Below, one piece after another: positions 1-64,000 of a stretch of 64,000 nt of DNA (positions are counted from its first letter, which is position 1; each line of letters begins with the position of its first letter). The notes beneath the pieces were generated by a model that did not search any database, was not told the origin of the DNA, and was given only the letters and a program-made list of their open reading frames with translations. The position numbers and the translations under genes are program-made. The stretch is taken from sequence record NC_023719.1; one strand, given 5' to 3'.

Positions 1-14
1 AATTAATAAGAAAA

Positions 15-345
15 TTCTATATATAGAAAAGAGAAGAAAGTTTGTTTTTATTAATTGATCTATACTACATTAGGGGGAAAATGGAAAATTCTTAATCCAA
101 GTAAGAAAGTAGGTATCCCCCTATGTAGGTTTTTACAACAAAATATGGAGGAATGTTGTAAAATGAAAAACTATTCAACAGTAATGTATCGCTAACTATA
201 TATTAGCGGCTGCCGTAGCAGCAAGAAAAGTTCTATAGCTCTATATATAGAAGATTAGAACTCTTTTTGCTGCCCGCAGATCATTTAGTGATCTTCTATA
301 TATAGAGCTATAGAAATAGAAAAAATAGAAAAGCTCTATATATAG
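15..345. repeat. Cluster of CTATATATAG palindromes with nested inverted repeats (origin- or terminus-like non-coding region)
   Basis: CTATATATAG at 17, 241, 296, 336; perfect 24-bp inverted repeat 231-254 / 292-315; no ORF in 1-645. Confidence 0.75.
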
Positions 346-580
346 ATCATTCTTTTAGATCGTTCCTTATTGTAGCTTCACTTAATAAAGATAAGAAAGT
401 GTTCCCGTACTCTTTCTTCTATTCCGGAATTAATAATATTATAAGAGGATAGCATTAGATTTTTAACACTTTTAAATTATTTCCCGATTATTTCCCAAAC
501 ATTGTAATAGTATATGTAATGAAGAGAATTGAGATAGAGTATAAAGATGAAAAGAGCGACAACGTGATTGTTTAAAAATA

Positions 581-620
581 GTTTACAAAGTTATTAGAAT
601 ATGATATAATAAATATATAA
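581..620 (+). promoter_or_regulatory. Representative of a >30-copy sigmaA-type early promoter (A-tract, GTTTACA-N17-TATAAT, then AAATATATAAGG)
   Basis: Same motif at about 3965, 9027, 12683, 16080, 16706, 17245, 20600, 22033, 23242, 27498, 29696, 30361, 30917, 32130, 34412, 42184, 44122, 46679, 46777, 48344, 52024, 52286, 55110, 56894, 58834, 60849, 61759, usually just after a terminator and ahead of an RBS. Confidence 0.9.
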
Positions 621-645
621 GAACAAATATAGGGAGAAGGAAACG

Positions 646-1014
646 ATGGACAGAAAAGAAGAGTTGATTAGTCAGATCGAAGAAGATTTATTGATATTGA
701 CATTATCTATGGGGATAAAGGTATTGAAGAATGACGATAGTTTTAATGTATTAGATCATAAGAATTATCGATTATTCGCTATATATATAGAAGAAGCTAA
801 GATAGGTTATAGATATAAAGTGTTATTAAATTATGAAGGTAAGTTAGGAAATATAAACATTAGGGGTTCTCATAATATAGTAGAAAGTTATGATGAAGAA
901 GTTGTATATAGTAAAGTAAAGAAGATGATAGACGCTATAGTTGAAAATGATGGAACGGTGAAGAGGACGTATATTGATGATGGATTCGAAGTTAAGAGAT
1001 CTGGTGAAAGTTGA
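646..1014 (+). CDS. Hypothetical, small-paralog family A
   Basis: RBS and early promoter; N-terminal helix ending LxxLxL shared with neighbours. Confidence 0.8.
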   Translation: MDRKEELISQIEEDLLILTLSMGIKVLKNDDSFNVLDHKNYRLFAIYIEEAKIGYRYKVLLNYEGKLGNINIRGSHNIVESYDEEVVYSKVKKMIDAIVENDGTVKRTYIDDGFEVKRSGES

Positions 1015-1264
1015 ATTAGTATCTTTAGCATTAGTAAAAGAAATATATATAAAAGAAAATAGTAATCTTATAGATGTATATGATTCAAATGATTGGAGAA
1101 TTTTTGCTATTTATTATGATAAGCAAGCGGATCTATATATAGTAAGAACTATTATGAAGTGGAAACGTAAAGAATGGATGCGTAATACCGTGATAATTTC
1201 TAAAACCGCAGATATAGAAGAGACGTTGAGAAATTCAAAGAGAGCTATACGAGCTCTTATGTGA
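974..1264 (+). CDS. Hypothetical, family A
   Basis: Similar to 646 ORF (ELVSLALVKE...RIFAIYY). Confidence 0.8.
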   Translation: MMMDSKLRDLVKVELVSLALVKEIYIKENSNLIDVYDSNDWRIFAIYYDKQADLYIVRTIMKWKRKEWMRNTVIISKTADIEETLRNSKRAIRALM

Positions 1265-1273
1265 GGTGAGTTT

Positions 1274-1585
1274 GTGGATAGAATAAGAGAATATATAGAT
1301 AGTGAGATAGTAGGGTGTGCCTTGATGGGTAATTTCCCCGAGTATAAGTGTAATTATCTTTATTGTTCGAGTAATCTTAGTCTTAATGTATGGATCGGCG
1401 AAATTTTTTATTTTGAGATTAGTGAAGATAGAGAGGGTGGATATATTGTTTCTCCAAATATGTGGAATTTAAAGACATATGTAAAGATGCGGTATATGGC
1501 TGATGAGATTAGAGTAGATACTGAAGAAGAAGTGATGAATATAGCTAGGCACTTTCTTAGGTTGAAGGGAGAAAGAGTCGTATGA
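1274..1585 (+). CDS. Hypothetical, family A-like
   Basis: GAGG RBS, co-directional packing. Confidence 0.75.
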   Translation: MDRIREYIDSEIVGCALMGNFPEYKCNYLYCSSNLSLNVWIGEIFYFEISEDREGGYIVSPNMWNLKTYVKMRYMADEIRVDTEEEVMNIARHFLRLKGERVV

Positions 1586-1911
1586 GTAGTTATGATAGAA
1601 TTCATGAGTGGTTAAAAGAATCATTAGTAGGTTTATCTTTAATTAGAAGTGTAGAGTTTGAGTACGTAAGTCATATAGCTTTTGGATCTAATAAAGAGAT
1701 AAGAAGCATTTATATAAATTGTGAAAGTTTGCTGTTTTTAAATTTAGTTATATATGAAATGAGTGACAAGTGTATATTTCAGTGTAGTAATGGTTTTCGT
1801 TTTAGGCACGATAAAGAAAATCATTATATATCGACTGAAGATTTTGATATATGTATTGAGAGGTTAGAAGAATGGATAGAAGAGATAATGCAAGTAAAGA
1901 TAATACTATAA
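1582..1911 (+). CDS. Hypothetical, family A
   Basis: LVGLSLIRSVEF...IFQC.N...IST..FD...E..EEWIEE shared with next two ORFs. Confidence 0.8.
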   Translation: MSSYDRIHEWLKESLVGLSLIRSVEFEYVSHIAFGSNKEIRSIYINCESLLFLNLVIYEMSDKCIFQCSNGFRFRHDKENHYISTEDFDICIERLEEWIEEIMQVKIIL

Positions 1912-2210
1912 GCAACTATACTAGAGTAGTGGAACGTTTAAAAGAATTATTAGTGATGTTATCTTTATTTAGAGAGGTAGAGATTGAATATCATTATTAT
2001 TCTAGTAGAGCTAAAGGGATAACTGTTTTTTGTGATGGTTTTTATTTTTTAGATTTGACATTATATGATCCAGATCACGAATGTATTTTTGAGTGTCGTA
2101 ATCGTTCTACTTATCGAGATATATCAACTATGAAATTTGATAAATATTTTGATAAGATAGAAGAGTGGATAGAAGATAAATTGAATAAGGGAGAGGGAAG
2201 TCTTGTATGA
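1872..2210 (+). CDS. Hypothetical, family A
   Basis: Clear paralog of 1582 and 2203; start uncertain. Confidence 0.8.
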   Translation: MDRRDNASKDNTISNYTRVVERLKELLVMLSLFREVEIEYHYYSSRAKGITVFCDGFYFLDLTLYDPDHECIFECRNRSTYRDISTMKFDKYFDKIEEWIEDKLNKGEGSLV

Positions 2211-2505
2211 TAAAATTCTTGAAAGGTTGAAAAATTCAGATGCTATGATTATGTTATCTTTAACGGGAAGTGTAGAATTTGATTATATTGATTATACTAG
2301 TGGAGCTAAAGGAATATATGTAAGTTGTGATGGTGAGACTTTTCTGTGTTTAACTATATACAATCCGGAGGATGACTATATTCTAGAATGTCGCAATTAT
2401 AGTTTTGCTAAGAATATATCAACTAGTTCATTTGATATATATTTTGAGCAGATAGAGGAGTGGATAGAGGAGTTTATGGTTAATAAAGATGTACGCTATA
2501 TATAG
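2203..2505 (+). CDS. Hypothetical, family A
   Basis: Clear paralog of 1872. Confidence 0.8.
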   Translation: MYDKILERLKNSDAMIMLSLTGSVEFDYIDYTSGAKGIYVSCDGETFLCLTIYNPEDDYILECRNYSFAKNISTSSFDIYFEQIEEWIEEFMVNKDVRYI

Positions 2506-2528
2506 AATAAAAAGAAAGGAACGAGAAA

Positions 2529-2852
2529 ATGATATTTAGACTTCTTAAAGAGTTTATAAATAGGAGGTATAGTGAAGAAATTAAAGATGCAAATGATGTT
2601 TTAGAAGTATTGGATATTAAGGTTTTAGAATTCATGATGATTAGAGGAGAAGAGTTGCTAATTGATCGGCATGAATTTAAATCAAAAGGTAAATTGCTTA
2701 CAACTATCTATGTTATAGTTGATATTAGTATTTTAAAGAGAATTAAAATGAGTTCTACTATGTTTATTGTAATTGATGGTGCAACTGGAGAACAAGTGGA
2801 TTTTGATAAAATAGAAGATTTGTTAGAGGATATAAGAAGTTGGGAGTTGTGA
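2529..2852 (+). CDS. Hypothetical protein
   Basis: ORF with RBS, in operon. Confidence 0.7.
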   Translation: MIFRLLKEFINRRYSEEIKDANDVLEVLDIKVLEFMMIRGEELLIDRHEFKSKGKLLTTIYVIVDISILKRIKMSSTMFIVIDGATGEQVDFDKIEDLLEDIRSWEL

Positions 2853-2855
2853 AAT

Positions 2856-3107
2856 ATGAGAGAAGATCTTAGTGTGCTTGGTAAGTTATTGACAGAAGGG
2901 GTATATACTTATTTCCCTAATTGTGATAGTGTGTCACTTAATGAGAGACGAGATACATATAAGTTAGATTTGATAATGAATATAAGTGAGAGTGATTATT
3001 TGGCTGATGTATTGGTGAAGGGAATGACTTATAAAGAGTTTGAAGAGAAGATTAATTATATGTATGGTATAAATGTAGAAGTTATAGTGATGGGTTTAGC
3101 CGCTTGA
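2856..3107 (+). CDS. Hypothetical, family B
   Basis: GV..YFP...I.E..Y.A..LV.G shared with 3132. Confidence 0.75.
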   Translation: MREDLSVLGKLLTEGVYTYFPNCDSVSLNERRDTYKLDLIMNISESDYLADVLVKGMTYKEFEEKINYMYGINVEVIVMGLAA

Positions 3108-3131
3108 ATATATGAAGGGAATGATTGAGAG

Positions 3132-3419
3132 ATGAATGTTGCGGGTTTTGTTAGATCTGGAGTACAGAAATATTTTCCGTATCATGAAGTTAAAATAGCG
3201 AGTGATGGTTATTATAGTATAGTTATAGAAGTCTATATAACTGAATCAGCATATGTAGCTAATATGTTAGTTACTGGTTTGAGTTTAGAAAAAATACAAG
3301 AAATAGTATTAGAAGATTTAAAATCACAAGTTGGTGACGTAAGGTTAAATATAGAAGTAAGGCAGGTAGATTTTGAGAAAATAAATAGATATATGCATCA
3401 ATTAACTTTTGCTTGTTAA
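3132..3419 (+). CDS. Hypothetical, family B
   Basis: Paralog of 2856. Confidence 0.75.
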   Translation: MNVAGFVRSGVQKYFPYHEVKIASDGYYSIVIEVYITESAYVANMLVTGLSLEKIQEIVLEDLKSQVGDVRLNIEVRQVDFEKINRYMHQLTFAC

Positions 3420-3476
3420 GTTCTTTTTGTAGCGAGAAATTATATTAGAGAAATGAAGCTATAGAAAGAGAGTTGA

Positions 3477-3818
3477 TTGAGGATGCATCCTGATTTGAAG
3501 AATATATATGATGATCTTTTAGATTACACGTCTAAAGAGACATTGTTTGGAAATGCGGTGGATATACTAGTAGATGATGGAATGATGATAAAGGTATATA
3601 TAAGAGATGAAGAGGGTATTAATGGAACATTTAAGAAGCCGTTAATGTCTATACATTTTATAATGCCTGGAGTATTGACTGTAAAATTTATATTGAATAA
3701 TCCATCTGCGTATGAATATTTATTTTCTGGGTTTAAGATTATGCATATTGAGAGAAATGCGTATAGAGTAGATTTTGAGAAATTGGAAGATTTTGAGAGA
3801 TTTATAGGTTCTTTATAA
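3477..3818 (+). CDS. Hypothetical protein
   Basis: ORF with RBS. Confidence 0.7.
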   Translation: MRMHPDLKNIYDDLLDYTSKETLFGNAVDILVDDGMMIKVYIRDEEGINGTFKKPLMSIHFIMPGVLTVKFILNNPSAYEYLFSGFKIMHIERNAYRVDFEKLEDFERFIGSL

Positions 3819-4018
3819 ATTTTTGATCCCGTATTAGAAAGATACGGGATTTTATATTGAGGTAATTTAATTATATTGAAATAATGTATAAAATGATAAC
3901 TATTTTTCATATATAGAAATATGAAGGATAAAAATTTGATAAAAATCGCTAATTTTAATAATTAGTTTACAATTTGTTATTGTTATGATATAATAAATAT
4001 ATAAGGAAGGAGAAATAT

Positions 4019-4459
4019 TTGATGTTAGTTGCTGAAGAGAGAAAAGATTTACTTGAATTTTTAGACAGTTATGTAACAATGAAAACGATGACTGAAGAAA
4101 AGAAGTTAGAATATAATATAAAGAACGTAATTGAGATGGACATTATATCTTTGGTGTGTGAAACTAAATTTGGGATATTGAATTTAGAAATTTGTCATTA
4201 TTTGAAAGAGAAGATAAAATCTGATGGAATGACAGTGAAATTTAGATTTGCAGATACAGTGAATAGCAATGTAAAATCTCGAGTACGTGAAGCTATATTT
4301 AAGAAAGATGTAAGTAATTATCATGATAATTTATTTGGGGACACTGAGTTGATATCTTTGCAGATAGATACTGTAGAAGAATTTAAAGTATTCTTTGAAG
4401 AGAATATAATTCGTGAAGATATAGCTGAAAGAAGAAGTGTTCGTTCCTTTATTAAATGA
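4019..4459 (+). CDS. Hypothetical, family C
   Basis: Early promoter and RBS; N-terminal EFLDSY motif. Confidence 0.8.
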   Translation: MMLVAEERKDLLEFLDSYVTMKTMTEEKKLEYNIKNVIEMDIISLVCETKFGILNLEICHYLKEKIKSDGMTVKFRFADTVNSNVKSRVREAIFKKDVSNYHDNLFGDTELISLQIDTVEEFKVFFEENIIREDIAERRSVRSFIK

Positions 4460-4875
4460 TTTACAAAGATGTAAAGCAGTATTTACAGGGTTATGTAGAT
4501 TATATCACAATAATGAATTGCGTAGATTTTAAATTAGCGTGGGATAAACAGCTTAGAGAGTTTTCTATATGTGTAAGAAATTCTCCTGGTGTTGATCACG
4601 TTAATAAATACTCTAGAATAATGACATTTGAGATGGCAGATATAAGCAACGAATGTATTATTAATATAGTATTTAAATTAAAAGAATTTATGCCGTCTTG
4701 GCATGCTTATCCTTCTGTTTTTGAAAACATGACTATTATGTATGAAGAAAAGAAAATATTGGTACAAGAAACTGGAACTAATAGTTTTAGAATAAAGATA
4801 AAAGAGCTTGAAGATTTGCAAGATTTTTTGCAGATGTTACATGATGAAAAATACTATGAGAAATGGGATATGTGA
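4456..4875 (+). CDS. Hypothetical, family C-like
   Basis: ATGA overlap with upstream stop. Confidence 0.75.
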   Translation: MIYKDVKQYLQGYVDYITIMNCVDFKLAWDKQLREFSICVRNSPGVDHVNKYSRIMTFEMADISNECIINIVFKLKEFMPSWHAYPSVFENMTIMYEEKKILVQETGTNSFRIKIKELEDLQDFLQMLHDEKYYEKWDM

Positions 4876-5217
4876 ATGGGACAATATAGAGAGAGAAAAC
4901 GTTCTATAAAGATTGAGAATAATATGGCAGATCATGTATATAATAAAATAAAGGAGGCTGACATCACGAGTATGGAACGAGCATTAGAAGGAGAGTCTCT
5001 TATTTGGGATCTGTTGAAGTTTTGTAAAGGACATAAGCCAAATGAAATCGAAATTTACACAATTAGAGATGGTAAAAATAGTGAAACATTATTATCGCAT
5101 TGGGAAGGAAAGACCAAGAGCGAAAAAGTTGGTACAGTAGCTGGTATATTAGAAGTAGAATTGTATGATGAAATCGATATAGTATTACCAACTGGTGAAG
5201 TATACCAGAGGCATTAA
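4876..5217 (+). CDS. Hypothetical protein
   Basis: Abuts upstream stop, followed by terminator. Confidence 0.75.
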   Translation: MGQYRERKRSIKIENNMADHVYNKIKEADITSMERALEGESLIWDLLKFCKGHKPNEIEIYTIRDGKNSETLLSHWEGKTKSEKVGTVAGILEVELYDEIDIVLPTGEVYQRH

Positions 5218-5220
5218 GCA

Positions 5221-5247
5221 AAGGGTGGTTTTTACCACTCTTTTTTT
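5221..5247 (+). terminator. Intrinsic terminator (representative of many after + strand operons)
   Basis: AAGGGTGGT / ACCACTC hairpin plus T7; similar at about 9346, 11548, 17210, 25632, 33357, 34365, 41121, 47950, 49952, 60023. Confidence 0.8.
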
Positions 5248-5345
5248 ATTTGTTTATAAGAATATTTTATACATAAATTAGTAGAATATACCGTTAATCT
5301 TTTAATTTCTTCATAATATAATAATTTATTAATATTGAGCAGGGA

Positions 5346-5810
5346 ATGATTATAATGATCGATGGAATGGAAGAAGGATATGAGGAAGATTTAAAAGAAT
5401 ATAAAGAAGTATTTGATGTATTAGACTCATATGTGTTGAGCTGTGAATTAAGAGATATAAAGATGTATTATTCTATAACGCAAGAGAGATATTCATCTCT
5501 ACGTTATAATATTAGAGTTGTTACTACGGAATTGTGGGATTCAGATAAGACAGATAATTTTAATGTAAAAATATTAAATGCTGCGAATCCTAATAATAAG
5601 AATATGAAATTTTGCGTTGAGATAGATAAGGATATAGATGGTGTAGAATTTAACACTAGAGAAATGGCTAATAGATTAAAGAAATTGGATATATATTGGG
5701 ATAAGACGATAAATAAGAAAAGAAAAAGCGGGTATCATGGTTATGTTGTTTGGGTAAGCGTTGATAAGTTTAGAGATGTTTTTGACGTGTTTACAGAATA
5801 TTTAATATAG
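5346..5810 (+). CDS. Hypothetical, family C
   Basis: DVLDSYVL motif. Confidence 0.75.
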   Translation: MIIMIDGMEEGYEEDLKEYKEVFDVLDSYVLSCELRDIKMYYSITQERYSSLRYNIRVVTTELWDSDKTDNFNVKILNAANPNNKNMKFCVEIDKDIDGVEFNTREMANRLKKLDIYWDKTINKKRKSGYHGYVVWVSVDKFRDVFDVFTEYLI

Positions 5811-5817
5811 GGGGATA

Positions 5818-6237
5818 ATGATGAAAATAGTTATTGAAGATGAGATATCCCAGTCGTATATAGATCAATTTGAAGATTTCATATTAGGTAAAAAGATTAC
5901 TGATCCAAACTTGCAGAAATACGTACAGTTTGTAAGTATTAATGGAGAAGATATTTTTTCAATAGGGTTAACTGAAAAACAGGAAATGGCAAGAGGAGAA
6001 GATCTGGATATAACAGCTATATATAGTTTGAAAATAATCGGAGAATCTGGTAAACTTAAGCAAGTGACAATAAAATTAAAAAGATTCTCATATGAATATG
6101 AATATGAACGCGTTCAAAAGATATTTGATAAATATGAAATAGGGCAAAGTTTTCATTATGAAGATGTTTTATGTTGTAAGTTAGTAAATCCTAATAATTT
6201 TATGAATTTGATAGTTGAGTTAGATGGAGGACAATGA
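5818..6237 (+). CDS. Hypothetical, family C
   Basis: SYIDQFEDFILG motif. Confidence 0.8.
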   Translation: MMKIVIEDEISQSYIDQFEDFILGKKITDPNLQKYVQFVSINGEDIFSIGLTEKQEMARGEDLDITAIYSLKIIGESGKLKQVTIKLKRFSYEYEYERVQKIFDKYEIGQSFHYEDVLCCKLVNPNNFMNLIVELDGGQ

Positions 6238-6302
6238 GTCCTTCTTTTTTAATATTTTGTTTACGATATTTTTGTTATTTGATATAATAAATATATAAGG
6301 AG

Positions 6303-6749
6303 ATGGACGATATGAAGAATTCTGAGATAGAGAAAATAAAGAAGCTATTAGATGAAAAGTCTTTAAGTATATATGAAGCGTTTGAGAATGAAATTTTGAG
6401 TTTTATGTTAACATGTGATAGTTGTAGTTTATTTTTGAATCCCAATGATAGTAAGAGTCTTGGGAATATAAAGGCGTATGAAGCTGGGTTTGCGTTTATG
6501 AAAAATAAAATTCATTATTTCTTTGAATTGACAATTTGGGCTTCTAGTACATTTAAAGCTACTCGATTATCAGGTAGTATTCGTAATGATAGATATGATT
6601 CTATACTAGATCAAATAGAAGAAAAAACTGGAAGTAGAGAACATAGTGTTGAATATTTTTCAAATTTACGAATAATAAATTTTGATAATATTCATAATGC
6701 TAAAGATTTAAGCATAATATTATCTGTATTATTGGGTGAATGTGTATGA
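6303..6749 (+). CDS. Hypothetical, family C-like
   Basis: Early promoter and RBS. Confidence 0.75.
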   Translation: MDDMKNSEIEKIKKLLDEKSLSIYEAFENEILSFMLTCDSCSLFLNPNDSKSLGNIKAYEAGFAFMKNKIHYFFELTIWASSTFKATRLSGSIRNDRYDSILDQIEEKTGSREHSVEYFSNLRIINFDNIHNAKDLSIILSVLLGECV

Positions 6750-7222
6750 TAAGAGTAGAAGATATAAAATATTGCCTTGAGGAGACAAGAGAGTGTTTAG
6801 AATTAGTTGAATCGTTCTTTCTTGCTGCTGATTTAGCTGGTAATATTAATTATAAACGCACATTAGAATTAAAGAATTATTCAGATTTCTACATGTATAT
6901 GTATAAAATATCTATATTTAATAGTAATATTGCAATTAACATAAGGGAGTATAAGGATGAGGAGAAGGATGTATATATCCAATTAACAGTGCATCTTATA
7001 GTGTCTCAACAAGATGATGTCGAGATAGATGAAGAGAAGGTAGATTATATAAAGAAACATTTAGATGAAATAAGTGGTGCAAGTAGTTTGTTGAAAGTAA
7101 GAAAATCGGGAATAACATTTCCGTTTTTACATTTAGTTGTTCCAGTAATAGATTCGAAGGATATTGTTGAGATATTGAATTTTATTGAGGAGAAAATATT
7201 GATTGAGGGTGTTACTAAATGA
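6740..7222 (+). CDS. Hypothetical, family C
   Basis: ELVESFFL motif; coupled to neighbours. Confidence 0.75.
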   Translation: MCMIRVEDIKYCLEETRECLELVESFFLAADLAGNINYKRTLELKNYSDFYMYMYKISIFNSNIAINIREYKDEEKDVYIQLTVHLIVSQQDDVEIDEEKVDYIKKHLDEISGASSLLKVRKSGITFPFLHLVVPVIDSKDIVEILNFIEEKILIEGVTK

Positions 7223-7695
7223 AGCTCAATATTGAAAAATTGAAAGAGATAGAAGGATGCAAGGAAACTCTAGAGTATATAGAGCAATTTGATAGTTTTA
7301 TACTTGGTATTAAAGTAGCTAATAATGAAAAATTTAGTAATGTAGAAGTAACTAAGCGTGATAGTGGTAGAGATATGCTACTTTATAATGTTTCAGCTTC
7401 ATATGATGTGAAGGAAAATAGTTATTTTAATTTGTTTATTAAAGAGCAAAATGGTGTTTTGGTAGAATGTTATATAAACGTTAGGAGTTGTACTGATAGA
7501 TTAATAAATATAGAGCAGATAAAAAGTAAGTTACTTGAAGAATATGGTATTATTCCAAAAATTTTTGGAAATAAAATAGGTTATCTTTTTAAAAATGATA
7601 ATTTCTTAACTAGCGCTTTAATTAGTTCAAATAAGTTTGTAGACATGTTGATATTAATATATGAAGAAATGTTTGAAGGGGATGTGATGAGATGA
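7219..7695 (+). CDS. Hypothetical, family C
   Basis: EYIEQFDSFILG motif. Confidence 0.8.
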   Translation: MKLNIEKLKEIEGCKETLEYIEQFDSFILGIKVANNEKFSNVEVTKRDSGRDMLLYNVSASYDVKENSYFNLFIKEQNGVLVECYINVRSCTDRLINIEQIKSKLLEEYGIIPKIFGNKIGYLFKNDNFLTSALISSNKFVDMLILIYEEMFEGDVMR

Positions 7696-8159
7696 TTGAT
7701 ATTAAGCTATCAGACAAGAGATCTCGAGAATATTTAGACAAGTTTAATGATTTTTTCGTAGCTGTTAGTATGTGTGACAAGAGAGAAACAAGAATGGTAG
7801 ATGATAAAAGATGCAGATATAGTGTAAAGCACAGTAAGTTAGCTTTAGTTGAGAGTATATATGATTTTACAATATATTTTGGATCTGCTGGATTAGATTC
7901 TATTTGTTTAACTTTAGTGGAAGATAATAACGGAAAGTTTATAAAAACAAAAATAGAAGCTAGGTGTTTTGATCCACGTAAGCCAATAAATAGAGATGAA
8001 TTATTAAAATTAGTATTTGAATCAGGTATAGATAAAGAAAATATGAAAACTCAATTTACAGATGCTGGTATAAATAAAGTAGAGTTATCTTTAAACGAGG
8101 ATGTAGTTTTCACAGATGTTTTGCAATCACTATATGAAGGAATGATTAGGGGGTATTGA
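7692..8159 (+). CDS. Hypothetical, family C
   Basis: EYLDKFNDF motif. Confidence 0.8.
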   Translation: MIDIKLSDKRSREYLDKFNDFFVAVSMCDKRETRMVDDKRCRYSVKHSKLALVESIYDFTIYFGSAGLDSICLTLVEDNNGKFIKTKIEARCFDPRKPINRDELLKLVFESGIDKENMKTQFTDAGINKVELSLNEDVVFTDVLQSLYEGMIRGY

Positions 8160-8162
8160 GGG

Positions 8163-8597
8163 ATGGTAGAGGTATTAAGTCAAGAGACTCAAGAGTATGT
8201 AGATCAGTTTGAAGCATTTGCTGTAGGAGAACAACTCAGTGGAGTTGCATATAGAAGTAATACTGAGAAGAGAGTATTGAGAAGAGATCATTTTTTGAGA
8301 TTGTCTTATTCTAGTAATGAAAATTGGAATGTTTTTGATAGAGATAAATTTATAGACTTGATCCTTGTAGAAACTAATAAAGGTTTAGATTTAGCAGAGA
8401 TTAGAGTTTCAACTAAGTTAGTGGAAGATGTAGAGCGATTTAGAAGAAAACTAATGAGAACTGGGTTCGTGTCAGTTAATAAAAGAACTATTCATAATTT
8501 GCATATGTATTCTGTTTACTATGAGATTATTATATATGATCCGCGTAAGTTGACTGATTTATTGTTTGCGTTGAAAGATGTAGTGGAAGTGGGGTAA
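8163..8597 (+). CDS. Hypothetical, family C
   Basis: EYVDQFEAFAVGEQL motif. Confidence 0.8.
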   Translation: MVEVLSQETQEYVDQFEAFAVGEQLSGVAYRSNTEKRVLRRDHFLRLSYSSNENWNVFDRDKFIDLILVETNKGLDLAEIRVSTKLVEDVERFRRKLMRTGFVSVNKRTIHNLHMYSVYYEIIIYDPRKLTDLLFALKDVVEVG

Positions 8598-8603
8598 ATA
8601 CTT

Positions 8604-9020
8604 ATGATTGATATAGATCAATTACCTAGAGAAGTAAGAGATTATGCTACAAAATTTGATAATTTTGGAGTATGTGAACAGCTTAAATATGGAGTAAAGT
8701 ATGACAGTAAGATGATGCCGATAACCGATAGAATTTATAATTTTCTTTTACGTTATCGTAGTAATTCTTCTTCATTAAGGAAATATATTAAAATGTCTAT
8801 TAGTTTAAATTCTAAAAATGAAATAGAAGCTACTATTCGAGCTAGAATTGGACTTCCGACACAGAATATAAAAAATTATCTATACGAATTAAGAGAAATG
8901 GATAGCAACGCTGATATTAAAGAGTTATTAGGTTTAGCTATAATATATATAAAATTAAAAGATTCCAATAAGTTATCTGAAATATTATTGTCTTTGAGTG
9001 AAAAGATGGACAATAATTAA
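8604..9020 (+). CDS. Hypothetical, family C
   Basis: DYATKFDNFGVCEQL motif. Confidence 0.8.
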   Translation: MIDIDQLPREVRDYATKFDNFGVCEQLKYGVKYDSKMMPITDRIYNFLLRYRSNSSSLRKYIKMSISLNSKNEIEATIRARIGLPTQNIKNYLYELREMDSNADIKELLGLAIIYIKLKDSNKLSEILLSLSEKMDNN

Positions 9021-9081
9021 AAATCAGTTTACAGGTTGATTTCCTTGCGATATAATAAATATATATAAAGGAGAGATAAAT

Positions 9082-9345
9082 ATGAATTATCATGTAATTA
9101 ACGTGAGTGATGAAGATGGTATTTATAGATTAGAGATAGATAGTAATTTATTTACTCCAAAGATAGTTAATATTTATTGCAACAAAACTCCAAAATGTAC
9201 TTCGAGTTATAAATATAAGATATGTTCATTATGTATAGTGGGTGAAGATATTAATATTTTTCCGCATGAAAATGATATCTTGAGTATGTATGATACTTAT
9301 CATCTCATAAAAAATAATGTCAAAAAGATACTAGATACTATCTAA
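9082..9345 (+). CDS. Hypothetical protein
   Basis: Early promoter, RBS, terminator. Confidence 0.75.
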   Translation: MNYHVINVSDEDGIYRLEIDSNLFTPKIVNIYCNKTPKCTSSYKYKICSLCIVGEDINIFPHENDILSMYDTYHLIKNNVKKILDTI

Positions 9346-9400
9346 AGAATGAGTCTGATATTAAATCAGGCTCTTTTTTTATTATTAATAATATAGGAGG

Positions 9401-9826
9401 TTGATGAGCATGAAATTAATACAAGAAGCAAAAGAGTTTTTTGAGTCGTACGAGTTAGCTAATGTGATGTTTGATGAAAAAAGTATAATAGTGAGTATTT
9501 TTGAAGCTACCAGTAGGAGTGTGTTACAAGTAAAGATAACAGAGAAAACAGGTAAGAATTTTATTTCGCGTTCAGTTGAGACGAATATGTTTTGTGATAT
9601 AAAGATAGATAGAAGCATAGTGAAGATGAATTTTAAATATAAAGAAACAAAAATAAGTAAAGAATTTATAGATGTGATTAATAGTTTAAAAAAGAATGAC
9701 TATGTTATAAAATATATAGGGAATATTGCATATATAACGATTATTGATCCGAGAGTAGAAGAGATAGTGAAGATATTTATGGAATTAGAACCTCATTGTA
9801 AGAGATATAGTAATCAAAGAGTGTAG
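9401..9826 (+). CDS. Hypothetical, family C-like
   Basis: AGGAGG RBS; EFFESYEL. Confidence 0.75.
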   Translation: MMSMKLIQEAKEFFESYELANVMFDEKSIIVSIFEATSRSVLQVKITEKTGKNFISRSVETNMFCDIKIDRSIVKMNFKYKETKISKEFIDVINSLKKNDYVIKYIGNIAYITIIDPRVEEIVKIFMELEPHCKRYSNQRV

Positions 9827-9893
9827 TATTTTAAACTATTTGTTTACATAAACGAAGATTTGTGATATAATTAAATTATAACTTAATTGGGAG

Positions 9894-10112
9894 ATGATAT
9901 TGATGGCTAAATCAAAAAGTCAGAAGAAATTAGCGCACAAGTTGAAGAATGGAGTTAATTTAGATCCAAGAAATCAACGAGGAGATTTTGGAAGTTTGAC
10001 AGGGATAACAAAATCAACACCAACATTAGTAACTAAGCAACGTAGACAAGAGAATAAACATAAGAAGAGAGATAAGTATGATCGAGATTACATAGGTCAT
10101 ACTTATTTTTAG
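9894..10112 (+). CDS. Small basic hypothetical protein
   Basis: Early promoter; Lys/Arg-rich. Confidence 0.7.
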   Translation: MILMAKSKSQKKLAHKLKNGVNLDPRNQRGDFGSLTGITKSTPTLVTKQRRQENKHKKRDKYDRDYIGHTYF

Positions 10113-10168
10113 TATAGAATACTTATAATAAATACATACATAATTCGTATTAAGAAAAAGAGTAGGTG

Positions 10169-10184
10169 GTTTACTATAGTAAAC
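10169..10184. repeat. Perfect 16-bp palindrome GTTTACTATAGTAAAC, copy 1
   Basis: Identical palindrome at 19082-19097; both continue ACGT(C/A)T(G/A)CACG(C/A)GAG. Confidence 0.85.
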
Positions 10185-10283
10185 ACGTCTGCACGCGAGC
10201 GCGTCTGCACGCAGTAATTGCAATAAAAAGATTGATTTTAATGTAATATGATAGTTCATATTTTTTACTCTATATAAAAGGGG

Positions 10284-10868
10284 TTGGAAGATATGGTCAG
10301 TATGCTAAATATATATAAAATTAGTAAACAGATGGAAAAGATTCATAAGAAAGTGACGTTGCTGAATAGAAAACAATCTTCGTTTGGATTAACTGCTGAA
10401 GAGGAAGAAAAGTTACGAGATTATCGATTAGAGTCTTGGATATTACATGAAGAATTAATTGAAACACATTTGGGAATAACAGTAATTCCTTATGTATTAG
10501 ATGATGAATGTACAGCTGCTTTAAGAGATATTCAGAAAGTAATTCCTTGGCGAGGTGGATTAATTAGAAGAGATGGTGAATACGAAGAGATAACAACTAA
10601 AGCAATTGATATATCTGTAGATGAGAGAGACTATATAGCTAAGAAATTAGAAATTTTGCATGAGAATGTTCTTTTGAATTTCGAATCTTTTAGTTCTACT
10701 GAAGAGGGATATGAGTATATGCGAGAGGTATCTAAAGTAGTTTCCACCGAGAAAGATGGGAATGTGTTAGATGTATTAGTTTATTTAGATGCTCGGTATA
10801 GAGAGTTTGCAGAGTTGTTAGATATTCAGTTACAGGAAGTCGAAGTAGTGTGGGAGGATGAAGAATAG
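10284..10868 (+). CDS. Hypothetical acidic protein
   Basis: 194-aa ORF. Confidence 0.75.
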   Translation: MEDMVSMLNIYKISKQMEKIHKKVTLLNRKQSSFGLTAEEEEKLRDYRLESWILHEELIETHLGITVIPYVLDDECTAALRDIQKVIPWRGGLIRRDGEYEEITTKAIDISVDERDYIAKKLEILHENVLLNFESFSSTEEGYEYMREVSKVVSTEKDGNVLDVLVYLDARYREFAELLDIQLQEVEVVWEDEE

Positions 10869-11200
10869 TGTCTAGATTAAAGAAACTTGCTGTTTCTTCG
10901 GAAGAGTTATTAAGAGAAAGAGATATAAATGTTGAAGCTGCTGATATTGCATTAAATGAGATTGGTGAGGGTATTGATGAATTGCACGCTGCTTATTTAA
11001 AGTTATTTCATGGTTTGAGTTCTCTGTATGAAGAGTTCCCAAAATTGTATGATGAAATGAAAAAAGTGATTAAGTTTCCTGATGAGTCTGCTGCTAGAGA
11101 TGTAGCTGATATGAAAGTAGATTTTGAAGATATTAGAGCACATTATAAAGATGAGCAATATTTAGCAAACATATTGAACTTGTATGATGGAGAGAGATAG
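10868..11200 (+). CDS. Hypothetical protein with N-terminal SRLKKLA motif
   Basis: Coupled to upstream stop; motif shared by five other ORFs. Confidence 0.8.
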   Translation: MSRLKKLAVSSEELLRERDINVEAADIALNEIGEGIDELHAAYLKLFHGLSSLYEEFPKLYDEMKKVIKFPDESAARDVADMKVDFEDIRAHYKDEQYLANILNLYDGER

Positions 11201-11203
11201 AGA

Positions 11204-11542
11204 ATGAATAAGAGAAGAAGTAGATTATTGAAATTATCAATATTAAAAACAGCGGCAGATTTAGGATATAAGAATATACCCGATATGTTTGTTGCAAGCG
11301 CTACCAATTATGGATTACAAGCATTATATTGGAGAGAACCAGCAGAAGATGAGAAGACTATTGAGATTTGGAAAACAACTGAAGGGCCGTTTTTAGTAGT
11401 TGAGGGAGATTTTTCTGATGGTGAATGGGGACAACAGGATATTTCTGTTGTAAGTGAGCAAGTTGATATAAGAAGTGCTCTTAGCTTTGCAGAAGCAAAT
11501 TATATGCTTTTACAGAACGAAGAGCCGTATGAGCAAGTATAA
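11204..11542 (+). CDS. Hypothetical protein with N-terminal SRLLKLS motif
   Basis: RBS, terminator follows. Confidence 0.8.
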   Translation: MNKRRSRLLKLSILKTAADLGYKNIPDMFVASATNYGLQALYWREPAEDEKTIEIWKTTEGPFLVVEGDFSDGEWGQQDISVVSEQVDIRSALSFAEANYMLLQNEEPYEQV

Positions 11543-11982
11543 GTTTGAGAGACCTATTTTGGGTCTCTTTTTTGTTTTTACAAAAAGTTACAAAATAATA
11601 CATGTGATTCAACGAGTGCAGCTTGATTCACAGGGTGCAGCTATAAATATAATTAATTAATAGATTAATAAGAATAAATAAAATAAGATATATAAAGATC
11701 GGCACTGCGTGCGCTGTTATTTCTTATCTTATATAATTAACAGATTTCTGTTTCAAAATCAATATGAAAAGATAATTAATTAGTGATATAATTTTAATAA
11801 AACAGACTTTTTTATGAGATTTAATGTTATTTAATGAAATGTTTAGAAAGTGATATTAGAATAAAGATAGCTATATTTTTAAATAATATATCAAGATATG
11901 ATAGTAGTGACATAATGAGTTAAAAAAAGCATGTACATGAAATAAAATAGAACAAGAGATTAGAGTTTTTGGAGGGTTAAAA

Positions 11983-12666
11983 ATGAAAGAAATAGAGAGC
12001 TATGTAGTAGATTGTTATGCAGATATTGAGATGATAGATTTTTTATTAGAAGTTTTACCAGATTATCAGAATGTTCTTATTGAGCGGCATCAGAAATTTG
12101 TAAATTCTTATTTGAAATATAAAAAGAAAATCAGAATGGTTGGAGTAACATATGGTTATTCAGATAAAGACATAAAGAGAATTTTTTGGAGAGTTCAAAG
12201 AAAACTTCTGTTAGAATTTATTAATAGAGTAGATCAAAATAAATTAACTATATCTGAAGCTATAAAGATTCCAAAGAATTTCGATGCATTTTTAATGTGG
12301 CAGTTACGACAATTTAGAGAAGATGCAGAAACAGTATTTATTTATATTCGTAGTAAGATGATCAAGAAACTTAATATAGATGGCGTATCAGTTAAGCGTA
12401 AAGATCAAATAACTGATGTTTTAAAAGAATTGTATACTATAGAAGATTTACAAAGTGTTTTACCAAAAAAGATTTATCCTATTGCTAATGATTTATTGAA
12501 TGGGATGTCATTAACTGAAGTAGCTAAGAAGTATGATAGAAATTTAAATTATTTAATTGTATCTATAGTAGGGGTAAAGAATCCTCGTAGTAAATCAGAG
12601 CGTGGTTGGTTAGCATATTTAGAGAATGACGTTGATAATAGAGTGATACAGTTTCCTGTTAAATAG
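11983..12666 (+). CDS. Hypothetical protein, possible C-terminal HTH
   Basis: GGAGG RBS; LLNGMSLTEVAKKY resembles an HTH. Confidence 0.7.
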   Translation: MKEIESYVVDCYADIEMIDFLLEVLPDYQNVLIERHQKFVNSYLKYKKKIRMVGVTYGYSDKDIKRIFWRVQRKLLLEFINRVDQNKLTISEAIKIPKNFDAFLMWQLRQFREDAETVFIYIRSKMIKKLNIDGVSVKRKDQITDVLKELYTIEDLQSVLPKKIYPIANDLLNGMSLTEVAKKYDRNLNYLIVSIVGVKNPRSKSERGWLAYLENDVDNRVIQFPVK

Positions 12667-12739
12667 AAGGAATTAAAAAATAGTTTACATTTTAATTTTT
12701 ATGTGATATAATTTAATTATAACGTAAAATGTAAACGAG

Positions 12740-13531
12740 GTGATACGGATGGGGTTTATGGATAGGATGAAGAAGATTGATAGAAGTAAATTTTTCCGTC
12801 CATTGAGAGATATATCTAATTTCATGGTATACAGGCGTTACGTTAAACAGTTTGATGTTGAAACGAAAGAAGGACGCAAATGGTTATATGAATTAGATAG
12901 GAACATTAAAATGATGGGATTTAATTACGGAGTAGAGACTTTTGAAACTTATTATGAATCCCGTCAAAAAATTGGTAGATCACAAGTGCAAAACAAATTA
13001 ATGCGCGATTTACGTATGGCGGAATTCCACGATGATCAAAGACAACTAGAGATAGCGCAAAATGAAGCACAAGCTAAATGGGAGTTAGAGAGACTCAAGA
13101 AAGAAGAGCAATCTCAAAAACCATTTAAGAATAAGAAGCCGTTTAATCCTAATTGGAAACCAACTGCTCAGATGTTACGAAGTAGAAATACTAGATATGT
13201 AAGTAATCCTTATTCTGGATTTATACGAAAAGAGTATGAAGCACCAGAACATGGCGCATACGCTGTAATGTTTGAAGTAGAGGGTAAAGTGAAAGAGATT
13301 ATATGGGGCGCTAGTAATTTAGATGTAATCGCAAAAGCAAATAGATTTGAAAACGATTATGCAAGAACTCATCAATTATCTCAAATCAGCGGTTCTAGCG
13401 CAAGAGAAATTAAAGCTAGACGTAGAGATGAGTATGAAATCGATATATCTCATGTAAACAGAGCTATGGGTAATACTGAAAGTAGTTCTAGAGACAATGA
13501 TATCGATAATATAATTGATGGATTATTCTAA
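12740..13531 (+). CDS. Hypothetical protein
   Basis: Early promoter; 263-aa ORF. Confidence 0.75.
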   Translation: MIRMGFMDRMKKIDRSKFFRPLRDISNFMVYRRYVKQFDVETKEGRKWLYELDRNIKMMGFNYGVETFETYYESRQKIGRSQVQNKLMRDLRMAEFHDDQRQLEIAQNEAQAKWELERLKKEEQSQKPFKNKKPFNPNWKPTAQMLRSRNTRYVSNPYSGFIRKEYEAPEHGAYAVMFEVEGKVKEIIWGASNLDVIAKANRFENDYARTHQLSQISGSSAREIKARRRDEYEIDISHVNRAMGNTESSSRDNDIDNIIDGLF

Positions 13532-13554
13532 GTCTAGATCAGTGGAGGAAAGCA

Positions 13555-13848
13555 ATGAACAAGAAACAAGTTAAGAAGATTTTAAATTTTTATATCGCTG
13601 TAAGTATAATTATGATTATTAGTCCGCTATTTAATGTTGCTACAGTATTATTTAGTTTATTAGCTTTTGGATCAACAACCTGTTGGGCATTTTTCAGATC
13701 AATGGAGGGTAGAGTTGATTCAGAAGATTTAGTTTTGTGGAATAAGAAGAAAGCAAAAACTAAAGATTATATTGATTTTGGTTTATATTTAACTACGATT
13801 ACGTTTATAGCAATGAGTTTAGTAACTATGTTAATAGAAATATTTTAA
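13555..13848 (+). CDS. Small membrane protein
   Basis: GGAGG RBS; hydrophobic segments. Confidence 0.75.
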   Translation: MNKKQVKKILNFYIAVSIIMIISPLFNVATVLFSLLAFGSTTCWAFFRSMEGRVDSEDLVLWNKKKAKTKDYIDFGLYLTTITFIAMSLVTMLIEIF

Positions 13849-13880
13849 AAAAGAGATAGGATTAATTTCCTATCTCTTTT
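13849..13880. terminator. Bidirectional intrinsic terminator
   Basis: AAAAGAGATAGG / CCTATCTCTTTT between convergent genes. Confidence 0.85.
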
Positions 13881-14268
13881 ATCTGTTTGAATTACCTAAT
13901 AGATTAGCTAGTAGGGGATTCATATCCGCGGGTAATGTTGGTTTAGGTTTATTGATTTTTGGTGGAGCTGGTGTTTCTTGAATTACAGGTTCTTGAATTT
14001 TGGGTTGTTCAGTAATTATAGGTTGTTGAATACCCATCATGTTGATTTTAGCCATTAATTGATTGAAGATATCTGCTTTCATAGCTTCGATATCTATAGA
14101 AGGTTGAGGAGTTTCTTCAGGTACAGAAAGAGAGTTTCTCAAACCTTGAATCATGAGATTTCTTATTGCTTCGCTGTGGTTTGGCCGATTCTTTTTATCT
14201 CTGTAGTTTTCAATATAATCCAGAAGGTCTGCGTGTTCTTCTGGATCAAATCGTACTGCTTTAAGCAT
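13879..14268 (-). CDS. ParR-like DNA-binding adaptor (RHH-like N-terminus, Pro-rich linker, short C-terminal helix)
   Basis: Overlaps actin-like gene stop; architecture typical of type II partition adaptors. Confidence 0.65.
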   Translation of the reverse strand: MLKAVRFDPEEHADLLDYIENYRDKKNRPNHSEAIRNLMIQGLRNSLSVPEETPQPSIDIEAMKADIFNQLMAKINMMGIQQPIITEQPKIQEPVIQETPAPPKINKPKPTLPADMNPLLANLLGNSNR

Positions 14269-15376
14269 TGTCTATTTCCTTTTGAGCATTTTGAAGAAGC
14301 AGACCGTATTTGTAATAACCAGATGCGTTACAGAATTCAGAATCGTCCATGATTGATGTTTCAACAATACTGTTTAGCAAAGGAATAATATGTTCATAAA
14401 TAATACTTGCTCCGCCGCCTGTAAAGATAACATGGTTAACGGAACCAAGTTGGTCATTAGAGATAGTGTGTAGAGATTCAACAATATCTTCAGCGAAAGG
14501 ACGAGCTGCGTCTTTAATGATATCGCGTATATCATAGTCTCGAGTATTATGATAGAATTTTCCATCACGTACAAACTGATCCAGATCTTTAAGTTCTTTT
14601 TTGATCCCGTATTTTTCCATAATAAGACGTAAGATTTCTTGATGGATGGTATTGACACCTTTGTTTAATTGATCAGAAAGAGGCTCAATATAACGACCGT
14701 TTTCCATTGTAACGATATCTGAAGTTCGGTAACCGATATCAACTACCATAACAGTACCTGAAACGATGTTTACTTTTTCAGGAATGATTTGGCCGTTATC
14801 GTCTAGGATGAAGTCATAGAAGCAGCCTTCTCCTTGAGAGATAACTTTAACGTTATTGATTTTGATTTGTTTAGAAACAACTTTAGGGCCGTAATGCATT
14901 TCGAAGAAGAAGATACGACCGTTGTTAGACATCATTTGTTCAAGTTGATCTTTTTGATTACGATATTCAAGGACAGGAAGACCTGTGACGATATCGAATT
15001 CTCCGTAGTTTTGATCTTCTTCCATATATAGAGCAAGAGAAGTTAAGAATTTAATTTTATTATGAACGTCATCTGCTTTGTTTTGACGTAGAGTAAGACG
15101 ACCGTTACGAGTATTAACTATAGCGTTATGACCTACATAGTAAGTTTGGTTATCCATAGTAACAGTAAGAGAGCTTAGTAATTCTTTCTCAGAGGTAACA
15201 GCTGCTGATCTACCAAAGTTAGAGACTGGAATCCCTACTGCTGAGAGGAATTTTTTCTTTGTATCTCCCGAAGCTGTTTTTATTTGACCGTAGCCTAGAT
15301 CACTACCTATAAGTAAGGGTGTGATGTTTGTATTTTGATCTTCGCTTGCTTTTTTAATTTTATCCCAGAAAGCCAA
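14261..15376 (-). CDS. parM: ParM/StbA-family actin-like ATPase
   Basis: Actin-fold motifs GSDLGYGQIK, SQGEG, VDIGYRTSD, FTGGGA; AGGAGG RBS. Confidence 0.9.
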   Translation of the reverse strand: MAFWDKIKKASEDQNTNITPLLIGSDLGYGQIKTASGDTKKKFLSAVGIPVSNFGRSAAVTSEKELLSSLTVTMDNQTYYVGHNAIVNTRNGRLTLRQNKADDVHNKIKFLTSLALYMEEDQNYGEFDIVTGLPVLEYRNQKDQLEQMMSNNGRIFFFEMHYGPKVVSKQIKINNVKVISQGEGCFYDFILDDNGQIIPEKVNIVSGTVMVVDIGYRTSDIVTMENGRYIEPLSDQLNKGVNTIHQEILRLIMEKYGIKKELKDLDQFVRDGKFYHNTRDYDIRDIIKDAARPFAEDIVESLHTISNDQLGSVNHVIFTGGGASIIYEHIIPLLNSIVETSIMDDSEFCNASGYYKYGLLLQNAQKEIDNA

Positions 15377-15532
15377 TTTGTTTTCCTCCTATAGATTGTA
15401 TTTTAATTATAGGAGTATAATATGCAATGCAAAAGTGGATGTTAACATTGTATAAGCCTTTGTTAACAAAAAAATACTGTTTACGTTATTGAAGATATTT
15501 GATATAATAATAATATAACGTGAGGTGATATT

Positions 15533-16039
15533 ATGGCAACATGGGTATATATAGAAAGAATTAAAAAACAGCCATTTTTTACATTGAGTGATTTTAATAT
15601 TATTAATTATCACGAAATAGTGGAGAACGTAATAGAGTTTAACAAGGGAATCGACGAATTGTCTGATTATCCTTCGATGAAAGAAGCTAGACGTTATTTT
15701 CGTAGATTAGCAGGTGAAACAAAAGAAGAGTTTTATGAGCGTGTTTTAATTGAATTGCCAGCAAGGAAAGCGAGATATGAAAAATACAAGGAAGTTTTAG
15801 ACATAAAAGGTGAAGAGTACAATTATTTAAAGAATAGTGAAAACTATGAAGAGATATTTTTCGTAAAGCGCCAATATGAATTAGAAGACATGTTAAAAGA
15901 ATGTTTTAGAGAAGAATTTAAAGAGAATAATAATTACCCTATACTATTGGATGAATACAAGCTAGAGCAATTTAATTTTATAGCTGATAAAGAATTTGAG
16001 TATGATGAAGAATATCTTTATAAATTGCATGTTTGTTAA
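15533..16039 (+). CDS. Hypothetical protein
   Basis: Early promoter, GAGGTG RBS. Confidence 0.75.
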   Translation: MATWVYIERIKKQPFFTLSDFNIINYHEIVENVIEFNKGIDELSDYPSMKEARRYFRRLAGETKEEFYERVLIELPARKARYEKYKEVLDIKGEEYNYLKNSENYEEIFFVKRQYELEDMLKECFREEFKENNNYPILLDEYKLEQFNFIADKEFEYDEEYLYKLHVC

Positions 16040-16146
16040 GGAGAAATTTAAATTTCTCCTTTTTATATTTTAAAAAACAGTTTACAAGTATTATAAATTG
16101 CGATATAATAAATATAGGAATAATATAAAAAAGAGAGGGTGTTATT

Positions 16147-16674
16147 GTGAAAAGATTGATAAAAGCGAGTGATTTAGAGGGTTTAACTGTTGAGATTACT
16201 CCTTATTCGAATGAAGATGATAAATATGGTCACTTTGAATCATATGGTATTAATGCTACTCTTGATGGTCAGCGAGTTGGATTTTTAAATTTATTTGTTT
16301 ATCAAGATTATGTTGGTGGAGAAATTAGTAGACAATTTGAAGGTCAAAAAGTAGAGAAAATGCTTTATTTTGATGATTTTGAAGTTGACTCTAACCAAAG
16401 AGGTAAAGGTATTGCAAATGAGATTTTAAAGAAGCTTGGTGAGCTATATAGAGAAAAATTCTCTGGTTGGCCAATGTTTAATATGTATATTAATCCAGTA
16501 GCGGAATATGCAGTAATAAATGCAATAGCACAGGGTTGGTTACCTGAAGAAGCATTTATAGAAGAATATCAATTAAGAGGTAGTGCTTATTTTGGAGCAG
16601 AAGATCAAATTATTGATTTAAGAAATAAGTTACCTGAAGAATATCAACATTTATTTGTACCAAAGAGGGATTAA
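16147..16674 (+). CDS. GNAT-like acetyltransferase with N-terminal KRLIKAS motif
   Basis: Acetyl-CoA-binding motif VDSNQRGKGIA. Confidence 0.65.
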   Translation: MKRLIKASDLEGLTVEITPYSNEDDKYGHFESYGINATLDGQRVGFLNLFVYQDYVGGEISRQFEGQKVEKMLYFDDFEVDSNQRGKGIANEILKKLGELYREKFSGWPMFNMYINPVAEYAVINAIAQGWLPEEAFIEEYQLRGSAYFGAEDQIIDLRNKLPEEYQHLFVPKRD

Positions 16675-16754
16675 TCCCTTCTTTTTTTTTGCTGTAAAAA
16701 ATACTGTTTACATAATGAATTTAATGTGATATAATAAAAATATAAAAGAAAGGT

Positions 16755-17204
16755 GTGAAACTAATGTCATATTTATTGAAATTAACTGAAGACATGAAAA
16801 AAGCTATGAAAAGCAAAGAGAAAGATAAATTAACAACTATACGTATGATTATTACTGATTTGAACAATGAGAAGATCAAACTGCAAGTGGCCGAATTAAA
16901 TACAGAACAGGAAGAGGTTGTTTTAAATCGATTCATTAAAAAGCTGGATAAAGAAATCGAAGCATATGCAGAAGTTAGCAAAGATCATTCTAAACAAGAT
17001 GCTGAAAAAGCGTTGATTTTATCATACTTACCTAAAAAGTTAACTGAAGAAGAAATTGTATCTATTATTGAAGAAGTGATTTATGAAGTAGATGCAGTAT
17101 CAAAAAGCGATATGGGTAAAGTAATGACGGTGTTGAAGCAGAAATTTGGTAACAATGCTGATATGGGATTTGTTTCCAAAACTGTTAATTCAAAATTGAG
17201 CTAA
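16755..17204 (+). CDS. GatB/YqeY domain protein
   Basis: LTEDMKKAMKSKEKDKLTTIRM...YLPKKLTEEEI...MGKVM...ADMG typical of YqeY. Confidence 0.9.
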   Translation: MKLMSYLLKLTEDMKKAMKSKEKDKLTTIRMIITDLNNEKIKLQVAELNTEQEEVVLNRFIKKLDKEIEAYAEVSKDHSKQDAEKALILSYLPKKLTEEEIVSIIEEVIYEVDAVSKSDMGKVMTVLKQKFGNNADMGFVSKTVNSKLS

Positions 17205-17300
17205 CCTAAAAGAACCTTAGGGTTCTTTTTTTATTTGAAAATCTGTTTACATAATGAGGATTATATGATATAATAGATATATAAGGAAGGAGAAGGTGAT

Positions 17301-18179
17301 ATGTTTGAGTATATGAGAGAAACACTTGAGAAAGTATTTACATATAAAGGCGAAGTAGATGATAATCTCGAAGAACTGCTGATTACTGTTGCGTGTAATG
17401 ATATAGCTAATAAATATTATATATTACGACCAAATGAAGATGGTATTAGAGATGCTACAATAATTAATAATATTGAGAATTCTCAAGTTTCATTTAATAT
17501 ACCTAGTACTGAACTTAATGTTGAATTGGTGTTTAACGCTGGATTATATGGGATTATTAAGAATGGTAAATCTGTAGAAAATGTTATTAATACTATACAA
17601 TCGAACGCTATTGTGATTCTTAATAACGAAGCGGTGGACGAGTTTTATGATTATATGGAAATAAAAGAAAATCTATCTGGTGATCGTTATAGTGATACTT
17701 ATTTAACTCAAATAAGTACTAGAAATTTACTTAATAGCAGGGCTACTGATAGTTATTTGGAGAATCTCACCGATGAAGACGATTTCAAGATAAAAGAGGT
17801 ATCTTGTTTTTTCAATATAATCGTAGGATTTGAGCATAGCACAGATATCGATTTCCCAGATATAACTATTCATGATAATGACCCTATAGATGAACAAGAT
17901 TTTATTAAAGATGCTAAAGGGAAATTAATGAAAGCGGTAAGGTTTAAGTTTGGCGATGAAGTTGCAAAAGATATGAACATTAATTGCGTTTTTCTTTTAA
18001 ACGAAGATGATGCTATGAAATATTTTAAACAGGTAGAAGATTTTAAAATGAGTTATAATGGTTATCGTTTGAAAATTGTGAGAACGTTCGAGTTGCCAGT
18101 TAGTAAAGCTTGTTGGAATATAAGATTACGTCTCGCAGCGAGAGATTTTTTAAATTATTTAATAGAAGAAGTTTTATAG
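17301..18179 (+). CDS. Hypothetical protein
   Basis: Early promoter, RBS. Confidence 0.75.
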   Translation: MFEYMRETLEKVFTYKGEVDDNLEELLITVACNDIANKYYILRPNEDGIRDATIINNIENSQVSFNIPSTELNVELVFNAGLYGIIKNGKSVENVINTIQSNAIVILNNEAVDEFYDYMEIKENLSGDRYSDTYLTQISTRNLLNSRATDSYLENLTDEDDFKIKEVSCFFNIIVGFEHSTDIDFPDITIHDNDPIDEQDFIKDAKGKLMKAVRFKFGDEVAKDMNINCVFLLNEDDAMKYFKQVEDFKMSYNGYRLKIVRTFELPVSKACWNIRLRLAARDFLNYLIEEVL

Positions 18180-18194
18180 AGAGTAGGAAACACA

Positions 18195-19082
18195 ATGAAA
18201 TTTGGATATGCGTGTATTAATATTTCCACTAATATGAGATTTAGAACATGTAGATTAAAGACAGCTCAAGTAGAAGGTTTATCGAAAATAAAAGAGTTAA
18301 CATTACAGAATTTGAATTTAATATTAGATAATATTGTATGGAATATTGAAAACAATATTTATTTCTATAGATTCACCAGTAATGTGATACCTTTTGCGAC
18401 GCACGATATCATGAAAAATGAATTTCAATGGGATTGGTATAATGACAAAGATATATTGGAAATAACATCGAGAATTAGAGATATAGTGTTGAATAATAAT
18501 CTTAGATTAACTGTTCATCCTGGACAATATTCGCCTCTTAATACGCCAAATGAGAAAACATTAAAGGGTACATTTGATGACTTCGAATATCACGATAAGA
18601 TGTTGGAGTTAATGGGTGGAACTGATATGATAACTCATGTTGGTGGTATGTATGGTGATAAAGAAATGGCTAAGATTAATTTCATTAACAATTATTTTAA
18701 TTTGTCAGATTCTATAAAACAGAAGTTGAGATTAGAGAATGATGATAAGATATTTACAGTAGAAGATGTATTAGAAATAAGTAGTGTTTGTGGGGTACCA
18801 GTGTGTTTAGATATTCACCATCACAATTGTAACCCTAGTGATAAGAGTATTGAAGAGTTATTTCCTAAGGTGGTAGATACTTGGAGAGGTATTGATATAC
18901 CAAAGACGCACATATCTTCAGGTAAAACTCATAAATTAGATAGAGCTCACGCAGATTATATTAATAGAGAAGATTTAGAGAGCTTCTTAAGGATCATTGG
19001 TGATTATGACGTAGATATAATGTTTGAGTCGAAGAAAAAAGATTTGTCAGTATTACAGCATTTAGACTTACAACGATTGTAG
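18195..19082 (+). CDS. uvsE: UV damage endonuclease
   Basis: FGYACIN, RLTVHPGQY, HVGG, LENDD, DIHHH, HISS, HADY, IMFESKKKD motifs. Confidence 0.93.
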   Translation: MKFGYACINISTNMRFRTCRLKTAQVEGLSKIKELTLQNLNLILDNIVWNIENNIYFYRFTSNVIPFATHDIMKNEFQWDWYNDKDILEITSRIRDIVLNNNLRLTVHPGQYSPLNTPNEKTLKGTFDDFEYHDKMLELMGGTDMITHVGGMYGDKEMAKINFINNYFNLSDSIKQKLRLENDDKIFTVEDVLEISSVCGVPVCLDIHHHNCNPSDKSIEELFPKVVDTWRGIDIPKTHISSGKTHKLDRAHADYINREDLESFLRIIGDYDVDIMFESKKKDLSVLQHLDLQRL

Positions 19083-19097
19083 TTTACTATAGTAAAC
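19082..19097. repeat. Perfect 16-bp palindrome GTTTACTATAGTAAAC, copy 2
   Basis: Identical to 10169-10184. Confidence 0.85.
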
Positions 19098-19165
19098 ACG
19101 TATACACGAGAGGATTAAAATAAAATGACAATCTACATAATATAGTAAATGAGGAGGTAGTATAT

Positions 19166-19693
19166 TTGGGAACATTAATATTATACGCTATTACATTACA
19201 CATGCTACATGGTTATACTAAGTCTTTGTTTATAAAAAAGAAGCATGTAGAATTATTGCAGCAAAGTGTTTTTGAGTTAATGAAAGAATCAGAAAACTCA
19301 GGAATGTCTAAAGAAGCTTTTAAGATGGGAACAAGAGTAATAGGTTTACTGATGGTTATTTACTACTTATGTTATTTTATAGCGTCTGGCTTAGTAATTA
19401 ATAGTTTTTGGGCTATGATTCTTTGTGCTCTAATGGGAGTGGTGACTGTTCATAATTATATGAAAGCAACTGTTCTTATTGATACAGGTAAAGCTCAAAA
19501 ATTAAGAGTCATTGAAGTTGTTTTTTCTCGTATAGGTTTGATATATACTATTTATTTTTTAGTTTTCTTTACTAATTTAAAATTTGAAGACAATATTTTT
19601 ATGAATGTTGTGATCGCAGCATTAGCTGGTTATTGTGTAGTGAAGGGTTATTTTGCAGCTCAAAAACAAATAAGAAAAGCGGGAGGAAAATAG
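19166..19693 (+). CDS. Multi-pass membrane protein
   Basis: GAGGAGG RBS; several hydrophobic helices. Confidence 0.75.
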   Translation: MGTLILYAITLHMLHGYTKSLFIKKKHVELLQQSVFELMKESENSGMSKEAFKMGTRVIGLLMVIYYLCYFIASGLVINSFWAMILCALMGVVTVHNYMKATVLIDTGKAQKLRVIEVVFSRIGLIYTIYFLVFFTNLKFEDNIFMNVVIAALAGYCVVKGYFAAQKQIRKAGGK

Positions 19694-19695
19694 AA

Positions 19696-20112
19696 TTGAT
19701 TCCAATTTTTGTTTATGGTGGTTTAAGAAAAGATCTATATAATTATGAACGAGTTTTAAAAGGTAAAACAACAAGTATTTTAAATGCTACAATTGATGGG
19801 TATACCATGTTGAATTTAGGAGATACTCCTGGTATTATTGCTGGTGATAATACGATTGTTGGAGAGGTTATGAACATTAATCCATCATTGTATTTGCAGA
19901 CTCTTCAATTGTTAGATCGTTTAGAGGGATATAACCCAAGTCAAAAAGGAAAATCCCCATATCATAGAGAGATCAAGAAAGTGAAATTAGAAGATGGAAA
20001 AGAAATTGATGCGTATGTTTATGTATACAATGTAAAGCAAGGGATTAATTTCCCTGTTATTGCAAGTGGAGATTGGACTTCGTCATCGGAGAAGAAGTCT
20101 AATGTCAAATAA
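19696..20112 (+). CDS. Gamma-glutamylcyclotransferase/AIG2-like protein
   Basis: IFVYGGLRK, LDRLEG, AYVYVY, IASGDW; start moved to TTG 19696 after GGAGG. Confidence 0.85.
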   Translation: MIPIFVYGGLRKDLYNYERVLKGKTTSILNATIDGYTMLNLGDTPGIIAGDNTIVGEVMNINPSLYLQTLQLLDRLEGYNPSQKGKSPYHREIKKVKLEDGKEIDAYVYVYNVKQGINFPVIASGDWTSSSEKKSNVK

Positions 20113-20548
20113 ACTTTATTTTGCATATGGTAGTAATTTGCTTTTAGCTCAAATGAGAGATAGATGTAAAACAAGTAAACCTATCTCTCCCGCAGTTTTA
20201 AAGGGTTATAAATTAACGTTTAAAGCAAATAAACGAGGTTTGGGTGTAGCTGATATTATTGAAGATGATAGTTCTGAAGTTTTTGGAGCAGTCTATGAAG
20301 TAACCGAAGAAGATCTAAAGAATTTAGATAAGTATGAGGGACACCCTAATATTTATCATAGAGAAGAAGTTACAGTAATTGTAAGTGGTGAAGAGAAGTT
20401 GGCTACGACTTATGTAATGGATAGTGAGTTTAAGTGTAAAGAGCCAGAAGAAGATTACTTACACAAGATGTTAAATGGATATCATAACTGGAACTTACCT
20501 ATCAATGTAGTGTATGAAGCTGTTAAGAGTTGTAAAAGAGGCCAATAG
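20102..20548 (+). CDS. Gamma-glutamylcyclotransferase-like protein
   Basis: YFAYGSNL, VFGAVYEV, LDKYEG..Y.R; start moved to ATG 20102. Confidence 0.85.
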   Translation: MSNKLYFAYGSNLLLAQMRDRCKTSKPISPAVLKGYKLTFKANKRGLGVADIIEDDSSEVFGAVYEVTEEDLKNLDKYEGHPNIYHREEVTVIVSGEEKLATTYVMDSEFKCKEPEEDYLHKMLNGYHNWNLPINVVYEAVKSCKRGQ

Positions 20549-20654
20549 GGATTGAGAGAAACTATATATTAATAGTAGTTTCTCTTTTTTTATAAAATTG
20601 TTTACATTACAATAATTTGTGATATAATATAAATATAAGGTTAATAAGGAAGGA

Positions 20655-20951
20655 ATGATATTGATGGAAGGGATTGAAAGAGTTTCTGGCGGTTACTTAG
20701 TAAATGGCGTAAGTGTTTCTATTTACTCAGCTGAATGGGATCATACTATGGATAGAGTAAAGCAGTTTGAGAAGAAATACCCTGACAAAGAAGAGTTTGA
20801 AAAGAAAATGATAACTCGATTAAAGCGTATTAAGAACCTTGATAAAATTTATTATACTATTGCGGTATTAGTTGAACGTGGGCATAATGAAGTAGCAGAA
20901 ATGTATGACAGTAGATTAGTATTAGAAACTTTAACTTTTGATTTTGACTAG
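20655..20951 (+). CDS. Hypothetical protein
   Basis: Early promoter, RBS. Confidence 0.75.
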   Translation: MILMEGIERVSGGYLVNGVSVSIYSAEWDHTMDRVKQFEKKYPDKEEFEKKMITRLKRIKNLDKIYYTIAVLVERGHNEVAEMYDSRLVLETLTFDFD

Positions 20952-20959
20952 GGGGAAAT

Positions 20960-21259
20960 GTGATGTTTGCTAAATTATTGAAGAAACCAGAACACAAACT
21001 AAATGAAGTAGAAAAATTAGAGCGAAGGTATGACAAATTAGTTGATGAAGCTAAAATGTTGAAAATGGAATTAGAATCAGCAAAGGAGTTTTTCAACAAT
21101 GCTGAAACAACATTTATGAATGAGGCTGAAGAAGGGATAACATATATTGACGTAGCAATACTTAATAAAGATGTAGTTGAAAAACGGTATTGTTTATTGT
21201 TGAAAGAGCTTAAAATTCTTAAGCAGAAGATTAATGAATTGAAAAAAGAAGCAAGTTAG
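20960..21259 (+). CDS. Hypothetical coiled-coil protein
   Basis: RBS, terminator follows. Confidence 0.7.
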   Translation: MMFAKLLKKPEHKLNEVEKLERRYDKLVDEAKMLKMELESAKEFFNNAETTFMNEAEEGITYIDVAILNKDVVEKRYCLLLKELKILKQKINELKKEAS

Positions 21260-21450
21260 GCTATAATACTATGTATTATGGCTTTTTTTTGTTTTCGGGA
21301 GCTATATAAGAAAAAAGTTGTATATTATGAGTTTACTTTAGCACACATGAGGTATAATATAAATATATAGGAAAAACAAAGAAAGATTAGTCTAAATAGC
21401 AAACAGAATAATACAATATAACAACAATTCAAAAAATAGGAGAGATACAA

Positions 21451-22008
21451 TTGACAAAAGATACGAATAAACGTTTCGGTGAAAAAACTTTGGAATTATT
21501 TGACCTGATGGAGAAAACACCAGATTGGGAAAAATATGTAAGCGAGAAAACAGGTGAAATCATTACATTTTTAAAAGAAACACAGAGTATGAAAGAAACA
21601 GAAGATTTCTTTGGAGAAGGCGGAGAACCAATGCCTTACATTACAATTCGTTCTCATATATTAAAAGCGATTGATAGAATTAAGCATAAAAAAACTACGT
21701 TCCGTCAAGGTGGTCGTAGTGCTAAATCAAAAGAGTTATTTAGACTAATGGAAATAACTCCAAATTGGGAAGAATACGTGACTCATTATGAAGCAGAATT
21801 AGCGAAGAAGTATAGAGAAGTTAAAAGTTTCAGTAAGTTGGGTGAGGAGTTGAATATTGCGCCTAGTAACATAGCAGGGACACTTTACGGATCAACTCAA
21901 AAACTTGGTGTTATAGGGAAGATTAAAGAGGGTGTCCCTCAATCAGAACGAAGAGACTTTACAGTGTTAGCTGAAGATAAGAGTATTGAAGATTTGAATG
22001 CTGAATAA
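21451..22008 (+). CDS. Hypothetical two-repeat protein, paralog of 58140
   Basis: LF.LME.TP.WE.YV occurs twice. Confidence 0.75.
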   Translation: MTKDTNKRFGEKTLELFDLMEKTPDWEKYVSEKTGEIITFLKETQSMKETEDFFGEGGEPMPYITIRSHILKAIDRIKHKKTTFRQGGRSAKSKELFRLMEITPNWEEYVTHYEAELAKKYREVKSFSKLGEELNIAPSNIAGTLYGSTQKLGVIGKIKEGVPQSERRDFTVLAEDKSIEDLNAE

Positions 22009-22103
22009 AGTTTAAAAAAATGATAAAAACATGTTTACATTCCTGGTTTTTATGATATAATAGATATATAAGGTTAAATAAAAAAAGAAAGAAGGAATGT
22101 AAC

Positions 22104-22682
22104 ATGACAAAACAAGCATTGAAAAACTTAGCTAAAAACGCAGTGAAAGAAGTAAAAGTTAATTTAACAAAGATGTTAGAAAAACGAAAAGTATTTAAGT
22201 TGTTTGAAAAAGTTGAAGATAAAACAATTAATGTAAAAAACCTTAAAGAAGCTGCAAAGATCAAAAGTGAAATTGATGTATTAAGTGCGAAGGTTTCAAA
22301 TTTACAAGCACAGTATAAGCCATTACGAGAAGAAATTTTAAGTTCGCTCCCTGGTGAACCAAAAGATAAAGTTGACTTAACAATTGAAGGAATTCATATT
22401 AAAAAATATCCAAAAATTTCTGGTGGAAATAAAATCGACCAAGCTGCATTTCTTGAATTAGCTCGAAAGAAACGTATCTTGCAAATGACAACTAAAAAAG
22501 TTACCGTTGTTGATGAGGAAGCTGTTTTAGGTGCAATTTCTCAAGGATACTTAACATATGAGGAATTACTAACATGTATTCCAGAAGGTAAAGTAACTGA
22601 AAATTTAACGTTAGATATTCTTTACAGCGAAGAAGAAGAACAACAGCCAGAAGAAACTCAAGAAGAAAAAGCTGCAAATTAA
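22104..22682 (+). CDS. Hypothetical protein
   Basis: Early promoter, RBS, terminator. Confidence 0.8.
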   Translation: MTKQALKNLAKNAVKEVKVNLTKMLEKRKVFKLFEKVEDKTINVKNLKEAAKIKSEIDVLSAKVSNLQAQYKPLREEILSSLPGEPKDKVDLTIEGIHIKKYPKISGGNKIDQAAFLELARKKRILQMTTKKVTVVDEEAVLGAISQGYLTYEELLTCIPEGKVTENLTLDILYSEEEEQQPEETQEEKAAN

Positions 22683-22819
22683 CATAAATTAAAATAGATA
22701 TAGTAAAAGGGAGCTCTAAATTAGAGTATCCCTTTTTTTGTTTTTATTTTTGACTTTCGATACTAAAATGAGAAACAAGTCATATATTGTTTTAAATAAA
22801 TATAAAAGGAGAATTCTAT

Positions 22820-23236
22820 ATGTCTAATCGAGATTTAATCCCAAAGGGTCAAATAAAATTATTAGATGCTGTTGAAGCTATTAGTGTAGCATATTTAATG
22901 TCGAGTGATGACCCTGAAGAGAATAATGACATTAGTATTTCTGTTCATAGTGAAGCAATAGATGGGTCGCCTGGATACAATATATTTTTTAAAAACATGC
23001 GATTTGAACTTGGATATCAAAATAGTAAAGTGAAGTTTAGTTTGCCGCCTACTGAAAAAGAATTAGAGAAGTTTAAATTTTTCTTGGAAGACAGTTTAGA
23101 AATTAAAAAGTATGAGATATTTCCACGTGTAGGGATAAAGTATATTGTAGAGATAGAGTTGGAAGATTATATTTATAGTGACGAAGGGATCGATAAGATA
23201 ACTCAACTAACAAATAAGGTTCTTGAATATTTATAA
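22820..23236 (+). CDS. Hypothetical protein
   Basis: AAGGAG RBS. Confidence 0.75.
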   Translation: MSNRDLIPKGQIKLLDAVEAISVAYLMSSDDPEENNDISISVHSEAIDGSPGYNIFFKNMRFELGYQNSKVKFSLPPTEKELEKFKFFLEDSLEIKKYEIFPRVGIKYIVEIELEDYIYSDEGIDKITQLTNKVLEYL

Positions 23237-23303
23237 AAATGGTTTACATTTCATTGTTTATGTGATATAATATTTATATAAGGTATTAGAAAGGAATGAT
23301 GAA

Positions 23304-23738
23304 ATGGATACTAATTCATTTTTACATGGTAGCATGATTCTTAAAGAAAGTTTGAATAAAAAGTTAGTAGAGTTTGCTGATATCATTGAAGGATATAGTG
23401 TAATAAAGCTTTTAACTGGAGAAATTTCTGAGGATGTGAATGTGAAATTCGCTGAGCAGAAGTTATTAGGTAAGAAAAAAGTGCAGACGATTTTAGGTAA
23501 CAATTATCGTATTAATTTAAATCAAAGTGATGATACATTAGCTTTTGTTATAAAGAAAGATATGATAGAATGTAGTGATATTCAGAGTTATAAAAATACG
23601 CTAAACGAATTAGGATATAAACATAGTATTGAACAACACGCTAGAAGAACAGGGCGTAGTATGGTAGCTGTAGTTGAGATTGATAAATTGGAAGAAGATA
23701 GTATTACACAGGTGTTTGATTTGTTCCAGATTAAATAG
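23304..23738 (+). CDS. Hypothetical protein
   Basis: Early promoter, RBS. Confidence 0.75.
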   Translation: MDTNSFLHGSMILKESLNKKLVEFADIIEGYSVIKLLTGEISEDVNVKFAEQKLLGKKKVQTILGNNYRINLNQSDDTLAFVIKKDMIECSDIQSYKNTLNELGYKHSIEQHARRTGRSMVAVVEIDKLEEDSITQVFDLFQIK

Positions 23739-23749
23739 GGGGTTTTTAT

Positions 23750-24073
23750 ATGTCATCTGTAATTTTTACAATGATGGGTTTCTTATTAGGGGCTCTAATA
23801 GCATTTGTAAAAGGAGGTGAAAAGAAAGGTAGAAGTAAACAGTTTGTTTGCGGACATTGTGAATCAAAGGATACTTTACGTATTCAAAAATTGAGAGATA
23901 GAGATGTTTTCACATGTACGTTTTGCGAAAGAATTATTGATGAAGCAACTGTAAAAATGATGCATAAAGAAGATTATGAAATATTGAAAAAACATCCTGA
24001 GCTATATGAAGAATTTAAACGCGCTAGATTGGAGGGAAGAACTTTTGAAATCCCAAGCAAAGAAAATCATTGA
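23750..24073 (+). CDS. Membrane-anchored zinc-ribbon protein
   Basis: N-terminal TM helix; CGHC...CTFC. Confidence 0.7.
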   Translation: MSSVIFTMMGFLLGALIAFVKGGEKKGRSKQFVCGHCESKDTLRIQKLRDRDVFTCTFCERIIDEATVKMMHKEDYEILKKHPELYEEFKRARLEGRTFEIPSKENH

Positions 24074-25301
24074 TATATTAGAACGAAAAGGTTATGAGGC
24101 GTATTTAATTGGCGGAGCAGTTAGAAATACGCTTCACAATTTCAAGTATGGAGAAGAATTACCAATTAAGGATTTTGACATCGTTACGAATGCATCATGC
24201 GAACAAGTGATGGAATTATTTGAGGATACTGAGGCTAGAGGAGTTCAATTCAATGTAGCTGTGGTAAAGTTAGATGGTTATGAATTTGAAGTAGCTCAGT
24301 ATCGTGGAGAGTCTTATCCTGAAGGTGGATCTCTTCGTCCTGATAAAGTATATCCTGTACAAACTTTAGAGGAAGATTTGAAACGAAGAGATTTCACTAT
24401 TAATGCAATCGCAATGGACAAAATGGATCTTATTAGAGATCCATTAGAAGGTTGTATTGATATAAGAAATAGATTGATTAGAGCGATTGGTGACCCAAAT
24501 GAAAGGTTTTCTGAAGACCCATTGAGAATGATTCGAGCCTTCAGATTTATGTCTCAATTAGATTATTATTTAGATAAGAAAACTAAATTTGGGATTAAAA
24601 ACAACCTTGGTCTATTAAAAAACATACCACATGAAAGAATGAAGGCAGAGATTGACAAGATGTTGCGTGGTCAAGCTGTAGGGGTAGCATTGTTGAATAT
24701 GAAAATGGTAGGTGTTCATAAACATACCTTTTTAAATTCAATAACAAGTCAACAAGTTCCAGTATTAGATGGTGTATTAACTTTATCATATGAGCTGCTC
24801 AACGATGTGATACATAAATTAGAAGAATATGATAGAGACCAACTAGACATTACGGAACTTTATTATTTGTTGTATTACTACACAAGTTATGATGAAGCTG
24901 AAAAGAGTTTAAAAGAATCAATGTTTTTAAATGAAAAAGAAATTGAAAGAGTTTTATTGTTATTGAAGTACAATAAGATTCTGTTATCTAAAGATAATTT
25001 AGATATTTTCAATTTAGTAAAAGAAATTGGTGAGCAACGAGGGTTATCATATTTAAAAGATATTATAGATTCATATCATAAACTTCATCGAATTAATTTA
25101 GATTACTTGCTTGAAAAGTCATTATTTAAGAGTCAGCTTCCTTATAATGGAAATGATATAGTGATGTATGGCGAAAAGTTAAATATTAAGCCGGGTAAAT
25201 GGGTAGGGCAAGTGTTAGATAAAATGCAATTATATGCTATATCTGAAGTGGAGTACGAAATAGAGACTATAATAGAAGAAATGGTTGGTGATGGGAAATG
25301 A
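24045..25301 (+). CDS. cca: Class II tRNA nucleotidyltransferase (CCA-adding family)
   Basis: YLIGGAVRN, KDFDIV, DLKRRDFTINAIA, EDPLRMIRAFRF; start moved to TTG 24045 after GGAGG. Confidence 0.9.
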   Translation: MKSQAKKIIDILERKGYEAYLIGGAVRNTLHNFKYGEELPIKDFDIVTNASCEQVMELFEDTEARGVQFNVAVVKLDGYEFEVAQYRGESYPEGGSLRPDKVYPVQTLEEDLKRRDFTINAIAMDKMDLIRDPLEGCIDIRNRLIRAIGDPNERFSEDPLRMIRAFRFMSQLDYYLDKKTKFGIKNNLGLLKNIPHERMKAEIDKMLRGQAVGVALLNMKMVGVHKHTFLNSITSQQVPVLDGVLTLSYELLNDVIHKLEEYDRDQLDITELYYLLYYYTSYDEAEKSLKESMFLNEKEIERVLLLLKYNKILLSKDNLDIFNLVKEIGEQRGLSYLKDIIDSYHKLHRINLDYLLEKSLFKSQLPYNGNDIVMYGEKLNIKPGKWVGQVLDKMQLYAISEVEYEIETIIEEMVGDGK

Positions 25302-25630
25302 AACTAGTAAAAAAAATTTATAAAGAGTTGAATTGGTATTTCAATGGTAGAATAATGGACGAGTTGAAACGAATGTTCATGCCTGTTTTATTTATAGCGT
25401 CTGTTGCTATTTTTATGAAAATATCGAGCGTAATGTTTCAATTTAATATAGATAATGAACTCATTTTTTACCTTACGGTATTATCAATTGCAATGGCTTC
25501 TATTATGATTATTGGTTTAGTGGTACTTTGGTATACTGAAGTTAGACCTAAAGTAAATAAGATATTAAAAGAAGTACACATAGAAGTTAAATGGGAATCA
25601 TTGTTAGATAAATTTAATAGAACATATTAA
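25298..25630 (+). CDS. Membrane protein
   Basis: Two hydrophobic helices; coupled to cca. Confidence 0.75.
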   Translation: MKLVKKIYKELNWYFNGRIMDELKRMFMPVLFIASVAIFMKISSVMFQFNIDNELIFYLTVLSIAMASIMIIGLVVLWYTEVRPKVNKILKEVHIEVKWESLLDKFNRTY

Positions 25631-25785
25631 AAGACGTAATTTACGTCTTTTTTTATTTGTGTTTAACTTTTAAACCATTTAGATTAAAATATACATAAAT
25701 AATTAAAAAAATGATTTACAAATTTCGTATTGTATAATATAATAAATATATAAGGTCCAATAAGGAACCAAGAGGAGGAAGAAGG

Positions 25786-26814
25786 ATGGCAGCAATAACT
25801 AGAAGAAGATGGGAAAAAGAAGAAGATGAGTCATTAGTAAACTTAGTATTAGAAAAAACAAAAAAAGGCGAAACACTTGATTATATTTTTGGATTAGCTT
25901 CCGCTAAATTAAATCGAACAATCTTAGCATGCAGCAACCGATGGTATGACCATTTTCATGATACTTACCAAGCTGAATTAGCAATTGTTAAACAAGGTAA
26001 TCCAACAACAAATGATTATTCTGGTCCGTGGACAGCTCATGATGAAGAACGTTTATTAGAAAACATGGTGTCATTTTTAATACAAGATTTAGGGGTAATT
26101 GATTCCCTTAAACGTAGTGCTCAAATTCTTAAACGTTCACTTCAATCTTGCTCAAATCGTTGGTATAATAACGTTTTGAAGAAAAACAAGTTGACAGTTG
26201 AAAATATGGTTGCACAAGGTAAAAAAGCAGCAGCTATGATAAAAGAAGAAAGTGAAGTCCAGGAAAAAGTACAAGATCCACAACAAAAAGAAAATCGTAC
26301 TTTCAAAAACCAACGTGGCTTATTAACACAAAAGCAGTTGGATGGTTGGTCTCCTGAAAAACGATTTGAATTTTATAAAATGATGCGATTAGCTGAAATT
26401 TGTGGCCACAATTTGGATGACATATTAGCTTTAGCAGCAGTCACTTACAATAAATCAAAATCGGAATGTGAAATGACTTGGGAAAACTATTTCAAGGATG
26501 ATGAAATTCTAAAGGCTATGTTTGAAAAAGAGCAAAATGAAAAAGCTGAAAACGAAGTCCGAGAAGAGCAATCCACAATGGAATTGGAAGATGTTATTCC
26601 TGAGGACTACACAATAAAAGTAGAAGAGGATTCTACTCAAAAAGAGGTAATTACAGAAGCTGTAATGAATCCAGAAGAAATTCTAGGTTTAGTTAAGAGC
26701 TTAATTGCGAGAAATAAAGAGCTTGAGGCAGAAGTTAAAGAGCTTCGTGGAATTAGAGTGAAGAAAGAAGAATATGAAGCTATTTTAGTTAAGATTCAAT
26801 CTTTAGTTAAGTAA
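25786..26814 (+). CDS. RsfA-like SANT/Myb-repeat transcriptional regulator
   Basis: W...ED..L...L.R....CSNRWY repeated twice plus a degenerate third copy; C-terminal coiled coil. Confidence 0.75.
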   Translation: MAAITRRRWEKEEDESLVNLVLEKTKKGETLDYIFGLASAKLNRTILACSNRWYDHFHDTYQAELAIVKQGNPTTNDYSGPWTAHDEERLLENMVSFLIQDLGVIDSLKRSAQILKRSLQSCSNRWYNNVLKKNKLTVENMVAQGKKAAAMIKEESEVQEKVQDPQQKENRTFKNQRGLLTQKQLDGWSPEKRFEFYKMMRLAEICGHNLDDILALAAVTYNKSKSECEMTWENYFKDDEILKAMFEKEQNEKAENEVREEQSTMELEDVIPEDYTIKVEEDSTQKEVITEAVMNPEEILGLVKSLIARNKELEAEVKELRGIRVKKEEYEAILVKIQSLVK

Positions 26815-26866
26815 ACATAATATTTCATAAGGTCATCTCTTATTAGAAAATAAGAGGTGACTTTTT

Positions 26867-27514
26867 ATGTCTAGAAAAGAAATAATAGAAAATTTTATTA
26901 AACAATCAAAGAAGCAATTATCTTTAAAAGAAATATCAGAGGGAACAGGCGTTCCTAATTCTACAGTTCATAAGATAGTGAAGGAATTAGGGTATCAATG
27001 TGTAAGACATCAAGCATGGAATAAGGGATTGACAAAAGAAAACAATGCTTCTTTAAAGAGTATGTCGCAAAAGAAGAAGATGGACACGGGTTGGAAGCAT
27101 GATAGAGAGACAAGAGAGAAGATATCTAATAGTTTAAAAGGGAAAATGGGAACAACCGTGCTTGGAGGAATAGGGAATTCTTATGATTATGGTGACGATA
27201 TAGTAAACAGCGATTATGAGTTAAGGGTTGCACAATTATTAGATGAAGAAAAGTTATCATGGAATAATAAGGACAGTATAAAGATTTTTAATGATGGAGG
27301 AATCACTAGAATGATTTATCTGGGTTTTTATTTACATGAATATAATATCTATATATCTGTGAAATACCATATCAGCAGTGAATACAGAAGGAGGATAAGC
27401 CTTGTTGAAAAACAACATGGTGTAAAAGTCCTTATAGTAGATCAAATGTTGTTTAGAAGAATAACCTATAATAGTATTAAAGATGTTTTAAAAAACAGTT
27501 TACAAAATGGATAG
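26867..27514 (+). CDS. HTH + NUMOD3-like + degenerate PD-(D/E)xK endonuclease-like protein
   Basis: AWNKGLTKE and HDRETREKISNSLKGK motifs; S.YE..VA..LDE...W...FYL..Y.IYI.VK nuclease scaffold. Confidence 0.55.
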   Translation: MSRKEIIENFIKQSKKQLSLKEISEGTGVPNSTVHKIVKELGYQCVRHQAWNKGLTKENNASLKSMSQKKKMDTGWKHDRETREKISNSLKGKMGTTVLGGIGNSYDYGDDIVNSDYELRVAQLLDEEKLSWNNKDSIKIFNDGGITRMIYLGFYLHEYNIYISVKYHISSEYRRRISLVEKQHGVKVLIVDQMLFRRITYNSIKDVLKNSLQNG

Positions 27515-27552
27515 TGCATGATATAATGTATATATAAGGAAGGTGAATAGAA

Positions 27553-27876
27553 ATGGTAGATAAAAATAAAATTATAATTCCGCATTTGAGAAATGATGTT
27601 TTGAATTATTTAAATGAGATTGTTGGGTTTGATAAGTTACCAACAAGAGGAATGCAATTCTCAGGTAATTATTCTTGTTTTATTACAGAAAAACGTACAA
27701 TTTACATTGTAATTCCTGTGGTTTTAGATAAATCGGGTCAATTATACAAAATTGTAAACAATGTATTAAAGCAGAAGTTGAATATTGATTTATCATTTTG
27801 TGAAATATTGCAAAATGTATTAGTGAATGAAAGTAAAATTTTAGAATTTCAGCTTCCAGAGAAAGGGATGATTTAG
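27553..27876 (+). CDS. Hypothetical protein
   Basis: Early promoter, RBS. Confidence 0.75.
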   Translation: MVDKNKIIIPHLRNDVLNYLNEIVGFDKLPTRGMQFSGNYSCFITEKRTIYIVIPVVLDKSGQLYKIVNNVLKQKLNIDLSFCEILQNVLVNESKILEFQLPEKGMI

Positions 27877-27990
27877 ATGGATGAACAAGAAACAATGAAT
27901 GAGCAAAAAATGTTAGATTTTTATACTGCGTTGATAATAATGGATATAGTGGTGTCAATAGTTGTTGGTTTAATAGTATTTAAATTTTAG
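27877..27990 (+). CDS. 37-aa membrane peptide (not in ORF track)
   Basis: ATG abuts upstream stop; one TM helix. Confidence 0.5.
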   Translation: MDEQETMNEQKMLDFYTALIIMDIVVSIVVGLIVFKF

Positions 27991-28002
27991 GAGGTGTGTT
28001 TA

Positions 28003-28155
28003 ATGAGGACACCAGAAGAATTAGCAGATAAGCTTGAATTACTTAGTACGACAATCTTAGATGGTTATGAACTCAATAAAAGTGAAGTTTCTAAACTTTT
28101 AAAGGAAGCAAGTGAAACTCTTAGAGATTTATCCAGTTCTACAAAAACAAAATAG
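28003..28155 (+). CDS. 50-aa hypothetical protein (not in ORF track)
   Basis: AGGAGGTG RBS; MRTPEELADKLELL... Confidence 0.65.
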   Translation: MRTPEELADKLELLSTTILDGYELNKSEVSKLLKEASETLRDLSSSTKTK

Positions 28156-28166
28156 GAGGGATTTAA

Positions 28167-28481
28167 ATGGATGCAACGAAAGCTTTTATTTTTGCAAATG
28201 AAGCTAATGAAGATGACCATTCTGTATATAGTTGGGTATATGTAAAAGATGATGATTGTATAGAAGAAACTTTAGCAGTCGAATTGATGGAATATACAGC
28301 TTATGCAGCTGGTCATGGTAAAAGAGCTAAACGAATATACTTAAAGCCTGATTTGATTGAAATGCCGAAAGAATTGTTTGATAAATGGGAAGAGTATAAT
28401 ATGAATGGTGATACTGATTTTATGGAAGAAATCGTGAATGGTTTAATAGATGCAAAGTTAGTGGCTGACTCTTTAAAATAG
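28167..28481 (+). CDS. Hypothetical protein
   Basis: AGGAGG RBS, terminator follows. Confidence 0.8.
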   Translation: MDATKAFIFANEANEDDHSVYSWVYVKDDDCIEETLAVELMEYTAYAAGHGKRAKRIYLKPDLIEMPKELFDKWEEYNMNGDTDFMEEIVNGLIDAKLVADSLK

Positions 28482-28598
28482 AGTCAGTTTTTTTTATTTT
28501 GTGAAAAACCTTGTTAAATATAAAATACTAATTATATATAATTATCTCATCAAACAATAAATGAACGATACATACAAAATCTGGAGGCTGATAACAAG

Positions 28599-29294
28599 AT
28601 GGGTATTCGCAAAATGTCAATCCAAGAAGGTTTAAATGAGTTAAAGGTTTTAGAATCACGTATTACTAAGCTTTTAGCTGAACGTAATACTTATGTAAGT
28701 GTTGTAATTGGTGACCGTTCTGTTCGAGGTTACGAAAACAATGCAGCATTTGAAAAGAAAGCTAAAGCAAAGTTTGATTCTATTGCTGCACTTATTGAAC
28801 GTCGTACAGTAGTTAAAAACGCAATCATTAAGAAAAATGCTGAAGTTCAAGTAGAGATCAATGGTAAAACAATGACTCTTGCAGAAGCTATTAATTATAA
28901 AACGTTTATCGAAGAGAAGAAACGTTTCTTATCTCAGTTAGTATCTCAATATAACACAGCTATGAATCAATTAGAGAACGAAGAGTACAGCTATAAAGAG
29001 AAGTTAGATAAGCACGTTGAAACAATGGTAGGTTCAGATCGCAAAGACAAGATGAAAGAGAACGAAGAAGTAATTAAGTTCTTTAAAGAGTCTAATGAAC
29101 CGAAGTTAATTGATCCAGTTGGTTTAAAAGATGTTATTGATAAATTAACTGAAGAGATTGAAGGGTTTGAAGCAAAAGTTGATTTTGAATTAACTCGTGC
29201 TAATATCACTAATGATATTGAGTTTGAAGACCCGACAGTCGAAGATCCAAAGCCTAAATCAAGCGATAGCGACTTACCTGGTAGTTATCAATAA
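28599..29294 (+). CDS. Helical/coiled-coil protein, distantly DIP1984/DUF6847-like, coupled to a downstream ncRNA
   Basis: GGAGG RBS; NA..V...MTLAEAI..K, IDP, VDFEL..AN...IEF pattern; family call tentative. Confidence 0.6.
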   Translation: MGIRKMSIQEGLNELKVLESRITKLLAERNTYVSVVIGDRSVRGYENNAAFEKKAKAKFDSIAALIERRTVVKNAIIKKNAEVQVEINGKTMTLAEAINYKTFIEEKKRFLSQLVSQYNTAMNQLENEEYSYKEKLDKHVETMVGSDRKDKMKENEEVIKFFKESNEPKLIDPVGLKDVIDKLTEEIEGFEAKVDFELTRANITNDIEFEDPTVEDPKPKSSDSDLPGSYQ

Positions 29295-29337
29295 ACATTA
29301 GCGGCGAAAGCCGCTAATTAATAATAAAAATTAAATA

Positions 29338-29676
29338 TTGCTAATTAGACGCAAACCACGTACTGAACACGTCCATCATATAACGATATATATGAATTTA
29401 AACTATAAGAATATTCTTCTTACAAATAATACTTTGTATGGGAAATCATCTTAATGTAGAGAACATTATTTAGGTGATGCCGTTGACAAAACAGGTGATT
29501 ATAGTTTATAGATTAAGGTTGATATCTTAGATCTTAAGTGTCATAGTTCTTATTTATCAAGTCTTAAGGTTTTATACTGTTCACAATTCTTTCAAACCCA
29601 AGTAGTTTGGTTTCATGAGAGGTTGTTCATTGTCTCGTTGGTTTTACCCTTGGCTGTCTAGTTAGCAATTTTTTTT
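29338..29676 (+). ncRNA. About 340-nt structured RNA of unknown family
   Basis: Terminal helix 29338-29352 / 29653-29668, further long-range helices, ends in T-tract, no ORF. Confidence 0.75.
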
Positions 29677-29814
29677 ATTTTATTTTTAAAAAACAGTTTA
29701 CAAATTACGTATATTGGTATATAATAAATATATAAATAAAAATATATAAAACAAAAATATTTAAACATATTAAATTTATATATTTTATTGATTAATGAAA
29801 AGGTGGGTGTTTTT

Positions 29815-30312
29815 TTGAAAAGATTGTTGAAAACGTCTTCAGGAACTAAAAGAGTATATCATGGTACTTCCTTGGAGAATTTTATGCAGATTGCTTCTTC
29901 TGGTAAGTTAATATCAAATCCAGGAGAAGGCGTTGGTAGTTGGAATGCTGGCCACGTATACCTTGGCACAGAATATGGAGTAGCTTCTATACATGGATAT
30001 GGAGCAGCGCAAAGATATTATGATGAGTTTGACGGTGGTCCACCTTATGTTGTCTTAGAGTTTGAAATTGATGAGTCTAGATTGGTGACAGACCCAGATA
30101 ATAACCCTGAATGTGGAAGTTGGCAAGAGAGTGCTGCTAAAAATGGTCAAGTTGCCGTTGAAGGCGAAATAGATTTACCAGCAAGTACAACTGTTCATTT
30201 TATGGGTGGAGAAGAGTGGAGTCTTGATTTGGCTACCGAGCTTGGTAACTGGGAAAGTTTTTATGAACAACATAAGCAAGATTTATTAGTACCTGGCGAG
30301 GAAGATTATTAA
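29815..30312 (+). CDS. ADP-ribosyltransferase-fold protein with N-terminal KRLLKTS motif
   Basis: VYHGTS...I...G.L, HVYL, VLEFEI; start moved to TTG 29815 after AGGTGG. Confidence 0.65.
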   Translation: MKRLLKTSSGTKRVYHGTSLENFMQIASSGKLISNPGEGVGSWNAGHVYLGTEYGVASIHGYGAAQRYYDEFDGGPPYVVLEFEIDESRLVTDPDNNPECGSWQESAAKNGQVAVEGEIDLPASTTVHFMGGEEWSLDLATELGNWESFYEQHKQDLLVPGEEDY

Positions 30313-30420
30313 TGAAGAGAGTTACTTCTCTTCATTTTTTTATTTTATTTTTAAAAAACGGTTTACACTATACATAAAACGTTATATAATAAGATTATAA
30401 ATAAATAAGGAGTGGTTTTA

Positions 30421-30885
30421 TTGGAGAAAGTATATCACGGAACTTCTTTAGGGAATTTTAAAAATATATATAATACTGGGAAGTTGATACCTAATGAAGG
30501 AAATGGAGTTGGGAGTTGGAACCCAGGACATGTTTATCTTGGAACAAGTTATGGAGTCGCTTTAGCTCATGGTTATGGAGCTAGTCCAACAATGGAAGAC
30601 GTTGGTGGAGAACCTTACGTGGTATTAGAATTTAATATTAATCGCGAGTTATTACTTAAGGATCCAGATAATAATATAGAATGTAATACTTGGGAAGAGA
30701 GTTCAAATAAAAATGGTCAGGTATCAGTGTTTGGAGAATTTCAAATCCCAGAAGATACTATTGTTCATTTTATTGGTGGAGAGTGTTGGGATACTACAGT
30801 GACCACTAATATTAAAAATTGGGAAGAAGCTTATAAACATCATGAAGAAGCTCTACAAGTACCTGGATGGGATGAAGATGAGTGA
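30421..30885 (+). CDS. ADP-ribosyltransferase-fold protein, close paralog of 29815
   Basis: Same motifs; start moved to TTG 30421 after AAGGAG. Confidence 0.65.
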   Translation: MEKVYHGTSLGNFKNIYNTGKLIPNEGNGVGSWNPGHVYLGTSYGVALAHGYGASPTMEDVGGEPYVVLEFNINRELLLKDPDNNIECNTWEESSNKNGQVSVFGEFQIPEDTIVHFIGGECWDTTVTTNIKNWEEAYKHHEEALQVPGWDEDE

Positions 30886-30968
30886 GGGATTAATTCCCTC
30901 TTTTTTTATAAAAACGGTTTACAAATTCATAAATACATGATATAATAAATATATAAATAAGGAATGGA

Positions 30969-31169
30969 GTGATAGTAGTGGATGAGTTTAAAAAAATGGA
31001 AAAACAGGTTTTAGATAAAATTGGTGATATTAGAACAAAGATGCAAAATCTTTTAGATGACGCAGATTTAGTTAAGAATAGATCAACTCACGAGGCTTTA
31101 ATGAAGAAGCATGATGAGCTCTTAGTAGAATTAGAAAAGTGGGAAAAAGTATACGAAAGCTTTGAATAA
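30969..31169 (+). CDS. Small coiled-coil protein
   Basis: Early promoter, RBS. Confidence 0.7.
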   Translation: MIVVDEFKKMEKQVLDKIGDIRTKMQNLLDDADLVKNRSTHEALMKKHDELLVELEKWEKVYESFE

Positions 31170-31632
31170 AACTTTTGGAGGTGTAGTTTTGTTAACTATA
31201 TTGAAACAAAAGAATTCAAATGTTGAGTGGAATCCTTTCAGGCTTATTAAGCTTGAGAGGTATTCCCAGCAGGAACACTATTCGGTCACTGGAGTATTTG
31301 AAGATGGTAAAGAAATGCGGTATGCATCGAGTGATAATAAAGATGATATGGAAGAGATATATAATAATCTTTCAAGGTCTCTAGTTTATCTAGAGGGAAA
31401 GGAATTTGATTTTGAAGGAGATATTCATATTATTGAAAAAGTGTCAACAGAGCCATTACTGATTCAAACTGATAAGGACAATTTAATGATTGACACGAAG
31501 GAAATGAATGTTGATTTTATTTCAGTGATAGATTGTGTGATACATTTATTTAGAGGAAAGTTGCATAGGACATATAAGTTTAATTCAATGAAGAAAATTA
31601 GTGAGTTAGTAGAAATAATAAAAATAGTATAG
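31162..31632 (+). CDS. Hypothetical protein
   Basis: ORF; start uncertain. Confidence 0.7.
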   Translation: MNKTFGGVVLLTILKQKNSNVEWNPFRLIKLERYSQQEHYSVTGVFEDGKEMRYASSDNKDDMEEIYNNLSRSLVYLEGKEFDFEGDIHIIEKVSTEPLLIQTDKDNLMIDTKEMNVDFISVIDCVIHLFRGKLHRTYKFNSMKKISELVEIIKIV

Positions 31633-31648
31633 TGAAGGATTGATAGAG

Positions 31649-31819
31649 ATGAAGTGGATTGCAAGAATAATGATGGTAGTATTTGTGTTATTTGCTATTG
31701 GTATATTGCAAAATATAGGTGGGTTTCAAGTTTTAGGTTGGTATTTGTCATTCTTATTTATTTTAGTGGTACTTGCAATTGTTTTGGTTTTCATAACAGC
31801 TATTAAGTTTTTAGATTAA
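31649..31819 (+). CDS. 56-aa membrane protein (not in ORF track)
   Basis: Two hydrophobic stretches, co-directional. Confidence 0.55.
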   Translation: MKWIARIMMVVFVLFAIGILQNIGGFQVLGWYLSFLFILVVLAIVLVFITAIKFLD

Positions 31820-31940
31820 AAAAAGTTTAATATGTTGTTAAAAAACCCTGACTATTTTGATATAATAGATACATCAAAACATTAAATCTTCAAAAATGAG
31901 AGATTTGATGAAATAATATTTATAGAAAAAATAATATTGT

Positions 31941-32014
31941 GCGCCTGTAGCTCAGCTGGATAGAGCACGAGCCTTCTAAGCCCGCGGTCGTAGGTTCGAA
32001 TCCTACCAGGCGCG
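31941..32014 (+). tRNA. tRNA-Arg(UCU), CCA not encoded
   Basis: Full cloverleaf; loop CTTCTAA; TTCGAAT T-loop. Confidence 0.92.
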
Positions 32015-32181
32015 TACAAAAAAAGAAACTAAAATTTAGTTTCTTTTTTTAATGTTTTGGTAACTCATAAATTAATTTATTAGTCTTAATCATATTAAAA
32101 GAAAAATAACAGTTTTATTTTTAAAAACAGTTTACAAAGTAATAGTTATATGATATAATAAATATATAAATAAGGAAAGGA

Positions 32182-32415
32182 TTGATGTTAATGTTGTATA
32201 CGAATACAAAAGAGGGTAAAGAGGTATTAGAAATATTAGAGCATGTGGTTTCTACAGATGGTATGGAAGTTTACAAATGTTCGTTATGTGATGAGTTATT
32301 TGGTGGTAGACCTAGTGAAGTAAAAGAAGAGAAGCCAATATGCGGTATTTGCGAAATGGAAATAAAAGCAGAAAATTATTTCCCAGGTGAGCATGAGGAT
32401 TACGAGGAAGATTAA
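32182..32415 (+). CDS. Small zinc-ribbon protein
   Basis: CSLC...CGIC. Confidence 0.7.
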   Translation: MMLMLYTNTKEGKEVLEILEHVVSTDGMEVYKCSLCDELFGGRPSEVKEEKPICGICEMEIKAENYFPGEHEDYEED

Positions 32416-32499
32416 TTTCTTCCTTTTTTATTTTTTAAAAAACTATTTACATAATTAAAACAATGTGATATAATAAATATATAAAGGATAAATAAGAAG

Positions 32500-33057
32500 G
32501 TGATTGTAGAAATGATTAATAGTATAAAAGCTTACTATTGGAGGAAAGTTAAAAAACTTAGTTGGTATGAAATTAGTAAAGAGAAAAAATTATCTATGTC
32601 TTTTATGAGTAGATTTATGTATCAATTAGATTGGGATGCTATAAGCGAATATCAAAAACTATCTGAAAAATCTATGAGAGAATTTGAAGATTTAGTTGAT
32701 TGGTTTGAAATTTCTAAACACCAGAATTTGTCTGAAAAATTTATAAGTAAATTTAAATATAAAGTGCTTTGGATGCTTATTTGCGAATATCAAGAATTAT
32801 CCGAAGATTTTATAAAAGAACATCTAGGATTTATTAATTGGCGGCATATTTGTAAATACCAATTGTTGTCTGAAGATTTTATAAGAAAATTCCAACATAG
32901 AGTTGATTGGGATTGTGTTAGTGCAAATCAATATCTTTCTAGAGATTTTATAATTGAATTTATAGATCAAATAGATATTATTCTTTTGAAACACAACGAT
33001 ACTTTAAGTGATGAATTAAAAGAAGAGATGATTTTATTAAAAAAATTAGTAGGTTAA
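32500..33057 (+). CDS. 23-aa tryptophan-repeat protein
   Basis: W..IS..Q.LSE.FIR.F...V repeats plus ELKEEM tail. Confidence 0.85.
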   Translation: MIVEMINSIKAYYWRKVKKLSWYEISKEKKLSMSFMSRFMYQLDWDAISEYQKLSEKSMREFEDLVDWFEISKHQNLSEKFISKFKYKVLWMLICEYQELSEDFIKEHLGFINWRHICKYQLLSEDFIRKFQHRVDWDCVSANQYLSRDFIIEFIDQIDIILLKHNDTLSDELKEEMILLKKLVG

Positions 33058-33192
33058 TTTGTTGTTAATTAAATCATTACTATTTATAATAATAGAATAT
33101 CTTAAAAATTAAACAAAAGGTGCTGCAGGAACTGAGAGAATTGTTCTTTACCATTTCCGTGAGTGTTAAATGAATTATCAGCCTTGTTTAAA

Positions 33193-33348
33193 TACCTGAA
33201 GCGGTAAAAGCAGTTACTTCGACATTATGAGTCCGTTGTCGGTGGTTCGAGTCCACCTCCCGCGACCATTTTAATTTATTAACTATTAACGCGGGATAGC
33301 TCAGTTGGTAGAGCACGTATATTACACTGTTTTAAATAATCTCAGGTA
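33193..33348 (+). ncRNA. yrlA: YrlA-like Y RNA (Y1) with circularly permuted tRNA module
   Basis: Conserved stem TGAAGCGG..AGCAGTTACTTC / CTGTTTT..ATCTCA enclosing T-arm, acceptor hairpin, then D-arm. Confidence 0.85.
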
Positions 33349-33523
33349 GTACATAAAGAGAAGAGAAATCTTCTCTTTTTTTATATTCTGTTAAAAAAGT
33401 TATTTACAAGTACTCAATTTTATGATATAATAAATATATAAGGATTAAATTTTATTAATTTATGTAATTTTCTTTATTTAATCTTATATTAAGTACTGAA
33501 TCAAAATTAAAAGGAGAGATAAG

Positions 33524-34354
33524 ATGAAAAAAAATTCAAGACTTAAGAGAATAAGTGTTTTTAATGATCAGTTAGAAAAAGTTTTGCAACTCGCTAAATT
33601 TAATGGAGTTGAAACTGAACAATATTCTAAATCTGAATCTACACCGATGTCAGAGTTGAAATTTCTTTTATCATTTCAAACAACAACTGACATACCTAAA
33701 CTAGTTATTGGTATGGAACAAGATATTATTGATACCATTAAAGAATCTCAAAATGTGTTTGATAATTTATTCAATGAAGTTAATATTAAAGCGTTAAGCG
33801 ATGAGTATGTAGATAGATATCCTGAAGGTTATTTATATAATTATTTTTCTGAAGAAGAAATTGAAGAATTTAAAAAACAATATGCCGATCAACAAGGTAT
33901 AGATTATCAAGTTTCCGAGCAGGTGGATAATGATGTAGATACTTTATTAATGTATTTTGATGCAATCCAAAGAGCTAATGATGATAAATTAAATGAAATC
34001 GTTAATTCAAAAGGATTTAGTGATGCGGTAATGGTTGTGGAACAAAAAGGTTTTAAAATTGATGAAATAATTAAAGAGTATAACTATAATTTTGATGAAT
34101 TCAGCAGACTTAAATCTAAAAATAAAACCATTGAAACTATTGAAAAAGCATATAATAAAGTTAAAAATGATGACTCTGATACGTACAATGCTCCTGAAAC
34201 AGATGATACGGATGAGTTAATAAGAGGAGCAGCTAAATTAGCATATGAAAAGTTAGGTGTTGATATAGACGGTTACAGATACGCATTTCAAAATGATCTT
34301 TCGGTTTCAAAAATACAAATTATTGATGAAAAAACGTTTAAAATTTCAATGTAA
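33524..34354 (+). CDS. Acidic hypothetical protein with N-terminal SRLKRIS motif
   Basis: AAGGAG RBS, terminator follows. Confidence 0.8.
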   Translation: MKKNSRLKRISVFNDQLEKVLQLAKFNGVETEQYSKSESTPMSELKFLLSFQTTTDIPKLVIGMEQDIIDTIKESQNVFDNLFNEVNIKALSDEYVDRYPEGYLYNYFSEEEIEEFKKQYADQQGIDYQVSEQVDNDVDTLLMYFDAIQRANDDKLNEIVNSKGFSDAVMVVEQKGFKIDEIIKEYNYNFDEFSRLKSKNKTIETIEKAYNKVKNDDSDTYNAPETDDTDELIRGAAKLAYEKLGVDIDGYRYAFQNDLSVSKIQIIDEKTFKISM

Positions 34355-34461
34355 CATAAAAATTAGAGAAGAGAAATCTTCTCTTTTTTTTTTAACTTTA
34401 CGAAATAAACTGTTTACATTATCAAACAATTGTTATATAATAAATATATAAATAATTAATC

Positions 34462-34594
34462 AAAACCGATTGATTGCTGGTTTTAATAAACCTTATACCC
34501 TGAGTAGTCTATCTACTAGAAACTACTTGAAAACTAAAACTCCCCACCGTGCCGTTGGGCTATTCTCCGAGTATGGGGTTAGAGGAGAATAGAA
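34462..34594 (+). ncRNA. Putative structured RNA behind an early promoter
   Basis: No ORF or RBS; GC-rich helices 34489-98 / 34573-82 and 34562-70 / 34586-94. Confidence 0.55.
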
Positions 34595-34664
34595 AATATT
34601 TAAAAAAAAATTAAAAATTTTGTTAAATAAATTCTAACTATTGATAATAATATATCATCTTAAT

Positions 34665-34757
34665 AATCATTTATGAAGCGGAAAGAACAGTTACTTCAAC
34701 TTTAATCCAAACTTGAAACCAAAACTATACTGTTTTTTAAAAAACTCATAAATGATT
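34665..34757 (+). ncRNA. Y-RNA-like module Y2
   Basis: TGAAGCGG-AAAG-AACAGTTACTTC...CTGTTTT..AACTCA in a 12-bp inverted repeat. Confidence 0.8.
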
Positions 34758-34857
34758 CAGTTTTTATCTGAAAGAACTAAAAATCATAAGTTCGCTTTCA
34801 TATAGTTTCTTATTACTTTGTATAAGAGGATAACTATATAAAGTTAAATGTAAATCA

Positions 34858-34967
34858 ATTTAATTATAATTAATGAAGCGGGAAAACAGCTACTTCGATG
34901 AAAATCTATTACACAATTAAAGCTTTTTAATCTGTTTTCACTTATCTCATTGATTTTATTTTAAATT
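34858..34967 (+). ncRNA. Y-RNA-like module Y3
   Basis: TGAAGCGG-GAA-AACAGCTACTTC...CTGTTTTC..ATCTCA. Confidence 0.8.
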
Positions 34968-35091
34968 ACTTATTAATTATTGATGCGGACGTAACAGTTA
35001 CTTCATACAAGATAATGGTATAACATGATTCCTCGCGCTCAACGGGGAAACTACACTGTTACAAATTATCTCAATAATTAATAAGTAATTT
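34963..35091 (+). ncRNA. Y-RNA-like module Y4
   Basis: TGATGCGG-ACGT-AACAGTTACTTC...CTGTTAC..ATCTCA; perfect 21-bp closing inverted repeat. Confidence 0.82.
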
Positions 35092-35097
35092 AAAGAA

Positions 35098-35176
35098 TCC
35101 TTGTTGAAGCGGTAATAACAGTTACTTCATACATTTGGCGTACACAAGCACTGTTATAAATAATCTCAACAATGGA
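35098..35176 (+). ncRNA. Y-RNA-like module Y5
   Basis: TGAAGCGG-TAAT-AACAGTTACTTC...CTGTTAT..ATCTCA. Confidence 0.82.
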
Positions 35177-35191
35177 GTTTAAAAATCAATG

Positions 35192-35361
35192 ATAACTTAA
35201 TACATATATTGATGCGGGATGAACAGTTACTTCTAATATATTGAGAATATTACAAATAATAGATTTAACTTTTTGCTAGATCCTTGGTTGGTTTTTTATC
35301 AATTTACACACGGTTTTTTACTTACTGTTTGTTAAAGATCTCAATATATGTATTAAGTTAT
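35192..35361 (+). ncRNA. Y-RNA-like module Y6
   Basis: TGATGCGG-GATG-AACAGTTACTTC...CTGTTT..ATCTCA; perfect closing repeat of about 21 bp; directly upstream of TROVE gene. Confidence 0.8.
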
Positions 35362-35413
35362 TATTTTTTTTTTGAACATAATAATGTACATAAAAACTAG
35401 GGGGAATAATCTA

Positions 35414-37045
35414 ATGAGTAAAATGTCTAAAAAAGTAAAAGAAACACGTAAAGCAGAAGTACTAAAACCAGTAGAGAACTTTATGGGTGGAATTTCTTAT
35501 GAACATAATCCATTACTAACTCTAAAAATGGTTAGCGCAAGTTCTATTTTTGGTGAACCCCAATACTATCGCTCAGGTGAATTTGCAGAAAAGAACGTAA
35601 GAGATGGTTCTTATCGTATTAATTCTGTATTATCTAAGTACGATATGCTTTTAGGTAAAACGTTTAATGATAAAAACACAAGTGAGATCATGGAAGAAGT
35701 GATTGATGCTGCTTTATCATATGATTTTGAAGGAACTTTACGATGGGCTGTAGAGCTACGTAAAGATTTCTATATGCGTTTAAATCCTCAAGTTATCATG
35801 GTACGCGCTGCGATGCATGAAGATCGTGCTGAATTTAACGAGAAAAACCCAGGTTTATTTGCTCAAATTCAAAAAGATGTTATGAGTCGTGCCGATGAAC
35901 CATCTAGCCAGTTAACTTATTGGTTACACAATAAGGGTTCTAAATCCGGTATTCCTAGTATCTTAAAACGTACTTGGAAGAATCGTTTAGAAAGCATGAC
36001 TCGTTATGAAGCTGCTAAGTACAAAAATGCAAATGTCGGAATGATTGACACTGCTCGTATTTCACATGCGAAAGGTGATTTAGTTGGAGAATTATTAACT
36101 ACTGGTACTATTGAGGTAGATGATTCTCAAAGCACATGGAATGTTTTACGTTCTAATGGCCAATCTTGGAAAGAGATTTTATCAACTATTCAATTACCAC
36201 ACATGGCATTATTACGTAATTTACGTGGTATCTTTGAAGAAGTTAATAACAAAGATCTATGTAAAGAACAAATGGATCAATTAAAAGCTGGCGTAGTAAG
36301 AGGAAAGCAGTTCCCATTCCGTTATTACCAAGCTTATAAAATGGTTTCTATTAGCTCTGTTAATCATAAGCAATTAATCATGGATACCCTTGAGGAATGT
36401 ATTGATATTGCTTTAGAAAACATGCCTAAATTGAAAGGTAAAACGGTAGTTTTAACTGACAATTCCGGTAGTGCACATGGAGCCTTTACTTCAGAATATG
36501 GAACAGTAAATGTAGCGCAAATTAACAATTTGTCTGCCGTATTAACTGCTAAGAATGCTGAAGATGGAGAAGTATACACATTTGGTGACCAACTCAAAGA
36601 AATTCCGATTTCTAAGAGAAATGGAGCTTTAATCCAAGCGAAAGAAGTTGATCGCGTTGGACAAACAGTAGGTATGGGTACCGAACATGGTGTATGGTTG
36701 TACTTGGATAAGATCATTCGCAATAAGATCCATGTGGATAACTTATTTATCTATAGCGATATGCAAGCTGGTCATGGCCGTTTATATGGTACTAACGCAA
36801 GCCAATATAGCAAATATATTGTTAATGGTCATTATATTGACGTATATAAGCTAATTGAGGAATATCGTTCAAAGGTGAATCCGAAAGTAAATGTTTTCAC
36901 TGTTCAAACTGCGGGTTATTCCAATGTGTTGATTCCAGAAGTGATGCATAGAGGTTCTGTTTTATATGGTTGGACTGGTAAAGAGACTGTCTATGCTGAA
37001 CAGATGATTAAGCTTTGGGAACAAGCAGAAATGAAAAAGCAATAA
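35414..37045 (+). CDS. rsr: Ro60/TROVE domain RNA-binding protein with C-terminal vWA domain
   Basis: N.MGG.SY, SS.FGEPQYY, R.DFYMRLNP, LPHMALLRNLRG, QFPFRYY.AY, vWA MIDAS-like LTDNSGS, IYSDMQ, GWT; start moved to ATG 35414. Confidence 0.92.
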   Translation: MSKMSKKVKETRKAEVLKPVENFMGGISYEHNPLLTLKMVSASSIFGEPQYYRSGEFAEKNVRDGSYRINSVLSKYDMLLGKTFNDKNTSEIMEEVIDAALSYDFEGTLRWAVELRKDFYMRLNPQVIMVRAAMHEDRAEFNEKNPGLFAQIQKDVMSRADEPSSQLTYWLHNKGSKSGIPSILKRTWKNRLESMTRYEAAKYKNANVGMIDTARISHAKGDLVGELLTTGTIEVDDSQSTWNVLRSNGQSWKEILSTIQLPHMALLRNLRGIFEEVNNKDLCKEQMDQLKAGVVRGKQFPFRYYQAYKMVSISSVNHKQLIMDTLEECIDIALENMPKLKGKTVVLTDNSGSAHGAFTSEYGTVNVAQINNLSAVLTAKNAEDGEVYTFGDQLKEIPISKRNGALIQAKEVDRVGQTVGMGTEHGVWLYLDKIIRNKIHVDNLFIYSDMQAGHGRLYGTNASQYSKYIVNGHYIDVYKLIEEYRSKVNPKVNVFTVQTAGYSNVLIPEVMHRGSVLYGWTGKETVYAEQMIKLWEQAEMKKQ

Positions 37046-37141
37046 AACCATGAAACCTTACAGATAAATTCTGTAAGGTTTTTATTTACAAATTTTTAGA
37101 TATATGATATAATATAAATATAAAGAAAAGGAGATGATTGT

Positions 37142-37534
37142 ATGAATTTCGTAGTCGGTCAAATTGTAGATACGAGTGAGGTATTAGATTTAATCAATAG
37201 AATTCATTACAATCAACAAGAGATAAATGAAAGTGATGATCTAGAAACTAGACTTTATGTTCATCAAAAATATGAAGTTGTAGAGTTGCTAGTATCGGAA
37301 CTAGAAGATTCTCCTTATTATTTAGATGATGATTTAGTGGATGAATATTTAAAAATGTCTCCCGAAACAATGCAACCTATTGTTTTCAATATATTTGAAG
37401 GTAGAAGGTTATTAGTAGATGGAGGTCATAGAATAGAAGTTGCTAAGTTATTAAAATTGGAAAAGATCAAAGGTTTTGTAGGTTATGATGAACCAGATTG
37501 GTCAGAATATAATGAAAAGTATGAAGATAGTTAA
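37142..37534 (+). CDS. ParB/Srx-like domain protein
   Basis: PIV......LLVDGGHR..VA..L. Confidence 0.75.
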   Translation: MNFVVGQIVDTSEVLDLINRIHYNQQEINESDDLETRLYVHQKYEVVELLVSELEDSPYYLDDDLVDEYLKMSPETMQPIVFNIFEGRRLLVDGGHRIEVAKLLKLEKIKGFVGYDEPDWSEYNEKYEDS

Positions 37535-37611
37535 AAAATCTGTTAATAATATCCACTCTATTAATAATAATATCTTTATCTTAAAAATAAGGCATCTTAG
37601 AAAAGGAGATA

Positions 37612-38118
37612 TTGTTCTTAGTGGATAATCAAATTAAAGCATTAAATGTTATGTTACAATATTTAGATTCTCTTAATAGTCTTAGTAAAAGTTCTTTAAG
37701 TTCTGATGCTTCAAAATTAGTAAATACTACAATTATTGAAGTAATTAATACATTAAATCGTGAAATAGGTATTAAAGATTCTAAAGCTGCTTTAGCTGAA
37801 GCACAACTTAAAGGATCACCTCTTAGTGGTAAAGCTTACACAAAAGATATTCCAAATGGAAAAACTTTTAAATTTAATGGTGGTTTTGAAGATCCAAAAC
37901 AAGAAGATTCTGATGATAAGAGAAATCTTTCTGACATTGCATCAGATATTCAAGATCAAAGTATAGATCTAATAACATCTCTTATTAAAGATGTAGCTAC
38001 TATTAATGGTGACATTAGTAAAATTAATACACAAAAGCTAAAAGAATTAGAAGAGGCTTTTATTAAAAAATTAAAAAAATTAGCAACACCGTTCGATATT
38101 TATGATAAAGAACAATAA
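37612..38118 (+). CDS. Hypothetical protein
   Basis: AAGGAG RBS; start may be 37621. Confidence 0.7.
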   Translation: MFLVDNQIKALNVMLQYLDSLNSLSKSSLSSDASKLVNTTIIEVINTLNREIGIKDSKAALAEAQLKGSPLSGKAYTKDIPNGKTFKFNGGFEDPKQEDSDDKRNLSDIASDIQDQSIDLITSLIKDVATINGDISKINTQKLKELEEAFIKKLKKLATPFDIYDKEQ

Positions 38119-38127
38119 TTAAAATAT

Positions 38128-38215
38128 GGGGTCGTGGGTGAGAGGCTGAAACCACCTCCCTGCTAAGGAGGCAGTCCGCAAGGGCTCGAGGGTTCGAATC
38201 CCTCCGACTCCGCCA
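38128..38215 (+). tRNA. tRNA-Ser(GCU)
   Basis: Cloverleaf with long variable arm; loop CTGCTAA; G73, CCA encoded. Confidence 0.93.
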
Positions 38216-38363
38216 GCTTTATCAATATATATATCAATTTCGCTTATTGGCAACTTTAAGGGAAATAATTGCAAACACATGCCTTGAGAAAGCATGAATC
38301 TTTACCAGAAAAATTCAGTATCTTGCCTCTTAATTGAGGTAAGATAAAACTGGATTTGAAGGA

Positions 38364-38639
38364 ATGGGAGTAATTACAGTGATTACAGTGATTAGTGAAA
38401 TTGAAGAATATTTAAAAGAATTAGAAGTTATCAAGAGTTTTCACGTATCGATTAAGAAAGCTGAAAAATCAAGATGGCATGTAAGAGATAAGTTGGTTAT
38501 TAGAATTTGGGTTAATAAAGATTTATGGGATTCTCAATTAGTGATGACAACTTTAACTGAAGATTATTCTTTTGAAGAAAACATTACAAAAATTTGTAAG
38601 GGAATTTATGTACCAGAATACGATATTTATTACGAATAA
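38364..38639 (+). CDS. Hypothetical protein
   Basis: ORF between tRNAs. Confidence 0.65.
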   Translation: MGVITVITVISEIEEYLKELEVIKSFHVSIKKAEKSRWHVRDKLVIRIWVNKDLWDSQLVMTTLTEDYSFEENITKICKGIYVPEYDIYYE

Positions 38640-38666
38640 AAAATCTAATGGGAATTAGGTGGTAGT

Positions 38667-38861
38667 ATGCTAATTGTAATGAACGTAGTTTTTGTTATAT
38701 GTTGTTTAGCATTTTTATTTGGTAGTATTGGTTATGTAGTTTCTTGTTTTAATGAAAAGTTAGATAAATACCATGGTATTTTAAGTTTAACAGCTTTAGT
38801 TGGTATGTTAAGTACGTTTTTCTTTGGTTTTCTTATTTTTGTAATTTATGGAGTAGTTTAA
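38667..38861 (+). CDS. Small membrane protein
   Basis: Two TM helices; AGGTGG RBS. Confidence 0.7.
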   Translation: MLIVMNVVFVICCLAFLFGSIGYVVSCFNEKLDKYHGILSLTALVGMLSTFFFGFLIFVIYGVV

Positions 38862-38920
38862 AAAAGTTTTAACTAGTTGTTATATTTCCAATGATTTTGT
38901 ATATAATAGATATACCTTAT

Positions 38921-38996
38921 TCACCAGTAGCTCAGCGGTAGTAGCACCTGACTGTTAATCAGGGGGTCGTAGGTTCGAATCCTACCTGGTGAGCCA
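38921..38996 (+). tRNA. tRNA-Asn(GUU)
   Basis: U1-A72 acceptor, loop CTGTTAA, GCCA end. Confidence 0.93.
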
Positions 38997-39002
38997 TATT
39001 AA

Positions 39003-39077
39003 TGCCGGATAGCCAAGTGGTAAGGCAATGGACTTTGACTCCATGATACAGAGGTTCGAATCCTTTTCCGGCAGCCA
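39003..39077 (+). tRNA. tRNA-Gln(UUG)
   Basis: Loop CTTTGAC, GCCA end. Confidence 0.92.
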
Positions 39078-39088
39078 AATAGTAATAC

Positions 39089-39228
39089 TGCCAAGAAGCA
39101 TGTCCTGGTGTAATCGCAGAAACGCGAATCATGCACACTATGAAAATAGTGGTTATCTAAGGCTAATGAGTATAAAAGTCGACGTATACTTTCTTAGATA
39201 CGAAGGTTCGATTCCTTCCTCGGCAACC
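39089..39228 (+). ncRNA. Oversized tRNA-like RNA (about 140 nt)
   Basis: Acceptor TGCCAAG / CTCGGCA and canonical T-arm GAAGG-TTCGATT-CCTTC, but expanded D-loop and giant variable arm. Confidence 0.7.
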
Positions 39229-39233
39229 GTTAT

Positions 39234-39308
39234 GGTGGTTGTAGCTCAATTGGTTAGAGCGCTAGATTGTGGATCTAGAGGTTGTGGGTTCGATCCCCAT
39301 CATCCACC
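39234..39308 (+). tRNA. tRNA-His(GUG), CCA incomplete
   Basis: G-1 and C73; loop TTGTGGA. Confidence 0.9.
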
Positions 39309-39319
39309 CTTATAGATTT

Positions 39320-39394
39320 GGGGTGTTGGCGAAGTGATAACGCATCCGACTTTCTATCGGACATTCGCGGGTTTGAATCCCGTACACCCTTCCA
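39320..39394 (+). tRNA. Atypical tRNA with UUC (Glu) anticodon
   Basis: Cloverleaf; loop CTTTCTA; T-loop TTTGAAT; CCA encoded. Confidence 0.7.
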
Positions 39395-39527
39395 GTAATG
39401 ATTAGCCAAGCAGGCGGTTTAAGTTATCGCAACTTAACAAAATGCCAAGATGAATGTTATCCCGGCAGCTTATGAGAGATTGTTGGGAATAGCTTCTCTT
39501 GATTTTAAATTTAAAGGAGGAATTAAT

Positions 39528-39809
39528 ATTAGTAGTAAGTTCATGACTGAACTAATGTTAAAGAAACCAAGAAATAACGCAAAGAAAGAAAAAGTTGAAG
39601 AAAAGAGTTCAACGATTGTTTTCTTAGAAGAACTTAGGGAAAAAGTTATTCAAAGTGACTTAAAGGAACAATTTGAAGAAGAAATGAAGCATTATCGCGA
39701 GAGTTACGATTTAGTAGAATTGCAGAAGATAGTTGTTAAGTATTCTGATATATTTGGTTTAGAAAGACCAAAGCAGATTGAACAGATGATTTCTAAATAT
39801 TTAGATTAA
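39528..39809 (+). CDS. Hypothetical protein, probable ATT start
   Basis: AAAGGAGG 7 nt before in-frame ATT; alternative ATG at 39543. Confidence 0.65.
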   Translation: MSSKFMTELMLKKPRNNAKKEKVEEKSSTIVFLEELREKVIQSDLKEQFEEEMKHYRESYDLVELQKIVVKYSDIFGLERPKQIEQMISKYLD

Positions 39810-39853
39810 GAATTAAAAATTTAAGGGCAGAAAGGTTTTATTTATAATATTAT

Positions 39854-39930
39854 AGCTGGCGGGAGGTAGGCATCTCGGGGAGTTTCATGAACTCTCATTA
39901 ATTCGGTTCGAATCCGGAGCCCAGCAACCA
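39854..39930 (+). tRNA. Atypical tRNA with CAU anticodon
   Basis: Loop TTCATGA, T-arm TTCGG-TTCGAAT-CCGGA, ACCA end; bulged acceptor and short D-loop. Confidence 0.65.
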
Positions 39931-39931
39931 T

Positions 39932-40003
39932 GGTTCATTGGTCAAGTGGTAAAGACACCTTCCCTTACGGAAGGTAACATAGGTTCGACTCCTATATGGG
40001 CCG
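39932..40003 (+). tRNA. Glu/Asp-like tRNA body with aberrant anticodon loop (identity unresolved)
   Basis: Acceptor, D and T arms canonical; anticodon arm CCTTC-CCTTACG-GAAGG; CCA not encoded. Confidence 0.6.
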
Positions 40004-40059
40004 CCTAATATGTTGCAGAGATTAAGCTAATTGTAGCGCTGCAGCATTATTCTTAACGA

Positions 40060-40368
40060 GGGATTGTTAAGGATTCGACAGGGGAAAATAGTATAAGACA
40101 TGATACTCGTAAAGCATACGTTACATGCTAAGTTAAATATAACTAACAACGAATTACAAGTAGCCTAGTTAATAGGTGCCAAAACAATAGAGTTGCTCTA
40201 ACATCTATTTGAGGTTCAAAGATTTGAGCTATTTCTTACTTTAGAATAAAGTAAGTGGTGGAGCCTAGAGAAAACGCTGTAGAAACTAACTATTCAAATT
40301 GTAAATGGTATCAAACAAGTGTCTATATGAAAGTCTTCTGGACGCGGGTTCGACTCCCGCCAGTTCCA
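40060..40368 (+). ncRNA. ssrA: tmRNA; predicted tag (A)NNELQVA*
   Basis: 5' GGGATTGTTAAGGATTCGACAGGG; G3-U70; TAAATATAACT resume context; 3' GGACGCGGGTTCGACTCCCGCCAGTTCCA. Confidence 0.92.
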
Positions 40369-40559
40369 TATTTAGTTTTAAGAGGTTAGGCAACCATTTA
40401 TGACTCTGTTGAAATTACTTTTAACAGTAGGTTGTATATAAAAATGCCCATCTTGGTGAGATGCCAAGCTCTATTCAAAAGGAGATGAACAATATGTGGG
40501 AAACTCTTTTAGATATTATAGATGAAGTTAGAGATATTACTGGTCTATAGTTAATACAT

Positions 40560-40631
40560 GCGGGTGTGGTATAACGGCTATTATTTCTGCCTTCCAAGCA
40601 GACGATACGGGTTCGATTCCCGTTACTCGCT
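40560..40631 (+). tRNA. tRNA-Gly(UCC), CCA not encoded
   Basis: Loop CTTCCAA, U73. Confidence 0.9.
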
Positions 40632-40766
40632 CTTATTTGGGGATTTTAGATCCTGTACATTTTGTACGAAAAATGCAAGTTCAGATTTACAGAGGCTTAA
40701 GGTCTCGTACACTAGATGTACAAAAATGATCGATTAAAGACTGCGATTTATTCTCAGTCTTTCTAT

Positions 40767-40846
40767 TTAACAAATTATTGAAGCGGTAGTAACAGATACT
40801 TCTTGCTGATGAAAAAACTGTTACAGTTAATCTCAATAGTTTTTAA
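40767..40846 (+). ncRNA. Y-RNA-like module Y7 (minimal, detached copy)
   Basis: TGAAGCGG-TAGT-AACAGATACTTC, 15-nt loop, CTGTTAC..ATCTCA. Confidence 0.78.
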
Positions 40847-41232
40847 CATATAATTTGCAAATAGTAGTATGGTATAGTAAAATGGGTCAAGTGTGTTGAT
40901 TCCCTTATTATTGCTATATTATTTGATTACATTAATAAAGCTGATATTAGTTAGTTACTTAGTGAAGCCACTGGTGAATCTAAGGGTTAGGGGAGATTAA
41001 TTGAATCAGCTTTTAATATGCCAAGTAGAGCTCTTTTAAGGGTGATAGTTCAAAGGACTGTATCGAAAGATTATGAGTGAAAATCTCATTACTTGGCTCC
41101 TCCAATGATATAGTGTGTTAAAGAGGTATCTAATTAGATATCTCTTTTTTATTTGTTTTTAAAAAATTGTTTATGTAGTTAAAGAATGATGATATAATTA
41201 AATTATAAAGAATAATATAAAGAGGTGATAGA

Positions 41233-41640
41233 ATGATTAATACTATTGAGGAGATTAAAGATAAACATGGAGAATCTGTAGATTGGATAGAAATAAGTAA
41301 GAATGAAAAATTGTCTGAAAATTTTATGAGAACATTTAAGAATGAATTAGATTGGAATTATCTTGGTTATAGTCAAAAAATGTCTGAAGATTTTATAAGA
41401 GAATTTCAGGATAAGGTAAACTGGTATTATGTTAGTTCATATCAAAAATTATCTGAAAGTTTTATAGTAGAGTTTAAAGATAAGGTAGAATGGAGTTATA
41501 TTAGTTATTATCAATTGCTATCTAGGGATTTTATAATTGAATTTTCAAATAAATTACAATATAAATATTTAGTGAAAAATTACAATTTATCTAAAGAATT
41601 GCAAGATGAAGTTAAAGTATTATTCGAACTTTTAAAATAA
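41233..41640 (+). CDS. 23-aa tryptophan-repeat protein
   Basis: Four repeats plus ELQDEV tail. Confidence 0.85.
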   Translation: MINTIEEIKDKHGESVDWIEISKNEKLSENFMRTFKNELDWNYLGYSQKMSEDFIREFQDKVNWYYVSSYQKLSESFIVEFKDKVEWSYISYYQLLSRDFIIEFSNKLQYKYLVKNYNLSKELQDEVKVLFELLK

Positions 41641-41683
41641 ATTTGTTAAAGAAACGATGACTATGGTTTATAATATATTATAG

Positions 41684-41953
41684 ATTAATTCATTCATAAG
41701 ACGACAACATGAAATATTGAATCGAGTAGGTGGACTACAAGCGATATATAGATGGATTGAAACCCCAGTCATGATTTCGAAAATACTAGTAAAGTAGAAA
41801 TTAAGTGATCTATATATTGTGCGGATAGTGGCTTAAAGTAATTTAAGTTTGTAGTTAAGGGAGAGCTTGGCCGGCTCGAAGGATCGGGGTACAAAATAAG
41901 ATGGGTAATCGTTAACTTTCGACTCGATGTGTAGATTAAATATTTCAATTAAT
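41684..41953 (+). ncRNA. About 270-nt structured RNA of unknown family
   Basis: Own promoter, no ORF, nested long-range helices, possible pseudoknot. Confidence 0.7.
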
Positions 41954-42000
41954 GTTAAAAAAGCTCGACTAATTTGATATAATAAATTTATTAATGAAAA

Positions 42001-42080
42001 GGACCGTTGCGCCGAGATGGTCGAAGGCACCCAGCTCATAACTGGGAAAATCACCGGGGGTTCGACTCCCTCACGGTCCA
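42001..42080 (+). tRNA. tRNA with CAU anticodon (Ile2 or Met), CCA not encoded
   Basis: Loop CTCATAA; GGACC acceptor resembles Bacillus tRNA-Ile2; slightly long variable region. Confidence 0.8.
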
Positions 42081-42248
42081 TAGCTCCATGGTTTGCTTGG
42101 GTCCATTAATCCCTCGAAAGCGTGTTTTACTAAAGAGATTCTTTAATAGAATCTCTTTTTTTAATACATGTATTTAAAAAACAGTTTACAATACATAGTT
42201 TATATGGTATAATGAATATATATAAATAAAAACATAAGGTGTGATAGT

Positions 42249-42656
42249 ATGATTAATACAATGGAAGATGTTATAAGAGAATATGGTGAAAGCTTTAATT
42301 GGGTAAGAGTCAGCAGTGACATACATTTATCAGATGATTTTATTAGAGAATTCCATGAAAATCTTCATTGGACAATAATGGGTAGATTTCTACGGCTTTC
42401 AGAAGATATTATGAGAGAATTCGAATCTAAGGTACCTTTCCAAGTAATTTCAGAACACCAAATGCTGTCTGAAAGTTTTATAAGAGATTATCAAGATAAA
42501 CTGTATTGGATGGATATAAGTCGTTATCAAGGGTTTTCAAGAGATTTTGCTGTTGAGCTTATAAGTAAAATAAATATTGAACGTTTTGAGAAAAATAGTA
42601 AAATTAGTGATGAATTAAAAGAAGAAATGAAATTACTCAAAACTTTGGTAGGATGA
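42249..42656 (+). CDS. 23-aa tryptophan-repeat protein
   Basis: Four repeats plus ELKEEM tail. Confidence 0.85.
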   Translation: MINTMEDVIREYGESFNWVRVSSDIHLSDDFIREFHENLHWTIMGRFLRLSEDIMREFESKVPFQVISEHQMLSESFIRDYQDKLYWMDISRYQGFSRDFAVELISKINIERFEKNSKISDELKEEMKLLKTLVG

Positions 42657-42660
42657 TAAA

Positions 42661-43482
42661 ATGAAAATAAATACATTAGTAGAAATTAGAGAGGTCCATG
42701 GTAATTTAAACTGGCAAGAGATTAGCAAACTAACAAATTTGTCTGATGATTTTATGAGAGAACATCGACACCTTTTAGATTGGTATATTGTTTTAAAATT
42801 TCAAAAAATTCCCGAATATCTTATAAGAGAATTTAAAGATGTCTTAAATTGGTATATTGTTAGTTATTCTCAAAATCTTTCTGAGGATTTCATAAGAGAG
42901 TTTGAAGATAGATTGGATTGGCGAGAAATATCTAGTCGACAGAAGTTATCTGAAGATATTATTAGAGAATTTCAACAAAGAGTTGATTGGAGTCATATCA
43001 GTTCAAGTCAAGATTTATCTGAAAGTTTTATTGAAGAATTTAAAGATAAAGTGAGTTGGAGTCTTATTTCAAGAGATCAAACTTTATCAATTCCTTTTAT
43101 AAGAAAACATGAAGATGAAGTAAATTGGCATTATATTAGTAGTCATCAAAAATTACCTGAACATATTATTAGGGAATTCAAGTATCAAGTAGATTGGAGT
43201 ATGGTTAGTAAATATCAAAAGCTTTCTGAAGACTTTATAAGAGAGTTTTATAATAGAGTTGATTGGAATCGTATATGTATGTATCAAGATCTTACTGAGT
43301 CTTTTATAAAGGAATTTGAAGGTGATGTAGATTACCATATGGTATCTAAGTATCAAAAACTCTCCAAAGAATTTATAATAGATAACTTGAAAAAATTAAG
43401 TTTTACAGGTTTAGTTAAAAATAAAAAGTTAGATGAAGAACTAAAAGAAGAATTAAAAGTCTTTTATGAGATGACTAAATAG
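42661..43482 (+). CDS. 23-aa tryptophan-repeat protein (10 repeats)
   Basis: Regular 23-residue period. Confidence 0.88.
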   Translation: MKINTLVEIREVHGNLNWQEISKLTNLSDDFMREHRHLLDWYIVLKFQKIPEYLIREFKDVLNWYIVSYSQNLSEDFIREFEDRLDWREISSRQKLSEDIIREFQQRVDWSHISSSQDLSESFIEEFKDKVSWSLISRDQTLSIPFIRKHEDEVNWHYISSHQKLPEHIIREFKYQVDWSMVSKYQKLSEDFIREFYNRVDWNRICMYQDLTESFIKEFEGDVDYHMVSKYQKLSKEFIIDNLKKLSFTGLVKNKKLDEELKEELKVFYEMTK

Positions 43483-43529
43483 ATAAATTAATAGAAATAA
43501 TTATTATTTAGTGACGGAGATGATTATCT

Positions 43530-44105
43530 GTGTTTAATAATGAAGTTTATTGGTATAATGCCAGTAGAGGTAAAATAACTGAAAATTTTGTACGAGAGCA
43601 TAAAGATCAATTAGATTGGAGAGTTTTAAGTCGCAATAAACATTTAACTGACAATATGATAAGAGAATTCCATGACAGAGTAGATTGGGATCTTTTATGT
43701 TGCGACGCGAAGCTATCTGAGAGTATTATGAGAGAATTCCATGATCAATTAGAGTGGTCAGATATATGTCTTTATCAAGTTTTATCTGAAGATTTTATTA
43801 GAGACTTTAAAGATGTAGTGAAATGGCGATTAGTTTCAAAGTGTCAAGAAATATCAGATAACTTTATAAGAGAATTCCATTATTTGATACATTGGAACGT
43901 GCTTTGCATATATAAAGATGTTTCTGAAAGTATTTTAGAAGAATTTAATTATAAGTTACCTTGGAATATAGTTAGTAGACATCAATGTTTTTCAAAAGAA
44001 TTTGCTATTAAATATATAGATAAGTTAGATGAGAGTTGCGTATTGAATGAAAAGATTTCTCAAGAACTAAAAGATGAAATTTTAATTTATAAGCAACTTG
44101 CGTAA
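43530..44105 (+). CDS. 23-aa tryptophan-repeat protein
   Basis: About seven repeats plus ELKDEI tail. Confidence 0.85.
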   Translation: MFNNEVYWYNASRGKITENFVREHKDQLDWRVLSRNKHLTDNMIREFHDRVDWDLLCCDAKLSESIMREFHDQLEWSDICLYQVLSEDFIRDFKDVVKWRLVSKCQEISDNFIREFHYLIHWNVLCIYKDVSESILEEFNYKLPWNIVSRHQCFSKEFAIKYIDKLDESCVLNEKISQELKDEILIYKQLA

Positions 44106-44178
44106 TTATTTTTAAAAAACAGTTTACATACCTTATAATTAGTGATATAATAAAACTATAGTTAAGGAGGAATGTAAA

Positions 44179-44457
44179 ATGGAAAGAAGTAATGAAATGT
44201 TAAAATCGTTTGTAGTAGATTTAGTTAGACAAGATCATTTATATAAAGAAGAGAATTTAGTAGAGCTTGAAAATGCTATTGATTATGATGAAAAGTTATC
44301 TGGACCACAAAAAGAAACTTTAACAAGAATTTTGAGTGAATCAGCTGCTAGCGAAATGGAGAAAATGAAAAAGAAAGATGGAGCAGTTTTGTTGCTTGAA
44401 ATTGATGTTTTATCAATGTATTCAGATGCGTATGGATTATTTTGTATGAGAGGTTAA
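44179..44457 (+). CDS. Hypothetical protein
   Basis: Early promoter, AAGGAGG RBS. Confidence 0.8.
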   Translation: MERSNEMLKSFVVDLVRQDHLYKEENLVELENAIDYDEKLSGPQKETLTRILSESAASEMEKMKKKDGAVLLLEIDVLSMYSDAYGLFCMRG

Positions 44458-44547
44458 TTCCTCTCTTTTTTCTATTTAGTGTATACATAAATTGAACTAT
44501 TTAATATTATATAATATAAATATAAGGTTAGATGGTGAGATAAAATT

Positions 44548-45060
44548 ATGATAGTAGTTCGCACAATTGAAGATTTATTAGAAGCATCTAATGGAGTAAT
44601 AGATTGGGGAATGATATCTTCAGAACTTACATTATCAGAAGAATTTATTAGTGAATATGCACTTGTATTAGACTGGTGGAGTGTTTGTAGATATCAAAAG
44701 ATTTCTGACGATTTTATTAGCAAACATGTTAATTTTATAGATTGGATTTCTATTTGTAGATATCAAGTTTTATCTGAAGATTTTATTAGGAAGTTTAGAC
44801 ATAGAGTTAATTGGCAGTATATATGTCTTTTTCAAAGACTTTCTGAAAGTTTTATAAGAGAATTTAAAGGTAAAATTGATTGGTATTGTATTTTTGAACG
44901 GCAAGAGTTATCAGAAGAATTTGCAATGGAGTTTATTGAGCATGCAGAATTTAGAGCTATAGATAGTAACCCTTATTTTAGTGACGAGTTTAAAGAAAGA
45001 GTTAAATTATTAAAGATATTGGCAGGTGAATGCGATGGATATGAAGGAAATTACTGGTAA
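44548..45060 (+). CDS. 23-aa tryptophan-repeat protein
   Basis: Five repeats plus EFKERV tail. Confidence 0.85.
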   Translation: MIVVRTIEDLLEASNGVIDWGMISSELTLSEEFISEYALVLDWWSVCRYQKISDDFISKHVNFIDWISICRYQVLSEDFIRKFRHRVNWQYICLFQRLSESFIREFKGKIDWYCIFERQELSEEFAMEFIEHAEFRAIDSNPYFSDEFKERVKLLKILAGECDGYEGNYW

Positions 45061-45790
45061 TAGGGGAATTGATTGGGATCATAAGTGCATGTTTGACGCT
45101 TTATCTGAAGAATTCATGGAAGAGTATCAAAGTGAGTTAAATTGGGAATATGTTAGTATGTATCAAATACTTAGTAGTGATTTTATAAGAAAATTTCATC
45201 ATAAACTTGATTTTAATTATATCGGAGGAAGAAATACTACTTTATCTGAAGATCTTATAAGAGCTTTGCAAGATAAACTTAATTGGCGTTTAGTTAGTTC
45301 TTATCAAGCTTTATCTGAAAGTTTTATAAGAGAATTTAAAGATAAATTGTCTTGGTACGATATAAGTTCTAATATTGAAAATGAATTTTCAGAAGATTTT
45401 ATTAGAGAATTTCAGTATAGACTTTCTATTAAACATATTTGTAGAACTCAAAAATTATCCGAAGATTTTATTAGAGAATTTCACGAAACGGTAAGTTGGG
45501 GTGCTGTTAGTTTATATCAAACTTTATCTGAAGATTTTATAAGAGAATTTAAGCACGATGTTAATTGGAATTACATTTGTGTTAACCAGAAACTTTCAGA
45601 AAATTTTATAAGAGAATTCCGTGATTTAGTTGATTGGAAAAATATTTGTGAATATCAAAAATTATCAAAAGAATTTATAATTGAATTTTTAGATAAAGTT
45701 TATTTCTATCATTTAATAGAAAATAATAGAATAAGTAATGAACTAAAAGAAGAATTCCAAGTAATGAAAGAATTAATGGGATTTAAATAG
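45035..45790 (+). CDS. 23-aa tryptophan-repeat protein
   Basis: About nine repeats plus ELKEEF tail; start moved to ATG 45035. Confidence 0.85.
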   Translation: MDMKEITGNRGIDWDHKCMFDALSEEFMEEYQSELNWEYVSMYQILSSDFIRKFHHKLDFNYIGGRNTTLSEDLIRALQDKLNWRLVSSYQALSESFIREFKDKLSWYDISSNIENEFSEDFIREFQYRLSIKHICRTQKLSEDFIREFHETVSWGAVSLYQTLSEDFIREFKHDVNWNYICVNQKLSENFIREFRDLVDWKNICEYQKLSKEFIIEFLDKVYFYHLIENNRISNELKEEFQVMKELMGFK

Positions 45791-45877
45791 ATACAAATTG
45801 TATCTATTTTTTTATTTACAAACTATACAATGCATGATATAATAAATATATAAGGAAAAAGGAAAGGAATTGAGAAT

Positions 45878-46276
45878 ATGAAAGCAAAAGTTTATTATCC
45901 AGACAAAATTGGAGGCCGAAAGGCATTAAATAGAATTTTAAGTGTCTTTGCGGAAAACGATATTGAGTATGAGGAGTTTGATTTAACAAAAAAACGTATT
46001 ACATGGGAACAGTTAATGGAAATACTTATGTATACTGAAGAAGGAGTATCTGATATTATCGCTACACAATCTCACGATTATAAACGTTTAATAGAAGAGG
46101 GTGTTGATTTTGAAGATTTGACATTGACAGAGCTTCAGCGATATATTATTCAATATCCAAAACTTATTAAAACTCCAGTTGTAGTTTATAAAAACACTAC
46201 TATTGCTGGTTATGATCAAGAAGCTATAAGTCTTTATAGGAAGCGTAGAAGAGAAAAAAGCTTAGTGAAGTGGTGA
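45878..46276 (+). CDS. Spx/MgsR-family (ArsC-like) regulator lacking CXXC
   Basis: IL.YTEEG..DII.T.S, L..YI..YP.LIKTPVV, GY..E.I match the Spx fold. Confidence 0.8.
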   Translation: MKAKVYYPDKIGGRKALNRILSVFAENDIEYEEFDLTKKRITWEQLMEILMYTEEGVSDIIATQSHDYKRLIEEGVDFEDLTLTELQRYIIQYPKLIKTPVVVYKNTTIAGYDQEAISLYRKRRREKSLVKW

Positions 46277-46280
46277 TAAT

Positions 46281-46520
46281 ATGAAAAAAGCATGGTATAC
46301 TCTAAATGTTGTTCAAGGGAAACTTATAAAAGAAAGATGGAAAGATAATGATCTTGTTACTTTCATCCTAGAGGAAGAAGAAGGAGCATGTATTAAAGTT
46401 TCCTTAATGAATGATATTGAAGATGAAACATGGTATGAAGTATACAACGATATGGGAAAAGTAAAGCTTAACCCCATCAAATTTATATGTTCGTTAGATG
46501 AGTTTAATAAAGAGATATGA
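46281..46520 (+). CDS. Hypothetical protein
   Basis: Co-directional, terminator follows. Confidence 0.7.
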   Translation: MKKAWYTLNVVQGKLIKERWKDNDLVTFILEEEEGACIKVSLMNDIEDETWYEVYNDMGKVKLNPIKFICSLDEFNKEI

Positions 46521-46862
46521 GAAACACATTTATTTAGTGTTTCTTTTTCATTTTACATTAGGAACAATAATTTAAAAGTTTTAATATTCTGTTTAAAATA
46601 GTAACTAATATAATTATTATATTACTGTATTAAATAATAAAACATCTTTTCCACCTTACTAAAAAGTTATGAAAAACTGTTTACATTATATCGTTAACGT
46701 GATATAATATAAATATAAGGTAAGGAGGAAAGGAAAAAGAAAAAAAATGAGGAAATTAAAAAACCTCAAAAAAACAGTTTACAAATACCTTACAATATGA
46801 TATAATATATTTATAAGGTTAATAAAAACACCTAAAAATACACACATTGGAGGAATTAAAAA

Positions 46863-47936
46863 ATGTCATCATCTACTATCAGTAAAGTAACGCCAAATGA
46901 GTTTATTAATATCGTGGAGCCGCTTTATTCTTCAGGCGAACAAATTCCAACTATTATGTTGTGGGGACCTCCTGGGGTTGGTAAATCAGAAGCTATCCAA
47001 ACTACATTAGCAAAACGTATTGCTAAAAATACTGGTAAAACAGTTAAATTCACTGACGTTCGGTTACTATTATTCAACCCAGTTGATTTACGTGGTATCC
47101 CAGTACCTGACCAAGCGCATGAATTTACAAAATGGTTAAAGCCACAAATCTTCAACATGGATCCAGATCCAAATGTTGTTAACATCTTATTACTTGATGA
47201 AATTTCAGCTGCACCGCCTGCAGTACAAGCAGCGGCATTCCAATTAACACTTGACCGTAAAATCGGTGAGCATACATTACCAGATAATGTAATCATTATT
47301 GCAGCTGGTAACCGTGTAGTAGATAAAGGTGTTGCTTACAAAATGCCTACACCGTTGGCAAACCGTATGACTCACTTTGAAATCCATGCTGACCTAGAAG
47401 ACTGGAAAGAGTGGGCAATTCCAAATGGTATTCACCCAACAGTTATTGGTTTCTTAAACTTCCAAGGTAGCTACTTACACAAATTTGATCCATCGAAAGA
47501 TGACTTAGCGTTCCCTACACCACGTGCTTGGTCATTCGTTTCAAAATACTTAAAGCTTTATGGTAATGATATTGACCGTGCATATCCAATGATTGCTGGT
47601 ACAATTGGTACAGGTCCAGCGCATGAGTTTAAAGCATTTGCTAATACGTATGGTAAATTACCAGATATCAATCGCATTATGGATGGAGAAAAGATTGATG
47701 TTCCAAAATCTCCAGATATTTTATACGCTTTATCAGCTGCTCTTACTTACCGCATTCCAAAAGCAACAGATGAGCAAATCAAAAACATTGTACTATTCAC
47801 AATGGGTCTATCAAAAGAGTTCGCAGTATTAACAATGCGAGATATCTTACGCGTAGAAGGTGCTCAAAAGAAAATCATGACTCTTAAAGAGTGGACTCAG
47901 TGGGCAAAGGCTCATAAAGAGTTAATCGTAGGGTAA
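46863..47936 (+). CDS. MoxR-like AAA+ ATPase
   Basis: Walker A GPPGVGKS, DLRGIP, Walker B LLLDEI, AAGNR, PLANR, PTPRAW. Confidence 0.9.
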   Translation: MSSSTISKVTPNEFINIVEPLYSSGEQIPTIMLWGPPGVGKSEAIQTTLAKRIAKNTGKTVKFTDVRLLLFNPVDLRGIPVPDQAHEFTKWLKPQIFNMDPDPNVVNILLLDEISAAPPAVQAAAFQLTLDRKIGEHTLPDNVIIIAAGNRVVDKGVAYKMPTPLANRMTHFEIHADLEDWKEWAIPNGIHPTVIGFLNFQGSYLHKFDPSKDDLAFPTPRAWSFVSKYLKLYGNDIDRAYPMIAGTIGTGPAHEFKAFANTYGKLPDINRIMDGEKIDVPKSPDILYALSAALTYRIPKATDEQIKNIVLFTMGLSKEFAVLTMRDILRVEGAQKKIMTLKEWTQWAKAHKELIVG

Positions 47937-47998
47937 TTAAAATAAACTGGTAAAGGCGGAGTTTAAACTCCGCCTTTTTTTATAAGGAGTGTACTTAA

Positions 47999-48310
47999 AT
48001 GACAAATACGAAAGACAAAAATCAAATTGCTAAAGAGTTGTTAAATCAAGAGCCTTATCATATTTATAAACGTTTTGATCATATTTTAAATGAATTAGTG
48101 GAAGAGTATGAAGCAGATATAAATCCAACAACAACTCATAATTTTCTTTTACAAACTTTAATATTGGGCGCTAATCCTACAAATAGAAGCTTATTAATAG
48201 AGAAATTTCAATATCTAATAAAAATAGATGCAGTGAAAAGACATATTTTAAGTTGTTATTTGTGGATTTATTGGGCAAGAGCGTTTGAAGAAGATACAAA
48301 AGACCTCTAG
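47999..48310 (+). CDS. Hypothetical protein
   Basis: AAGGAG RBS, terminator. Confidence 0.75.
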   Translation: MTNTKDKNQIAKELLNQEPYHIYKRFDHILNELVEEYEADINPTTTHNFLLQTLILGANPTNRSLLIEKFQYLIKIDAVKRHILSCYLWIYWARAFEEDTKDL

Positions 48311-48402
48311 AAATAGAGGTTTTTTATTTATTTTATAAAAACAGTTTACAAATACATAGACGAATGATATAATGAATATATAAATAAGAAGGAGTGTTGT
48401 AA

Positions 48403-48834
48403 TTGAAAACTTTATACCATTCAACATCGTTATATAATTGTAAAAGTATTATTGAAACGGGATTTATTGAATCAAGACTAGGGCGAGGTATAGGTTTTGA
48501 ATTTACTGGTGATGAAGAAGACTTTAATAATAATTTAAAAAAAGCTGATGGTTATGTTTTTTTATCTGACAGTTTTGAATTAGTATCAGGATTGTATGGC
48601 TCAGAGTCATTCTTTGAACCCGTAGTGATTGAATTAAATATAGATAATATTATATTATTACCTGATGATATCGATTGTCCCGAGTGTAAAACATGGCAGG
48701 AAAGTTTAGAGAAACTAAATCAATTAAAGGTTAAAGCGCCTATAAGTATTAATAACATTGTAAAAATACATGTTTTTAAGGAAAATAAAGTTTTAACAGT
48801 AAATGAATTTAAAGAGTATTATAAAGAAGGGTAA
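48403..48834 (+). CDS. ADP-ribosyltransferase-fold protein (third, divergent paralog)
   Basis: LYHSTS..N...I...G.I, YVFL, VIEL.I, LPD..D.PEC.TWQES shared with 29815 and 30421. Confidence 0.65.
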   Translation: MKTLYHSTSLYNCKSIIETGFIESRLGRGIGFEFTGDEEDFNNNLKKADGYVFLSDSFELVSGLYGSESFFEPVVIELNIDNIILLPDDIDCPECKTWQESLEKLNQLKVKAPISINNIVKIHVFKENKVLTVNEFKEYYKEG

Positions 48835-48969
48835 AACCTTCTTTTTTTATTTTAAACTTTTAAAAAATATGTGACACTTTCAGGTATTTTCAATTAATCA
48901 ACGTAATATAATCTAATATAACCAGGAAACAAGGTTAAACAAAAAAATGAGAAAAAGGGGAGTTATTAT

Positions 48970-49917
48970 TTGGGTCTTTTCACAAGCGGTTTAGTTACAA
49001 AGGTGTTAGTTACTTCAGGTCTTACAGCTGGTATTATTATTTCAACTGCTGCGTTTAATGGTGATGCTGCATTAGAAGGTATGAAACATAAAGCTGATGA
49101 AGCTTCACAAAAAATTCAAGAATTAGTTTCTAAAACTCAAGGATGGCAATCATATGCTGTCGGGTTACAAGATAACTTTACTTCAACAGTAAATAATGCT
49201 AATTCACAAATTGGAGCCTTGAAAAATAAAAATTCAGAACTTCAAGCTACAATTAAAGGATTAGATAAAAAATTAAAAGCAGCTAATGCCAGAATTGCAA
49301 CACTTGAAGTTGAAAAAGCTAAATTAATCGCTGATCGTGAAGCATTAAGAATTGCATTAAGTATAAAAACTGCACAATACAATGCTGAAGTAGAAGCCCA
49401 CAAAAATACTAAATCCACTTTACAAGCTGAAATTGAAAGTCTAAAACAACAAATCTCTGATTTAAGCAGCCAAATTTCTTCTTTAGAAGCCACAATTACA
49501 GATCTTAGTAATGCAAAGTCTGAATTGGAATCTCAAATCACTGCTTTAAATACTCAAAAAGCAGAATTAGAAGATAAATTATTAGTACTTGAAGATCAAA
49601 ACAAACAACTTAATGATTTAAATGAGCAAGCTAATGGTGAAATTGAACGCTTAGAAGGCGAATTGAATGAGGCGAATACAACTGGCCAAAATGAAATTAA
49701 CCGCTTAGAAGCTGAAGTGAATAAAGCCAACAGTGCAGTAGAGGGTGCTGCTAACTATGTAAATGGAGTTGATATTTCAGGTAGTGGTGCAAAAGATGTA
49801 AGTGAAGTAAGTGATTATACTCCACCAGCTCTTGATACGGCTCCGCCAGTAAATTCTTTAACTGGGGCTGAAGGCGCAGATGAAGCGCCAGCTGCTTCAG
49901 AAGCATTAACTGATTAA
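48970..49917 (+). CDS. Membrane-anchored or secreted long coiled-coil protein
   Basis: Hydrophobic N-terminus, about 200-aa heptad region, acidic Ala/Pro tail. Confidence 0.75.
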   Translation: MGLFTSGLVTKVLVTSGLTAGIIISTAAFNGDAALEGMKHKADEASQKIQELVSKTQGWQSYAVGLQDNFTSTVNNANSQIGALKNKNSELQATIKGLDKKLKAANARIATLEVEKAKLIADREALRIALSIKTAQYNAEVEAHKNTKSTLQAEIESLKQQISDLSSQISSLEATITDLSNAKSELESQITALNTQKAELEDKLLVLEDQNKQLNDLNEQANGEIERLEGELNEANTTGQNEINRLEAEVNKANSAVEGAANYVNGVDISGSGAKDVSEVSDYTPPALDTAPPVNSLTGAEGADEAPAASEALTD

Positions 49918-50114
49918 TCTAGTTAGTTGTTAATAAATTGATTATTTATATAATCACTGAGATTAATTCTCAGTGATTTTTATTTTATTTTAATAGAGAT
50001 ATATGGTTAAAACTGAGAATTGAATTTACAGTATTGCCTTCATAGAAGTTTATTTGTCATAAATTATGATATAATAAATCTAAGGAGGCGAGTAAATTCA
50101 ACAGTAAAACACAC

Positions 50115-50471
50115 TTGTTTATAGGGTTAATTACTTGGATTTTCTTTGATTGTACTCTTATTACTCTTCCTCTATTTTTGTTTGGATCTATACTTCCAGA
50201 TATAGATCATCCCAAATCTAAGCTGGGTAGATTTAACTTGTTAAATAGAATTAAAGTAAGGAAAAAAGGATATAGAGGGCAATCTGTTAGACTTATCAAA
50301 CATAGAGGTAAGAGCCATACAATCTTAGGAATTATACTTCTATCGTCACCCTTTTTACTAATTAATTATCAATCATTTGAAGCTGTTTTTCTTGGAAGCT
50401 TGTCTCATATATTGGGAGATAGATTTCAAGCATTGTTTACGAAATCTAAATATAAGCTAAGACTGTGGTAG
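50115..50471 (+). CDS. YdjM-like membrane metal-dependent hydrolase
   Basis: GSILPDIDHP, HRG.SH, SHILGD; canonical start not evident near RBS at 50082. Confidence 0.8.
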   Translation: MFIGLITWIFFDCTLITLPLFLFGSILPDIDHPKSKLGRFNLLNRIKVRKKGYRGQSVRLIKHRGKSHTILGIILLSSPFLLINYQSFEAVFLGSLSHILGDRFQALFTKSKYKLRLW

Positions 50472-50602
50472 AAAGATGCCGCAGTCTTTTTTAGTTTAAA
50501 AAAGTCAATGATATACATAAATAATTAAAAGTTGCATAAATCATGTTTAAACTATATTGTACGTGAATATAATGGTACTATAAAATACAACAAAAAAGGA
50601 GA

Positions 50603-50986
50603 ATGGACATGAAATTTGTAAAAGTGATAATGGTGATGTTAGTATTGGTGATGTTAGCGGGTTGTAATTCAAACATGATGAAAGATGACACTGAAGAAAA
50701 AGATGCTTTGTTATATGAAATGTTGATGAATGCCACAATTGAGCAAGAATTAAACAGATTTGGGAATAATGAAATTTATACTTTAACTAATAATACTGAT
50801 ATTACATTTGATGCAATATATGTTAATTATGATATTTTTGATGCAGATGGAGTTAAGTTAAAAAGTAGATCAACGAATGTTCGTGATATTACACCTGGAC
50901 AAGTGTTTCAAATTAAATTAACTAGCTTTGATAGTAAAGCAACAGCGTTTAATATTACGTCAATTTCAGTAGATGTATTTAAATAA
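50603..50986 (+). CDS. Lipoprotein with FxLYD-like domain
   Basis: Lipobox LAGC; N.T......V.Y..FDADG. Confidence 0.75.
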   Translation: MDMKFVKVIMVMLVLVMLAGCNSNMMKDDTEEKDALLYEMLMNATIEQELNRFGNNEIYTLTNNTDITFDAIYVNYDIFDADGVKLKSRSTNVRDITPGQVFQIKLTSFDSKATAFNITSISVDVFK

Positions 50987-51050
50987 TAAAAAACAATTTA
51001 CAATCCTTACGTTATATAGTATAATGTAAATATAAGGTAAGGAGGCGGTT

Positions 51051-51425
51051 ATTATTAAGAAATCAGTTAGAGATTATTTATTAAATCAACCAATATTTTT
51101 TGGTCATGAAAGAGAAGTAAAAGAAGCTATTGAGAAAATAGAAGTAGCATTTATGTTAACTAACGTAGAATTTAAATGGGAACAACAAAGTAATTACATT
51201 GTATTGAAAGCTTATCATTATAAACATTTTACTTTAGAATTTAAATTAAATAAAAATGGTAGAGTACATGAAATTAACGTTTGTGGGCCTCGTTCTAATG
51301 ACACTGATGGGAAATACCATTTTGCAAGAAAAAGCTATAAACGAGTGAAGCCAAATGAAAAAAATAAAAAAGATGTATTACCACTCTTTGATTACTTTAT
51401 AAATGTAGTATCGGAGGCTAAATAA
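51051..51425 (+). CDS. Hypothetical protein, probable ATT start; paralog of 51427
   Basis: AAGGAGG then in-frame ATT; the 34-aa extension beyond the track ORF aligns with N-terminus of 51427. Confidence 0.7.
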   Translation: MIKKSVRDYLLNQPIFFGHEREVKEAIEKIEVAFMLTNVEFKWEQQSNYIVLKAYHYKHFTLEFKLNKNGRVHEINVCGPRSNDTDGKYHFARKSYKRVKPNEKNKKDVLPLFDYFINVVSEAK

Positions 51426-51426
51426 T

Positions 51427-51804
51427 ATGCATATAAATAAAGCAACCTTGCATGAAAATTTAGCATTTGGTAAATATGGCAAGCAAGTTAAAGAAGCTCT
51501 TGAAAGAGTTGAAATGTTGATTCAATTAAAAGATTTAACATATGATTGGTATGGAACGTTTGATCAATTAGTTTTAGATGTTCGTATTCCAAATTCATCA
51601 GCTTCTCGTGTTTTACTTTTTCGTATTGACGACAGAGGTTATATTGAATTAATTCATATTCTTGGCCCAGAAGCAGAAGCTCCGATAGAGTGTCATGATC
51701 ATTATACTGGCGTGCTTTATAAAAGGTATCATCGATTAAAGCCTAGTAAAAGAAGTAGAAAGAGAGTATTGTCACTTATTCGAAAATTCGAACAGTTGAT
51801 TTAG
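51427..51804 (+). CDS. Hypothetical protein
   Basis: VKEALERVE..I.GP......Y..LKP shared with upstream gene. Confidence 0.8.
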   Translation: MHINKATLHENLAFGKYGKQVKEALERVEMLIQLKDLTYDWYGTFDQLVLDVRIPNSSASRVLLFRIDDRGYIELIHILGPEAEAPIECHDHYTGVLYKRYHRLKPSKRSRKRVLSLIRKFEQLI

Positions 51805-51819
51805 AAGGGGAAATAGAGA

Positions 51820-51960
51820 ATGAAGAGAAAGAAGAAAAAACAACGTTGGTATCAAGAACTTGCATTAGATGTCGCAGTACAATTTATAATTGAAGCAATT
51901 ATAAGCATTATAATGTATATTCCTAGAATGATTGTTCGATTAATAACGAATATATGGTAA
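51820..51960 (+). CDS. 46-aa basic/hydrophobic peptide (not in ORF track)
   Basis: AAGGGG RBS, terminator follows. Confidence 0.55.
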   Translation: MKRKKKKQRWYQELALDVAVQFIIEAIISIIMYIPRMIVRLITNIW

Positions 51961-52147
51961 AAGATAAAATAAAAACGCTAGGTTAAACTTAGTGTTTTTT
52001 TATTTATAATTTTTTAAAAAACAGTTTACAAATAAAGATTAATGAGATATAATGAATATATAAATAAGAAATATTATTTAAAATTTAATTAACACTTTAG
52101 ACCATTTTAAATAATATATATTTAGATATAGAGAAGGAGTAAAGAAC

Positions 52148-52249
52148 GTGGAACTCATATTAGCAGCAGCACTTTTAGTAATACTAATAATGTTAATACA
52201 AACAGTAAAAAGAAAGAATTTGAAAGAGAAGAGATTGAATGAACAATGA
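52148..52249 (+). CDS. 33-aa membrane peptide (not in ORF track)
   Basis: AAGGAG RBS, GTG start. Confidence 0.5.
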   Translation: MELILAAALLVILIMLIQTVKRKNLKEKRLNEQ

Positions 52250-52340
52250 AAAGTAGTTCAATTCAAGAAAAAACATTAATAAACAGTTTACAATATATTT
52301 GTTATATGATATAATAAATATATAAGGAAATAAGGAGGAA

Positions 52341-53525
52341 ATGAAAATGGCACTAAGTGTAGAAGATCGTTTAGTTAAAAGTAGGGTACAATTATTAATG
52401 CATTTTCCGTTCTTTGGGACTTTAGCATTACATTTACAGTTGCGAGAGCGAAAGGATATTCCAACAGCAGCTACTGATGGTCGTAGTTATTTCTTTAATC
52501 CTGATTGGTGTGGTCGTTTGGACGACAAAGAGCTTAATTTCTTAACAGCTCATGAAGTGTTACACCCAGCATTAGGACACCTTTGGAGACGCGGTGGACG
52601 TGACCCAATTATTTGGAACCATGCGGCAGATTATTGTATTAATGCAATGATTAAAGAATGTGATCCAGATGAGAAACATTTCAAAATGATTGTTGGTGGA
52701 CTTTATGACAAGAAATTTGAAGGTATGTTCTCAGAAGAAATCTATGACATCTTAATTAAAGATGAAGATTACGTTAAAAAAGCTCATGCTAATGCAGCTA
52801 ATGGTAATGGTGGGACAATTGATAGCCATGATGAGTGGGGTAAAGCTCAAGCTGGTGATGAAAATGGAGACACTAAAGGTAACACTCCTCAAGATTGGGA
52901 AGGCCGTACAATTCAAGCTGCTAAAGTAGCTGAAAATAATGAAAAAAATCGTGGTAAAATGCCAGGAGCGATTAAACGTTTAATTAAAGATTTGGTGGAG
53001 CCACAGAAGAACTGGAAAGAACTTCTAGCTGAGTTTGTACAACCAGAAATTAATGACTATGGTTGGAATCCTCCAAATCAGCATCATATTTGGCGAGATA
53101 TTTACTTACCAGACTTCAATGAAGAAGTAGATACAGTGAAGAACTTAGTATTTGCTATTGATACTTCAGGATCGATTGGTGAGCATGAAATTCGTACATT
53201 TATTTCTGAAATTATTGGATGTATGAATCAGTTTAGTGGAAAAGTAAAAGGTCACTTAGTATATTGCGATGCTCGCGTAGCAGCAGTATACGATTTAGAA
53301 GATACTGAGCATTCAACTCCAGCTGGTGGTGGGGGTACTGCATTCGAACCAGTATTCCAGTGGGTTGAAGAAAACTTGGAAGAATGTTCTGGAGTAGCAT
53401 ACTTAACAGATATGTATGCAAGCTTCGATTTCAAAATTCCAAATTATCCAGTATTGTGGGCATCTACTACTAAAAACATGGAAGCTCCATGGGGAACAAC
53501 AACTTACCTTGATGTAAGAATATAA
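52341..53525 (+). CDS. DUF2201-type metallopeptidase-like + vWA protein
   Basis: TAATDG, HEVLH, WN.AAD..IN, IDTSGSI, GGGGTAF.PVF, YLTD. Confidence 0.85.
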   Translation: MKMALSVEDRLVKSRVQLLMHFPFFGTLALHLQLRERKDIPTAATDGRSYFFNPDWCGRLDDKELNFLTAHEVLHPALGHLWRRGGRDPIIWNHAADYCINAMIKECDPDEKHFKMIVGGLYDKKFEGMFSEEIYDILIKDEDYVKKAHANAANGNGGTIDSHDEWGKAQAGDENGDTKGNTPQDWEGRTIQAAKVAENNEKNRGKMPGAIKRLIKDLVEPQKNWKELLAEFVQPEINDYGWNPPNQHHIWRDIYLPDFNEEVDTVKNLVFAIDTSGSIGEHEIRTFISEIIGCMNQFSGKVKGHLVYCDARVAAVYDLEDTEHSTPAGGGGTAFEPVFQWVEENLEECSGVAYLTDMYASFDFKIPNYPVLWASTTKNMEAPWGTTTYLDVRI

Positions 53526-53549
53526 AAAATAAAAGGAGGGGAAATTTCA

Positions 53550-53771
53550 ATGGATGATAAGATAATAATGCTACTGATGGCATCTCTCTATATCTCTTAT
53601 ATTGAAATTTCCTTCTACTTTCATATCAAAAAGTATGAAGGGTTGGACGCAAGTATCTTATGCGATATAATTACGATATTATTTACTTTGTGTCCCATTT
53701 TAAATCTTTTAATGGCACTGTCTTTAGCTGAGTTATATCATTCGATGTTAGAAAGAGAATGGAATGGATAA
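53550..53771 (+). CDS. Small membrane protein, paralog of 53759
   Basis: ISFY...KK.....PI.N.L...SL..LY. Confidence 0.75.
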   Translation: MDDKIIMLLMASLYISYIEISFYFHIKKYEGLDASILCDIITILFTLCPILNLLMALSLAELYHSMLEREWNG

Positions 53772-54013
53772 AATTGATGAGCGATACAACAATAAAAATT
53801 TTGATCATACACCTCGTTATAACTTTCTTTGATATTTCCTTTTATTATTATTTGAGGAAAAAAAGAGGAATAGAAAAAGACTTTAGTACAGATTGCTCTA
53901 TAGTATTCTTTAGTTTAGCGCCTATTTTTAATGTTTTAATAATAATTTCATTGTTAGATCTTTATGAGCTCGCAAAAAGAAAAGAAAAAGAAAACAAAGG
54001 GAGGGAGAAGTAA
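53759..54013 (+). CDS. Small membrane protein
   Basis: Paralog of 53550. Confidence 0.75.
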   Translation: MEWIKLMSDTTIKILIIHLVITFFDISFYYYLRKKRGIEKDFSTDCSIVFFSLAPIFNVLIIISLLDLYELAKRKEKENKGREK

Positions 54014-54016
54014 GAT

Positions 54017-54571
54017 ATGACTACTTCTATATCAATTTCTGATAAAAAAGTGTTTATTCGATGGGTTTTGAAAAACTACCAATTGAAACGTCGTGAATGT
54101 GTATGGATTTTGAATTATCTCTTAAGTAATGATGAATTATTGCAAAAGATTCGATTTGTTGATGATGGTGCGAGTTATTGTTCTAGAGGGATAGTGATGT
54201 CTGCGGTTGATTCAACTGGAACACCTTTCCGTTATTATAAAGATAATATTATGACTGCGGATGCTGAGAAAGCATTTCATGATATGCGTTTAGATGCTAA
54301 AGAAACATACATTCAATTAAACACAGGCGAAAAAGCATTAAGTAAACAATACTTAGCGGTTCTTGAAGAAAACCCTCACATGCCAGAAATAATACAAATC
54401 AATGAAGAAGAACGCTCTGAAGTAGAATCATTGCTTTCTAACAGTTTAATTGATTTCCAGAAGAATCAGTTATTGGATCAAATTGATATAACTCTTGACA
54501 ATGGGGATAAAGAAAAATTTTATGAGCTAACAAATTTGTTATTAAACTTAAAAGAAACAGCTAAAAATTAA
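54017..54571 (+). CDS. YpiB/ReoY-family protein with IDEAL domain
   Basis: FIRW.L.NYQLKRRECVWILNYL, RGIVMS, DAEKAFHD.RL, LEENP, ID..LD..DKE.F. Confidence 0.88.
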   Translation: MTTSISISDKKVFIRWVLKNYQLKRRECVWILNYLLSNDELLQKIRFVDDGASYCSRGIVMSAVDSTGTPFRYYKDNIMTADAEKAFHDMRLDAKETYIQLNTGEKALSKQYLAVLEENPHMPEIIQINEEERSEVESLLSNSLIDFQKNQLLDQIDITLDNGDKEKFYELTNLLLNLKETAKN

Positions 54572-54602
54572 GAGAAGCTGCAGCTTCTCTTTTTGTAGAT
54601 AG

Positions 54603-55091
54603 GTGGGTGAAAACATGTTGAGAGCTTATGAAGATAGATCATTTTCTTACGATAGAGTGAGCAATGATGAATTAGAGCTTTATATAAAGAATTCAATTGT
54701 CTGTTCTGATCCTAGCGTTATTAAGAAAGTTGTTGAAAATTGGTTAAGTTTTAATGGATCAGTCTTAGAATTTGATGAGTTAGTATGTTTAACTGATTTT
54801 ATTAATAACGAAGAGTATATGAAGAAAACCCTTATAGTTAGTGATTTTAGTTATCGAAATATGTATTGCTGTCTTTCTCTAGAGTTTAAACATGTAAATG
54901 GTACAAGTTATAACCAATTACGTGGAGGAATAGTTAATGTTATTAAGAAGTTAGAAACAGATGGATTTGAAAATTTTTTCTTGTTGGTTGATAATTGGCA
55001 ATTATATGCTAGAGGTTCAATAACTAATGAAGAAATGGACAAGTTAAGATTAGAAGATGAAGAAGAATCTTGGCTGTATGATTTACTGTAG
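54603..55091 (+). CDS. Hypothetical protein
   Basis: ORF with RBS. Confidence 0.7.
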   Translation: MGENMLRAYEDRSFSYDRVSNDELELYIKNSIVCSDPSVIKKVVENWLSFNGSVLEFDELVCLTDFINNEEYMKKTLIVSDFSYRNMYCCLSLEFKHVNGTSYNQLRGGIVNVIKKLETDGFENFFLLVDNWQLYARGSITNEEMDKLRLEDEEESWLYDLL

Positions 55092-55225
55092 TTTATTTTT
55101 GAAAAAACAGTTTACAAATGGTTTTATGTAGGATATAATAAAAACATAAATAAATGAATTAATTTATTTAAAAAACCTTTCCAATATAAATACTATAAAT
55201 ATAAAGAAATTTGGGAGGTTGGAAA

Positions 55226-56398
55226 ATGTCATCATATGTAGTTTATGATAGAGTGGTTTTACAAACAAGTATTAAAACAAGTTTTACAACAATACCGGCA
55301 AACACTGTTTGTACGATAAAAAATGAACCAAAATTAGGGTCTTCTTTAATTTTAAAATATGGAATTGAAGAAGAAAGTGGTAACATTAGAGATTTAATTT
55401 TTGGGGCCCCAGAAACAGTAGTACGAAAAGTAAAACCAGAAGAATTACAACAATGTTCTTATAAAGATTTAGTATCAAAGAATTATTGGATTGGCAATTA
55501 TTTTATGGTAGGACCAGAAGCTGACATTAAAGGTCTCAGCTATAAGATGATAGGTAAGATTGTAAATATTGATTTAGCTCGCAATGAACAAGATGATTTA
55601 TTAACTTTTGAATTCGAAGGTAATGAATATGGATTTGAAAGAAAATTTGTAGAATTATTCTTTGAGAAATATGATGAAGAGTTTGAAAGTATGTTAGGGG
55701 AAGAATTTATTTCTAAAAACCAACCAAAGAACTTTTTCCTTCCAGGTGCAAGAATGTTTTATGGCAATGAAATTGTAATCATTAATAGAATTTTAGAGAA
55801 TGATAAAGTTTTGATTGAAACAATGGAACATGAAGAGAAAGAATTATCAAAAGATGATTTAACTCCTATTCTTTCTGTCGAAGGCGGGTTCTATGATTTA
55901 AAACATGAAGAAGTAGTCCCACAGAACTATACTGTTGGAAATGCTTTAGTAGCTAAGGAAGAAATTTCTAGGCATAGTTTATTGAATAAGTTAATAAATC
56001 CGCAAGATCAAGTTCAGGTTTTAGAGCTTGATGGAGTTAACATAAATGCATTTGAAGATGTCTACACTGTTATGATTAATAACGATGAAGACGTTGTAAC
56101 TAAAGTAAGTTATTTAGATTTAAAAAGATTCTTTGATCCAATTATGAAGGTTGAAAATAAAGAAGAAGTATTTGATACAAGCGTATTTGAAAATAATGTA
56201 CCATTAAATCAAGATCAAGAAGATAATAAAGAAGATGAAATTACTATCACTATTCACGAATTGAGCATTTTAGGCTATAATTTTAAGATTGATAAAGTCG
56301 ATGATGATAAGTTTTATATTGATGATCAAGAAAAACCATTTTACTTTTCAAAATTAGACTCTTTGATTAGAGCATTACAAACACTAGATAAAATTTAA
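55226..56398 (+). CDS. Hypothetical acidic protein
   Basis: GGAGG RBS; start moved to ATG 55226. Confidence 0.8.
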   Translation: MSSYVVYDRVVLQTSIKTSFTTIPANTVCTIKNEPKLGSSLILKYGIEEESGNIRDLIFGAPETVVRKVKPEELQQCSYKDLVSKNYWIGNYFMVGPEADIKGLSYKMIGKIVNIDLARNEQDDLLTFEFEGNEYGFERKFVELFFEKYDEEFESMLGEEFISKNQPKNFFLPGARMFYGNEIVIINRILENDKVLIETMEHEEKELSKDDLTPILSVEGGFYDLKHEEVVPQNYTVGNALVAKEEISRHSLLNKLINPQDQVQVLELDGVNINAFEDVYTVMINNDEDVVTKVSYLDLKRFFDPIMKVENKEEVFDTSVFENNVPLNQDQEDNKEDEITITIHELSILGYNFKIDKVDDDKFYIDDQEKPFYFSKLDSLIRALQTLDKI

Positions 56399-56424
56399 AA
56401 ACAAATGAGAGGGGCGATTTCGAT

Positions 56425-56835
56425 ATGTCGAAAAACGCAAAACATGAATTACGTCGTCAAGAAATTTTAGAAGTTATGGGTAAATATAAAGATGAATTTG
56501 GAAATATTGATTTAAGTCGTTTACGTAAGGAAGATAATAAAACTTACAATAAAATTTCATACTATTTTGGATCAATTGATGAAGCATTGATTGCATGTGG
56601 TTCTCAAAATACTGAAGAAGAACGTGGCGCTGATAAAGGCGCTCCAGTAAATCGCAAAACATTACGTAATGAATTAGCATTTGATATGTTAACTCAGCTT
56701 CGTGAAAAATATACATTAGAAGAAATTGCTCAATCATATGGTTGTTCACGAGCTCACGTAAATCAATTATTCCAATCTTTAGCTAAATCTGTAGGTGCTG
56801 CTAACAAGGAAGATAATGAAGATGTAGCTAAATAA
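56425..56835 (+). CDS. HTH DNA-binding protein
   Basis: YTLEEIAQSYGCSRAHVNQLF; N-terminal YFGS..EAL..G motif. Confidence 0.7.
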   Translation: MSKNAKHELRRQEILEVMGKYKDEFGNIDLSRLRKEDNKTYNKISYYFGSIDEALIACGSQNTEEERGADKGAPVNRKTLRNELAFDMLTQLREKYTLEEIAQSYGCSRAHVNQLFQSLAKSVGAANKEDNEDVAK

Positions 56836-56950
56836 AAACTTAGTCTGTAGATTAAAACTACAGACTATTTTTATGATTTCTTATTGAAAAACAGTTTACA
56901 AAATACATAAATCGTGTTATAATAAAAATATAAGGTAAGGAGGGAAAACA

Positions 56951-57433
56951 ATGAAAAAAGAAATTGCTGATTTAAATAAAAATCTTATAGAGACATTGTT
57001 TGATTTAAAGAAATCAGTATATATCTTAGGTCATCTTTGGAGTTCTCATGATGGTTCTGGTGTTACAAGATTTGATTCAATATTAGGTGGGGATAATTAT
57101 CCATTCAAGCAACCATTTTTTGAGGTTTGTTCTTTAATTTCAGCTTGGGTTAACAATGCTATAGAAAAACTTGGTGGTGAAATTAAAGAAATTGATATTA
57201 ATTATGTAGATAATCCTAGTAATGATGATATGATTGAAGCCTTAAAGAAAACGTACAAAGTGTTCTTTGACTTATCAATACTTTGGGATAGTGCTAGTAT
57301 GCTTAGCGAAAGAATGGAAGAAATTTTAAATGAAGAATATCATTTAAATGTTTCATTTCCAGAATTAGAGAACGATGTGCATTATTGGGTATTTAATTCA
57401 GTAGATTCACTTAGAGAATTAGATATTTGTTAA
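56951..57433 (+). CDS. Hypothetical protein with internal duplication
   Basis: L....Y.L..LW.S...W occurs twice. Confidence 0.75.
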   Translation: MKKEIADLNKNLIETLFDLKKSVYILGHLWSSHDGSGVTRFDSILGGDNYPFKQPFFEVCSLISAWVNNAIEKLGGEIKEIDINYVDNPSNDDMIEALKKTYKVFFDLSILWDSASMLSERMEEILNEEYHLNVSFPELENDVHYWVFNSVDSLRELDIC

Positions 57434-57520
57434 AAGTTGTTAAAAATCAATTACGATGTTTATAAAATGGATTTATAGAAAATATATATACACAATTTAT
57501 TTATTGGGGGAAAACACACT

Positions 57521-58123
57521 ATGGGTAAAAAATTACTTAAAACACACAAAATATCATTTGAAGGAGATAATCTAGATTTTAACTGGTATGCAGTAGTGGT
57601 TGCGTTTAATCATGAACGTAGAGTTGCTGAAGTATTAAGATCTCGCTTTGAAAATATGGGTGCTGGTGATAAATTAGAAGAAGTATTTGTTCCTATTGAA
57701 GAATGGGAAGAAGAAACTTTAGGTAGAGTTCGTAAAGATGGTACTCGAGCTGTACGTAAAGTAAAAAAATCCCGTAATCTTCTTGAATCAGGATACATTT
57801 TTATCCGTATGTGTATGACAGATGAAACTTGGAATATTGTTCGCCAAACATCAGGAGTTTCAGGTTGGTTAAAAATGGACGGAAGACCACAAGTTGTACC
57901 AAATGAAGATATACTGCGCATGAAGCAGCAGTTAGTAAAAGAAGAAGATAAAGTTGAAAAAGTAAAATTCAATGGTAAAATAGGTGATAGAGTTCGAATT
58001 AAAAATGGTCCATTTGAAAACTTTGAAGGTAAGATCTTGAATGCAATTGAAGCAGAAGTCTTAGTTGTCACAGACAATGGAGTTAAAATAGAAGTTAGCC
58101 CATCAATCTTAGAGGTTATGTAG
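57521..58123 (+). CDS. nusG: NusG-family transcription elongation factor (NGN + KOW)
   Basis: WYAV....HE, VFVP.E, GYIFIRM, W..VR.T.GV.G, KOW GDRVRI..GPFENFEG. Confidence 0.85.
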   Translation: MGKKLLKTHKISFEGDNLDFNWYAVVVAFNHERRVAEVLRSRFENMGAGDKLEEVFVPIEEWEEETLGRVRKDGTRAVRKVKKSRNLLESGYIFIRMCMTDETWNIVRQTSGVSGWLKMDGRPQVVPNEDILRMKQQLVKEEDKVEKVKFNGKIGDRVRIKNGPFENFEGKILNAIEAEVLVVTDNGVKIEVSPSILEVM

Positions 58124-58139
58124 AAAGGAGACATGAAAA

Positions 58140-58787
58140 ATGTCAGATATCAGATATGGAGAAGCATCTCTTCGTGCTAAGGAGTATTCATCAAACAAAG
58201 TAAAAAGTGAATTAAATAAGAATGTAACAGATCAAGGATTACGTTTTGTAAAATTAACTTCAATGATTCCTAACTGGGAAACGTATCTTACTCCAAAACA
58301 GCGTGAATCTGCTAAACGATACTTATCAACTATGAATGCCAATGAAGTTGACTGGCAATTAAATTTAAGTTTCGGTACAACTTACCAGCGTATTTTTGGT
58401 AGTGCTAAATCTAAAGGAGCAATTGGTAGGTTGGAAGAAATTTATAAAATGCTTGAAAATAGTGGTTTCTTTGCAGTAAAACAAAAAGAAGCAGAACAGA
58501 AAGCTGAGCATAAAGCTCCAGTGAAAATGACTTCGAAAACATTAGATAAAGTACGAGAGTTATTCAGTTTAATTAGTAACACTCCTAATTGGAAAAATTA
58601 TCTAACTGAGCCACAAATTGAGAAAGTAACAGCATTACTAGAAACAAGAAGTTTTAAAAAAGGAGCCGCCGCATGCGATGTCTCAATGCAAGCCTATCAA
58701 ACATCTTTAATTGGAGACAAAGGTGTACTTGATAGACTAAGACGGGCGAAGGAAATGATGACAGTTAATACTTGGGAAGAAATTTAA
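58140..58787 (+). CDS. Hypothetical two-repeat protein, paralog of 21451
   Basis: P.WE.YLT / TPNWKNYLT repeats followed by HTH-like helices. Confidence 0.75.
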   Translation: MSDIRYGEASLRAKEYSSNKVKSELNKNVTDQGLRFVKLTSMIPNWETYLTPKQRESAKRYLSTMNANEVDWQLNLSFGTTYQRIFGSAKSKGAIGRLEEIYKMLENSGFFAVKQKEAEQKAEHKAPVKMTSKTLDKVRELFSLISNTPNWKNYLTEPQIEKVTALLETRSFKKGAAACDVSMQAYQTSLIGDKGVLDRLRRAKEMMTVNTWEEI

Positions 58788-58891
58788 CAGAAGGAACTTT
58801 TCCTTCTGTTTTTTTATTTTTTATTAAAAAACAGTTTACATAATGAGAGAATTAGTGTATAATGAAATTATAAGGTAAGGAGGTAATATTT

Positions 58892-59662
58892 GTGGAATTA
58901 ATTGAAGGATTAATAAAATACTTAGATGAATTAAAGCCGATACAGATTGAACATAAAGATGCTGAAGTTAGTAAAGAAGAAGACTTAGAGTTTTTAAAAG
59001 AAGTCGTAAATCAAATAAAAGTAAAACCAGCTAGTGAAAAAGAAAGAGAGTTTTTAAGATATGGGTTTTTCTTTTCAGGAGATCATTTATTTTACGATGA
59101 GAGTTTTGTAAAAAAAATGTCTAGTGAGAAAATAAACCAAGCAATACTTAATCACCTTTTCCATTTTATGTCTGGCGCACACTTTTATGATAGTTATAGA
59201 ATTACAAGAGGGAACAGACATATGAGTGTATGTGCTCTATATTTTGCTCATTTTAATATATCGAAAGTTAAACCTTCATATGTGCAGAATACAAGAGGTT
59301 CTTTTTATGAAAGACATGTGAAGTATGATGGTAAAGGATTGTTATTTATGCCGCCTACTAGTTCCGATAAATACTTCTTTGAAGAATACGAAGCTGGCAA
59401 TATAGGCATTTTAGACTTTATGGAATTTTCAACTATTGAAAAGTACGATTTTAACGAAGGTATTGTTTATGATTATAGAATGGTTTTAAATCATATTACG
59501 GTGAGAAGAGGAATTAATAGCATTAATGTAATAAAGAAGCGAATTATTTTACTTAAGAATAATGATGGAACATTTACAAAAGTTAATGCAAGTAATGCAA
59601 AAGGGAAAGAGCTGTTAGAATTAAGAAAGGTAATGAAAACTTTGGGAGGTGAACAAAAATGA
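58892..59662 (+). CDS. Hypothetical protein
   Basis: Early promoter, AAGGAGG RBS. Confidence 0.8.
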   Translation: MELIEGLIKYLDELKPIQIEHKDAEVSKEEDLEFLKEVVNQIKVKPASEKEREFLRYGFFFSGDHLFYDESFVKKMSSEKINQAILNHLFHFMSGAHFYDSYRITRGNRHMSVCALYFAHFNISKVKPSYVQNTRGSFYERHVKYDGKGLLFMPPTSSDKYFFEEYEAGNIGILDFMEFSTIEKYDFNEGIVYDYRMVLNHITVRRGINSINVIKKRIILLKNNDGTFTKVNASNAKGKELLELRKVMKTLGGEQK

Positions 59663-60015
59663 AAGTTTTAAATTACGAAAGCATATCTCAAATTCACGCT
59701 TTAACTAGTAAATTGTATCATTGGCATAAGAGTTTATGGGGGACAAATAGAAAGTTATACAACAAACTTAAGCATTTAAAGAGCGATATTTATGATCTTT
59801 ACCAGTCGACTTATTATAATGCTATTTCCGGTAATGAGATGACTGTAGAGAAAGGTATAAGGGTTTTAGGAGAACTTAAAAGCCTTACGATAATAATTGA
59901 TTTTGAATATACTGATAGTTTAATAGAAGAGCTTAAGGAAAAAGCGGAAGTATTATTAGTGACAATTCAAATGATGGAACATGAAAATTCAGTATTTGAT
60001 AATTTAATGCCTTAA
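59659..60015 (+). CDS. Hypothetical protein
   Basis: GGAGG RBS. Confidence 0.75.
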   Translation: MKVLNYESISQIHALTSKLYHWHKSLWGTNRKLYNKLKHLKSDIYDLYQSTYYNAISGNEMTVEKGIRVLGELKSLTIIIDFEYTDSLIEELKEKAEVLLVTIQMMEHENSVFDNLMP

Positions 60016-60108
60016 AATATTTAATCACTGAGGATTCAGATTAATTCCTCAGTGATTTTAATTTATTTTCCTATATTATATATAATGATTATATTAAATA
60101 TAGGAAGG

Positions 60109-60363
60109 ATGAACAGAGTGAAATCTATAATAGGAATCATTTTAATACTTATGGGAATAGTGCTGGGAGCGTACGTAGGGATATGGATATGCTTTGTAGG
60201 TGGTATTATTGATATAATTGATACCGCAAAAGCTGGATTATTTGAAACAAAAGTAATTGCTTGGGGAGTTGCAAAGATAGTTTTCGCTAGTACTATAGGA
60301 GCTTTAGCAGGATATGTATTAATTATTCCGGGTTGGGCAATGATTGGGTCTTCAAAATTTTAG
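60109..60363 (+). CDS. Small membrane protein
   Basis: Hydrophobic; start moved downstream of terminator. Confidence 0.7.
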   Translation: MNRVKSIIGIILILMGIVLGAYVGIWICFVGGIIDIIDTAKAGLFETKVIAWGVAKIVFASTIGALAGYVLIIPGWAMIGSSKF

Positions 60364-60431
60364 ATAATTAGGTATTTTTTCCTTATTAGGTTAATATAAT
60401 ATAATAACAATATAACCTGGAGGGAAATAAA

Positions 60432-60740
60432 ATGGCTAATCGTCAACAACGTAGAGCAGGGAAGAAATTACTCAATAAGCCAGAGGTTAAGCAATACGTA
60501 GATCAATTCTGTATGGAGTTTTCAAGCATGCTGGTTGAAAGTTGCGAAGTTGCTAGGGAAGAAGCGAAAGCAAATAATACAAAGATTGATTTTGAAAAAA
60601 TGCATAATCAATTAGAACCACTTATGAGAACTAAGGGTGAAGAGTTAGGTAAAAAAGTGCAAGAAATGGTGCAGAAGCAGAATAACAAGTCTAAGATTTC
60701 TTTTAATTCTTATACAGAAAATATAAATTTAAAACATTGA
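60432..60740 (+). CDS. Hypothetical protein
   Basis: GGAGG RBS; NRQQRR N-terminus. Confidence 0.75.
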   Translation: MANRQQRRAGKKLLNKPEVKQYVDQFCMEFSSMLVESCEVAREEAKANNTKIDFEKMHNQLEPLMRTKGEELGKKVQEMVQKQNNKSKISFNSYTENINLKH

Positions 60741-60930
60741 AATACAAATGTAATTTAGCGGTAAAAAAAGAAAACAAAATATATGATACAATAAAAAGGT
60801 AACTTGATTAGTTGCCTTTTTTTATTTTTAAAAAAAATCTAAAAAACTGTTTACATTACTACAAATTGTGATATAATAAATATATAAGGTGATAAGGTAA
60901 ATACTACAATACAGATTAGGGGTTAGACAA

Positions 60931-61701
60931 ATGATTAAAACAAATAATACGATTAAAGCTTTAACAGCATCACTTGCACTATTGATACCAGCTACTTTAG
61001 GTACAGACAGTGTAGAAGCAATAATTTTAACACCACAAGAGGTTGCAGTTAAAGAAGCTTTAAAAGAAAAACAGATTTTACTAGAAGAAGAAAAACGTAA
61101 TAGTTATATACAGATGATGCAGGTTATTGAACAACAAAAGCGACAAGAAGAACTAAAAAGAGAAAAAGAAGAAGCTGAAAGAAGAGAGCAGGCTTTATTA
61201 TTGGAGCAAAGAAAAAATTTCTTCTATTTGGTATCAACTAAAAATATAACGCAATTAGATTTAACAACAGCTTCCGGTTTAACTGTTGAACAAGTAGAGA
61301 GTATTTTGAGTAATACGGGATTAGCTGGATTGGGTAAAGCGTTTGTAGAAGCTGAACAGAATTATAGTGTAAATGTATATTATTTAATGGCGCATGCTGC
61401 TTGGGAAAGTCAATGGGGTAAATCTCAATTAGCAATAAATAAGAATAACTTATTTGGATTTACTGCATATGATGCGACTCCTGGGGAAAGTGCCACTAAG
61501 TTCTCATCAAAAGCTCAATGTATTGATGTAGTTGCAAGATATGTAAAAAATAACTATTTAAATAATGATGGTCAACATTACAATGGTTCAACTTTAAAAG
61601 GTATGAATGTTAAATACGCTTCAGACACTGCGTGGGCAGAGGGTATTGGGAGTATTATGAAAAAGTTTGTAGGTGACGCTAAAAAAATTAATCAAATTTA
61701 A
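60931..61701 (+). CDS. Secreted glucosaminidase-family peptidoglycan hydrolase
   Basis: Signal peptide, coiled coil, then AHAAWES.WGKS, NNLFG, YASD..WA. Confidence 0.88.
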   Translation: MIKTNNTIKALTASLALLIPATLGTDSVEAIILTPQEVAVKEALKEKQILLEEEKRNSYIQMMQVIEQQKRQEELKREKEEAERREQALLLEQRKNFFYLVSTKNITQLDLTTASGLTVEQVESILSNTGLAGLGKAFVEAEQNYSVNVYYLMAHAAWESQWGKSQLAINKNNLFGFTAYDATPGESATKFSSKAQCIDVVARYVKNNYLNNDGQHYNGSTLKGMNVKYASDTAWAEGIGSIMKKFVGDAKKINQI

Positions 61702-61823
61702 ACATATACAAAAGGCTAAGATATTATTAATATATCTTAGCTTTGAGCTATAAAAACTGTTTACATAGTATGCAACTTTAGTTATAATATATATATAAGG
61801 ATTTAATAAGGAGTGGTAAAGAA

Positions 61824-62759
61824 TTGAATACTACAAACGAAGAATCATTTGATAAATTATTAAGTTTAATAGATGAAGCAACCAACATGCTAGATAGGTT
61901 AAAAACAATTAATGAAACACTTGAAGAGATGCAAGGAAATAGTGAAGTTGGAAGACGAGTACCTTTTGGTATGAATTACACTATGCTTTTTGACGCTATT
62001 GATAACTTAGAGGATTTCTTGAGAATTAAAGGGCAAGTTGAAAAAGCAAAAGAAGACTTTAGTCTAATTGATACTTTTGAAATAGGCGATATTGCTAAAG
62101 CTAAAGTTGATATTAGAATTGGTGGTAGACAAGAAATGCATTATAGTAATGCTCGTTTAGATGTAACTGGATATGTTCGTTATTCAAAGGATAAAACATT
62201 TTCTATTATTGATTTTGATGGTGTTGATTATGTATTAGAAGATTTTACTAACAATTATTTATTATTTGTCGATAAGGGTTTAATGAATACGTTTTTTAAT
62301 AAAACCGAAGAAAAAGAGACTAGGAGTTTCTTAAGAGTTGATTTTTTATTTACTGGGATTAAGAAGAAGTATTTAAAGAATTTATCTAGTATACGTTTAT
62401 TTTCAGAAAAAGCTAGAGAGCGTACTAATAATAGTTGGGAATTTGGGCAGAATTATGATGATCAAACTCCTTTAGTTAAATTAACAATCGATGAGACATT
62501 TGGTAATATGTGTTCAGTTTATTTTAATGAGAAGTTAGCTCAAAATTATACTGACTTTATATTATATTTTAATGATATTTTTGCAGTAGGTTTTAGTCAA
62601 AGTAAGAGTAATAAAGATATTTACAAATATAATGGAAAGATTAGTTTTTATACAAAAGAGAAGGGAAAGTATGGAGTTCATTATTTCCCTAAAGATGTTT
62701 TGTATGGAACAACAAGTGATCGTATTTTAACTTTACTTGAAGTAAAACAATTAAATTAA
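61824..62759 (+). CDS. Hypothetical protein
   Basis: Early promoter, AAGGAG RBS. Confidence 0.8.
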   Translation: MNTTNEESFDKLLSLIDEATNMLDRLKTINETLEEMQGNSEVGRRVPFGMNYTMLFDAIDNLEDFLRIKGQVEKAKEDFSLIDTFEIGDIAKAKVDIRIGGRQEMHYSNARLDVTGYVRYSKDKTFSIIDFDGVDYVLEDFTNNYLLFVDKGLMNTFFNKTEEKETRSFLRVDFLFTGIKKKYLKNLSSIRLFSEKARERTNNSWEFGQNYDDQTPLVKLTIDETFGNMCSVYFNEKLAQNYTDFILYFNDIFAVGFSQSKSNKDIYKYNGKISFYTKEKGKYGVHYFPKDVLYGTTSDRILTLLEVKQLN

Positions 62760-62781
62760 AATAATGGAAGGGAGAAAATAT

Positions 62782-62985
62782 ATGATTAATACAAGAGATA
62801 TTGCTTTAGATATTCTTATGGGAGAATTAGATACGTCTGATTTAGTGAATGATGTTGAGTTTCTAAAAGAAGTTGATGAGTCTATTTTACTATTAGTTAA
62901 GAAAAATAATACTTGGTCAGATTCTTTTGTTGCTAAGAAGCGTAAAGCAATATTGATTAAAATTGAGAAATTGTCAGAAGGGTGA
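62782..62985 (+). CDS. Small hypothetical protein
   Basis: GGGAG RBS; start moved to ATG 62782. Confidence 0.65.
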   Translation: MINTRDIALDILMGELDTSDLVNDVEFLKEVDESILLLVKKNNTWSDSFVAKKRKAILIKIEKLSEG

Positions 62986-62991
62986 ATGTAA

Positions 62992-63438
62992 GTGGATGTA
63001 TTTAAAGAGTTAGAAGATATTAATAAGAATCTCAAGAAGTTGAGGGATTCAATTTACGAGAACAATGTATTTGAAAAGTCTACTAAATTACAGCAAGATA
63101 CGTTTTATAGAATGTTAAAGGTCTTGATAGATAAAACTATTACTTACATGGATAACTTCAATGATAAAAATCATGTAATTAAGACTAGTGAAGATATTGT
63201 TAAAATGCAAAACGAATTGAAAAATAGTGAAATAACTTTTTATTTAAATACTTTTCAACAAAAGTTGAGTTGGTATTATGAAAATGATAAGTCTGGAGAC
63301 AGTTTTATCCCCGCTTCAGATATGATGATTTTATGGCCATTAAGAGCTATTAATGAAAGAATGTATCGCTACTTATTTAATCAAACTCACGATCATAAGT
63401 TTGATAATTTCTTTAATGAAATAGATGAACAAGTGTAA
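62992..63438 (+). CDS. Hypothetical protein
   Basis: Co-directional ORF. Confidence 0.7.
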   Translation: MDVFKELEDINKNLKKLRDSIYENNVFEKSTKLQQDTFYRMLKVLIDKTITYMDNFNDKNHVIKTSEDIVKMQNELKNSEITFYLNTFQQKLSWYYENDKSGDSFIPASDMMILWPLRAINERMYRYLFNQTHDHKFDNFFNEIDEQV

Positions 63439-63496
63439 TAGATATAAAAACTTCTCTTATTTTGTAGTTAAATACGAATAAGAGAGGTTTTTTATT

Positions 63497-63817
63497 GTGT
63501 CTAGACTTAGAAAATTAGCAAACTTATCAGAAGAGCTTGGAGAAGAATACTCAACAGCGAGCGGGAAAGTAACTCCTTATCATATATTGTTTAAAGATAA
63601 TGGTGATGAAATTGCTTCTATGGATGTGGAAGCCGCTATACAATTTTGTTCTACAAAAATAGATGACTTAAATGAACAATATAAGAGTGACCCAAGTTAC
63701 TATATGATTATTGACCAAGAGAAAGAAGAGTTCTTGCAGTCATTGCGTGATTGTCAAAATGGTATGGATGTAGTATTTACTATTAAAGATTATTTATTAA
63801 GAGCAGATGAGAAGTAA
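63497..63817 (+). CDS. Hypothetical protein with N-terminal SRLRKLA motif
   Basis: GAGAGG RBS; motif shared with 10868. Confidence 0.75.
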   Translation: MSRLRKLANLSEELGEEYSTASGKVTPYHILFKDNGDEIASMDVEAAIQFCSTKIDDLNEQYKSDPSYYMIIDQEKEEFLQSLRDCQNGMDVVFTIKDYLLRADEK

Positions 63818-63938
63818 GTATTTAAAGTAGAGGGAAATCCTTTACTTTTTCATTTTTTTATGTATAATTCACTATATAGTTGTATATAATGATATTAAAT
63901 AAGGATTATAAAAAAATGAAAACGGAGGAATGAAGATT

Positions 63939-64000
63939 ATGAAGATTAAGCCAATTCCATTTAATTACGGTTTGTTAGTAAAGGATTTTCCTGGGACAGA
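63939..64000 (+). CDS. 5' end of an ORF truncated by window edge
   Basis: GGAGG RBS, open frame to end. Confidence 0.55.
   Translation, partial: MKIKPIPFNYGLLVKDFPGT

What the first reader, a model, noticed from the sequence alone, without database searches (positions are those of the whole stretch)
33193..33348. Circularly permuted tRNA inside Y1, including an internal ACCA
Seen: after the scaffold come a T-arm (GGTGG-TTCGAGT-CCACC, 33241-57), an acceptor 3' strand plus ACCA (TCCCGCG-ACCA, 33258-68), a 21-nt AT linker, the acceptor 5' strand (CGCGGGA, 33290-96) and a textbook D-arm (TAGCTCAGTTGGTAGAGC). This is a tRNA 3' half placed before a 5' half. Known: YrlA-class Y RNAs are tRNA mimics with this elbow. 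Inference: the retained ACCA looks like the junction of two adjacent tRNA genes, so this may be a recent capture. Cleavage of the linker would give a two-piece, chargeable tRNA-like end tethered to Ro60.
Basis: partly seen in the sequence, partly recalled or inferred. Interest (0 to 1): 0.72.

Follow-up and report, generated by a model that had tools for sequence, protein, structure and literature searches.

The report
Phage G tRNA-mimic Y RNA
This is the tRNA-mimicking (YrlA-type) Y RNA of Bacillus phage G, next to the phage's Ro60 gene; its tRNA parts in swapped order are the known hallmark of that RNA family, and the one unusual detail is a built-in ACCA plus AT-rich spacer that probably lets RNase P cut it into two paired pieces.

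Summary
Window 33193-33348 (Bacillus phage G) holds a T-arm, a 7-nt acceptor 3' strand, ACCA, a 21-nt A/T linker, the complementary acceptor 5' strand and a canonical D-arm, all inside a Y RNA 2.1 kb upstream of the phage Ro60 gene.

- **Permuted order:** T-arm before D-arm with a closed acceptor stem is the defining YrlA architecture, already described in print as "circularly permuted tRNAs". A 2025 paper credits Chen et al. 2014 with Y RNA-like RNAs in phage G.
- **Two-piece cleavage:** this has a direct precedent in Mycobacterium smegmatis YrlA, which is cut by RNase P and then receives CCA.
- **Recent capture:** I found no support. No phage G tRNA resembles either half.
- **Chargeability:** I found no support. 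There is no anticodon and no shared identity element.

Modestly new: among 79 YrlA-like RNAs beside related Ro60 genes, CCA sits exactly at tRNA positions 74-76 in 7 of 35 large-loop members, against 3 of 333 at other offsets. Phage G is the cleanest case.

Verdict: a member of a known kind with an interesting sub-feature. No RNA data were available, so processing is inferred.

The parts
33062..33090 (+). Promoter-like site TTGTTA-17-TATAAT, putting the transcript start near 33097
   Evidence: Consensus scan, 10 of 12 matches. It is a consensus match only.
33193..33348 (+). Y1, the YrlA-type Y RNA: 5' and 3' ends pair, with the tRNA-like module inside
   Evidence: MFE fold -42.3 kcal/mol, z=-2.4. 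Rfam YrlA hit E=2e-5. Own CM R1 78 bits, though this sequence was in the seed.
33198..33220 (+). Presumed Ro60-binding 5' strand motif GAAGCGGTAAAAGCAGTTACTTC
   Evidence: The motif occurs 5 times by regex, plus a variant at about 34874, upstream of Ro60 in phage G. It also occurs in the Y arrays of the closest relatives and, as GATGCAGT..CAGTTACTTC, in distant ones.
33231..33240 (+). Anticodon-stem 3' strand equivalent (33231-35) and 5-nt variable loop UUGUC (33236-40, C48 opposite G15)
   Evidence: Read from the sequence. ARAGORN accepts the re-permuted halves as a tRNA.
33241..33257 (+). T-arm GGTGG-TTCGAGT-CCACC
   Evidence: A natural variant C33256T keeps the pair as G-U.
33258..33264 (+). 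Acceptor 3' strand TCCCGCG (tRNA positions 66-72)
   Evidence: Pair probabilities 0.87-1.00 with 33290-96.
33265..33268 (+). Encoded discriminator A73 plus CCA
   Evidence: It is 96% unpaired. At family level, CCA is enriched at exactly this offset, 7 of 35 against 3 of 333.
33269..33289 (+). 21-nt A/T linker. TATTAAC occurs twice in tandem (33277-83 and 33284-90). Predicted RNase P cut between 33289 and 33290.
   Evidence: A soil-metagenome strain lacks 7 nt at 33277. The cleavage site is inferred from the M. smegmatis precedent.
33290..33296 (+). Acceptor 5' strand CGCGGGA (tRNA positions 1-7)
33297..33320 (+). U8 A9, D-arm GCTC-AGTTGGTA-GAGC, A26 and the anticodon-stem 5' strand equivalent CGTAT
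33326..33348 (+). 3' strand of the Ro60-binding or closing stem (CACTGTTTTAAATAATCTCAGGT)
   Evidence: It pairs with 33193-33214 in the MFE. The 3' element ..CTGT..ATCTCA is repeated in Y2-Y6.
33355..33385 (+). Intrinsic terminator, a 10-bp stem followed by a T run
34670..35352 (+). Array of five further Y-like RNAs (about 34670-34752, 34870-34953, 34977-35078, 35099-35175, 35203-35352), none with a tRNA-like module
   Evidence: Shared 5' motif and closing stems read from the sequence. CM R1 finds no other non-tRNA hit in the window.
35414..37045 (+). Ro60/TROVE homologue gp540
   Evidence: Record annotation. Pfam TROVE is weak. PHROG 850 'RNA-binding protein' 1.3e-66. The family profile hits PDB TROVE proteins at 9e-12.
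24006..25301 (+). Phage-encoded class II nucleotidyltransferase (CCA-adding enzyme / poly(A) polymerase family)
   Evidence: Pfam PolyA_pol 3.4e-25 plus PolyA_pol_RNAbd. A homologous gene lies 2 kb upstream of Ro60 in relative L087.

Best explanation
Window 33193-33348 is the YrlA-type Y RNA of Bacillus phage G. It is transcribed from its own promoter and terminator, 2.1 kb upstream of the phage Ro60 gene and on the same strand. Its paired ends carry the clade's Ro60-binding motif. Its interior is the family's tRNA-like module: variable loop, T-arm, acceptor stem, D-arm and a short anticodon-stem equivalent. This is why the tRNA halves appear in permuted order. Phage G's copy belongs to a minority subclass whose acceptor stem is tRNA-sized (7 bp) and is followed by an unpaired discriminator, an encoded CCA and an unstructured A/U spacer. 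In other words, it looks like a pre-tRNA 3' end joined to a pre-tRNA 5' leader. Inferred mechanism: host RNase P recognises the acceptor/T-arm stack and elbow and cuts between A33289 and C33290. Then 3'-to-5' exonucleases (RNase PH, RNase R or YhaM in Bacillus) trim the 21-nt trailer back to A33268. RNase Z is not expected to act, because the CCA is encoded. The host or phage CCA-adding enzyme can repair the end. The result would be a 76-nt piece and a 59-nt piece, held together by the acceptor stem, the anticodon-stem equivalent and the Ro60-binding stems. This two-piece RNA would present a tRNA-like elbow and a free CCA end while bound to Ro60. Shown here: sequence anatomy, family membership by architecture, and the CCA positional enrichment. 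Inferred: Ro60 binding, cleavage, trimming and whatever uses the CCA end.
For: The anatomy was verified. Rfam YrlA aligns the T-arm, acceptor stem and D-arm at E=2e-5. The Ro60 homologue lies 2.1 kb downstream on the same strand. I found 79 distinct homologous tRNA-like modules beside related Ro60 genes. In the hits of the metagenome scan alone (alignment A4, 49 distinct rows), 95% of cells are paired, all 7 acceptor pairs show compensatory changes, and the covariation score is 0.80 against 0.20 shuffled. CCA lies at offset 1 after the 7-bp stem in 7 of 35 loops of 8 nt or more, against 3 of 333 at other offsets. The shuffle mean is 0.47 and 0 of 20000 shuffles reach 7. In two likely orthologues, L016:8194 and L149:6123, the loop CCCAT(T/C)TATG is kept while the T, acceptor and D stems changed with compensation. 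In the four loci other than phage G where the CCA-type carries the Ro motif (L016, L068, L149, L167), a closed-loop YrlA paralogue lies nearby. The only two differences in a natural strain over 401 nt are a pair-preserving C>T in the T stem and a 7-nt indel in the linker. The two pieces cofold at -45.5 kcal/mol, against -23 for the pieces folded apart. For precedent, M. smegmatis YrlA with a 7-bp stem is cut by RNase P in vivo and in vitro and gains CCA, and both halves co-precipitate with Rsr (PMC4201824). In B. subtilis, RNase Z handles CCA-less precursors and RNase PH, RNase R and YhaM handle CCA-containing ones (PMC1935012). A phage nucleotidyltransferase of the CCA-adding family lies at 24006-25301.
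Against: No RNA data exist for phage G in the runs served, so expression, ends and cleavage are untested. The Rfam score of 36.2 bits is below the YrlA gathering score of 69. The canonical GNCGAA Ro-binding motif is absent and is replaced by a clade-specific motif. The orthologue L014:8358 has CCG instead of CCA, so CCA is not strictly conserved. Two of the seven CCA cases lack a recognisable Ro motif, and two others are orthologues, so there are only about four independent Y-RNA lineages. In the short-linker relatives the discriminator can pair with the base before the 5' strand. That gives an 8-bp closed stem, which would be a poor RNase P substrate. Encoded CCA is nearly as common at true tRNA junctions in these genomes (25 of 84), so a relic of origin cannot be excluded. 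The alignments were fitted to my own model.
Confidence: 0.6

Rival explanations
1. Y1 is a YrlA that stays uncut. The 25-nt ACCA-plus-linker segment is simply a large, tolerated acceptor loop, and the CCA is a neutral leftover or a contact for some loop-binding factor.
For: Most YrlAs are closed-loop and are not RNase P substrates. Of the family members found here, 44 of 79 have loops of 7 nt or fewer, often GNRA-like. The L014 orthologue has CCG. The linker tolerates a 7-nt indel, which also fits a functionless loop.
Against: CCA is enriched at exactly positions 74-76. The stem is exactly 7 bp with an unpaired A73 and an unstructured A/U spacer, which are the determinants that made M. smegmatis YrlA an RNase P substrate.
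Confidence: 0.28
2. Recent capture: Y1's tRNA module was created recently in the phage G lineage from two adjacent copies of one tRNA gene. The ACCA and spacer would then be the unaltered intergenic junction.
For: The ACCA followed by an A/T spacer looks like phage G's own tRNA junctions, for example Asn-Gln ..GCCAtattaaTGCC... The closest Ro60 relatives (58-63% identity) have Y-RNA arrays without any tRNA-like module within 4-6 kb. Y1 sits apart from the array with its own promoter and terminator. The published dimeric-tRNA origin model supports the idea in general.
Against: The 3' half matches nothing else in the phage G genome, and the 5' half matches only one other place. None of the 10 tRNAs in the window is close, with local scores of 17 or less out of 31-40. 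The best outside matches are generic tRNA arms. Y1 carries the T-loop TTCGAG (53% of YrlA-like RNAs, 23% of tRNAs) and the D-arm TAGCTCA..AGAGC (56% against 14%) typical of the family. Host tRNAs could not be examined.
Confidence: 0.08
3. After opening, the CCA end is aminoacylated, as in tmRNA or viral tRNA-like structures, and the charged end is functional.
For: There is a complete tRNA core, a 7-bp stem and A73-CCA. Chen et al. raised the possibility for M. smegmatis YrlA.
Against: There is no anticodon loop, no G3:U70 (Ala), no long variable arm (Ser) and no G-1 (His). Discriminators and acceptor sequences differ among the CCA-bearing relatives (A, C, C, C, G), so no common identity set exists. 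No experimental evidence exists anywhere for a charged YrlA.
Confidence: 0.05

Closest known systems
[quoted passage not shown] 2014, PMC4201824; Wang et al. 2018, bioRxiv 10.1101/312249)
   Same: It is encoded within 4 kb of a Ro60 gene on the same strand. The ends pair to form a Ro60-binding module. The interior has a T-arm 5' of an acceptor-like stem-loop 5' of a D-arm, with the conserved elbow nucleotides. The Rfam consensus aligns over model positions 23-86. Phage members are known, and phage G itself is cited as one (PMC12135203).
   Different: It scores below the Rfam gathering threshold (36 against 69 bits). The Ro-binding 5' motif is GAAGCGG..CAGTTACTTC rather than GNCGAA. The acceptor loop is 25 nt (ACCA plus a 21-nt A/U spacer) instead of about 3 nt.
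Mycobacterium smegmatis YrlA, the processed form
   Same: It has a 7-bp acceptor stem. Its predicted piece sizes are similar (76 and 59 nt here, 82 and 65 nt there). RNase P cleavage followed by 3' trimming gives a tRNA-like CCA end while both halves stay bound to Rsr.
   Different: In M. smegmatis the terminal CA is added after cleavage. Phage G encodes the full ACCA and a long A/U spacer. Processing of the phage RNA is untested.
Circularly permuted (two-piece) tmRNA genes of alpha-proteobacteria and cyanobacteria (from my own knowledge, not checked here)
   Same: A tRNA-like domain is encoded with the acceptor 3' strand upstream of the 5' strand. An intervening segment is removed to give two base-paired pieces with a free CCA end.
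   Different: tmRNA is alanylated (G3:U70) and acts on ribosomes with SmpB. Y1 has no such identity element and no tag reading frame, and it sits in a Ro60 context. Phage G's own tmRNA (40060-40368) is one-piece.
Permuted tRNA genes of Cyanidioschyzon merolae and some archaea
   Same: The 3' half is encoded before the 5' half, and the acceptor stem is initially closed by a loop that RNase P or RNase Z opens (discussed).
   Different: Those precursors are circularised at a bulge-helix-bulge motif to restore an anticodon loop, giving functional tRNAs. Y1 has no anticodon loop and no such motif, and its ends continue into a Ro60-binding stem.
Tandem tRNA gene junction (a known false positive for YrlA searches)
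   Same: It has a T-arm, acceptor 3' strand, NCCA, A/T spacer, acceptor 5' strand and D-arm in that order.
   Different: At real junctions the two acceptor strands belong to different tRNAs and are not complementary, and full tRNAs flank them. Here the strands pair perfectly and no flanking tRNA bodies exist.

Membership tests
YrlA-type bacterial/phage Y RNA | Encoded within about 4 kb of a Ro60/TROVE gene on the same strand | tested here: met
   Y1 is at 33193-33348 (+) and gp540 at 35414-37045 (+), 2.07 kb apart.
YrlA-type bacterial/phage Y RNA | tRNA-like module ordered variable loop, T-arm, acceptor-like stem-loop, D-arm, with conserved elbow nucleotides | tested here: met
   Rfam YrlA alignment at E=2e-5, MFE fold, and ARAGORN accepting the re-permuted halves.
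YrlA-type bacterial/phage Y RNA | Reaches Rfam RF02553 gathering score (69 bits) | tested here: not met
   The score is 36.2 bits, and only model positions 23-86 of 114 align. The Ro-binding stem is divergent and the 27-nt loop insertion is penalised.
YrlA-type bacterial/phage Y RNA | 5'/3' terminal stem with the conserved Ro60-binding 5' motif (GNCGAAN0-1G in Chen et al. 2014) | tested here: inconclusive
   The terminal stem is present. The literal GNCGAA motif is absent from Y1. A clade-specific 5' motif is conserved in all six phage G Y RNAs and in relatives.
YrlA-type bacterial/phage Y RNA | Bound by Ro60/Rsr; carries tRNA modifications (pseudouridine 55, dihydrouridine) | not testable with these tools
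   This needs immunoprecipitation and modification mapping.
RNase P-processed YrlA (M. smegmatis type) | Seven-base-pair acceptor stem | tested here: met
   TCCCGCG pairs with CGCGGGA, with pair probabilities 0.87-1.00. A73 is opposite A33289 and cannot pair.
RNase P-processed YrlA (M. smegmatis type) | Cleaved by RNase P at the 5' side of acceptor position 1, with the 3' end of the upstream piece ending in CCA | not testable with these tools
   No RNA runs of phage G were found. The CCA is encoded at 33266-68.
Functional permuted tRNA gene | Anticodon stem-loop restored after processing; the product decodes | tested here: not met
   No anticodon loop exists. The anticodon-stem equivalent (33231-35 / 33316-20) continues into the Ro-binding stem. 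ARAGORN and the Rfam tRNA model find nothing on the native sequence.
Tandem tRNA gene junction | Complete tRNA genes on both sides of the junction | tested here: not met
   No tRNA is predicted in 32016-38127.

The most novel reading that the evidence does not exclude
CCA-encoding YrlAs (phage G Y1, L016:8194, L149:6123, L167:2451, L068:7819) form a distinct functional subclass that usually coexists with a closed-loop YrlA paralogue. Their acceptor loop would be opened by RNase P so that Ro60 carries a two-piece RNA with a genuine free tRNA 3' end. That end would then be used. It could be bound or repaired by the phage CCA-adding enzyme, charged, or offered as a decoy or sensor for host factors and toxins that act on tRNA acceptor ends. 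This would link phage Ro60 particles to tRNA-end surveillance during infection.
Probability: 0.12. Interest if true: 0.75.

Novelty: new member of a known kind. Interest (0 to 1): 0.35.

Why it matters
The effector side of bacterial and phage Y RNAs is still unexplained. YrlAs mimic tRNA closely, yet no partner for the tRNA-like module is known, and only one species (M. smegmatis) has been shown to open the acceptor stem. Phage G's copy is the most pre-tRNA-like example seen here, with 7 bp, an unpaired A73, an encoded CCA and a 14-21 nt A/U spacer. The positional enrichment of CCA across related phage loci suggests that opening the acceptor stem is a recurrent, selected option rather than a mycobacterial oddity. 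That gives a tractable phage-host pair in which to test whether a free CCA end matters for Ro60 function. It also offers an intermediate-looking form relevant to the published dimeric-tRNA origin model. It does not change the picture of what YrlA RNAs are.

Tried and rejected
- **Rfam at gathering thresholds:** nothing at Y1. Only the relaxed scan found YrlA.
- **RNA evidence:** two run searches found no phage G RNA library, only DNA metagenomes and weak RNA holders. The single read-laying run therefore went to natural DNA variants and says nothing about cleavage.
- **Supplementary tables of Chen et al. 2014:** not held, so I could not see how phage G's RNA was listed. The reviews PMC6047535 and PMC10870794 were also not held.
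- **Closest Ro60 relatives:** I expected orthologues of Y1. I found only Y arrays without a tRNA module, so no close-range conservation test of ACCA was possible.
- **Donor search:** BLAST of each half against all phage records and against the window's tRNAs found no donor. Host tRNAs could not be searched because the one genome-contig scan went to Ro60 relatives.
- **First regex parsing of CM hits:** it mis-registered several arms and was replaced by column-based parsing.
- **Rejected readings:** a real tRNA gene, a tandem tRNA junction, a functional permuted tRNA gene, and a CRISPR repeat (the 18.8-bit Rfam hit at 33147-81 is chance, E=9.6).
- **Precursor fold 33096-33386:** it pairs the leader with Y1's 5' strand and part of the D-arm. 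I did not pursue this.

Full report
**Identity of the window.** The window is Bacillus phage G (JN638751 / NC_023719, 100% identity; window coordinate + 372000 = record coordinate). In the record, the stretch 33058-33523 is unannotated. It lies between gp538 and gp539, with gp540 ("putative TROVE domain ribonucleoprotein") at window 35414-37045.

**Observation.**
- T-arm 33241-57
- acceptor 3' strand 33258-64
- ACCA 33265-68
- a 21-nt linker 33269-89 that is 20/21 A/T
- acceptor 5' strand 33290-96
- D-arm 33297-33314

Around these lie a 5-nt variable loop (33236-40) and a 4/5-paired anticodon-stem equivalent (33231-35 with 33316-20). All the usual tRNA core nucleotides are present. The MFE fold of 33193-33348 reproduces the T-arm, acceptor stem, D-arm and two closing stems. 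Acceptor pairs have probability 0.87-1.00, ACCA is 96% unpaired and the linker is 69% unpaired.

When 33290-33320, any 7-nt loop and 33231-33268 are joined in silico, ARAGORN calls a canonical 76-nt tRNA. On the native sequence, neither ARAGORN nor Rfam's tRNA model reports anything.

**What it is.** With relaxed thresholds, the only meaningful Rfam match in 32500-36500 is YrlA (RF02553) at 33233-33319: 36.2 bits, E=2e-5, model positions 23-86. The consensus structure line of that family reads anticodon-like stem, variable loop, T-arm, acceptor stem closed by a roughly 3-nt loop, then D-arm. The phage G RNA differs by a 27-nt insertion in the acceptor loop.

The 5' part of Y1 carries GAAGCGGTAAAAGCAGTTACTTC. 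This motif recurs upstream of gp540 in five more Y-like RNAs with paired ends (about 34670-35352). It also recurs, slightly varied, in front of every tRNA-like module found in related loci.

gp540 is a Ro60/TROVE homologue. The evidence is a weak Pfam TROVE hit, PHROG 850 at 1.3e-66, and its family profile hitting PDB TROVE proteins at 9e-12.

A promoter-like site (33062-33090) and an intrinsic terminator (33355-33385) bracket Y1.

**Literature.**
- Chen et al. 2014 (PMC4201824) defined YrlAs as tRNA mimics near Ro60 in 254 bacteria and 22 phages.
- The same paper showed that M. smegmatis YrlA, the one with a 7-bp acceptor stem, is cut by RNase P in vitro and in vivo. Its 5' half gains CA to end in CCA, and both halves co-precipitate with Rsr.
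- Wang et al. 2018 (bioRxiv 10.1101/312249) solved the tRNA-like domain. [quoted passage not shown]
- A 2025 paper (PMC12135203) states that Chen et al. had already identified Y RNA-like RNAs in Bacillus phage G.

So the topology, the origin idea and the two-piece idea are all in print. The supplementary table that would show how phage G was listed is not held.

**Comparative analysis.** Using an alignment of gp540 relatives, I fetched 240 loci from viral, metagenome and genome collections. I searched them with a covariance model of the tRNA-like module.

I removed rows overlapping ARAGORN tRNAs (true tandem-tRNA junctions) and required at least 6 of 7 acceptor pairs. That left 79 distinct modules.

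The structure is strongly supported. In the hits of the metagenome scan alone (alignment A4, 49 distinct rows), 95% of cells are paired, all seven acceptor pairs show double changes, and the covariation score is 0.80 against 0.20 in shuffles and 0.14 or less when slid. The caveat is that the alignment was fitted to my own model.

Forty-four modules have acceptor loops of 7 nt or fewer, often GNRA-like. Thirty-five have loops of 8 nt or more. In those 35, CCA occurs at offset 1 after the 7-bp stem, which is tRNA positions 74-76, seven times. At all other offsets it occurs 3 times in 333. Shuffling each loop gives a mean of 0.47, and no shuffle out of 20000 reaches 7.

Five of the seven carry the Ro motif: phage G, L016:8194, L149:6123, L167:2451 and L068:7819. 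Two do not: L010:8173 and L149:2553.

L016:8194 and L149:6123 look like orthologues. Their loop CCCAT(T/C)TATG is conserved although the T, acceptor and D stems have diverged with compensation. A third orthologue, L014:8358, has CCG instead.

In the four loci other than phage G where the CCA-type carries the Ro motif (L016, L068, L149, L167), a closed-loop YrlA sits nearby.

Phage G is the cleanest case, with exactly 7 bp, an unpaired A73, CCA, and the longest unstructured spacer among those with a Ro motif.

**Natural variation.** A soil-metagenome contig spans 33050-33450 and differs at only two places:
- C33256T turns a T-stem G-C pair into G-U.
- Seven nucleotides are missing at 33277.

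By reading, the reference has TATTAAC twice in tandem (33277-83 and 33284-90), so this is a slippage indel that changes the spacer between 21 and 14 nt. The stems and ACCA are untouched. The sample is too close to say more.

**Recent capture.** I found no donor.
- The 3' half (33229-68) matches only itself in the phage G genome. Its best outside matches are generic tRNA arms, for example 93.5% over 31 nt to a Vibrio phage tRNA-Met.
- The 5' half has one other place in phage G and otherwise generic D-arm matches.
- None of the window's ten tRNAs is close.
- Y1 has the T-loop TTCGAG (53% of YrlA-like modules, 23% of 596 tRNAs from the same loci) and the D-arm TAGCTCA..AGAGC (56% against 14%). 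This favours family descent only mildly, because my model was seeded with such sequences.

- The closest Ro60 relatives (58-63% identity, several in Bacillus genomes) have Y arrays but no tRNA-like module within 4-6 kb.
- Y1's ACCA-plus-A/T junction resembles phage G's own tRNA junctions.
- Encoded CCA is about as frequent at real tRNA junctions in these genomes (25 of 84).

Host tRNAs could not be checked. I rate recent capture as unsupported but not excluded.

**Mechanism.** The acceptor stem plus T-arm, the intact elbow, the unpaired A73-CCA and a single-stranded leader are the features RNase P uses. They match the only YrlA known to be cleaved.

In Bacillus, RNase Z processes CCA-less precursors, whereas CCA-containing ones are trimmed by RNase PH, RNase R and YhaM (PMC1935012). 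The expected route is therefore an RNase P cut at 33289/33290 followed by exonucleolytic trimming to 33268, not RNase Z.

The resulting 76-nt and 59-nt pieces cofold at -45.5 kcal/mol, against -23 kcal/mol for the pieces folded apart, so they should stay together on Ro60.

Phage G encodes a CCA-adding-family nucleotidyltransferase at 24006-25301. Several of its tRNA genes lack encoded CCA, so CCA repair activity is expected in infected cells.

Chargeability is not supported. There is no anticodon, no G3:U70, no long variable arm and no G-1, and the acceptor stems and discriminators differ among the CCA-bearing relatives.

**Verdict.** This is a correct observation of a known architecture in a phage where such an RNA has already been reported. 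The encoded ACCA and A/U spacer, and their recurrence at positions 73-76 in a minority of related phage YrlAs, are a modest new comparative result. They make RNase P opening of the acceptor stem a testable prediction. Everything about processing and function remains inference.

Noticed in passing
window 34670-35352: Five further Y-like RNAs lie in tandem directly upstream of the Ro60 gene. Each has the 5' motif GA(A/T)GCGG..ACAG(T/C)TACTTC and a closing stem, and none has a tRNA-like module. The last one (35203-35352) is about 150 nt with an uncharacterised interior. Six Y RNAs for one Ro60 is an unusually large set.
   Followed up: partly
window 34449-34600: This is a G+C-richer stretch between a strong promoter-like site (34413-34441) and the Y array. 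It has nested complementary segments (CCCCA..TGGGG, ATTCTCC..GGAGAAT), which suggests another structured RNA. There was no Rfam hit at E<=10.
   Followed up: no
window 33355-33431 and 34365-34441: Nearly the same terminator hairpin (AGAGAAGAGAAATCTTCTCT) and the same promoter-like module (TTTACA-17-TATAAT followed by AAATATATAA) occur twice, once after Y1 and once after gp539. This looks like a duplicated regulatory cassette.
   Followed up: no
window 39932-40005 and 40060-40368: A tRNA with anticodon UUA, which would read the UAA stop codon and is annotated 'tRNA-other', sits 5 nt after a tRNA-Met and just before a one-piece phage tmRNA (tag AKLNITNNELQVA).
   Followed up: no
window 24006-25301 and 25786-26814; L087 2817-4088: A CCA-adding/poly(A) polymerase family gene and a Myb-like DNA-binding gene lie about 8 kb upstream of Y1. 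A relative's locus has the nucleotidyltransferase 2 kb upstream of its Ro60 and a Myb-like gene nearby, which hints at a conserved RNA-maintenance block.
   Followed up: partly
L082, L083, L085, L087, L089 (upstream of each Ro60 gene): The closest Ro60 relatives, several in Bacillus genome assemblies, carry 1-4 Y-like RNAs with the same 5' motif but no tRNA-like module within 6 kb. Phage G is therefore the only member of its near clade seen here with a YrlA-type RNA.
   Followed up: partly
window 33098-33192: The predicted 5' leader of the Y1 transcript is extensively complementary to Y1's own 5' strand and part of the D-arm in the precursor fold (z=-3.8). This could be an alternative precursor structure or could be chance.
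   Followed up: no
L149:2553-2662 and L010:8173-8250: Two tRNA-like modules have a T-arm, a 7-bp acceptor stem, NCCA, a spacer and a D-arm, but no recognisable Ro-binding motif. One has a 41-nt spacer containing its own hairpin. What they are is unclear.
   Followed up: no
window 52341-53525 and 46863-47936: A DUF2201 metallopeptidase/VWA-like protein and an AAA_3 (MoxR-like) ATPase lie a few kb apart downstream of the tRNA island.
   Followed up: no

Follow-up and report, generated by a model that had tools for sequence, protein, structure and literature searches.

The tRNA clusters of phages are usually seen only as aids to codon usage or as a source of substitutes for host tRNAs that have been cleaved. 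At the end of its cluster, T4 encodes two further stable RNAs, RNAC and RNAD, which have reportedly remained unexplained for fifty years. RNAC (species 1 RNA, rnaC; NC_000866, 70908-71046) is 139 nt long and folds into a terminal stem of seven positions, two of them U·U, a long body hairpin, a 10-bp hairpin and a canonical T-arm; the 10-bp hairpin lies 1 nt before the T-arm, and the T-arm runs directly into the 3' strand that closes the terminal stem. In a 2022 omics analysis of T4, RNAC and RNAD were described as expressed, with confirmation by Northern blot, and of unknown function (PMC9697503). Bacterial Y RNAs such as YrlA (RF02553) and Yrn1, whose genes are found close to one for Ro60, also imitate tRNAs without decoding. 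Mimicry of tRNA is the hallmark of these molecules, and the published model of Yrn1 from D. radiodurans places a stem of 5 bp and a loop of 6 nt where a tRNA has its anticodon (PMC4201824).

The RNA gene analyzed here belongs to Bacillus phage G (JN638751/NC_023719; genome of 497 kb). The window, that is, the whole stretch of 64,000 nucleotides under study, corresponds to positions 372001-436000 of the genome, and all coordinates are given with respect to it unless marked as genome. From its sequence, fold and pair probabilities, the gene was delimited on the + strand at 39089-39226, 138 nt from acceptor to discriminator A, and encodes a tRNA-shaped RNA. It is located in the second tRNA region of the phage, where it occupies the third place in a block of five genes with tRNA-like spacing, all on the + strand: tRNA-Asn(GUU) (38921-38996; Rfam score of 65.5 bits), tRNA-Gln(UUG) (39003-39077), the 138-nt RNA, tRNA-His(GUG) with its G-1 (39234-39309, called as 39235-39309) and, as the final tRNA, tRNA-Glu(UUC) (39320-39394). 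The distance to the CCA of tRNA-Gln is 11 nt, and 7 nt separate the discriminator from G-1 of tRNA-His. The position in a tRNA operon between Gln and His, already indicated in the first-pass annotation, was confirmed by ARAGORN, Rfam and the GenBank annotation of the flanking genes. In the GenBank record JN638751 the Asn, Gln, His and Glu tRNAs are annotated, with nothing entered in the 157 nt that separate Gln from His, and the gene is unannotated; it is present as a single copy in the phage G genome. Ahead of the block there is a promoter-like site (TTATAT, 16 nt, TATAAT; 38880-38907, + strand), 74-75% similar to further promoter-like sequences in the phage genome (repeat families D9 and D14), which we infer to be the promoter of the Asn-Gln-138-nt RNA-His-Glu operon. 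The discriminator A (39226) is followed by CCG in place of CCA (39226-39229), and the 3' trailer CCGUUAU (39227-39233), with no encoded CCA, precedes G-1 of tRNA-His. An encoded CCA is found in 12 of the 17 phage G tRNAs and is absent in the other 5.

The predicted fold is a four-armed cloverleaf. The acceptor UGCCAAG/CUCGGCA (39089-39095/39219-39225) consists of six Watson-Crick pairs and an A5·C68 mismatch, with pair probabilities of 0.78-1.0 at the paired positions, the mismatch excepted; the first-pass annotation had listed this stem correctly, but without mentioning the mismatch. Positions 8-9 are AA (39096-39097). They are followed by a D-arm with a 5-bp stem, GCAUG/CAUGC (39098-39102/39130-39134; probability 0.88-0.89), and a D-loop of 27 nt (39103-39129) that contains CCUGGUG, with the GG kept. 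The CGC-AGAAAC-GCG hairpin previously proposed in this loop, together with the D-stem and TGGT, can be read in the sequence, but it has only 3 bp and is weak, and the minimum free energy (MFE) fold favours a different 4-bp pairing. The anticodon-like arm CACUA-UGAAAA-UAGUG (39136-39151; 0.99-1.0) combines, as had been noted, 5 bp of stem with a loop of 6 nt. This loop reads U33-GAA-A37-A38 with nucleotide 32 missing and resembles a Phe loop without that nucleotide. After a GU linker (39152-39153) comes a variable arm of around 47 nt (39154-39200; 0.65-1.0), built from an outer helix of 8 bp (TATCTAAG/CTTAGATA), a 7/2-nt internal loop and an inner helix of 6 bp, the AGTATA/TATACT pairing of the first-pass annotation, closed by a 10-nt loop, AAAGTCGACG (in RNA form AAAGUCGACG). 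The variable region as a whole measures 50 nt. A single C (39201) connects this arm to the T-arm GAAGG-UUCGAUU-CCUUC (39202-39218), which is canonical and perfect, as claimed.

Altogether, 35 of the 36 pairs are canonical and the MFE is -38.3 kcal/mol, compared with -27.9±3.3 for shuffled sequences (z -3.1; 1 of 200 shuffles as good). The helices beyond the acceptor have pair probabilities of 0.65-1.0, and, if called tRNA and tmRNA genes are set aside, T-arms as perfect as this one occur only around ten times on both strands of the whole genome, several of them inside other tRNA-like elements. Given the z score, the pair probabilities and the rarity of such T-arms, the structure is not the product of chance.

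Two elements of this fold deserve separate mention. The 10-nt loop of the variable arm holds the palindrome GUCGAC, through which the RNA could pair with itself; this is a lead only, since a palindromic 6-mer would arise by chance in roughly 8% of such purine-flanked loops. In the phage G genome GTCGAC is under-represented, with 11 occurrences against 28 expected. The anticodon-like hairpin (16 nt, CACTATGAAAATAGTG) recurs at around 167904-167925 of the genome, with 20 of 21 positions identical when the flanks are included; there it forms the stem-loop of a terminator-like structure that lies past the end of a gene and has a T-run behind it. This recurrence may be due to chance or may reflect a common protein-binding hairpin.

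Comparison with T4 RNAC reveals a shared layout. Both are RNAs of about 140 nt encoded in a phage tRNA cluster, with a short acceptor-like terminal stem stacked on a canonical T-arm (CCGGG-UUCGAAU-CCCGG in RNAC) and, 1 nt upstream of the T-arm, a long hairpin, and RNAC also lacks a usable anticodon loop. However, RNAC has one long hairpin where the phage G RNA has separate D and anticodon arms, it is located at the end of the cluster rather than between two tRNAs, and T4 has no Ro60. No homology between the two was detected with sequence or profile comparisons: R1, a covariance model derived from the single phage G sequence, scores rnaC at 13.5 bits, below five T4 tRNAs.

The first tRNA cluster of phage G contains a second oversized tRNA-like RNA, 127 nt in length (genome 59864-59990), on which ARAGORN and Rfam make no call. 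Its acceptor of 6 bp (GCAGGU/ACCUGC) encloses a D-like hairpin, a middle arm that branches and a T-arm (GAGAG-UUUGAUU-CUCUC), U and an encoded CCA come last, and the MFE is -35.9 kcal/mol (z around -2.9). Other unusual elements were observed in the tRNA regions of the phage. These include a tRNA-Trp(CCA)-like gene that scores 37 bits with Rfam and is missed by ARAGORN (genome 60603-60676) and, just upstream of it, a mini-helix of about 50 nt in which a perfect acceptor-like stem of 7 bp is combined with part of a T-arm (genome 60546-60594). In addition, the gene at 39932-40005, reported as 'Stop (tta)' by ARAGORN and as 'tRNA-other' in GenBank, has an anticodon arm CCUUCC-CUUAC-GGAAGG compatible with a stem of 6 bp and a loop of 5 nt; instead of a UAA suppressor, this gene may be a further tRNA of non-standard type. 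Genes with a 6-nt anticodon loop, labelled 'tRNA-???' by ARAGORN, exist elsewhere in tRNA clusters of unrelated Bacillus-type phages, namely in a Bacillus phage BC-T25 locus (2579-2650) and in a metagenomic phage locus (13064-13136). Like the 138-nt RNA they have bodies in the normal tRNA order, but they are of normal size, lack the expansions of the D-loop and variable arm and cannot be aligned with it past generic tRNA features. The gap between the Gln and His tRNAs of BC-T25 is 156 nt, close to the length of that in phage G, but lacks a T-arm.

With respect to canonical tRNAs, the molecule is split in two. Its acceptor/T half consists of a 7-bp acceptor, with the one A·C mismatch, on a 5-bp T-stem, with a T-loop of the UUCRANY type and the G53-C61 pair. 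In the other half, the anticodon loop has 6 nt instead of the 7 nt that comprise U33, three anticodon bases and a purine at 37; A8 replaces U8, G14-C21 replaces A14/A21, lengthening the D-stem to 5 bp, and the D-loop has 27 nt versus 7-11 in tRNAs. ARAGORN, including its intron and low-threshold modes, does not call the gene, and the Rfam model RF00005 reaches 13.8 bits, against a gathering threshold of 29, with a match that spans the T-arm and acceptor only. In silico, the D-loop and variable region were shortened to normal lengths in 650 combinations, which were submitted to ARAGORN. None of the 650 was called with the native 6-nt loop; when one pyrimidine was added at position 32, tRNA-Phe(GAA) was reported in 147 of the 650 variants, and leaving either expansion in place abolished all calls, so that each of the three departures is sufficient to block recognition. 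The calls obtained after trimming and addition of one nucleotide indicate that the skeleton is derived from a tRNA, and three features, the 6-nt loop, the 27-nt D-loop and the 50-nt variable region, exclude the RNA from the tRNA class. These data, together with the changes at positions 8, 14 and 21 and the lack of calls by ARAGORN and Rfam, support its earlier description as non-decoding.

Length variation is tolerated in tRNAs solely at the D-loop and the variable region, and both expansions of the phage G RNA are located at these sites. As in class II tRNAs (Leu, Ser, Tyr, Sec), its variable arm begins 2 nt past the anticodon stem and finishes 1 nt before the T-stem, and the acceptor/T stack is 7/5. 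It differs from them in its two-helix arm, which at around 47 nt is two to three times as long as the largest natural ones, in the size of its D-loop (27 nt) and anticodon loop (6 nt), and in a loop sequence that is Phe-like, tRNA-Phe being a class I tRNA. Several specific assignments were considered and rejected. An origin as a recent duplicate of tRNA-Phe does not agree with the fact that the tRNA-Phe of phage G is among the tRNAs least similar to it; a tRNA-Sec would require a different anticodon and a stack other than 7/5; and the presence of an intron was discarded because the sequence lacks a group I core and its helices and loops do not have the geometry of a bulge-helix-bulge.

Considering all of the above, we regard the gene as probably encoding, on a modest balance of the evidence, a functional, tRNA-derived and tRNA-shaped mimic that does not decode and is comparable to T4 RNAC; it may act as the mimic, decoy or scaffold put forward in the first-pass annotation. 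The main rival reading, unlikely in our opinion and still carrying real weight, is that it is a decaying tRNA duplicate with Gln-like ends, in other words a pseudogene with two hairpin insertions and a 1-nt deletion in the loop, transcribed with the operon and functionless. The closest match is the adjacent tRNA-Gln, its presumed nearest paralogue in the acceptor and T-arm: of the last 30 nt, in the 3' third, 23 are identical (20 of 30 for the next best, tRNA-Asn; 25 of 32 in repeat family D7), both genes start with UGCC and finish with GGCA, and CCA has become CCG. The A5·C68 mismatch, the loss of invariant core bases and the failure of both tRNA finders to call the gene would also fit a process of decay. 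Against this, the comparison with tRNA-Gln uncovers three double changes that maintain pairing (49-65 from A-U to G-C, 6-67 from G-C to A-U, 7-66 from A-U to G-C) and a change from G·U to A-U at 50-64, with 5-68 as the sole new mismatch; this covariation signal comes from one genome and assumes paralogy with tRNA-Gln. The D and anticodon arms have nothing in common with those of any phage G tRNA, yet they are perfect, and nearly all pairs of the molecule are canonical as described above. Both insertions form perfect helices at tolerated sites and copy no repeat of the genome, and a mobile-element origin was rejected for them, as they are not repeated anywhere in phage G. Finally, the GC content of the gene is 41%, well above the 30% of the genome. 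The compensatory changes, the perfect D and anticodon arms, the tolerated and single-copy insertions and the GC content would argue for selection on the fold, and make plausible the statement in the first-pass annotation that the RNA is too well paired to be the result of decay.

Two further observations can be put on the side of decay. The first is a fragment of 27 nt (TGCCAAGATGAATG..TCCCGGCAG; 39443-39469), located 350 nt downstream and just upstream of gp550, whose first 14 nt match the 5' end of the 138-nt RNA at 12 positions (0.36 such matches expected per window) and whose end resembles the 3' strand of the tRNA-Gln acceptor. It is probably a sister copy that has suffered a deletion, and as a truncated, X-like and Gln-like piece (X being the 138-nt RNA) it indicates that the region also holds debris of tRNA genes. 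The second is the absence of detectable homologues. A blastn search with the operon and the first 112 nt of the gene against 50,697 phage records retrieved only phage G itself; exact-pattern scans of IMG/VR, JGI metagenome contigs and GTDB genomes gave no matches to the RNA, nor did protein-anchored searches in IMG/VR with gp540, gp550 and gp542. R1 detected only ordinary tRNAs, at 8-22 bits, when run on the window, eight loci beside Ro60 homologues, the tRNA clusters of BC-T25 and T4, and the first tRNA cluster of phage G. This lack of homologues can be attributed to phage G having no sampled close relative in the collections searched, and the comparison has little reach, as even for the neighbouring Ro60 gene the closest relative sampled is only 63% identical at the protein level; the negative outcome of the homologue test proposed in the first-pass annotation therefore does not weigh against the RNA.

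The vicinity of that Ro60 gene leads to a different explanation, which we consider quite improbable, according to which the RNA would be an eighth Y-RNA-type partner or client of the Ro60 protein gp540, acting as a tRNA-like effector module of the Ro60/Y-RNA system encoded 2-6 kb upstream. The gp540 gene (35372-37045, + strand), identified through its GenBank note and its Pfam and PDB matches, ends 2 kb upstream of the 138-nt RNA on the same strand. The product scores 20.5 bits with the Pfam TROVE model, under the cut-off of 23, and matches TROVE proteins in PDB with an E value of 3e-9; its homologues number in the thousands, many of them with PF05731, the best being 63% identical, and their neighbourhoods are not syntenic with that of phage G. 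A pattern search located a Y-RNA scaffold, TGAWGCGG...ACAGTTACTTC, seven times around gp540 (33197, 34674, 34874, 34981, 35105, 35210 and 40779), followed in at least five copies by a 3' partner repeat, ..CTGTT..ATCTCA (repeat family D5; also read after 40779). The seventh copy (40777-40836) is a minimal version situated inside the same tRNA cluster as the 138-nt RNA. The first copy holds a permuted tRNA domain of the YrlA type (33233-33319; RF02553, 36 bits, gathering threshold 69), in which a T-arm is followed by an acceptor hairpin with ACCA and an AT-rich loop of 27 nt, and then by a D-arm; the transcript of this YrlA-like RNA would extend roughly from 33100 to 33385, 2 kb upstream of the Ro60 gene.

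The resemblance of the 138-nt RNA to Y RNAs includes its non-decoding tRNA mimicry, its location and the stem and loop sizes of the anticodon arm, equal to those in the model of Yrn1. Also, in a related metagenomic phage with a Ro60 protein 60% identical to gp540 (locus 11670-12170), scaffolds of the form GAAGCGG..ACAGTTACTTC...CTGTT..ATTCTCG enclose tRNA-like modules in the normal order. ARAGORN reports those modules as tRNA-Lys and tRNA-Thr; being enclosed by Y scaffolds, part of the apparent tRNA set of that phage would really correspond to Y RNAs. However, in phage G neither half of the scaffold was found by pattern search within 39089-39228, and the published Ro60 motif GNCGAAN0-1G (PMC4201824) is absent from the sequence of the RNA, the nearest being GUCGACG in the loop of the variable arm. 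The molecule has the order of a tRNA and free acceptor ends, a 7-bp stem and not a long docking stem, whereas Y RNAs have a permuted order with T-arm, acceptor stem and D-arm, and the YrlA model gives no match to the RNA alone. A YrlA match at 39179-39288 (24 bits, versus a gathering threshold of 69) joins its T-arm to the D-arm of tRNA-His and was rejected as a dimeric-tRNA artefact of the kind that the authors of the YrlA model warned of. Lacking the docking scaffold common to the seven Y RNAs, it is not a member of that set, and an RNA of similar layout exists in T4 without any Ro60.

That the RNA could be a working, aminoacylated decoder, either an odd tRNA-Phe(GAA) or a frameshifter with a 6-nt loop or one of 8 nt if the last A-U pair were open (anticodon GAAA), is very improbable, since the U-GAA-AA loop, discriminator A73, U59 and U60 of the T-loop and an intact acceptor/T half, features of which A73, U59, U60 and the GAA anticodon are among the identity elements of E. 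coli tRNA-Phe, stand against an anticodon arm 1 nt shorter than that of every canonical tRNA, a 27-nt D-loop at the elbow, the part that contacts the ribosome, the absence of U8, A14 and A21, an Rfam score under half of the gathering value, and the presence of a canonical tRNA-Phe(GAA) in phage G (genome 59296-59371).

If the RNA is a non-decoding mimic, as we favour, it would be co-transcribed with its neighbours, transcription starting at the promoter-like site (38880-38907). Its 5' end would then be cut by RNase P and its 3' end by RNase Z or exonucleases, guided by the acceptor/T stack, and CCA could be added by the host enzyme or by one of two phage nucleotidyltransferases of the PolyA_pol family (CCA-adding type), whose genes are at approximately 24099-24482 of the window (genome 396099-396482) and at 136268-136594 of the genome. 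No RtcB ligase was found in phage G, and a context of RtcB-type repair was therefore discarded. The product would accumulate as an RNA of about 140 nt, entering tRNA-recognising pathways via its acceptor/T half and staying out of translation. An L-shape is assumed for it, with a core that lacks U8, A14 and A21. The expansions, chiefly the 14-bp variable arm with its GUCGAC loop, would constitute the working surface, through a protein partner or through RNA-RNA pairing. A broader proposal, fairly unlikely and offered as speculation, is that this RNA, the one at genome 59864-59990 and T4 RNAC form an unrecognised class of operon-encoded, CCA-tailed, tRNA-shaped RNAs barred from the ribosome. Through their expansions, these RNAs would recruit or titrate a factor that handles tRNAs, for instance the Ro60/Y-RNA machinery of the phage or an enzyme of the host that processes tRNAs or targets them in defence.

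This work adds an unannotated gene to the record that serves as reference for the largest phage so far cultured. The setting in which it is found, with a Ro60 gene and seven Y RNAs adjacent to it and phage nucleotidyltransferases of the CCA family nearby, and the growth of phage G on Priestia megaterium make this a tractable system for finding the binding partners of such molecules. With phage G there is a second phage, unrelated to T4, that has RNAs with the layout of RNAC, in which the handles for processing are kept, decoding is disabled and arms have been added, and our analysis suggests that such RNAs may be a recurrent solution rather than an oddity of T4.

What the first reader, a model, noticed from the sequence alone, without database searches (positions are those of the whole stretch)
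41684..41953. Unassigned 270-nt multi-helix RNA with its own promoter
Seen: ORF-free stretch between two promoters, with nested helices ATTAATT/AATTAAT (ends), TGAAATATT 41710-18 / AATATTTCA 41939-47, ATCGAGT 41721-27 / ACTCGAT 41922-28, GACTACAAGC 41733-42 / GTTTGTAGTT 41847-56 and GCGATATATAGAT 41741-53 / ATCTATATATTGT 41808-20. Loop ACCCC 41762-66 can pair with GGGGT 41886-90 (possible pseudoknot). Known: large ornate RNAs of unknown function occur in phage tRNA clusters. Inference: a new large ncRNA or ribozyme.
Basis: partly seen in the sequence, partly recalled or inferred. Interest (0 to 1): 0.7.

Follow-up and report, generated by a model that had tools for sequence, protein, structure and literature searches.

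The report
Orphan small RNA gene in phage G
A gene-free stretch of about 250 bases in the tRNA region of the giant Bacillus phage G probably makes a discrete folded non-coding RNA that matches no known RNA family, but only its end-closing helix is supported, not the ornate fold or a ribozyme role.

Summary
The window is Bacillus phage G (genome position = window + 372000). The element lies in an unannotated 360-nt gap between gp556 and a tRNA-Met gene.

Taken together they are no more than shuffled sequence gives, and the first promoter is weak.

No Rfam family matches, even at E <= 10. No homolog was found in phage, plasmid, IMG/VR, JGI metagenome or GTDB collections, so covariation cannot be tested.

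Evidence for a real RNA:
- It sits in an island of RNA genes: tRNAs, a tmRNA and Ro60-associated Y-like RNAs.
- GC is locally raised (0.40-0.46 against 0.16-0.29 in the flanks).
- In a public library labelled as probable RNA, one whole 248-nt contig equals 41702-41949 exactly, and nothing else of the 2-kb stretch laid on that library matches it.
- The contig's ends fall at the base of the one thermodynamically robust helix, P1.
- A natural 99.3% relative turns the single G.A mismatch in an extended P1 into G.U.

Verdict: probably a real, lineage-restricted, stable non-coding RNA closed by P1. Its interior fold is unresolved and its function is unknown. It is not the Ro60 Y RNA, and nothing supports a ribozyme. 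Interest is moderate to low.

The parts
41646..41674 (+). Candidate sigma-A-type promoter: TTAAAG (41646-51), 17-nt spacer, TATAAT (41669-74). Predicted start is about 41681-41683.
   Evidence: Read from the sequence. It has the same TGTTAAA-17-TATAAT layout as the neighbouring tRNA-Met promoter. The consensus scan does not list it because the -35 matches only 3 of 6. Inferred, not shown.
41702..41949 (+). Minimum extent of the RNA: the span of a whole 248-nt contig from a library labelled as probable RNA.
   Evidence: run X12, record 8: length 248, 0 differences, word depth 4.9, flanks uncovered. Contigs carry no direction. The + strand is inferred from gene orientation, from the G-U pairs, and from the fold z-score of -2.14 against -0.64 for the minus strand of the 270-nt stretch.
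41710..41723 (+). P1, 5' strand: 9 bp, then a G.A mismatch at 41719/41938, then 4 bp.
   Evidence: Pair probability 0.8-1.0 for 41710-18/41939-47. In the 99.3% relative from run X1, 41938 A>T turns the mismatch into G.U and the MFE has a continuous 14-bp helix.
41934..41947 (+). P1, 3' strand.
41733..41753 (+). They pair with 41847-56 and 41808-20.
   Evidence: Complementarity verified. Probability 0.15 and 0.5 in the reference, 0.78 and 1.0 in the X1 variant. Unresolved without covariation.
41755..41770 (+). Local hairpin, 5 bp, loop AAACCC.
   Evidence: Pair probability 0.92-0.95.
41772..41803 (+). Local bipartite hairpin: 7 bp, a 5-nt bulge, then 4 bp.
   Evidence: Pair probability 0.77-0.98; present in both MFE folds.
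41808..41820 (+). 3' strand of the 13-bp helix. It overlaps the 5' strand of the competing 14-bp helix 41806-19/41925-38.
41831..41848 (+). Hairpin with a GUAA (GNRA-type) tetraloop.
   Evidence: Pair probability 0.87-0.98.
41857..41933 (+). G+C-rich 3' domain; fold unresolved.
   Evidence: GC 0.44-0.46 in 80-nt windows, against 0.16-0.29 in the flanks. The predicted pairings differ between the reference and the X1 variant.
41955..41983 (+). Promoter of the downstream tRNA-Met. It bounds the element on the 3' side.
   Evidence: 10 of 12 matches plus a TG extension.
42001..42080 (+). tRNA-Met (CAU), 80 nt. Context: transcripts from the element's promoter that read on would run into it.
42132..42158 (+). 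First intrinsic terminator downstream. None lies between the element and the tRNA.

Best explanation
The gap holds a gene for a discrete, stable, non-coding RNA of about 250-270 nt, so far seen only in phage G and its near-identical relatives. It is read on the + strand like all its neighbours.

Inferred: transcription starts either at the weak promoter at 41646-41674 or by read-through from gp556. There is no terminator before the tRNA-Met gene, so the 3' end is probably made by processing: cleavage at the tRNA, then trimming back to the base of helix P1.

Shown: P1 (41710-23/41934-47) pairs the two ends and is the only long-range helix that is thermodynamically robust. Three local hairpins are also robust. 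The long-range interior helices and the G+C-rich 3' domain are unresolved.

Function, inferred from context only and held with low confidence: a trans-acting RNA that binds a protein as a scaffold or decoy. It would belong to the phage's island of RNA genes (tRNAs, suppressor tRNA, tmRNA, CCA-adding enzyme, Ro60 with its Y-like RNAs), much like the stable species 1 and 2 RNAs encoded in the phage T4 tRNA cluster (recalled from the literature, not checked here). It is not a ribozyme or a riboswitch on present evidence.
For: - Location: an unannotated 360-nt gap with no credible ORF, in an island where the other large gaps hold RNA genes.
- GC rises to 0.40-0.46 inside the element, against 0.16-0.29 around it, as it does at the tRNAs of this A+T-rich genome.
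- Run X12, labelled as probable RNA, has a whole 248-nt contig equal to 41702-41949. No other record of that run fits the 2 kb laid out; the two others laid are short pieces under 90% alike.
- X12, X17 and X18, three samples of one study, hold 17, 12 and 12 of the element's 21 sampled words. That accounts for all the words they share with the 1-kb query.
- The contig ends 8 nt outside the 5' strand of P1 and 2 nt outside its 3' strand.
- That 248-nt span folds with z = -2.14; 6 of 200 shuffles do as well.
- The variant 41938 A>T in the 99.3% relative turns a G.A mismatch in P1 into G.U.
- The promoter layout matches the adjacent tRNA promoter.
Against: - No homolog anywhere, so there is no covariation and no evidence of purifying selection.
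- The helices as a set are what chance gives, and the 270-nt z-score is only -1.3.
- The library type of X12, X17 and X18 is the tool's guess ('RNA?'). Depth is only 4.9. Contigs have no strand. All three runs come from one study.
- Two labelled metatranscriptomes (X11, X15) share words with the 1-kb query but are not among the listed holders of the element.
- The promoter is weak and there is no terminator.
- The assigned function rests on context alone.
Confidence: 0.5

Rival explanations
1. This is a non-functional spacer. The region is merely transcribed, as the gp556 3' UTR or the leader of the tRNA-Met operon. The 248-nt species is a decay intermediate shielded from exonucleases by a chance terminal helix, or DNA carried over into the library.
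For: The helices are no more than chance. There are no homologs. There is no terminator and the promoter is weak. Contig depth is low and the library type is guessed. Phage G has several other unannotated gaps.
Against: The flanking gp556 and gp558 mRNA regions and the rest of the gap are not covered at all in X12, which argues against DNA carry-over and against an ordinary UTR. The same element-only pattern appears in three samples. GC is raised. The other large gaps of the island that were examined hold real RNA genes.
Confidence: 0.25
2. It is a large structured RNA of a new class with catalytic or self-assembling activity. The loops ACCCC and GGGGT would form an intramolecular pseudoknot or an intermolecular kissing contact.
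For: Its size and its position in a phage tRNA cluster recall GOLLD and ROOL. It has a GNRA hairpin and a G+C-rich domain. It is a discrete RNA.
Against: It matches no ribozyme or ornate-RNA model. At 250 nt it is far smaller than ROOL or GOLLD (sizes recalled from the literature). The interior fold is not supported. The only natural variant in the proposed pseudoknot breaks it (41889 G>A). There is no exon context for an intron.
Confidence: 0.07
3. It is the Y RNA partner of the phage Ro60/TROVE protein gp540 (35414-37045).
For: It is on the same strand as gp540, 4.6 kb downstream. Its 5' and 3' ends pair in a long stem with a mismatch, as in Y RNAs.
Against: The phage has its own Ro60-linked RNA family carrying the motif GAWGCGG-N5-ACAGNTACTTC: five copies in the gap upstream of gp540 (four found by the pattern search, the one at about 34875 seen by eye), one about 2.2 kb further upstream, and one at 40780. 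The same motif lies upstream of Ro60 homologs on three independent contigs. The element lacks this motif, gets no YrlA hit, and is absent from those Ro60 loci. It is also twice the usual Y RNA length of 80-130 nt (PMC4201824).
Confidence: 0.04
4. It is a DNA-level element rather than an RNA gene: a miniature transposable element with 14-bp imperfect terminal inverted repeats (41710-23/41934-47), or a protein-binding region.
For: Inverted repeats bound a 238-bp unit.
Against: There is a single copy in phage G and none elsewhere. There is no target-site duplication. The contig from the probable RNA library runs 8 nt past the repeat into the phage G flank.
Confidence: 0.03
5. It is a solitary CRISPR-repeat mimic, an RNA anti-CRISPR: the segment 41726-41763 ends in GGATTGAAAC like some repeats.
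For: Weak hits to CRISPR-DR9 and CRISPR-DR7 (15.4 and 14.7 bits, E 2.3 and 8.7).
Against: The scores are far below the gathering thresholds of 45 and 37. The 11-mer occurs as often as chance predicts in the window. No host repeat was available for comparison.
Confidence: 0.02

Closest known systems
Stable species 1 and 2 RNAs (RNA C and D) of the phage T4 tRNA gene cluster. Recalled from the literature, not checked here.
   Same: A small stable RNA of unknown function, encoded on the same strand among the phage's tRNA genes, probably matured from transcripts shared with tRNAs.
   Different: About twice as long. No sequence relation was tested or is expected. Processing here is inferred, not shown.
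GOLLD and ROOL large ornate RNAs (PMC5737381; 10.1101/2024.12.08.627333)
   Same: Non-coding RNAs of unknown function, often found in phages or prophages near tRNA genes.
   Different: No match to either Rfam model. The element is several-fold shorter (sizes recalled). It has no family of homologs and no covariation-supported architecture.
Bacterial and phage Y RNAs (YrlA/YrlB; PMC4201824, PMC12135203)
   Same: The ends pair in a long stem. It lies in the same genomic island and on the same strand as a Ro60 gene.
   Different: It lacks the Ro60-associated motif shared by the true Y-like RNAs of phage G and its Ro60-bearing relatives. It has no tRNA-like module and is twice the usual length.
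phi29 packaging RNA (pRNA). Recalled from the literature.
   Same: A Bacillus-phage-encoded structured RNA with its own promoter. Complementary loops could in principle mediate contacts between molecules.
   Different: No Rfam family of any kind, pRNA included if the library holds it, matched in the element. The loop complementarity is 5 bp, and a natural variant breaks it.

Membership tests
Any Rfam 15 family (including GOLLD, ROOL, group I intron, RNase P RNA, 6S, SRP RNA, T-box, raiA) | Covariance-model score at or above the family's gathering threshold | tested here: not met
   only 9 tRNAs and the tmRNA in the window; at E <= 10 in 41550-42150, the only hits inside the element are 9.8-15.4 bits, to CRISPR repeats, a snoRNA and a lncRNA.
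Y RNA / YrlA-like | Ro60-binding motif in the 5' strand of the terminal stem: GNCGAAN0-1G (PMC4201824), or the local motif GAWGCGG-N5-ACAGNTACTTC | tested here: not met
   six matches in the window, none in the element. The element's CGAA sites are preceded by CT or TT, not GN.
Y RNA / YrlA-like | Encoded within about 4 kb of the Ro60 gene, on the same strand | tested here: inconclusive
   Same strand, but 4.6 kb downstream of the gp540 stop. Absent within 10 kb of Ro60 homologs on L057-L060.
Y RNA / YrlA-like | Long stem formed by the 5' and 3' ends | tested here: met
   P1 at 41710-23/41934-47, pair probability about 1.0.
Group I intron | Interrupts a coding or RNA gene whose exons rejoin in frame | tested here: not met
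   gp556 ends at 41640 at the same 135-aa length as its paralog gp558. ARAGORN with introns allowed finds no split tRNA.
Group I intron | Conserved core (P3-P7 pseudoknot, G-binding site) | tested here: inconclusive
   No hit to the Rfam model at E <= 10. The core was not modelled by hand.
Stable RNAs of phage tRNA clusters (T4 species 1/2 kind) | Encoded among the phage tRNA genes on the same strand | tested here: met
   tRNA-Gly lies about 1.05 kb upstream (1.07 kb from the RNA span) and tRNA-Met 47 nt downstream (51 nt from the RNA span), all on the + strand.
Stable RNAs of phage tRNA clusters (T4 species 1/2 kind) | Accumulates as a discrete RNA species | tested here: inconclusive
   A whole 248-nt contig in one probable RNA library, and element-only words in two more libraries of the same study. 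Library type is guessed and depth is 4.9.
Stable RNAs of phage tRNA clusters (T4 species 1/2 kind) | Matured from a precursor shared with tRNAs | not testable with these tools
   Only the absence of a terminator before tRNA-Met is seen.
Miniature transposable element | Several copies, and a target-site duplication | tested here: not met
   One copy. The flanks CA and AT differ.

The most novel reading that the evidence does not exclude
The RNA founds a new class of structured phage RNA with tertiary or quaternary architecture: a pseudoknot or kissing contact between the loops at 41760-66 and 41886-90, and a GNRA hairpin docking. It would act as a ribozyme or as a self-assembling decoy against a host RNA-targeting defence. 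Its relatives would have been missed only because jumbo phages of the phage G lineage are barely sampled.
Probability: 0.08. Interest if true: 0.7.

Novelty: new member of a known kind. Interest (0 to 1): 0.35.

Why it matters
Phage G was long the largest cultured phage, and about 30 kb of its genome is devoted to RNA biology: tRNAs, a suppressor tRNA, a tmRNA, a CCA-adding enzyme, and Ro60 with its Y-like RNAs.

An extra abundant stable RNA in that island would be a new player in how jumbo phages take over or protect the host's RNA machinery. It is small enough (about 250 nt) for probing, pull-down and deletion experiments.

As it stands it is a single-lineage candidate without comparative support. 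Its value is as a concrete, cheap experimental target rather than as an established new RNA class.

Tried and rejected
- Rfam at gathering threshold and at E <= 10: nothing relevant.
- blastn (word 11) against 50,697 phage records and 72,556 plasmids: only phage G itself, one place.
- Exact 18- to 21-mer scans of IMG/VR, GTDB genomes and JGI metagenomes. All hits outside phage G were chance matches in unrelated, mostly G+C-rich or coding sequence.
- An anchor on the unusual D-arm of tRNA-Met in IMG/VR: only unrelated loci.
- Synteny anchors. gp556, gp560 and gp563 all belong to one multi-copy repeat family, with best hits around 50% identity, so they give no orthologous loci. Exact look-up of gp556, gp558 and gp559 found nothing.
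- Ro60 (gp540) as anchor. Loci L057-L060 carry the Y-like RNAs but not the element (nhmmer), and they have no tRNAs.
- Paralogs in the window: none.
- Decayed copy of the neighbouring repeat genes: tblastn E >= 0.05 against a 360-nt database, rejected.
- Reading frames with UAA read through, because the phage has a UUA-anticodon tRNA: no convincing frame on the + strand.
- tRNA with an intron, or a tRNA-like module: none.
- Apparent enrichment of the element in DNA runs was dismissed. Those runs were selected by overlap with the query, and low-coverage contigs fall at random.

Full report
**Identity of the window.** Window 41600-42150 is 100% identical to Bacillus phage G (JN638751.1 / NC_023719.1) at 413600-414150, so genome position = window + 372000. 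The element (genome 413684-413953) has no annotated feature under it. It lies between gp556 (41233-41640, +) and tRNA-Met(CAU) (42001-42080, +). The surrounding 30 kb is an island of RNA genes:
- a CCA-adding enzyme, gp522;
- a TROVE/Ro60 protein, gp540, at 35414-37045;
- ten tRNAs, one with anticodon UUA;
- a tmRNA.

**Check of the observation.** Their statistical weight is small.
- Allowing G-U, the best mutually compatible set of helices of 7 bp or more totals 49 bp. Dinucleotide shuffles give 46.9 +/- 6.4, and 193 of 500 do as well.
- The 270-nt stretch folds at -57.1 kcal/mol with z = -1.30 on the + strand and z = -0.64 on the - strand.
- In the thermodynamic ensemble only P1 (41710-18/41939-47) is robust, at 0.8-1.0.
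- The 13-bp helix 41741-53/41808-20 has probability 0.5 and competes with a 14-bp helix, 41806-19/41925-38.
- The 7-bp helix 41721-27/41922-28 and the 10-bp helix 41733-42/41847-56 have probabilities of 0.12-0.15.
- Three local hairpins are robust: 41755-70, 41772-803, and 41831-48 with a GUAA loop.

The downstream promoter (41955-83) is a good extended -10 promoter. The upstream one has a perfect TATAAT (41669-74), but its -35 (TTAAAG, 41646-51, 17-nt spacer) matches 3 of 6, so the scan misses it. It does share the TGTTAAA-17-TATAAT layout of its neighbour. No intrinsic terminator lies between the element and the tRNA; the next one is at 42132-58.

**Is it coding, or a remnant?** The only ORFs are 26 aa on the + strand and 34, 59 and 82 aa on the - strand, the last of these antisense to the tRNA. 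The three minus-strand ORFs have no PHROG match; the 26-aa one was not scanned. Reading UAA through does not open a credible + strand frame. The gap is not a decayed copy of the flanking repeat genes. ARAGORN with introns allowed finds no split tRNA.

**Known families.** At gathering thresholds the window has only tRNAs and the tmRNA. At E <= 10 in 41550-42150, the only hits inside the element score 9.8-15.4 bits, to CRISPR repeats, a snoRNA and a lncRNA. The CRISPR-like hits rest on a GGATTGAAAC ending, an 11-mer that occurs as often as chance predicts.

**Homologs.** None was found.
- blastn at word size 11 against phages and plasmids returns only phage G, at one place.
- Exact-word scans of IMG/VR, GTDB genomes and JGI metagenomes with four different segments returned only chance matches.
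- The neighbouring proteins gp556, gp560 and gp563 belong to one multi-copy repeat family and gave no orthologous anchor.
- Ro60 homologs at about 60% identity are common, but their loci contain neither the element nor tRNAs.

Covariation, the decisive test of the structure, is therefore out of reach here.

**Evidence that an RNA is made.** Runs X12, X17 and X18 are three samples of one study, labelled by the tool as probable RNA. They hold 17, 12 and 12 of the element's 21 sampled words, which accounts for all the words they share with the 1-kb query.

Laying X12 on 40900-42900 gives one contig of 248 nt whose whole length equals 41702-41949, with no difference, at word depth 4.9. Nothing else of the stretch is covered apart from two spurious pieces below 90% identity. 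The contig runs 8 nt past the 5' strand of P1 into phage G flank sequence and ends 2 nt after the 3' strand of P1. It therefore comes from the phage G context, and its ends sit at the base of the only robust helix. That 248-nt span folds with z = -2.14; 6 of 200 shuffles do as well.

Caveats:
- the library type is a guess;
- contigs carry no strand;
- the depth is low;
- all three runs come from one study;
- two labelled metatranscriptomes (X11, X15) share words with the 1-kb query but are not among the listed holders of the element.

I discount the apparent enrichment of the element in DNA runs. Those runs were chosen by overlap with the query, and low-coverage contigs fall at random.

**Natural variation.** Run X1 (soil) carries a relative with 12 differences over 1780 nt. 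Three of them lie in the element.
- 41938 A>T turns the G.A mismatch between 41719 and 41938 into G.U. This makes P1 a continuous 14-bp helix (41710-23/41934-47). In that variant the probabilities of the 10-bp and 13-bp helices rise to 0.78 and 1.0 and the competing helix vanishes. This is one one-sided change: mild support for an extended P1.
- 41889 G>A breaks the proposed ACCCC/GGGGT contact.

**Composition.** In 80-nt windows GC is 0.40 at 41700-79 and 0.44-0.46 at 41820-939. It is 0.16-0.21 just upstream and 0.28 just downstream, and 0.46-0.56 at the tRNA. This is the pattern of structured RNA genes in an A+T-rich genome.

**Relation to Ro60.** The Y RNA idea was tested and rejected. The motif GAWGCGG-N5-ACAGNTACTTC matches at six places in the pattern search, against 0 in 100 shuffles: 33198, 34675, 34982, 35106, 35211 and 40780. 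A seventh copy at about 34875 was seen by eye. Each copy lies at the top of a long stem formed by flanking inverted repeats.

The same motif lies just upstream of Ro60 homologs on independent contigs L057, L058 and L059/L060. Both stems show compensatory changes. The copy at 33198 is followed by a tRNA-like module that matches YrlA at 36.2 bits, E 1.3e-5. Y-like RNAs in phage G were already reported, according to PMC12135203, which cites PMC4201824. The 270-nt element has none of these features.

**Conclusion.** The most likely reading (confidence about 0.5) is a real, lineage-restricted, stable non-coding RNA of about 250-270 nt. It is closed by P1, matured by processing rather than by termination, and acts in trans as a protein-binding RNA within the phage's RNA island. 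Its nearest analogues in kind are the unexplained stable RNAs of the T4 tRNA cluster.

The main rival (0.25) is a transcribed spacer whose protected fragment shows up in one study. A ribozyme or ornate RNA, a Y RNA, a transposable-element remnant and a CRISPR-repeat mimic are each unlikely (0.07 or less).

Noticed in passing
window 33192-33383; 34660-35376; 40773-40845; also L057 5100-6040, L058 9672-9790, L059 9330-9735: A family of Ro60-associated Y-like RNAs marked by GAWGCGG-N5-ACAGNTACTTC at the top of a long 5'/3' stem. It comprises one YrlA-like copy with a tRNA-like module (33233-33319, YrlA 36.2 bits) and its own terminator, a tandem array of five shorter copies in the 1.06-kb gap just upstream of the Ro60 gene gp540, and one copy at 40780. 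The motif recurs upstream of Ro60 homologs on three independent contigs, with compensatory changes in both stems. Y-like RNA in phage G has been reported before (PMC12135203 citing PMC4201824); I could not check whether the tandem array has. None of these copies is annotated in the GenBank record.
   Followed up: partly
window 40854-41150: A second candidate small RNA in the ORF-free gap between tRNA-Gly and gp556. It has a promoter-like site at 40854-40883 and a strong intrinsic terminator at 41120-41147, with about 260 nt between them at GC 0.35-0.39. It folds with z = -2.90 (2 of 200 shuffles do as well) and has no Rfam match.
   Followed up: partly
window 39179-39234: A T-arm-like hairpin (GAAGG-TTCGATT-CCTTC, about 39200-39217) in the 157-nt gap between tRNA-Gln and tRNA-His. 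Together with the D-arm of tRNA-His it gives a weak YrlA hit (24 bits). It may be a tRNA remnant or an odd tRNA-like RNA.
   Followed up: partly
window 39932-40005 and 40060-40368: A tRNA with anticodon UUA, which would read the UAA stop codon, sits next to a phage tmRNA with tag peptide AKLNITNNELQVA. Both are annotated in GenBank.
   Followed up: no
window 41233-41640, 42249-42656, 42661-43482, 43530-44105, 45035-45790: gp556, gp558, gp559, gp560 and gp563 are paralogs of one widely expanded repeat family: phrog_3532, with homologs carrying PF24703 or PF08004, called 'tryptophan repeat gene family' in phage BpSp. The family occupies at least 21 places in phage G, and the RNA gene sits inside this expansion.
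   Followed up: partly
window 42143-42147: In run X3 the loop of the terminator hairpin after tRNA-Met differs at 42143, 42145 and 42147 (T>A, A>T, T>A). That is the reverse complement of the loop, as if the hairpin loop had flipped.
   Followed up: no
window 29295-29814 and 46521-46862: Two further unannotated gaps of 520 and 340 nt in the same island. They do not carry the Y-like motif and were not examined further.
   Followed up: no
window 42001-42080: The tRNA-Met(CAU) downstream of the element is 80 nt long, with an enlarged D-loop and its own extended -10 promoter. Whether it acts as an initiator, an elongator or a lysidine-modified Ile tRNA is not known.
   Followed up: no
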